DNA of 37,084 nt from Catajapyx aquilonaris (lineage: Eukaryota), in the NCBI GenBank assembly GCA_000934665.2, contig KZ538016.1, positions 124,001-161,084 of the forward strand, written 5' to 3'. The notes under the pieces are model-generated. The model searched no databases, was not told where the DNA came from, and was given only the letters and a program-made list of their open reading frames with translations. The position numbers and the translations under genes were made by a program. Below, one piece after another: positions 1-37,084 of the stretch. The stretch's first letter is position 1, and every line of letters begins with the position of its first letter.

Positions 1-176
1 GCCGGCGGAGGTGGAGGAGGTGGCGGAGGAGGCGGAGGTGGTGTCGGAGGGGACGGCGGGGCATGATGCCCGCCGGACACCTGGTTGTGGTGGTTCCCCT
101 TTGCCTTTTCGGTCACCACAGACGCCGCGCGACACTTCTCAGTCACCACCGTCACGCTCCAGTATCCCCAAGCCAT
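1..176 (-). CDS. Start of a proline-rich coding exon, MAWGYWSVTVVTEKCRAASVVTEKAKGNHHNQVSGGHHAPPSPPTPPPPPPPPPPPPP..., running off the window; alternative aPKC first exon or nested gene
   Basis: ATG at 176 in a strong accATGG context with an in-frame TGA at 188-186. Open to the window edge. The poly-Pro uses mixed CCT/CCG/CCA codons, and VVTEK is repeated with synonymous differences. Absent from the ORF track because there is no stop in the window. Confidence 0.65.
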   Translation of the reverse strand, partial: MAWGYWSVTVVTEKCRAASVVTEKAKGNHHNQVSGGHHAPPSPPTPPPPPPPPPPPPP

Positions 177-549
177 GGTCCTAGCTCACTTTTGACGCCC
201 AGTCTGTCACGTCCGACAGAATCGAAAGCCCTGCATCTGACAACAAGACATCGCTATAACCTAATCACCTGGCCCTGTTTAGCCCTGGACGAAACATTTT
301 CCGGATCATAACCGGCGGTAAGTGGGCAACGTAAAGTGGGACCGCAACGTAGAGGCTGCCAGAAAGGCAGGCAGGCAGTTGGCCTGGAGTTCAGCCAAAA
401 CGCAACCACCACCACTACCTCGGCCCCACCTTGAAAGAACATGCAGTCGATCACCGAGCTGGCTTTAATTGGCCGAATGGAGGCCCTTTTTGAGGGGCGG
501 TCACGAAACCTAAAAAGGAGGTTGGTAACGCGCCTGCACCGACAAACCG

Positions 550-660
550 CGCCTGACCCACGCAATCGCCCCTCGTTTTATATATACATACACATACACA
601 CACGCATTCACTTGCAAACACTGACGTCACCGGGGTCAGACCCAGTGTGAAATTTGCATG
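550..660 (-). promoter_or_regulatory. Candidate Pol II promoter: octamer (652-659), palindromic CRE TGACGTCA (622-629), TATAAAA (582-576), possible initiator near 554
   Basis: Exact motif matches in the order and spacing expected for minus-strand transcription. TCAG lies about 28 nt downstream of the TATA box, upstream of the Kozak ATG at 176. Confidence 0.6.
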
Positions 661-1706
661 TTTAACAAACAGGCACGTAAATGTGCAGCTGACTAGCTTG
701 TTTTGCTGATGCGGTGAGACATAACGCGGGCTCATTTTCGCAAGGAGATATAACTCACAGCCGTTTCGCATTCCTTCCGACAGCTATTGCTAGTTACTTG
801 TAGCCGGATAAGGCCCATCGTCTTAACCTATCTGATCAACCGCAAGCAATAAAAAAGAGCGTTCAAGATGACTTTTTTTTTTTTTTTTCCTCTTTCTACC
901 CGAAGCAGCAGGAACTACGCCGGTCGGCTTAGCAATACACGTCAGAGTTACGTGATGTATATTTATTAACATTAATCCCTACTCAAACACCCACAGCCCT
1001 CGGCGAAGGCGCTCATCCATCATGTTTCTATCGGCCCTTATTCCGCAAATACTTTCGACGCCTTTATTACCATTAAAATTTATCTTACCGGAAAGGGGAT
1101 TACCCGCCGCTGAAAATATCGGCACTTTTAATCAATTCCCAATCAATTTGAACAAATGCACAATGTGCAGGAGCAATCCACGGCGCATCGATCAAAGTCG
1201 TGGAACTTTCAGATAATGGCTTCTGAAGCACGTGTCATCTTCGCGTGACAGTCGGAAGGTACAAACACTGCGATTTCTGATATGCCACTTGTAACACGTG
1301 CCTGACAATTGGTCTGCTTCTCCTTTTTTGTGTTTTTTTTTTAAACGCCGCGCCTTCGATTGGCTGCATGCACTTACGTATTATTGATCTGAACGACAGC
1401 CGACCTGACTAGACCAACACGAACTCACGTGGCGAAACGTACATATCTACACCTGTCAAGGTTGACTGATCCGCCTATCGCACATTGATCGCACACCACA
1501 AAACTTCAGCTGCACTCGCTCACAAACCGCGCACAGGGCCAGGTGTGACCTCGAGTCTAACCTGCTAGTGTCGAGGGTATGTTAAGTGTGCTATAACAAC
1601 GCAGTGTAGATCCCCGCCTGTCCGGCTCCCCTGGCTTCCTCCAGCTGACTGCAGGCAGGCGGGTGGTGGCAGGGTGGGCCTCGGCAGAGGTGGGCATGGG
1701 CAAAGT

Positions 1707-1729
1707 GGGTGGGTGGGTGGGAGGGAGGG
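1707..1729 (+). repeat. (GGGT/GGGA)6 tract, predicted G-quadruplex
   Basis: GGGTGGGTGGGTGGGAGGGAGGG has six GGG runs with 1-nt loops and sits inside a GC-rich block at about 1600-1780. Confidence 0.7.
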
Positions 1730-4297
1730 CACGAGAGGAGAGTCAGTGCGACGCGGGTTGCGAGCTGGGTCGGTGGCGAAAATTTCAGACTCTCCTTCAC
1801 CCAGACCAAGCTCATTTTTCCAGGGGCTTTTGCTACATCGCACCCATTTCGAGGGAGGACCCCCCGAAAAAAAAAACCCGCAGTTGGAACATCTGCGACT
1901 TACTTCTTCACTAACGATATCTCTGCAGATGTGCGCTCAAACTGGGCACTATCTGGCTGTCCACTAAATTAAATAACACGTGTACTGGCGCAAGGTGGTC
2001 CTCAAAAAGCAGGGTGTGATCCAGTATGTTTCTCCGGGACCAGGCTTAAACCGTGCCAAAGTTGGCAACTTAAGTAATCGGCTGCAATATTCAGAGTTTT
2101 CAACATTTTAACAGCCCACAGTGCAAAGTCTGTTCTTACTGTATATCGGCTGATCCTCTAATTTGCTCAACTATGGTTTCAACTTGAATTATAGCGGGAT
2201 AATGAAATTTAAAAAAAAAACACGCCAGTATGAGAAGTACAGTAGGCCTATGAAAATTACAGTATGAAGCGGATATAGAGAGAATACTGCAGCTCTGCAA
2301 ATCTCGCAGGCTTTTACAGCACTTACAATTGCTAATCGCCCTAGTGTTAAATTAGTTAAATACACGGAGAAGTTAAAGCTGCAGTTCGCTTATTAATAAG
2401 TGTTAAATTTCAAGTACAGTATCTTCTGCTAATGGTATCGAGCTGTACTATTTATAGCCTCGCTCCTTCGATTACTATTCGCACAAACAGCCCTCACCCT
2501 CCTTGAACCAAACAATCACAAATCACAACCGAATGGCCAGCCGTTGTGGATGAGTGTTTATAACCTTCCATGAACTGGACCTGCTCCCGTTCATGAGAAG
2601 AGGAAAAACTCGAGTTGAAGTTCCAAAAAGCCCCTGGTAAGATGGCCATATGCAACACAAAAGAGGCTGATGGGTTGCATAGTGGGTGAGGATAACAGTC
2701 AAGGCCAAACTCCGCCTTATTCCTTTTCGCTTTTCCTCCCGCCCAGTTCATTTTCAAAGCTCATTTACAAAGCATTATACCGCGCGGCGGTTTCGCACTA
2801 AAAATTTTTTCCTCTGAATGTTTGCCAACTTCCTTCCCGCTTTAACCAAAGGGGTAGTTGAAAACTTTTCACAAATTACGGCGCACATGCCATCTGTTCC
2901 TGTCACGACCGATTCCCAGTTTTCGCCAAGATGTTGTCCAAGCACTTTCTTGTCGCAGATCGCTTATTGGATACTGAAAACATGTGTTTTCCTACTATTT
3001 CCTTTATTAATGCAGCGCCTATAGTCGGACTATTGATTTGGCCTAAAGCTACCAGCTGAGCAACTCCAACATTGACATTAACCTCCTTTTCCGCGGGTAA
3101 TCTTACCCAGCTGATCTAAATCCAAGTATAATTAGCTTCCAGGACTAGCTCGAGAAGTTTATGAATTTCAAGGAAAAACCAGATGCGTCGATTTGCAAAT
3201 ATATCAAATTGTTCACATCAGTTTTCTCCGAGCTGAGTTCACTCGTATCTTCCGCTTCGCTTTGTTGCAAACTTTAAGCATCATAACTAAGGCTTCAGCC
3301 AATGAGCTTCCGTAATGACTTTCTGCAAAGAACTTTTGAGCGAATTAGAGCTCCGTCTTTAGGAGGCCTTAAAAATACATATTCATTGCTCTTTGAAAAC
3401 TAACGATTTCTCCTGCATCCGGATACCTCCTCGAAAATAGCGTCTGTGACAAATATCAAGAGACATCTGGAGCCATTCCGTGTCAAATCAGCATTAAATT
3501 TTGCGCAATGCGATCGATGTCATTGGCAACATTTGTTGTCGGCGCTATTACAGCATGTGCAATTTCTCCAGCAAGCTGTTTCAGTATTTGAAAAGCAAAT
3601 AAATAGACGGCAAAAATCGCCCGCCCTCAAACCGAAGCTATTCAAATGCAAAATGACTGGTATGTCAGGCCACGACTGTGAAGCAATCGATTGACGGGGG
3701 AAACGGAGAGGGGAAAAAATGCTTTCAATAAGACCAATATGAACGGCGGTAGACTCGTGTAATTTCAGTGCACTCGAATAAATGCGATCAATTTCGTGTT
3801 ACAATGCCGCATGCGCTTTTCAAACCCTCATCATCAGCTCGGTAAATGGAGTTCCGCGCCTTTGTCGCACTGAAACTATGTTACCATTCATCAGCATACA
3901 TTAAACATCCTGGTTCCTATGCCAAAAGCACAGTATAAATTTCACCACATTGTGGTGAAACTATTTTTGTCCTCGGGATTCCAAGGACGCCGGAATTTCT
4001 GCGCACATAAATCGCCATTACGAAGCATGTCAAGAGGGACCTGAAAGCGCAAACAGTTCTCTACAATGTAATTCTATTACCTATCCGGCTGAGGACTAGG
4101 CATTAAAAGGTCTCCAGAACCACAAACAGACTCGCAGAGAGCGTTACCTCTAAAATTTTGAACTCTTCATCTGCTCCATTTCTCTCCGAGAACGACGTTA
4201 GGTTGGGAGCTGGAGTATTATCAAATGACAGACAGGCTTCTTGGAGAAAAGTGACTTGATCTTGAATAACGCTTGGAAAAAAATGTCACCGGCAATC

Positions 4298-4305
4298 TGA
4301 CGTCA
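4298..4305. promoter_or_regulatory. Second full CRE palindrome TGACGTCA
   Basis: Exact 8-mer match; function not shown. Confidence 0.3.
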
Positions 4306-7300
4306 AGTAACCTGGTTGGAATGGGGAGAGAGAAAAAAAACTTCTCGTCACATGTCACAAGTCGTCTCTGTCCTAAGATCAAGACGATATGCATGAGAAG
4401 AAAAAATCAATTCAAATGCTTCGGGCCAATTTTGCGAGTCGTCGCCCGGAAATCCTCCAGAGATTTAGCCAGGTTGGGCATATCTCCTCTACAAATTCAC
4501 ATTATTTCAACGCCTCCTTCCAAAAATAAAAGACGGTCCCTGTACGACCGCATATATCGTCGTCAAAATAAGAATCCCCGGACAGCACATTTGCATTGTT
4601 CTGGGAATCGTGAGCCGCAGTAAGAGATTGCCTAGGGAATCATAACAAGTTCCGCGAACATCTTTGGCAGCCGCCTTCTTAAGCCGGCTTGCCAGGATTT
4701 TCCGCGACGTTTGTAATGGGCCCCTTCAACCATGATATGCACCGAGTGATGCCGTGAACTCTGCCAAATTCAGAGACGAGTGTCCTCGCATATGCACCTG
4801 AAGTGTGGGCAGGCACAATCTTCTCTTTCTCTAGGTGATCGATCCACACCGGTCAGCCCCCCAAAAAGTCGCAGTCAGCCCTGCGCAATTTGGTTGCTTC
4901 GTTTAGGCGCAAGAACCTATTAACTCGGTTAGCGTGACGTCGTTGCTCCGGCGAGCCAGACGCCCCACGTTTAGTGGAAATAGTCCTGCGGAAGAAAACT
5001 TGGTGAGGGCCCCCCTCCTCCCTAATTGTTCAACTAGTTACAGGGCCTTCGGGCGTCAGATTGGACCGATTTGGGGACGTGACAAAGGCAAAACCCCATT
5101 CCCTCACTCCCCAAGCTCCGACTGCCCTTTGTGGCCTCTGCTCTTCGCTCGCCCGACGCTTCTCAAGCCTTCTTCCAAAATCGGCTTACAAACTAACGAT
5201 GCGGGGACTCCGATGCTCAGCCTCGAATAATGATGAAGTTGGCCAACAAAAATCACGTTTTTCCGTCCGCTGAAATTAGCCCCCCACGGTGCGACAACAG
5301 GTTTGCGAATTCATTTCAGATGCTCCGAAACATCAACAGATTTGGGAATGCATTATAATAGTACGTTGCAAAATATTCAAATTAAAGTGAGCCTATATCT
5401 AACCCCCAGGAGTGTATACGTCTATACTACCACTCTGAGAGGTCCAATAGCATGTAGACCTGATGATCAATTGAACTCTCACCTAATTAAATTAACGCTG
5501 CGAGTCCTAATCAAGCAGACCTCTCTCGCTTTCTCAACTGTCATTGGCACGCACAAGCTTTAGACTTGTGAGTACTAGCAGTCATACCTGTACTGTACCC
5601 CTAGCAATTCAAACACGCCGCTCCACAACATGCTGCAAAATATTTCATGTATCGCTCAGGTAGCAAGGCGCTAACTCTTACAAACCGTTAGAATACCAAA
5701 CGCAGGTTAATTTCCTTGCATGCGCCAAATCAGTAGGCTCTATCTCCAATTTTGTTCGCTGTTCTGAATAGTCGAATAACTTGCACGCGACCTCTCCCTG
5801 CACCGTCCGAAAGCAATTAAACCCAGCTATTCAAGTGGAAATGGAAAGCACGAAGTCCCTAATCGCCGTCAACATGTTGACGTACAGATCCATCCCACTA
5901 TTAGCCTTTGAGAGGTTGGAAGACTCGAATTGAAAATCGCATTTGCGAACGGACAGGGGCATGCTGGATCCACTCACAAAGGTGTACTCGAGCGTACATG
6001 GATACGTCTCAGGGGGACCTTCAACCGGGATCTCCTTATCATAATGGCTGGAGAAGTAGAGCGGCGGATAGATCTTCTATTGGGCCTTGGGGGTCCCTGA
6101 CAGCATCCCTTCATCGGCAAAACCTTCTCCTTAAGATCAGAAGAAGCTAGTGCTCCTCAGAATCCAGGGAGGTCAAATCGATTTGAGCACAGCCTCTGAC
6201 TAAACGCCCGCAGTCATTCGACGTATAGTTTTTGTACAGATCGCATTGTCAACTCGGATGCATACGAAGCTTGTAGAGGAAATGGCGCCAATTTTATGAC
6301 AAGGTGCAAAGGCGTTGTAATCCGAAACTGGGGGAGTTCTCGAGTTGCAAAAAGTCTGCGACTGACTGTTTACAGGCCCGGCACAGGAAACGATCTGGAG
6401 AGCTCTCAGGGCGCATCAGAAAATTGGTTTTCGAAGGTGAGCACTTCGGCTGCGGCCGTTACAACGTCGGTTGAGGGCAAGGCTATCTTTATGCCCGCCT
6501 ATTTAACGTGCATTTAGCTTCCCGAAGAGGTTTTCTCGGAACGTTGCATAGTGTCTTGTTTGCGGAGCTGGCCAAAATTTCCAGGCCAACCGGTCAAGAC
6601 CACTTACAAAGTATTCGCGTTTGCTCCAGTTCCCTACAGAGCACGGAATCGTCTGTAATTCTACGTGAAAGTATTGCTAATGAAAAACACATGAGAACGT
6701 ATCAATAATTCACATTGCTTGTAATCAAGAACAGTGGCAAGAGGGCTCCGTGGCGGTTTTGCTGGGCGGAATTCAAAAACCCCAAGAGATTCAGAGGCTC
6801 ATTTTAAACATTTGAAATCGTGATAGGCCTCGTACATCTAAATAATGAAAAATAGTACCTACCACTCAGCAATAAAAAGATATCGGGCACAACAAATTAA
6901 GTTAGACAAAATTCGCCATGTAAATCGACTGCATTTTGCGAATAACGCTAAATTAGGTTAAAGTGAAACACTGAAACTCCCTGATTGATACCGACGGTGA
7001 TGAGATTTAAAAATTTTTCCATGTGGAAGTTTTAAAATTGTAGCACATAGGACTATCTATTTTTCATTTGTTGGTGGGAACACTCGCCCTACATAACCTA
7101 ATTATACAGTGAAAACATCACGATTTCATTTAAATATGTAGAATGAAGCATTCAATGTTTTGGTTTCATGAATAAAGATAATTCTCATGAAATATCTGAA
7201 TTTTGCCTGTAGGCTGGGTGGCAAATGTTACATATTACACGAAATGTTAAATTGTTACTAAAATTACATCTATGTACCTAGGGGTAAAAATGTCAGCGAC

Positions 7301-10300
7301 AAATAGCGTTTATTTGCACGCTGTTCATATCAAGCTAAAATTGAAAAATCATAATTTCAACATGCATTTGAACCGATTTGAACTACTCAGAGAATGGTCG
7401 TGAAATATTTCGTTTCGCATTACCATATGATATGCAGTACTATTATCAGAACGTCCAATAGAAATTATAAATTCAAAATTAATCATCTGAAATTAATCGA
7501 TTGACATAGGCCTATTTGTTTCCTACCTAGATATAACAGCATCACAATAATCACACATATCATAAATATGTCATATCCGGAGTTTTCCACATCTATTTCT
7601 TTGCATGTCGTCCACACTAACCAAAACCTATATGCTGTAATGTTCTTCAGGCATCTTGGTACATAATGTCTACATTTTCCTTGCACTTGGCAGAGAAGTT
7701 GACGGCATGCTTCATTATTTTGATTTAAAAACCCAGTAACATTTCTCCAGTAACTATGACGGTCGTCAGAGTGCACTATTTGATATGGAACCACATCGAC
7801 GATTTAGAGTCGTATACAATAACGAACGGGAGTGTTGGTAATTACTGAATGACAGCCGGTAAGAGTACAGTGCCAAAGAAACTTGACGTAACGTACGTGA
7901 TCTCCAAAGCTGAAGGTCACCTGGGGCTCATCTTCCCTGAAACCTTCCCAGCTATTGACTGCAGGTGCAAGGTTTCCCTTTGTATCGAAAAGGGGTCCGG
8001 TGTCTAAAAGTCCATAAATCAAGGTGGTAGTGCAGCTGCGACGATAAAATTCACTTGATCGTCTCGGTGCTGTCTCTCGTGTTCCGATAAAGGCTAAAAC
8101 CCAGACCTCCAAGAAAGCGATAAGGTTCGGAGGGGATTTCAGCGGATTTACTCCAAATGGATGTCCCTTCGGCGCGCCATTCAGAAGGCATCGCTTGCTA
8201 AAACGACCCGCTGTTGAGACGCCCACCTTAATTTCTCCCAAACACGTTACTATGTGAAGGTCTGTCTCCATGAATCAGTGGCTGGAGCAAGCACACCAGG
8301 CAGCGATGGTTCCATAAAGCCATTTCGAGACACTTGTTGCGTGACTCGCTCATGGTGTAAAATCGACAGCTTCCTCTAATAACGGCTCTTCCATTCAATG
8401 GTTTTCAGGTTCCGCCATTTAAGACTCCGGCATCTCAGTTTGGCAATAACTCGTGTTAAGCACACGAACCTTGCGGTTAGTACCAATCGGGGTTACCGCG
8501 CCAACAACGGTCTAATTTGCTGACGCGTTTCAGTAAAAACTTGCCAGATTACACCACCTCCCCATTAGGTAAAAAGTTCGAGAATTTTGCATAGTTTTTG
8601 TCTGAATATCGTAGCTGCAATCTCCATTTTGCTGCCTAACGAGCTGAAGCTACCCTGCGGCATTTACCTACAAGAAACTACTTCCATCCCCGCCCTCCAT
8701 CCTCCTATACTACATCCCCCAGCAGATGCATAGGAGAGAATTCACTTCATTGGCCGCGATAAGACCAAAAGGAAGCAAGGCGGCTGAGGTGGTTATGGAG
8801 TGTCTCAAAGTACTTCTTCCGCCCGGGAAAATGTAATCAAATCCTTCCTTACAGAAACTCGCTATCAAACCCAACAAGACACTTTCGAAACAAAGTTGGC
8901 GGGGCTACGTCATTACGGAAATAAGAACACCAACTCCCGGGACGTTACAAGTTCCAGCATTCGGGACAAACTGACAATAGTTTACAGCTTCCCAGTTTTA
9001 GGCACGGGCAAACTCCGCCCGAGTTAAATCCGAGGTACTTTTTCCTCTTACATGCAGAGTTTTCATGCATCGCTTCATTATTTACGGGCGGGAAAACTAG
9101 TACAATGCCAACCCATACATACACACACAAAAAAACGCATTGCTGACATGAATCAATAGGTATCTGAGAAATTTATTCCCTGCGTACTTGTGCATGTACA
9201 CACGCAAAAAGCACGCTGCTATAATAAAGGGGGGCGAAAGGGACACCGGTATCGCTGCCCTTGCACGAATGCACATTTGAAAAGCGGGTTTAAAAAAAAA
9301 ATCACTGGGTCACTCGTTTGGGTTTCAAAGCATATGAAAAAAGGTCTCAAGATGCGAGTGGACCGTAATGGTGGTGAAATCATGTCTGTGGAGCTGTGCA
9401 CGCCAGGTTTAGCCTAGCTCCACAGCACGCATACCATTAACCTCTACCGTGGGCAGTAGTTGCTGAATTTCCCATTTTACCACCCTGAATGCATGTACGG
9501 ACCACTCGCCCGTCCATATCTACTCATCCGGAATACCGTGATGGGATAATCCTGTAACGGGGAGCCCGGATAAGCGCCGTATATTGCGGGAGGCCCCCCA
9601 CTTATGTAGCTACAACTACCGCATGAGCTGCCAAGGCATTTGCAACCTTGATACGGCCGTGGTGCCAAAGTCAGAAAAATCATTATTAATCCGCGATCGG
9701 CAATTTATGCGGCGTTTATTTAAAACGCTTAAACACTAAACTGCCTGCGGAAACTCCAGCCTACGTGACAATAGAGGACGCTCCATATGCACGTGAAATG
9801 AAGGTTCAAGGTAATGCGATATCGAGGATATTATAACTACAAACGCGTATAAAGTTACTGACTCATAAAACTTGTCAAACTCCGCCGAAACTGCTGCTAA
9901 TTTTACGGACGCAATCATAAATTCGAGCCATCAACATGGCTAATGCAGTTTATGTATAGGCTTATTATGCCACTCTGTGGAATAGAGAGGAAGGTTTCAG
10001 CCGTCTATTGTACTGTGCATGCATGGTATAAAATAAATACCGTCAAAAACTGCAGCTAATGCAAGCAGTGTGTGTTATCGTGTACGTTGCCTTTCATTTC
10101 ATTAGTCAAAGCATCGGCTCTATCATACAGGGCGATCCATACTAAACTCCCCACCGGTCATAATGAGGCAAGATTAGAGGGAAAATACATATGGTTCAAG
10201 TGTTAAAACCTATTAAGGTATTAATTAAATAACTTAACTACAAGCCCATGGCAACGGCAAGCTGAAAATAATTCAATTACGAACTATAACTTCCGAAATA

Positions 10301-11081
10301 GATAGCATCTGGATTTAATTGGAATTCAAAATTACTGCACTATGAGGCTTGGGGCTAACTGGCATTTCGAGAATCCGTGTATTAAAAAATGCCAACCTAA
10401 ACTTTATATAAACTATGCGCTCAACTATCGGTTAACTATCAACTGGAACCAGCTGGCATTATTTTAATTAGCAGAGGCTGTTTTCCCACACACTTCAGGA
10501 TAGACAAACTGCACTGACTCTGAGGTGAAGGCGCCATGTGACACCTTATTCTTCCAGCAAGGTGGAAAAAAAAGAAGAGCAATTCCCCAAAGACGTCGAA
10601 AGGTAATTTCCCCGGCTGTAGGTGCTATGTCAGGCGAGTTCCCCGTGTTTCCAACTGGCAAAAACAGGCGAGGCAGAGGGCTCACCTTCTCCTTTTCCCT
10701 TGGCATTTGCATCAAAATGGTGAAGCCACCGAAGCGCAGGAAAAGCAAATCTTGCACTATATATCGCGGCCTTGTGCCTGCTGACTCCGGCTTTAAAAAA
10801 GAAAAAAGGGGGAAAAAAACCCATGTTCCATCCAATTTTTCAGAATTTCTGGACTGTTATTTTACGGGAGCAGGGCGCAATTGCCAGCGATACAATTTTC
10901 ACTGCTGCCGTTTAAAGCCGGGTAAAACGGCCTTCCTTCTGCGCCGACCTTTTTCCAAAAAGGGCCATTTCCCAGTTTACGGAGTAAAGTGCGGCACCCT
11001 TCCGCTCTTTGGATAATTGCAGAGGTCAATTGATTTACACCAACGGGGACATGTCTAACTGACCAGAGGGCAGAAAAAAGA

Positions 11082-11100
11082 GGGGGGGGGGGGGGGGGNG
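11082..11100 (+). repeat. Poly-G homopolymer containing an ambiguous base (N at 11099)
   Basis: G17-N-G read directly; the length is probably uncertain in the assembly. Confidence 0.9.
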
Positions 11101-14100
11101 CCAAGGCAAATATTGATGAGCAAAACCAAAGCGCCCATTATTAGCTTATACAGTTCCTGTTAATTGCATTGAGAGTTTAATTCGCACGCAATATTGCGAC
11201 ACCCCTACATGCCCCGACATCGCAGTGCAGTGATTCCCAAATTGCTAGTTTAATTGAGCCGATGAAAAATTGCACGTACACCTCCGCAAACTTGCACCCT
11301 CCTGTTGCCAAACTCGTACATATTTGCAGGAGGCAGACTCGGCATCTCTGGTTTACAGCTTGCCAGGGAGAGGAGCGCATTACGATGCTGGAGAGCATAG
11401 AAAAAGATGCAGACACGTCAGCTTGCAACAAAAAAGGGATTCGCAATATCCTTTTTTCTTCAGGGTCCCCACAGGCAGGACGGAAAAGAAAATCGGGTCG
11501 CACACCTCTTAGAAGCTTTTCGCGACGCACATACATGCTCAGACTAAAAATTCACACCTTCGAGGCGACATTTATTTAAAAAGGCTTGCAGCAGCCAACT
11601 CCCACTGCTCATAAAATACCTTTATTGGATTATTTCTCGAGGATTACGTCGCCTTTGCACTACATATGATCCTGAATAGCCAAAATGAATTATTTAAAAA
11701 CCAGATTTACACTCTATCAATCTAGTTCCATTCCCAACACGGCACACTCAAAAACAATGTTATTTGAAGATTTATTCTTCCAGCCATGCATTGCAAGGCT
11801 GGAACAACATGGCTGGCTCACTTGTGTAAAATGAAAAATTCAACAACTATGGGCCAAATTTTGGCCATAAAATACTGCCTCCACAATATAGGCTACTACG
11901 TCACAAAAAATCACTCGCAAGACTAGTATTATTGCTACTTGGTAGTATACAGATTCAAGAGCTTCTTAAAATATTAGCAGGGTCGACTGCACCACAACTT
12001 ATCAAACTGGGAAGCAACATATTCTGAACAGAATTCATTAGAGGAGCATCAATAATTATGCTCAAACCGAGCGCGATGCCTTTGAGTTCCTCCTTCACAG
12101 TCTAACCTCACTTGAAACCTTTATATGGCCCGCTCTTATACACCCAGGAATATTCTCCCAAGAGCAATGAAGCCTGCTGCAAAATCCTTAAACTGCCTCC
12201 TTTTGCAAATGCGGTTGGTATAGTCCTATTTCGTGGTGAACGAGAGAAAAGCATAAAATGCAAAGGTGCATTCACCCGGTAGCAAATGAACCTACTGTAC
12301 TGTGAAAACTGATAATTTTGGTCGTTGGAACTGCTAAATGAAGCAAATCTAGTTCTTGCAAAATAGATCACCACAATGTAAAACCACACATTGGAGCTTG
12401 GGTTGCTGCCTTGATTCCGACTGTGTGATTGCAGTGAAGAAAACAAATGTTGCTAACATGTTACTGAAAATACACACATCAAATCAAAGATTGCAGTGTT
12501 TGTTAACCTTGGTAGCTGACTGCTTTAACTAACCACGGGCGGAGGTTTCAATAAGCTACTACAGTAATGGCCAAAACAACAACAGCAATCTTAGATTAGA
12601 CTGTCCACAGCATAGCTTATAGGATGTCAGCCCTTGGCAGCACACCAGAAACCGATGCGTCAAGTATTATCGTTGGCAGTTAGAATTCATTTACTAAGTA
12701 CAGGGCTACTACAGTGCAGGGATGTGGACGTGAGATGGCGGTTTGGAGCATAATTATGCAAGATACTTTAAGACTCTTAAGTCTCCTTCCTGCTGTTCAG
12801 AATTTACACATTTTCCCTATACAAATTATGTCAACAACACAATAAAAATCGTGATGTTAAACGTACATTCTCGGGGAAGTATTTGTAATATGACCATCTC
12901 GTCCGATCTCGTCTAATGCGATTTTCAGGGGGCATAAATGGAACCTCATTTCATAAAAATTACAACACGATTCCAGCTGTTATAACTGTACTATCGCGTC
13001 ATTAAATTCGCGGTGGCGAGGCTGCTAAAGCATTCGGACAATCATATCAAATAAGTTACAACAAAATGGGAGCAAGTCGCTTGAAAAATATACTTTTTAA
13101 TTTCATCTGCCTCATTTGTGTAGCGAGGTAAATGAATTTGCATTAGCTAATGAAGAAAAACGAGGATATCAGTGTCAGCCCGAAAAATCCCAATGGGGAA
13201 ACCGAGGCAATGCGAGTTCAAAATGTAATATATTTTGGTACAATGAAAATATTAAGCAAAAGTGCAAGTAAACGTTCCAACAAAAAAAAGGCTAATTACC
13301 TCGTTCCATTTCCATACTACGTTTAGTCACTGATTAATTTTCAAGCCTCATCATACTGAATATGAGTTACCTACTGATGCGCGCACAAAAAGTTGATCAT
13401 TTACAAATTCATGATATGTAGCTTACAAAAATATATGAAAATTATAAACGCATCGGAATGAAAACAGCGCAACATTTTGTTGGCCACGCAGACCAGACCC
13501 TCGGAATTTTACTAACCACACTCCTCGCTATTTGCATACAGCATTTACGCGTGTGACAGCCAACAAGTATTCAATTGGACAGCCACTCGAAAATTCTGTT
13601 TTCCGTACCCGCAAAAAGGCACACAAAAAACTGGTAACTGTCACTTTCAAAACACCATGCTTTAATGGCTCCCTTCAAATGATATACCGTACTGCAAAGT
13701 CCACATTCAATTCTATCTGGATTGTTACCCTGACACGGATGAAACCATGCCTCGCTCGAGAAATGAATAATGAGAAAAGCTCCTCTTTTCGCCCAGGCTG
13801 CGAAACAATCAATGATACCAAACCTATTCTCTCATTTATATCGGCGCCTAACAAGTTTATTTGAGCAAGAAAACTTGCTCTACGCCGCAGTTCCTAAAAC
13901 TTGCACACCACAACGCTCCGGGAGGGAAAAAAAACCCTTCCAACCCAACCAGCCCCAAACACGCAGAATGGGGATAGGACATTCACCATGCTCGTCCTTG
14001 CGTACACGGACAACGCCATTTGGTATTCGTTTGTGTCACCACGCAATTTATCAGACGCTCACTCGGCGGCTAAACAAACCAATTTCCTGCGCCATGATTT

Positions 14101-17100
14101 CTGCACCGATGACTGGAAACACGCACAAATGGACTGCATTGTTTAGTAAGCAAGCAAGCAGCCGGATTGGGAACCGAGTTGTCAGAAGCAAGCTTCCTGT
14201 GGCTTTGATTTCGGGATCTCTCCCATTCCACCTGTATGGTCAAGCTACACCCGGCCACTGGGTGTGCTTTTCCATGGTCGTCCATCAGGAAGCCGCACAA
14301 AATTACCCTCGGGACCAGCAATCGCCAACACGTCCCCAAAAACTACGACCGACTTCCTGGGGCTCATCATTCCGTAGCCTTCAGGGAACACTCTTCTGGT
14401 ACCGCAGCTATTACGCTGCTCCAAACACGCCAAGGTCTTTTTTGCCTCTCCCATTTTTTTCTCTCTCTAGGAGACCTGGTTTTCCCGGCGGAGGTCACCT
14501 CCGGAATTTGTCCAATAGAACTTGGTCTCGCCCTGAAAATCCTGGGCCCTTTCCTATTCCTCATCAGCAGCCGAGGCCTTGACAGGGAGAGATAGTCTAT
14601 GCCGCTGTTTTTCCGAGGCGCTAAACCCGAGGATAACCAAACAGAAGAGCACCCAGAGGACTCGGCTCCCACCGTACAGTTCGCTCTTGGGTAGGCAACA
14701 AAATTTACTTTTACACTGCCAGGCTACCGGTCTGGGCGGCGCCACTGAATGAACTGTGTCATTAATTACCACAAACGCAGTTTACGGCCCCACAAGAACC
14801 GTGGTAGACACTACTTCCGAGGAGGTTCTACGCAAATTAAAGATCAAATCCCAAGATCCCTGAGGTAAGAAAACCTCAACGAATTAGTACGGGCCTCTTT
14901 AACCTACATGTCGTCTTAGGTACTGTATACATGCACATCAACGTGGTTATCCCGAACCCGTGCATGGATACCCCCAATATGCTGTGCAGAAGCGATTTTA
15001 TCGCTCAAACAACAATTTTTAGTATAGTTGTTGTTACTAATAATGTGTTACAAAAGTGAAAGTTGTTTCCTCTAGCGTTAATTTTAGCTGTGACAATCCC
15101 AGTCGGTAAATTGCGATTATACCATTTTTCCGGTTTACAATTACCAGAGTGTGCAAAAAGTTGTGTTATCTGTTGCTGGCAGGGCATTCCCGTCACTGAA
15201 AATACCTTGATTTGCATTAGTTTCAAATTATAATGAACGTACAGTATTCCATAATGGGTGCATGCATCATATGGATTCTATCCTTAGCGTACAGGCAACC
15301 AGCATAACATATGAAAGACTGAAAACCTGTCACATTTAGGCTACAACCTGCACTTTACGTATGCAACGAGCACGCATTTTCATATCGTTTTGTGTATCAG
15401 TCACTGAAACAATAGAAAATCTCAGCTTTCAAACCTGGACTTTACGCCTTAAGCTGGCGATAGAGGTAAAACTGAGTTTCACATTAGTAGAAGTTATGCC
15501 TAGCAGAATTACTGTAGCACTTAAGGCTGCAGATGACCAGGGCAGCACCCAACCTGTAGTGTCTCCCTGGTTACCACTTCGCCCCCACATCTTTTAATTC
15601 GGTAAATATTTAAATACCCCTGCCTTTTCACCCCCTGTGAGTATTTTGTGGCGAACGTTGACCCCAAGCACCGCATAAATTCCTGCGATGTCCTCTCTTC
15701 AAAATTAGACCATACATATACTGAAAATGAACATGCGAAACGAGGCACCCCCAAAATGGCGATTTTCTATGACGTTTCCCTCTCGGGCACTTTTCAATCC
15801 AGAATAGCACCCCGATGCCTCATTATCAAGAAGCACATTTTCAGCAGAAACGGTCTGCCATGCAGCCCCTTTACCAGTATACAACCAAACGCTATACAGC
15901 AACATTGCATCCTGCGCCTTTCACGCTTCCCCAGGAACCACGATAAAATTAATCCTCCCCTGCATTTGCAAGGCAAAATTAGATGCCTCCTCAGACCATA
16001 GCAACAGCTAGGTCTCTGAAGAAAACTGCGTCCATTATCTCTACAAGATTTGCCTAACGCATTGGGCCACCAGTCACACTAGCCCCAGGCATCACGCTCC
16101 CTAGGGTTAGCAACAGTCGCGGTAATTACGCCGTTAAGGTCCATTTCTTTCTCCTTTACGGGCCTGAGCCCAGAACAAGACCGTTCTTAAGCCCACTAAT
16201 TCTCCAGCAGCGTTAAATGGGGTTTGCTTTATGAGGAGGATGAATCAAGAACTCCTCCATTTCAAAGCCCTCGGTGATGATATGTGGGCGCCAATTACGA
16301 CGTATTGAAAACCGATGCGGTCCGGAAACAACGAGCCTCGGTAATTACGCCCCCGATGTTTGCTTATCGTTATTCCCCGGGAACACAACGCCGTCTAATG
16401 AGTCTGTGACTGCCAGGACCCACATTAGCCATAGCCAACTGATTGCCTCAATGCACAAGAAGCAAGTGGACCTCCCCGTATATACCTTTTATACGACTCC
16501 GGATCTTATTCGGGCGGGAATCCCATTCGGCGCGCATGACGCAGTAACATTACCATTGCAGCAGCACGTTCCGCCGCAACTCAATTTCAAGCCTCAACGG
16601 ATACACATAAGCACATAGAATGTACTGCACCTCCCTCTTTATTTCTCCGCACCAAAGAAGAAAAGCAGTAACGGCGCCGGAAACTTGGTTGCCGGGTTAC
16701 CAAGATTCGCTTCTTCTTACGCAGCATCACGAAGTTGAGCTCTGCGCAAAATTCCCTCCGGGTCGACATTACCTAGGGACTTGTGGAGTGTTGGCTGCAA
16801 TGCGCGGAATTCAAGTTGCTGTTCTGAAGCCCATTCGAACTCTTTTTTGCGTCACGTTTCCTAAATATAGCAGGGCTGAGGTTTCATTTGGGAGCGGACA
16901 AACCTTTCCGAATCGAATAAATTTGGGTTCCCACGCCATTACTCTGGATGGTTTTGCATTTCATGAACAAATCGCCGCGGTTATAAAACGCCAATGCCGA
17001 CGAATCATGCACTGTCCTGGGTGATTCATAGGGGACGCCCCACAGCCGACGCAACGTTTTGCATCGAGGGCTCACGAGCGGAACAAATAAACGTAATGCA

Positions 17101-18907
17101 ATGGATGGGGATCCCAGCACAAGTCACGAAGATAAAAGTGAAAAATATATGGCACTTGGGCAACCCTTAACATTTCCTAGACATTGATAGAGAAAGAAAA
17201 ATTAGACCACGGGATCCCCTCAAAACAGCTTCTGCCTTGCGGAATGTGGGCCATAAATTTTGTGCCAAATTCATGTGAAAGTGGTGAAGCGGCACCTCGG
17301 GTCTTAGTACCAGGTAGTCCATTTCTTTCCCCAAATATGGTCCTTGCCTACATCTCCTCATAAAATGCGGGCAGAGCAAGGGCAGGTCCCGCACACTTTT
17401 CCGCCCTCGACGCACTGCACGATTGGACACAGTGCACTTTGGAGTGTGATGAAAGCTGGCCGTAAAGCGGCAACCTTCCATATAACTTTACACACTTGGC
17501 CTGAGTGTATAATCAAAGCGGACATCCCAAGTCGAAGAAGGCGGGCTAAGGCACTTTCTACCGCGCAGCACAGGCGCAGGCCTCGCGTTTACGGTAATTA
17601 CTCCAATTCAAGTTTATTACATATGAGAAGTGAACCTCCCGCTCCTGCTGCCTCTCTTGAGATATTGCGCCATAAGATGCGCCTATAACCAGGCAACGGT
17701 GGTCTGGAGGCCAAGCCCGAATGAGAACCTCGTCAAGTTTGAGTCGACACACCACATCGACACCTTATCACGAGGCCCCCTTCTGCTTTGGCCCACCGAA
17801 TGTCTGCCAAAGACAAGTGTTGCGGAATCAACCGCCAGACCCAGCTCTCGTCTTGCTGTACAAAGCAGCGAAATTAGGTAACGCTCTGTGTTCGTGACAT
17901 ATTGCTGGAGTTTGCCGATAATTCGGTAATTCGTACTGTACTATGACATTGCAAAAAACAGGCAAGCAGCATATATATAGGGCTTCAGCTCCAAACTTTC
18001 GGCATACGGAAGGTTTTAAAAAAGAGTTCGCATACGCATTGCAGAGCCTCAGCAATGACCATCGGTCATTTGTGGGAGTCTGCTGCTAATGGCATGTCAA
18101 ACGCATTTAAAATATAGGCACACAGGCCACGATTGAGCAATACAGACCGTGACTGCCTGCTCGATTGCGCACATGTCTGTCCATTTCATACGCCAAAATT
18201 TCGGATGGTTTATTACATACAAATATTTGATTAGTATTGGCACATGACACCGTGTGCTCGCATTCCGTTGGCATACTACAGTAACACAAACAGAAAGCAC
18301 ACAAAGCGGAATAGTTTACATGACCTACTACAGTATTTACACGCATATACTCCGTTCCCACTTTCACGCATAGTGCAACAGCCTGAAAATGACAACCCCC
18401 CCAAGCCTGATGCACATGGAATATAAATCTCCAGCTCCAGGGTTATAAAATTTAATGAAGTAGTCTACATTCATCTTCCTGCGTCGACCCCGGCAGGACA
18501 AGGACGCTGCGCTTTTCCGCCCGAGAAGTAAACAGCCAGAATAATCTCATCCCAGCCACCCGTTTACACAATTTTGCTCATTAAGAAAGTTATGCGCGCA
18601 AAAATATGTTCGCAGTCAAAAAGTTGGACATCTTCTACGGGGCAGTGGTGACGAAGCTGCGGCAGTACGCACATTTTACAAAAGCAGCATAGTGCAGTGG
18701 GCCTCGCACTTAGCATGCACAACGCCTGGGTGGTAATTGTCCATCAGGACAATTTTTACTGTCGGTTAAAGGCCGTTACGGTTCACGGTCTCCCAGCTCC
18801 GAAGGCAATTAATTCCACCTGCAGTTCAATGTAACGGAGCTAGGTCGCCCTGCTAAACTGTTGCTGAACATTACACGACAAGTGAAACCCAGCTTTATAG
18901 TCAGCCA

Positions 18908-18942
18908 AATTACCTGTTTGAAAGAAAGAAGAAAAAAAAAAA
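18908..18942 (-). other. Candidate recursive splice (ratchet) site: polypyrimidine tract-CAG|GTAATT
   Basis: The minus strand reads TTTTTTTTTTTCTTCTTTCTTTCAAACAG|GTAATT, with the junction at 18914/18913, in the aPKC sense orientation. Confidence 0.4.
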
Positions 18943-21900
18943 GCCCTGAAAAAAATAACTTCGTGCATAATTTGTCACAAAGTGCCACAATGTAAAGCAC
19001 GATTCGTGGCAGGAAAATTGCATTCAGATTCACTTTTATCACGCACGCAATTTACGTACAAAACGAAACTTTGGCAAAATAGCGCCAAAATGAAGGCGCC
19101 ATGCCTCCTTTTGGATAACCCCCTTTCCTACTCCTTTTTTGAGAGCCGCATTGACTTTAAAATCAGGCGGTGCTTGAGGGAAAGGAGGGATCGTCCCTAC
19201 AGGATTGGCTCCGACTAATGTAAATCTGCTTTGCCAAAGTTTACGTTGATGGTCACAATTGTCCCTCTCCCCCGCCCTGGAGGCAAAAGATGCAAATCGC
19301 CTCCGTCGTGATTCATCAGGAAGTCTTGGCTCCTACGTCGCAAACCCATCCCCCTCATTAACCGGATTCCCTTCCATACCCACGAGACTACTTATCTTCC
19401 ATGTCACATCCTTCAAAGCCCATTTAACTCAGTCAAGCAGTTTTTAAGGTGCCGGGCTCGTCTCCACAATGGATGATTTTCAACTTATTTCCCCAACGTG
19501 CATTCGTTTCCGCCAGAATGCTTCAGATTTACGTCTCTTCACACTGTTTCCAACGGCCCTCGAGTTTCCGTTCCTACTGCCACAACGAGAGTGCAATTAG
19601 CTCAACTTAGGCAATAACGGTCGATTAACTCGTCAGATAATTACACTAATACTCTGCCGAAAAGAGCCAAGTACTACTCATGAAATGCTCCTGAATCTTC
19701 CAGCCAAACTTCGATGACTCTAATCTCCTAAGGACCAGCAAGAAAGAAGCCAGATTATACTTGACACGATCATAAGTTATATTCCAATTTTCACAACAAC
19801 CGACAAAATTCCTCGAAAATCTAAATGACACTGACAATAACTTCAACAGCGTTGTCAAATCGAGGCATGGACTGAACAATTTCACAATTTCAGTCAATTT
19901 GAAGTCTTCAATAGCATGTCCCTTTAAAATACGTTGACAAACACGACATCGCTTAAACTGTAACGTCGCATGTTTTGCGCAATGTGGACTCCGGAAGGCC
20001 AACCCCGAGTTACTGGCGTCCCAAGGCCTTTGGAGAGAGCCAAGAAGAGGCTTAATCGGCAGTGCCGTGAACAGCAGTAATTTCAAAGTTAAGTTTGAAG
20101 CTGTTCACCGGAGGTGGCGCATACAATTCATGTCGAGATAGCTCAAACGACCCTCAGGACGAAATGTCATCAGAGCAAATGCTAAATAAAGGTCTCCCAG
20201 ATGTGGGGCCCCCCCATGGCGGAACAATGACGTAAATAAATAGCACTCAGAGAATAGTCTGCATGCACGTCACCTTTGCGACAATAATTTCTCAGTTAAC
20301 AAATCAACTCCGCAATTAATTTCCTCTCGTGCTGATCTAGGCCTGCGCTCATTAATTTTGCAAGCCTATCTAAAAAGCACCTTGGCATAACAGCCCCGGC
20401 TATTATTTTACTGCTTTGCAAAGTAAAACGACTGCAAGTCTAGTCGTTTGCAAATGCTAGCTGTAGGAGAGCAATTAGTGCACTCAACTTTTGCGCCCCC
20501 CTTTGAGAAGACTTGCTCTAGTGACCAATTCAATAGGCATTGTTTCAGAACTTTATGCTGGAATAACCATCAATAAGCCTGTTTTCAACTTTGTCCTGAG
20601 ATTAAACGGTTGTGCGCATGAGTTCTTCACCATTAGCCTTTATAAGGAGAAACTCATTTATTATACCCCCGGAGATGGAGGGAAGAAGAAAAAAAAAAAC
20701 TTCCCAGTGCTAGCCCGAAGACTTTGTCACAGAAATGACACTTACAAATTTCTTTCCGGTCGTTTCATGCGGCGAATGGGCAAGTACTCATGCCTACATT
20801 CTCAGAAGGAAACTCGATTTAAAAAAAAGTAGCTAACAATAGTAGAAAACCTGACAATACCAAGGATGTATATATCCAATTACAATATTTTCTTTCCACA
20901 AAACAACGGCCGCATGCTGACTTTCGTCTTCGGCAGGAAAATGATACCGCATTGTAAGCTAACAAAAGCGCAAGAAATAACGTGACATCTTTTCTACATA
21001 ATAAAGTTCTTCCAGGATCAAGTCAGAACACAACAAAGGAGCAGAATTCTCATGATGGGTATAACTCAGGGTTATTCCGAAGACAAAATTACGCTCGGAA
21101 GATAGACGGACGGGTAAGTAGGGCGCATTACCAAGGAAGGCGTTTTTCCCCCAGGTGGGACAGGTATGATGATAACATCATGACACCTACTCATCTGTAA
21201 TGGCACCGATCCGTCACTTGCACACTTACATCACGAATTCGGCTTGTCTTGCACTAGGTAACTTTTCAACTCAGGGAGATGGAGCGCTCCCTTGGACATT
21301 TTCCTACAGTTACGTATGCCGACGGCCTGCCGCATACCCTATATTTCAACTTGACTTCAGTAAAGACTCGGCAAACTTTGCGCTAGAATATATCCAGGAG
21401 CCTGCAATCAGCGCATAATGTGTACCGCAACAATCGCGAGGATATAGGAATTCTGTGCGACAGAGATAACTGCCCTAGTTATTGGCTCGAGTTAATCAAG
21501 TTACAGCATATAGATGTCACCTGGGCGACAACGCCAGTTCATTAATGCAGGCCTATTGCAAGCACCTGTAATTATGCCGGCAAGTGCCACTCATGCTCAT
21601 CGATGTGTAATAAAACGTTTCGTCTCATTACTAGCCTACAGATTACCATCGATCAGGCTCCCCCATCAAACTGACGACCGCATGACAACAACCACAAAAA
21701 CATGCCAATTATTCTGTCAGAGTGTTATTATCTCTCCACTCCCTAACAAGAAATCTGGCCTGGGAAAATCATATGCTATCAAACTTTCTCAATGCATATA
21801 AGTACGTACAACTTCATCAACAAGTCAACTACCAATTTAGTGCAGCTATTCATTATGAAAGCAAGTCATGAAACTCGCTCTCGCCACAACAAACATCAAG

Positions 21901-22562
21901 CCCATCCCTGCGTGCAATTCAGCATAATGGATCCGCTGCCTCAATATATTCACTATCCCTAAATGCTTCATGGAATTCCTGTGATATTACGATGCCAACC
22001 CCTCCCCCCAATGTATTCGAAATATACTGGACAGCGCAGCAAACATTGCATTCCAGCATCTGAATTCCAAATGCCAGTCAATAGCATCCCATGACTGAAA
22101 ATAGGATGAGAATAAACTGGTCTGATGGCGGAAGAAGAAGCGCAGAGACGGCTTAGGTGTCGCGGGCGTAAAAATACAATCAGTTTCTTCGGTTTGGAGT
22201 AAACAGCAACATAGATTCCGGTCACAACCTCGCTTGGGCTCACTCGCCAGGCTCTAAATACATTTTGTAGATGCTATTCCAGGCACAAAGAGCGGCCTCT
22301 ATACCCTACCCTACTTCGCTCTTGATCAATAACCAAGAGGATTTCCTTTCTGTGGGATCGGGCCATTCCTTGTTTAAAGTTATATCTTCCAGAAAAAAGT
22401 GGGAGAAAAAAAAAGAAGCCAGAAGGCAGCGCTTTAGGCACTCTAGTGTAGGATTTCGTTTCTATATGCCCGCTATACCTTCTTGGTAGTTTTGATCTCG
22501 TTTGATCAGCCAGACCTACCCGTCGGGCAAGCAAATCAATTTATAAAGGAGACCCAGAGGAA

Positions 22563-22611
22563 GAAAAAAATCAGGAAGGGGGGAAAAAAATCAGGAAGGG
22601 GGGAAAAAAAT
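22563..22611 (+). repeat. Tandem repeat of a 20-bp unit GAAAAAAATCAGGAAGGGGG (about 2.5 copies)
   Basis: Two identical copies at 22563-22582 and 22583-22602, plus a partial third. Confidence 0.9.
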
Positions 22612-25600
22612 GAATGTGGCCTAGCCTCAGGCCCTCTTTCACTCCTTTTGCAATATTAGTTTTAATCAGAACTTCTCTTTGTGGAATCAACGGATCAGCT
22701 CAACCAGATATCTCCCAAAGCAGTATTGCACAAAAAAAAACGAGGGCAGAAAAAAGCTGCACCGTCAAAAACCTTATCAGCATCAAATTTCCCGAGCCAA
22801 GTAGCCCAGTCAGCTATTTCTTAATTGCCTGGTAAGCCGGAAGCTTCAGCCTCATTACTCTTATTGGACTCGCCATTCCAATATCAAAAGTGGCCTTTGG
22901 CGTATTGGGTGTAATGAATGTTTGTTTTCAAAATTGAAGGCCGAGGTAGAAGATGCGAGATGGATGGCGCCCCCACTTCAACTGATCACAAGGCGACCAA
23001 TTCATCTTTCACGGGGTGTATGATGTCGAGGGTATTTTTCAGTCGGTTTTTAAAATTGTATTTTAACTGCATTCATACCATCCCACAACAATGTTAGGAG
23101 CTACATACATATCACATACTGGCTGCATATCGGCATGAAGGTCTGAAAGCAGTGCTGGCAAAATTTTCAATCGGGTCAGACCCCTCGCTCTGCATTGCAC
23201 CTTCATCGTAGTCGCATATTCAGCACAACGATCCAATGCGACTGAAGGCTCGCCCTTTTTTCCGGCATCCAAAAATGGCCAGTGGGATCTCATCCTGCTA
23301 GAAATTTACACCGGCTATTGCAATGCTTATTTATTCATCTCTCTTCCTACCCATGTGCAGAGAAGTACTTTTCTCCACAAATTATTAGGCCCTTGGGACC
23401 CGAATTGGTGCGTATATCATCTCCACACGGTTACAATGGGCTTCTACCGAGCAAGTGAGATGGGAAAGTCTGGATGTAAAAAAAAGTACCCCGCCTTTTT
23501 ATGTCCTTTACACGAGCTGCTGATTGACGCAAAACCTCAAATACCAGAAAATTGTGTTGCCTTCGTATGGGATTTTAAATAAATAATTTATTTTAAACAT
23601 CATAATTATATTATTTATTTTTTTGAATAAATTAGTCGATTCAGGAAGCCAAACACGCAGTTAAGAGCCTGAGATGAACTGGGCCTGAGAAGCAATAAAA
23701 GGAAAACAAGAGGCGTTGAACCCCTCTGGCATACGTTTCGCATCTCAAGTGCAACAAATTGCAGCCTGTTTGCCAATTTCCGGTTCATTAATTTACGGCA
23801 ATAGCGACCCGTCAGAGCCCTCGCCTCAGCTTTCCGTGTCACCGTCTTACTAATGAGATCATGCTCGTAATTAATCGCATGCAAAATGAAAAATATCCCA
23901 AGGGCATTGGCCAGGTAATCCACGTGTTAACAAGGCATTTGTCAAGTCCTAACAGCGGGCACGAGACAATCATTTAATTCCAATCTAAAGACCCTGGGAG
24001 ACAGATATAGATCCGAATTCTTGTTTTAGACGGTACAGTACTACGCACGCACTGCAAAATTGAACGTGGGGTCCAGTATACAGTCAAGCTTGACCATCCT
24101 CTCTGGATCCCAAATGATGCCATGAAAAACCCAAGTCCACCAGAGAAAAAGGTCGGAGTCCAAATCTGATCGTGCAGACTAATGCAACTTTAATCAGTAT
24201 AAGGAACACAAACTCCTTCGGTAAATCCAAAGAACTCGAGGAATCCCCATCCATTCCATCCATCTCCTACTTTTCGACATTTCCTCCACAAGAAAAAGGC
24301 AGCCTCTCCTGAACTTTAGTCGGAAGGCAGCTCGATATTAGAATTGATTTTCGCGGCCAATCTGACCACAAGAAACGGCCGTCTCACACACAAAAACGGG
24401 CTTCTAATGTTCTGGGATGAAATCCGCAAAATATACCGCGAATTCACGTCTTAATTTCTAATGTGGCCTTAGTGGCTTCCCCTGAAGCCCTTTCCAAACT
24501 GATGCTATCACCTCTCTACGGGCCCAGAACTGACATTGGCTGTCCGCCTTTGGGGTTACGGGCCTGTAGGCCAGCTTCTCCGAAGCAGTCGATACTTGAC
24601 ACGTACAATATTCCTTCGTGAACCTTCACTTCGTCACGCCTCCTGGATCAGAAACTTACAAGGTAAAGGAGGGCTAGTCATAGGGGAGATGCAGCATGCT
24701 ATCGATTGGCACAAGCTTTGAAGATATATTTTTGCCACATATACTCTACAAATATGGAGAGCTGGCATCAACAATGCAATGATGACAATCTAATTATTCT
24801 AAACAGTCCAGTTCCATAGAAAAAAGTTATGGATTTTTCCCTCCAGCACCAATCCAAAGAGAAGCAATAATCACAGCAATTGCACGTAGTCCTGATTGGC
24901 CCCTTCAATTGGTTGCGTGAGTATAAACATTCCACAACTTCTGAGACTTGAGCAGTGCAAAACACGACGGACGCCCTCACTGATGGACGCGTTTCCCCGT
25001 GATTTTGCTAGGCAGTTCCACTGTGAAATCCAATGCACAATCATTCAAAGAGCTTGCAAGGCGCATTGAAAGTTTAAAATTGCTTTCACAGCACCAGCTT
25101 TGCGCCACCGCACTTTCCGGAGAAATGTGCATTGTATAAGTTGTCTTCTTCAAATATTCGGGGTCGTACTTTCCATCCTTTTAAGCAAAAGAGGGCAATA
25201 GAACTCATTCGCATTCCAATAGACCGTTCCCATTGCCATGATGAAAATCCGCCACAAAATGGTAGCCTTTATTCCCGGATAAAGTAAGCCCCAGCAACCG
25301 CAGTAAGGATTAGAATCATATTTGACCCATTAATTTGACGCGATAAATCAGAGACCCACTTTCAAAGCCGAAATGAGAGCAAATTCTCCGAAAATGGGAT
25401 CAACTGCCGTCCCTGTTCATTTCGCCCTGACTGAATATTACACGCCCTAGAAAATGGCCTAGGGAGCATTTATCATAACACGGCCGTTTCCGCACTTTTC
25501 CGCAGGCACCCACACAATAATGTAGCATCGTAAATGCGCTCTGACACGTGACAAGGAATGAAAAACCGCTGGAGAATTTTCGCAAATGTCAGCTCAGTTG

Positions 25601-28600
25601 GTCCACCATACAAGCGCAATAAATCGTACAGTACAGTGCCACATATACTAGATATTTCTCCAAATTGCAGTTTTGATAACAACATACTTATGCAGTCGTT
25701 ACTGCATTGTATACCTTTTATTCTCATGCTCGAAATAAAGCCGTGTTATCGCCAAGTCTTGCGTTGCTATCTTTTCCATATCATTATGTAGTCATAGAGT
25801 ACAACAGGCTATAGCTTACTACGGAGGTGGAGAATATTTTTGCAATTTGTCGCGCATGCTTTGCGTGCTCGTAACTTTGATTTATGTGTGCGAATGGCGT
25901 AATTTTTAAAGCCATCGCAGGCCATGATCCACCTCCGTATATGCGTACACCACAGGCTGCACAGTGTTGTGTGTGGTGTATACCTTCATGGAGATAAAAG
26001 CGCTGTTGTCTGGGGGGGGGGGGAGGGATGTTTTTGCACACTTGGTCCAGCCAAATTTTCAAGGTGGGCGAACTCGCACGTTTACACATGTGCAACGGTG
26101 CGGTATTTGAATCTACAACTGCACTACACCGCAAAAATAAAAATAATACTGGGTCTCGCCTATTTTTCCCCTTAAAAAAGCGGGTTAAACCAAACAATCC
26201 CACCGTGCTTCTTTAGCCTACAGTTTTTCACTGTCAACAAATTTTTTCCACAGCAGTATGTTTTAAGCTCTTATCCTTCTGTATGCCGATAGACAAGCCC
26301 AGCAGGATTCAAAACCTTGAACTGCTCTACTCCCATGGGAAGCTTCACACTGATGACTCTCTGATCTCCGCAGGCATACGTGATAGAAATGCATTCTCCT
26401 GCTGCTCGAGTATACTGCAAGGACTGTGTAGCTCTATTCCTCCTTTCTATTCGACTTGCTTCATAATAGACCATTTTGAGAAATGAATGCAGGAGAGTCT
26501 CAGCGTGCCTGCCTACATTAAACCTCTTAGCAACTTCCTAATGCCTATTTCGGCTACATGCACTGGCACCGCCAACACAATCCACTTTGATGCCTAAACA
26601 GGACGTTAAACTTGATGGATAAGCTTTCCGGTCCGGATTTCATCCTCCATCCCGAGTGCCTTCAATGACCACTCGAAACTTCCGTGAACAAAAGGGCGGG
26701 GATCCTCCATGGCTATTGTTGCAACAAGACTCCTTTAATGTGCCTCTGGACGCTAGAGGTAAAGCCCAGTACAAGTCAATGCTTTCAACAACCAGAGGAA
26801 GGTATAAGCTACACTGTGTTCAAAACTACCACTAATATAACTGCAATGTTATGCACATTGTGCATAGAGGTAGCAAAACAATAATTTCCACCATGTAACG
26901 CAATAACAGAGTGCAGATCTAATTTGTTTCCAGAGTTAACTATGGGGGTCACCTAGTTTGGTGACCCAACTAGGAAAGCTAGACTTCATTTGTGTGGATG
27001 TCATAAATTACTATCAAAGGCACCTTCCAAAGTACTCAGCCAGGGTGAAATCCTCTTGAAGCAAATGAAATAATACATTTTAATACAGTCACACTGTCTC
27101 TATTATAACCACATAATAGTTTGTGCATGGAATTATGGTGCAGGCATGCAAGACCTGCCCTCATTACTGTTGAATATTCATGCAACATAGTTTCGGTGAT
27201 GTTGAACTATTCATAATTTGCATATTTGAAAGTACAGCCCTAGGCCTCCTCCTGCCTCTAGCATGGACACACTGACTAGCATGATGATTCAATTTCATCA
27301 ACTTTCCAATCTTAATTTTATTCCTAATAAAACTCTTACTAGGTACCAACTAATGTGCTTATTTGGCACTGTGCACGGGATTTTATGCTCAGTTTTTAGC
27401 CCTGGAGGTTTGTATACTGCTAAGCTGTTACAACCCACAGCAAGGGTCATTAAATATTAAATGGGTAGTGGAAAGGCTTTATTAGCATGCTATGTCATCC
27501 CACAGGTTATTCCAGGTTTCCATAATTCCATGCACCAGTTAAGTTCAGTTACCATTTTCGTAAGCAAATAATATAATCAAATCAAATGTATTGTTACACA
27601 GTGTATTTCGACGAACATATAGACATGTAACTATAAGGCCTATATTATATACCTACAACATCCAAGTTCTTTAAACACGGTTTTTCTTCACCGAAAGAAA
27701 AAGGCTTGACATTTTTATTACCCCCCTGATGTGTGCCCAGAGTAATTTTTCCCCTGCTTGCATTCGCCATCCATTACTGCTGACCTTGGCCTTTTACACC
27801 TATAATTCGACACAGCTAACCGCCTCTGCTTCCTGTCGCACATATATCCTCATTTTGAGCTAATTTTCAGGCATGGAAACTGTATGTGCTAGGTAAATGC
27901 CTCCCTGAAATAGAGGCTCACCAGGAATGCAGCCCATAAATATGTTCCCTTCTACCTTTACATAATCAAACAACGTAGTCGTTTGACAAGACTTTTATCA
28001 AGCAAAACTGACTGAAATTACACACGCTCTAAATAAATCAACGAAAATAGCAACTGAAAATCATATGAGGAGACCCAGTAAATGAAAGTTACTGAAGTGT
28101 AAAGTTAAAATTCCAAGAAACCTGCTCCTGAAGGGAGCAAATTTGGAATCTCCTCCCCACAAAATGGATCTACATTACAGTTATTACACAGTTGACTGGC
28201 TCTCCCTCATTGCACTGACTTTCAGAGAAAGGACAAAGGCCCTCCAGCTACATGCCACTCTTGTAATGATGAAATATCATTAACATTAGCGTCATCCCAA
28301 AGTACCCTAGGCCACACTAATTAAGTCAACACGGTGAATTAAATTCTATCTTTAATGATGAATAAGTCATGAATGCTTTACAGTTTACAGTATATATGTC
28401 TTCCAGAATGACTTCAGAAAACATTAATTGAATTTCGAAGAATTCCGAGTATACCACAAGGACTCATAATTCCAGTTAAGTCATTATCGATTAAAAAAAT
28501 TCAACTGCAGACTTCAAAATACCCAAGTGGTGATTCCACAACATCTCCCACACTCCTTTGCTACGGCAACTTGCTCCATCCTAATTATCTCGCTGAATTT

Positions 28601-28749
28601 ATTTGTTGCAATAATTGTGACATGTTCTGTGTCCATTGATTCTGCCCAAACATTTATACTAAAGTCAACAATGCCAGACTTAAATTTTTATACCACTTTA
28701 AAAAATCAGCCCTATCAACCAATGACATGCAATCAAAACTTCCACTTAC

Positions 28750-28839
28750 CATGGATGGTGAGTTCCGAATCCTTGTTGAGCTCATACAAGCGAATGGCTT
28801 CCTCTAATTCCATTTGTGTAGTGATGGTACATGGATCAC
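28750..28839 (-). CDS. aPKC: aPKC coding exon 3 (PB1 domain: [30 protein letters not shown])
   Basis: Acceptor atcttcag|GT and donor G|gtaagt, 90 nt, phase 1 to phase 1. [21 protein letters not shown] is diagnostic of aPKC. Confidence 0.97.
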
Positions 28840-29851
28840 CTGAAGATTACAAATTGCCACAATGTTAGGTTGCTCCCTTGTACAATATTTTACCCAGTTA
28901 GCAACCTCATCATGCTAACCATTCAACATGCATTTAGACTGTTTCACTGTCTCTCACTGATGTAAATGTTTACAAGCCAGCATCCTCTTACACACGTTCC
29001 AGTCTAATACTGCACCCACAAGGTCATTTTCATGCCAAGTCATTAGCAAGCGCATTGGTAACAAGTAACTAGAACAAGTCCCGCGCTACGACAAACTCAG
29101 ATCACTCGATTGTTTACACATACACCTGTATTCTAAAAGCAGAGTCTAACATCAAATGAATGAAAAGCTTCAACATAAGGGGTTATCACAATAAAACTAT
29201 GACTTGTGACGTTTGAAATTCAACACTGAGTATATCTCAAGATCAGCATTACAAGAATAATACTTTTTAGTTAGAATAACCAGCACCAACCTTTATCAGA
29301 AGTCGATGCTATCCAAATCAGACATAATAATCATCAAATATGAAACATCAGTTTGACCACATAAACTTAACTTTAATCTCAATTTATCGTTCAAATGTGC
29401 ATGCCCTGATGCAGATGAGTTTAGCCACAATAAATACTCTTGTAAATATTCCGCACTGTGGCAGAAAACATGTCCTTCAACACACATGATCCACTTTCCA
29501 GCTTTTCTCCCTGCATCACATCAGACTGTGAGATTGCTTACTTTAAACGGAGTCACTGAAACAAGCTTTCTAATGATGTATAACATTATATTTTTGAACC
29601 ATTTTCCAGGGAATTATTTAGAGTCAAACACAGGGGTCAATATTTAAAAAATGGATAGTAGGTGCCTGGGTGCCCAAAGCGGAAATCTTCTCTCCAGACC
29701 CCTGTCCCTCTCTTCTACTACTTTCCGCCCTCCCATTTCCTATTTCATACCCATTCCAGTAACCATTCCTGCTGATTTGCTTTGCTTCTGGATGACCAAC
29801 CAAGATAATCATGGATAACAGGGTACCATAATGGATGTATACTGGTAAGTT

Positions 29852-30191
29852 GGGAGGCGGAGTGGTGCTGCGGTAACGCACGCGCCCACGGATGTTAAGG
29901 TCCCGGGTTCGATCCCAGCCCGGGGTTCCCCCCTTCATCTCGTGCAGAGTTGGGCCATCTCTGGCTGCTTCGTCTAGGGTGGAAATTTCCGCTAGACTAA
30001 TCCACCCGGTGGAGTTCACAAAATGACCAATATGCGACATTGCACTTGCACTTTGCACATCCCCTCCTACTTACCCCTGGAACAATTAACATATATGCAT
30101 TATATGGTTCCAAAAATAGTGGTAGTATTCCACTACCCTAAAAAGGGCCCAGGGCCTGAGAATGGGGTACTGTAAAAAAAGAAAAAAAAAG
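29852..30191 (+). mobile_element. Full-length tRNA-derived SINE (about 340 bp), antisense to aPKC in intron 2
   Basis: A-box-like TGGTGCTGCGG (29863-29873), B-box GGTTCGATCCC (29906-29916), A-rich tail (30174-30190), and a perfect 15-bp target-site duplication GTATACTGGTAAGTT at 29837-29851 and 30192-30206. Confidence 0.93.
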
Positions 30192-30929
30192 GTATACTGG
30201 TAAGTTATGTCAGATTTGGTCTCCAGGTGGACTGTGATCGTGTCAAGTTCGACATTACTAAGATCAAAATTCTAGCCTCCAACTCTAAACAGGGAACCAA
30301 TGCTAATGCTTTTTTTTTTACACTGGATAAATACATTTCAAAATGTTTCCATTGTTCACAACCGATTAGGATAGTGTTCCATACAGTCTTTCAATCACTA
30401 ATGCATTGCGCCTCACAGAAAAAAATCTGTAATGTCTTTTGGAAATGCTAAATGAATTGATGGTTCAATGTGTACATGTGGCTTGCAATTGCTACTTCAG
30501 CAAATATTTGTAAATCTGCCACCACTGCAAAAATTCTAAGCAGAAATGAGGTAATAGGAGGCAGGTTGAATAAAAACAAATCTAAGTTATTTAAAAATGT
30601 GCAATAATGTAACAATTTTTACCTCAAAATTGTTTTCAACTCAGTGGGTCATCCTGAGAAACATGTTGCTATTCCTGGGATTAGGGTCCCAGACTAAGAC
30701 AGAGTAGGGGGTGGGGGGATTAATAGCATCAGTCAAAAGCCAATTTCAGAAACATGTTTGAAGTTACTGCTTTCTGGACACAACATGGCAACACAGCAAA
30801 TATTAGCAAAAATATTACAATGAATCAGTGTAAGTGTGGTGTTAGGACTCTCAACACTTAAGCAATAAAATAACAATACTGACAACTAATTTAAGTTAGA
30901 ATCTGGAGATAAAATACAGAGCAGGCTAA

Positions 30930-31132
30930 AGCCACATTTACATGTGAGCGATTTGACGAGCGAAGTCTTCGCCGAGCGATAACATTGCTGAGTAACCGGA
31001 GTAACCAGTATTGTTTGAGGCAAAATAGATTGTTACTTCCACCTCAAACAATATTGGTTACTTGGGTTACTCAGCGATGTTATCACTCAGCGAAGACTTC
31101 ACTAGTCAAATTGCTCACACGTAAACGCAGTT
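30930..31132. mobile_element. Foldback MITE, PIF/Harbinger (Tourist)-like
   Basis: 91-bp inverted arms (30930-31020 and 31042-31132, 77/91 matches by hand) around a 21-bp spacer, flanked by TAA on both sides (30927-30929 and 31133-31135). Confidence 0.88.
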
Positions 31133-33546
31133 TAAAGCCTTTGCAACATTGCCTGGTACTGTACTGTTGACCATAATGAAGAACATCACTGTTTATTCTG
31201 CCCCATTCCATGCTCTACTTCCCTTATCCCATGCTATCCCAGGGGAAGGACAGTTTCAGCATGTTCCAGTGAGAGCAAATGTTACACCTTTCCTTTCTCT
31301 GTTTACTGGTGTGTCTGAGCATGACCCAATGTTTTCTCAAACTCTTGTGTATATGAAGTGAAACTTTAAGCCTATATTTATAGCTTTCAATTATACACTT
31401 GCTGAATGAATTACTGTCAAGTGGAAAGTGTAGCTATGGTACATGAAAATGAAACAAGTTTACAAATAAATGTGAAAAGCAAAGAGGTCATATTCAGACA
31501 CACAAACTAGCAGGATCTAACTTTTAATATGGTGGAAATATGCACAACTAACTAGATCTCTTTAAAAACACTCATACAAAAACATGAAATTGGCTGAAAT
31601 TGCCCTTGACTTCCAAACACTTGGAAAAACTAGGGCACAGGCTAATTTTTGGGCACCCTAGGGCAGTATCACTCGTGCTGTCACTCAGTATGCTGAACAG
31701 TCTGTGCCTCTGTACTCCATGGTGTCACAGATACCAGCTGACAGTGTGCATGATTATTTTATCAACAAGTTCTTTTAGCCTCTTTAATCATTGAGCAGGT
31801 TTGTTGCTCCAACAGCAATTATTTGCAGTGTAATGCACTCAATTTTTCTTATTGGCACTTGCAGTGTTGTCCCATTGTGGCTGAGACTAGAGAGGGCTAA
31901 CTTTGAAGATGTTTCTGCAAATGAATTGTAACTGGTGTTCTCAGTCAACCCTATAGTCTGAGAGGGACTAGCTTAGCCTGCAAGAGTTGCAAGTTATTAA
32001 CAGATATGAACTGTAGATGAAAATGAATGACTACAGTGTGATATTATTTCCAAAGGGATATGATAATGCAAGTCAAATACCATAACATTCCATCACCAGT
32101 CAGAAGAAAAGAAGAAAGAGAAGGTCACTTGAAAACTGGGGAAGAGCTGTGAAAAACTATCCACCTACCATTTGGCAGAGAACATTTTATACACCATATA
32201 GCTTCACCCGGCTTCGCCTTTTCTATATTTTAAATATTTTACAGCGGCAGTTGATCTCAGACCTCTCTCCCTGGCATGCAGATGCACCCATTTACCAGGA
32301 AGGTGTATTTCTATGCCCTTAACTTAATTTCATTGAACCTGTTCAACTCAATGACTCCAATGCTACCTAGAGTAGTGCATCTTCAACTTTACTCCAAGTA
32401 TGGACAGACAAGAACAGCTGTACAGAGCAATAAGGGCTGACCCAGCCAATAAGGCCCAACAGCCCAAGTCCCCCAGCTTTTCTTTATCAAAGCAAAGTAA
32501 TACGTGAATGATATCCTTACTGAATCAAGTCCAGCAATTAAAGAAATACAAATAGATTATATCCAAAGATGGCCATCCCAATCCATGCAGCAAGTGCACC
32601 AAAGCCATGGCCAGATTGGAATAGCTGTCACACGTTATTCTTTAGGAAGCATTGAACCATTATCTTCGTGAAATCAGTCTTCAACCAGTGGCCCATGCAC
32701 CCCTGGGGGTCCTCAGGTCTTCAATGACAAGTTCCTTGAAGATATTAGACTGTATTTTCCTTCAACTAATAAATATTCTAAGGTTATTAGGGCCAAATCC
32801 TTCTTGAATCCATTGCACTCATATTATATCAGAATGATAATTTACTGCCAGAAAACAGCAGCACATGATCAAAAAAAAACGAACAAATAGACAGGATAAC
32901 CAAAAGTTTATAATATTTTTTTGCATAGCAGAAGAAATTACTGTTTCAGGTTCGCACAATGTTATGCAGAAGAAAAAGCATTAAATGGAAGGAAACATAA
33001 TACGGATTTGCTAGAACTAAGTGTTCCTCTAGTGGATTAACAGCCCGGATATTAATCCCGGATAAGAAGATCAAAACTGTGATGGATACTAATTGGCACT
33101 ATAAATGTGGCTCTATATTGATTTATGCATTAAAACTCTGCACAAAAGTGGTGGGAGGAGGGATGAGGTCTTCTGCCAATCTGCATAGAGAGAGAAGCTT
33201 TTCACTGATCAGTACCAATAATGTGTGGTACGTTTTTCAAAGTTGCTCCGCTTACATGCTACAGTACTTCATTAACACTGCTCATCATTACTCATTAAAT
33301 GCAAACAAGGGGGAGAAAACAACTTGACCATATCTCTGTTTTGGCCAAAGGAAGATTTTGTATCAATATTAAATTAGTTAATATCCTGAATGCTTATTAG
33401 CTGCTTCAGTCAAGGTACAAACAAAAAAAGCCTTGTGTTAATGCCATTAAGAGTAATTAATTTTACTCGTAAGTTCTTGGTACTTTCAACCCAAACCTGT
33501 GAAATGCATCAAGAAAACCTCACTCAATGCCATCAATTTAACTCAC

Positions 33547-33668
33547 CTTCTTCATCTACCCACTTCATGGTGAACTCCTGCTCAGAAGAAAACTGGCAGA
33601 TGTCACGTATCTCCTGGCGTAAATCATCTACTGTGACATGAGCATCTATGTAGGTAATCATAATCTCG
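33547..33668 (-). CDS. aPKC: aPKC coding exon 2 (PB1 domain: EIMITYIDAHVTVDDLRQEIRDICQFSSEQEFTMKWVDEEG)
   Basis: Acceptor ttgtatttcag|C after a 62-nt intron (33669-33730) and donor G|gtgagt. The exon is 122 nt and in frame with both neighbours. FTMKWVDEEG is the start of the aPKC OPCA motif. Confidence 0.97.
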
Positions 33669-33730
33669 CTGAAATACAAAATGACAAATTACAATGCATT
33701 CAGATATAGCCATTAGTCAGGAAAACTCAC

Positions 33731-33795
33731 CCATTGTAGGCAGTCTTGACACGTATTTCCGGCATTTGGCTTTCGTTTCCAACTGGTGTTGGCAT
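33731..33795 (-). CDS. aPKC: Atypical protein kinase C (PKC-iota/zeta), first coding exon (MPTPVGNESQMPEIRVKTAYNG)
   Basis: ATG at 33795 in context gccaaaATG. RVKTAYNG matches the aPKC PB1 first strand with its conserved Lys. Ends at a GG|gtgagt donor, phase 2, 65 nt. Confidence 0.95.
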
Positions 33796-33930
33796 TTTGG
33801 CAATAGAGCGAATGAAATTTTTACTAGTCCTTAACCTACGTCTATAAAATCTATGCACTACGAGGAGGAGTCGCCAGATGCAATCCAATGTGATGTCTTT
33901 CTTTAGCAACCTGGGATAAGTTTGGAAGAT
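33796..33930 (-). other. aPKC: Probable 5' leader portion of the first aPKC coding exon
   Basis: Acceptor ccttttcag| at 33931/33930, with an alternative ttatcccag| at 33911/33910. This implies an upstream exon further to the right. Confidence 0.55.
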
Positions 33931-34306
33931 CTGAAAAGGTCAAAGTACAGTTATTAATGACTCAACAACCTCTATCTTAACATAGTTATTCTCCTTCACA
34001 CTAAGGTCTCAGATATAATAGCATTGTACAGTACAGCTAGTCCTTGACTTTTGAAACGTGCTGTAATACCATGCCCACATAACTGCAGAGGATAAATTAC
34101 TAACAAAATTCTATAAATGTTGCAGCACAGTGCTGCAATTAGGACATATATAACCATATTCAGTCCTTTAAGTGTCCTCAGTGCATAACATGGACACAAG
34201 GTTACCTAGATTAAAAATTAATCACAACAGTTAGGAGCTAATTCTTCAGCAAAATATTTATAAATGCTATATGTCGTATACATAGTCTACTTTTTTAGTA
34301 CAAATA

Positions 34307-34597
34307 TTGTAGAACCCTAATCATCTGACTCCTCCGATTGTCTGATCCCGCCCCAACAATAGATGTTTTTCTCATCAGAATCTGCACTGTACTATGCTTT
34401 TGTTATGTACTGCTTTTGTTAAATTTTAAATACAGTGCAGTAGAGTGTGTATGTAAAAGATATATACGTCCCTATTTCTTACAATACCATAATTTTTTGC
34501 TGTGCTCCATTAAAGTTTGCTCCTAAGATTACCTGCCCTTTTCTGTGTTCCGACCATGCCCTGGTCCCTTGGGTGACGGATAATCGGTGTTCTACTG
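34307..34597. mobile_element. Degenerate pogo/Tigger (Tc1/mariner superfamily)-like MITE
   Basis: The right end reads CAGTAGAACACCGATTATCCG on the minus strand and the left end reads TTGTAGAACCCTAATCATCTG (degenerate inverted repeat). TA flanks both ends (34305-34306 and 34598-34599). Confidence 0.65.
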
Positions 34598-34954
34598 TAT
34601 AACAGTTGCCTACATGAACATGTTTCATCACTGTAATTATATCCGCATTCCTCATTACATTCCAAAAGCACACAAACCCAAATCCTGATCAAAACATATT
34701 TAATGCTACCCGAAAAGGCATGGATCGACAACCTGTTGAATGTGCTGCTTTCCAATAGAAACAAGTGGCATACATCATTGCATAACCCATGCCCATACCC
34801 ATGCCCCAACGTCCCTCCACACCCTGCATGACACCCTCGCCCAGCATCCGCCCTGTGCCTCCCTTCCCAAGCTCCACACCCCTGCAATCCCACCATGGCA
34901 AGTCAACCATGCCCAAAAATGCGAGGGTCACCATCCTCTCCTCCCTCCCGCCCA

Positions 34955-35275
34955 TCCCGCGTTCGATTCCCGCCACCGGAGAACTCACATCATGTAAACG
35001 GAAGACAGCAGTTGCGGATCTCGTCTGGTCTCAACCGGCAGCCTGGAACGATGACGAGGAGCGGTACCTGTCCCCACTGTGGTCTCGCTTCTTTAAAAAA
35101 TGGACCGAGGAAGCTAGGCGTTTCCTCCCGACTTCTTAGCCGCGGCCATGTTGACTCATGGACCCCACCAACGACACTGCAATCACTACTAGTAGCACAC
35201 ACAGCCCGAGTGGCGTCGCTGCATACCGACTGTTGGGCAGGCATACGTGGCAATCTACATACACTAATTAATTAA
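34955..35275 (+). mobile_element. Possible second, 5'-truncated tRNA-derived SINE
   Basis: B-box GTTCGATTCCC (34961-34971) followed by a tRNA-3'-end-like GCCACCGGAG, a CpG-retaining body and a TAATTAATTAA tail. No A-box or TSD found, so the ends are approximate. Confidence 0.4.
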
Positions 35276-36853
35276 CACTCCGGATTAATTAACGGCCAGT
35301 GTTAAACCAGAATAGGGCTGTTTAAAATGTTGGGGTGTTGTTAGGGTGCGGTTGGGTGTGAGGCAGCGGTCCGATGCGGCGTTGATGCGAACCGGTGGTG
35401 TTTCACACAGGCAGGAGAGGACTGAGGGATTACGTATCGCGGTTGGCCTACCCTTCTCCTCTGGCTTACCCCGGACACTCCTGAGATTATGAGCAGACTT
35501 CCTGCTTCCGCCGAATGATACCGACTAAGGGCCCGACCCAAGCCTAGACACCCACACCACCAGGGGCCGGAGAGAACCACCTTTTAGCCCGTGCTCTCTC
35601 TTTTGGGGGAAAGACACCCAGGCGGCAGGAAAGGGACGGGCAGACATGGTGAGTCAATAGGCCTTCTTCACCTGGATGGAATGGAACGCAGGTCACGGAT
35701 GGGGATGACCTCACCTGCCAGGAGGTCAATCGGGGTTAGGGGCGTTGGCTGAGGTGGGGCACAGATTGTGGGTGGTGACATCACATGCTGACAACACCTT
35801 ATCTGCACTGCCTTATAAGGGCAATTCACTGTTTGTATATGGGCCTGCTGCGTAGAGATTGAAGCGGAAATTTTGGCCACCACCATGGTAATCCACTGCT
35901 GGGTTAAATCAGATGTTAATGACGAAACGTACACCACCTGTCAGAGGTGTGACAGGAGGTTGCGTAATTATATAGTGGGTTTTGTTTATTCACTGGCCAT
36001 TGCACCTTGATTTTTACAAGTGCCAGCTGACTGTTCCCAAATGCATTACTGCAACACTATAGTGGAGCAAATAAGTATAGAATGTCCTTTTGGCAAAACT
36101 GAAACCATTGTGGAAATAGTGGCAATGGGGATAATTCTAACCTTGCTACATGGATACCCCAATGTGCAGGGTGAGATCCATTACATGTGTAACCTCAACA
36201 TGTTAGCTCTGTAATGGATGTGACATTGACAGAATCAAGCAGGATAATTTTGAATGTCTCAAGCAACCTAGTCTGAGAGGAAGTGCACATCTTTTACACT
36301 GGCCTGCACAGTCCAGTAGTGGTAGTCAGAATCTTTGCTTGGTTCATGTAATCAGCATGTGGAATGGAGCAAGTCAGCTACAGGGAGGCTTTATGGAACA
36401 TGGCTTAATTTATGACAAAATTGAAGGCACAGGTAGATTAATTAGGACTGCTTAATTTCTATCAATCAGCATCGTGTCTGAGCAGTGACTACAAGATAAA
36501 TGGTTGGGAGATGTAATTTGCACAACTGTGTTAGTATCATTAGTGACAATAAAGAGAGTCAAAGGAAAACAAGAGCAATCTAGAGGAGAGCGAACCCAGT
36601 GTAACTCCTCACACCTAAATAAAGCTCCCAGGCAGCCATACTAGCTTCAAATACATGTGCAGACATCAGAAAAAGTACGTGCAGGGGAGTGATGAATAAA
36701 TGCATGAAATAAAAATGCTGCAGGATTAGGTGAATCATGTGAGTATGCCATGGTGGTACAGTATCATTGAAAGGTGCTTCAAAATTTTGAGAAGTTCACT
36801 TGGTAACCATGCACCTGGCGACACAAAGATGTGTGTTCCACCTGATATCTAAC

Positions 36854-37084
36854 CAGCGTCGGATTTCCCATTAGGCACAGTAGGCACTGGCCTAGGGGCG
36901 GCCGCCCTGTAGGGGCGGCCGCGGTTGCAATAAATAATATTTCTCAAATACAATAATAAAAAATGATGGCGAGATCACAAAGAAAAGCAACATGTTGAGA
37001 GCTTGATTTGCCACTACATGCACAAAAGGTAATTGCCAAAGGGCGGCCGCGGCCGCCCTCTGGGCGGCCATAACTTTCTATCTG
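36854..37084. mobile_element. One end of a non-autonomous hAT-like DNA transposon (runs off the window)
   Basis: Starts CAGCGTCGGATTTCCCATTAGGCACAGTAGGCACTGGCCTAGGGGC, resembling hAT (Tip100-type) MITE termini, with repeated subterminal GGGCGGCCGC motifs. The other end and TSD are not visible. Confidence 0.55.

What the first reader, a model, noticed from the sequence alone, without database searches (positions are those of the whole stretch)
1..660. CRE/TATA internal promoter plus proline-rich first exon inside the aPKC gene: a possible PKM-zeta-like, PB1-less isoform
Seen: on the aPKC strand, 28 kb downstream of the last PB1 exon, lie an octamer (652-659), a full CRE (622-629), a TATA box (582-576), a leader of about 375 nt, and an accATGG start (176) preceded by an in-frame stop and opening a poly-Pro ORF. 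Established: mammalian PKM-zeta is transcribed from an internal, CRE-containing promoter in PRKCZ and lacks the N-terminal regulatory region. The PB1 domain mediates Par6/p62 binding. Inference: this invertebrate locus may independently make a CREB-inducible aPKC in which PB1 is replaced by a poly-Pro arm (a possible SH3/WW/EVH1/profilin ligand). Unlike PKM-zeta, it could keep the pseudosubstrate and C1 region. The alternative is a nested same-strand gene.
Basis: partly seen in the sequence, partly recalled or inferred. Interest (0 to 1): 0.85.

Follow-up and report, generated by a model that had tools for sequence, protein, structure and literature searches.

The report
Conserved PB1-less aPKC alternative first exon
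The left edge of this window holds the start of an alternative first exon of the polarity kinase aPKC that many insect genome annotations already list; it swaps the Par6-binding PB1 domain for a proline-rich tail, so the exon is real, but it is an annotated isoform whose function is unstudied, not a new PKM-zeta-like invention.

Summary

The ORF at ATG 176 begins MAWGYWS. Ten annotated insect aPKC isoforms begin with the same seven residues. They replace PB1 with a low-complexity arm, Pro-rich in several, join the common VFP exon, and keep the pseudosubstrate, C1 and kinase (Pfam on 4 of the 10). A profile of their first 30 residues picks this ORF out of 2140 six-frame ORFs (E 3.9e-6, next 0.13).

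FlyBase merged a once "embedded gene" into aPKC as alternative exons (PMC4528329).

The exon reading is therefore supported. "Independent invention" and "PKM-zeta-like" are not.

The CRE/TATA/octamer cluster is rare by chance (1 of 1000 shuffles, post hoc). It is absent upstream of the exon in 10 of 10 insect loci, so CREB control remains an untested, species-level idea.

This scan held no earlier finding on it.

The parts
1..176 (-). 5' part of the alternative first coding exon of aPKC (the 'MAWGYWS' exon). ATG at 176-174; 58 codons visible; the Pro-rich run starts at codon 40; the ORF continues left of the window.
   Evidence: Translation. Profile of 10 insect N-termini hits this ORF at E 3.9e-6, next best 0.13, among 2140 six-frame ORFs. 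All 10 insect arms have their best tblastn hit at 176. BLASTP against P0008 gives E 2e-4. Pro codons are mixed (CCG 7, CCT 7, CCA 3), so this is not a pure triplet repeat.
186..188 (-). In-frame TGA four codons upstream of ATG 176. It fixes the start of the ORF.
177..554 (-). Putative 378-nt leader, if transcription starts at the Inr-like site. It holds five upstream ATGs (442, 309, 297, 251, 236), an acceptor-like tcttgttgtcag near 238 and a donor-like AAAA|GTGAGC at 190/189.
   Evidence: The start site is inferred, not shown.
552..556 (-). Inr-like TCAGG (A at 554), 28 nt downstream of the first T of the TATA box.
   Evidence: Sequence reading only.
576..582 (-). TATAAAA box.
622..629 (.). 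Full palindromic CRE, TGACGTCA. Read on the minus strand it runs into TCAGT, which is itself an Inr-like word.
652..659 (-). Octamer ATGCAAAT.
28750..28839 (-). aPKC coding exon 3, the last PB1 exon ([30 protein letters not shown]). It ends with a phase-1 donor, CAT G|GTAAGT.
33547..33668 (-). aPKC coding exon 2 (PB1: EIMITYIDAHVTVDDLRQEIRDICQFSSEQEFTMKWVDEE), with a phase-1 donor.
33731..33795 (-). aPKC coding exon 1 of the PB1 form (MPTPVGNESQMPEIRVKTAYN), followed by a 62-nt intron.

Best explanation
Window 1-176 (minus strand) is the beginning of a conserved alternative first coding exon of the aPKC gene.

Shown:
- It sits on the aPKC strand, 28 kb downstream of the three PB1 exons.
- It starts with MAWGYWS followed by conservative matches.
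- It runs into a Pro-rich stretch.
- The same start opens annotated aPKC isoforms in ten insects. In all ten the arm joins the common VFP exon; in the four I scanned with Pfam there is no PB1.

Inferred by homology:
- In this organism the exon continues left of the window for a few hundred bases.
- It ends in a phase-1 donor and splices to the VFP exon.
- The product cannot form the PB1-PB1 pair with Par6 (or p62-type partners), but it still carries the pseudosubstrate/polybasic segment, the C1 domain, the kinase and the C-terminal tail.
- The product is therefore a regulated kinase with a different N-terminal docking or targeting arm, not a constitutively active PKM.

Inferred from motifs only:
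- An internal promoter just upstream drives it (octamer 659, CRE 629, TATA 582, Inr-like A at 554).
- This gives a 378-nt leader loaded with uORFs.
- I put this promoter assignment at about 0.4 and the exon identity at about 0.85.
For: Exon identity:
- P0008 (H. halys aPKC isoform X1) and 9 of the 11 hits start with MAWGYWSAT(T/S)V.DRGRSPRR and join ...YA(T/S)|VFPN.
- Pfam on 4 of the 10 finds C1, Pkinase and Pkinase_C but no PB1. The PB1 isoform P0002 does score PB1.
- A profile of the 10 N-termini finds ORF 3-185(-) at E 3.9e-6 among 2140 window ORFs; the next best is 0.13.
- In tblastn, 10 of 10 arms hit 176 best.

Position and phase:
- The PB1 exons are on the same strand, and exon 3 ends in phase 1.
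- In 8 of 9 insect-like metagenome loci whose arm end is visible, the arm is one exon of 441 or 843 nt ending G|GT in phase 1.

Transcript evidence elsewhere:
- FlyBase merged an embedded gene into aPKC as alternative exons (aPKC-RG, -RJ) on RNA-seq junctions (PMC4528329 passage).
- A published fly qRT-PCR primer (aPKC_N8F) encodes EIEPAY, the end of the dipteran arm (PMC9136304 key resources; matched to P0021 and P0023).

Promoter:
- The CRE-TATA-octamer cluster occurs in 1 of 1000 shuffles.
- It lies 400-480 nt upstream of the homology-fixed ATG.
Against: - Only the first 14 residues align well. The DRGRSPRR block is invariant in the 10 insect proteins and the 10 loci but reads EKCRAASV here.
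- The exon's donor, the later conserved motifs and the VFP exon lie outside the window, so the splice is not seen.
- No transcript data exist for this organism.
- The annotated insect isoforms are mostly automatic models, and I could not inspect the evidence behind them.
- Promoter: 0 of 10 insect loci have a full CRE or octamer within up to 1500 nt upstream (less where the contig ends sooner).
- 11-mer sharing between the upstream regions is at the level of shuffled controls (8, 3 and 8 shared words against null means near 5, maxima 10-12).
- The five upstream ATGs fit poorly with a simple scanned leader.
- The motif set was picked post hoc.
Confidence: 0.78

Rival explanations
1. The exon is real, but the CRE/TATA/octamer cluster is not its promoter. 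Transcription would start elsewhere: at an upstream non-coding exon spliced in near 238, at the TCAGT that overlaps the CRE, or close to the ATG. The cluster would then be a chance grouping or a distal element.
For: - No full CRE or octamer upstream of the exon in 10 of 10 insect-like loci.
- No shared upstream words above the null level.
- Five upstream ATGs in the proposed leader.
- An acceptor-like tcttgttgtcag near 238.
- A second full CRE at 4298 with no TATA near it shows that CREs occur here without promoters.
Against: - The three-motif cluster is seen in 1 of 1000 shuffles.
- The TATA-to-Inr-like spacing of 28 nt is textbook.
- The insect loci are from distant lineages, where promoter turnover is expected.
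Confidence: 0.4
2. An independent gene nested in the aPKC intron on the same strand, which encodes a Pro-rich protein and never joins aPKC exons.
For: - FlyBase once annotated an embedded gene in aPKC (PMC4528329).
- One ant model (P0022, 727 aa, no Pfam domain) carries MAWGYWS without a kinase.
Against: - Ten annotated isoforms join the arm to the VFP exon.
- The arm ends in a phase-1 donor matching the aPKC exon phase in 8 of 9 loci.
- FlyBase merged the embedded gene on junction evidence.
Confidence: 0.05
3. A decayed or chance ORF: a GC-rich, low-complexity stretch that happens to be open and no longer makes protein in this lineage.
For: - All frames are open across 1-300 on both strands.
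- DRGRSPRR is not kept.
- No hits for the peptide in three database searches.
Against: - An exact MAWGYWS at an ATG in good context with an upstream in-frame stop, found specifically by the profile.
- Seven following residues change conservatively.
- Mixed Pro codons.
- The negative searches are explained by databases that keep only cluster representatives: P0008 sits in a cluster whose representative is the PB1 form P0002.
Confidence: 0.05

Closest known systems
Annotated insect aPKC isoforms that start MAWGYWS. Examples: H. halys isoform X1 (XP_066905622.1), Lycorma X2, Nilaparvata X3, Zophobas X1, Diabrotica X1, Periplaneta X2, Teleopsis X2, Temnothorax nylanderi X1. Probably also D. melanogaster aPKC-RG/-RJ, which is inferred.
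   Same: - Same first seven residues, then conservative changes.
- A Pro-rich or low-complexity arm follows.
- Same strand, and the same place after the PB1 exons (shown here only for the window; inferred for the insects from their protein models).
- The homologues keep the pseudosubstrate, C1 and kinase and lack PB1 (Pfam on 4 of 10).
   Different: - The window lacks the invariant DRGRSPRR block.
- Its Pro run is longer and purer.
- The rest of the arm and the splice are unseen.
- The insect upstream regions lack the CRE/octamer.
Vertebrate PKM-zeta, made from the internal promoter of PRKCZ.
   Same: - A second promoter inside a large intron of an aPKC gene.
- A product without PB1.
- CRE sites are reported in the PKM-zeta promoter (PMC6539039 section 1.4; PMC3517905 passages).
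   Different: - PKM-zeta starts at a hinge methionine and lacks the pseudosubstrate and C1, so it is constitutively active.
- The arthropod isoform keeps both and adds a long arm.
- Invertebrate aPKC is reported to lack the PKM-zeta start (PMC3517905).
Sea urchin short aPKC (Pl-aPKC-1 / Sp-aPKC).
   Same: An alternative 5' end gives an aPKC with C1 and kinase but no PB1 (PMC3113769 passages).
   Different: - The urchin form is shorter than the PB1 form, not longer. From the passages read, no long Pro-rich arm is described.
- That paper states that all other known aPKCs, insects included, contain PB1. The insect isoforms listed above show that statement is out of date.

Membership tests
Arthropod aPKC 'MAWGYWS' alternative N-terminal isoform | Initiator Met followed by AWGYWS. 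| tested here: met
   E 3.9e-6; 10 of 10 best hits at 176.
Arthropod aPKC 'MAWGYWS' alternative N-terminal isoform | Lies on the aPKC strand, downstream of the PB1 exons and upstream of the VFP exon. | tested here: inconclusive
   It is downstream of the PB1 exons on the same strand. The VFP exon is not in the window.
Arthropod aPKC 'MAWGYWS' alternative N-terminal isoform | DRGRSPRR block at residues 13-20, invariant in 10 proteins and 10 loci. | tested here: not met
   The window reads EKCRAASV there. I take this as lineage divergence, but it lowers certainty.
Arthropod aPKC 'MAWGYWS' alternative N-terminal isoform | The arm is a single exon ending ...YA(T/S) G|GT (phase 1), joined to the VFP exon. 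| not testable with these tools
   The end of the exon is left of the window and no genome is held. It is seen in 8 of 9 insect-like loci.
Arthropod aPKC 'MAWGYWS' alternative N-terminal isoform | The product lacks PB1 and keeps pseudosubstrate, C1 and kinase. | not testable with these tools
   Shown for the homologues only: Pfam on 4 of 10 and the alignment of the H. halys isoforms.
PKM-zeta-type product of an internal aPKC promoter | The product lacks the whole regulatory region and starts in the hinge. | tested here: not met
   The homologous isoforms keep SIYRRGARRWRKL and C1.
PKM-zeta-type product of an internal aPKC promoter | A CRE-bearing internal promoter. | tested here: inconclusive
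   A full CRE with TATA is present here, but activity is untested. The motif is absent in 10 of 10 insect loci.

The most novel reading that the evidence does not exclude
The MAWGYWS arm is an old arthropod module that gives aPKC a Par6-independent address. In this lineage its internal promoter has acquired a working CRE/TATA core, so that neuronal activity or cAMP raises a PB1-less aPKC. That would be a convergent counterpart of the CRE-bearing PKM-zeta promoter, and a possible lead to the unexplained origin of atypical PKM in insects.
Probability: 0.1. Interest if true: 0.65.

Novelty: new member of a known kind. Interest (0 to 1): 0.33.

Why it matters
aPKC is usually treated as an obligate partner of Par6 through its PB1 domain. 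A conserved isoform that drops PB1 but keeps autoinhibition implies a second mode of aPKC control in arthropods that does not rely on Par6.

My five literature searches on this point turned up only two traces:
- a FlyBase annotation remark;
- a qRT-PCR primer.

None returned a functional study.

For this window the practical gain is a correct gene model. The ORF belongs to aPKC, and the next exon should be sought left of the window with a phase-1 join.

Tried and rejected
**Searches with the window peptide that found nothing**
- The search for homologous proteins, residues 1-40, longer proteins: none.
- The search of protein representatives, 43 aa: 0 hits.
- The search for related loci in metagenome contigs: 591 pattern matches, none confirmed.
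- ESM Atlas: no usable hit.

These blanks are weak evidence. The databases keep only cluster representatives, and P0008 sits in a cluster whose representative is the PB1 form P0002.

**Other negative or uninformative results**
- Pfam on the 100 window ORFs of at least 75 aa, out of 798 ORFs of at least 30 aa: 0 families. No transposon or other gene was detected in the intron.
- The repeat finder: no direct repeats of 40 nt or more, so the region is not a repeated element within the window.
- AlphaFold2 on the 10-isoform alignment: mean pLDDT 36, and even the kinase domain was poor, so it says nothing about the arm.
- tblastn of the six short alternative N-termini of H. halys against the window: noise only.
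- Supplement of PMC12608923 searched for MAWGYW and AWGYWS: 0 occurrences in the one file held, which may be cut.
- Earlier scan notes: none relevant.
- The organism was not identified. The best PB1 match is H. halys at 75% identity over exon 2.

Full report
**Observation.** On the minus strand the window reads, in order:
- ATGCAAAT at 659-652.
- TGACGTCA at 629-622.
- TATAAAA at 582-576.
- An Inr-like TCAGG with its A at 554.
- A 378-nt stretch.
- An in-frame TGA at 188-186.
- gaccATGG with the ATG at 176.

The ORF is MAWGYWSVTVVTEKCRAASVVTEKAKGNHHNQVSGGHHAPPSPPTPPPPPPPPPPPPP and runs off the left edge.

**Context.** No genome is held for this window, and it looks eukaryotic. aPKC coding exons lie on the minus strand:
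- 33795-33731: MPTPVGNESQMPEIRVKTAYN, followed by a 62-nt intron.
- 33668-33547.
- 28839-28750, ending CAT G|GTAAGT in phase 1.

tblastn with a full insect aPKC (P0002) finds only these PB1 exons and nothing of C1 or the kinase. The intron after PB1 is therefore longer than 28.7 kb, and the finding lies inside it, 28.1 kb from the last PB1 exon. None of the 100 ORFs of 75 aa or more matches a Pfam family, and the window has no long direct repeats.

**Chance.** Counts against dinucleotide shuffles:
- Full CRE: 2 in the window, 0.33 expected.
- Octamer: 8, 3.8 expected.
- TATA-like words: 20, 13.6 expected.
- A CRE followed within 80 nt by TATA appears somewhere in 30 of 1000 shuffles.
- With an octamer within 80 nt upstream as well: 1 of 1000 shuffles.

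The motif set was chosen after looking, so this is suggestive only.

**What the ORF is.** Direct searches with the peptide found nothing. The PB1 exon search returned one protein, H. halys aPKC isoform X4 (P0002, 75% identity). Listing its 90% cluster and aligning the members gave the key result. Isoform X1 (P0008, 608 aa) starts MAWGYWSASSVQDRGRS..., runs through a Pro-rich arm of 117 residues, and joins VFPNAPTAPG..SIYRRGARRWRKL, with no PB1. This also explains the blank searches: the libraries hold cluster representatives, here the PB1 form.

Searching with residues 1-125 of P0008 gave 11 hits:
- Nine start MAWGYWSAT(T/S)V.DRGRSPRR and join ...YA(T/S)|VFPN: Lycorma, Nilaparvata, Diaphorina, Bemisia, Zophobas, Diabrotica, Periplaneta, Teleopsis and Temnothorax nylanderi. 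That these span five insect orders is from my own knowledge.
- Two carry the motif internally, in what look like mis-joined or kinase-less models (P0023, P0022).

Pfam on four of the ten isoforms shows C1, Pkinase and Pkinase_C and no PB1, while P0002 scores PB1.

**Is the window's ORF the same exon?**
- A profile of the first 30 residues of the ten insect proteins, run with filters off against all 2140 six-frame ORFs of 10 aa or more, gives ORF 3-185(-) at E 3.9e-6; the next best is 0.13.
- All ten arms have their best tblastn hit at 176 (E 3e-4 to 0.12).
- BLASTP of P0001 against P0008 gives E 2e-4.
- After the seven identical residues, VTVVTEK aligns to ATTVSDR with conservative changes.
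- The invariant DRGRSPRR is not kept.
- A Pro-rich stretch follows at about the same distance as in Nilaparvata, Periplaneta and Diaphorina.
- The Pro run uses mixed codons (CCG 7, CCT 7, CCA 3), which speaks for selection on the protein and against a pure triplet repeat.

**Exon structure in relatives.** A degenerate pattern for MAWGYWSAT.V found 10 metagenome loci (L001-L010). They fall into three insect-like groups:
- Ant-like: L001-L004 and L009.
- Cockroach- or termite-like: L005-L007 and L010.
- L008 alone.

In the four loci of the second group the arm is one 441-nt exon from the ATG to ...ACA G|GTAC. In four ant-like loci it is one 843-nt exon ending ...TGG G|GTAGGT. L008 has no GT at that point, and L001 ends too early to tell.

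**Literature.**
- FlyBase reports that embedded genes proved to be alternative exons of aPKC (aPKC-RG, -RJ), mostly from RNA-seq junctions (PMC4528329, one passage).
- A fly study lists a primer, aPKC_N8F, that encodes EIEPAY, the end of the dipteran arm (PMC9136304, key resources and legends). I could not see its figure.
- That these fly transcripts are the MAWGYWS form is my inference.
- Reviews state that invertebrate aPKC lacks the PKM-zeta start, that Aplysia makes PKM by cleavage, and that the fly mechanism is unknown (PMC3517905 passages; PMC6539039 sections 1.4 and 2.2).
- Sea urchins make a PB1-less aPKC from an alternative 5' end (PMC3113769 passages).
- Searches returned no functional study of the MAWGYWS isoform. 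The library misses most subscription journals.

**Promoter.**
- The cluster sits 400-480 nt upstream of a start codon that is now fixed by homology, which makes a promoter reading reasonable.
- The TATA-to-Inr-like spacing of 28 nt is standard.
- Against it: none of the 10 insect-like loci has a full CRE or an octamer within up to 1500 nt upstream.
- 11-mer sharing with the window's upstream region is at null level.
- The leader is rich in upstream ATGs.
- A second full CRE at 4298 has no TATA nearby.
- CREB control is therefore an open, species-level hypothesis.

**Mechanism.** The most likely mechanism is an internal promoter that yields a transcript starting with this exon. The transcript is spliced in phase 1 to the VFP exon. 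The protein lacks the PB1 surface for Par6 but retains the pseudosubstrate, C1 and kinase, so it should be autoinhibited and released by other inputs. The conserved N-terminal motif and the Pro-rich arm would then serve as docking or targeting elements. Only the exon homology and its position are shown; the splice, the product and the promoter are inferred.

**Verdict.** The exon is real and orthologous to an isoform already annotated in many insects. It is not a PKM analogue and not an independent invention. Its function is unstudied as far as I could find.

Noticed in passing
window 1-37084, boundary near 26000: CpG observed/expected is about 0.7-1.1 from 1 to 26000. It falls to 0.1-0.55 from 26000 to 34500, where the PB1 exons lie. 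The pattern looks like germline methylation confined to the 5' part of the gene body.
   Followed up: no
window 4298-4305 and 4589-4596: A second full CRE (TGACGTCA), and a second minus-strand octamer 290 nt upstream of it. No TATA box is near. This may be another regulatory site in the intron, or chance.
   Followed up: partly
P0003-P0013 (H. halys aPKC cluster): Five other short alternative N-termini are joined to the same VFP exon, and one isoform starts at MPCQGEDRSIYRRG. The aPKC intron after PB1 seems to host many first exons in insects. None of the short ones is recognisable in the window.
   Followed up: partly
window 30937-31125: An 84-nt inverted repeat, 88% complementary, with a 21-nt spacer, in the intron between PB1 exons 2 and 3. 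It may be a MITE-like hairpin.
   Followed up: no
window 36890-37084: GC-rich words containing GCGGCCGC recur on the minus strand around a short AT-rich stretch at the right edge. They may be ends of a repeat element.
   Followed up: no
L001-L010: Public metagenome contigs carry insect-like host DNA with the whole MAWGYWS exon and up to 2 kb on each side. This is useful for comparing this locus when no eukaryotic genomes are on hand.
   Followed up: yes
window 11099: A single N in the sequence.
   Followed up: no
window 190-189 and about 238: A donor-like AAAA|GTGAGC lies just upstream of ATG 176, and an acceptor-like tcttgttgtcag lies near 238. The leader may be spliced in ways that include or skip the start codon.
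   Followed up: no
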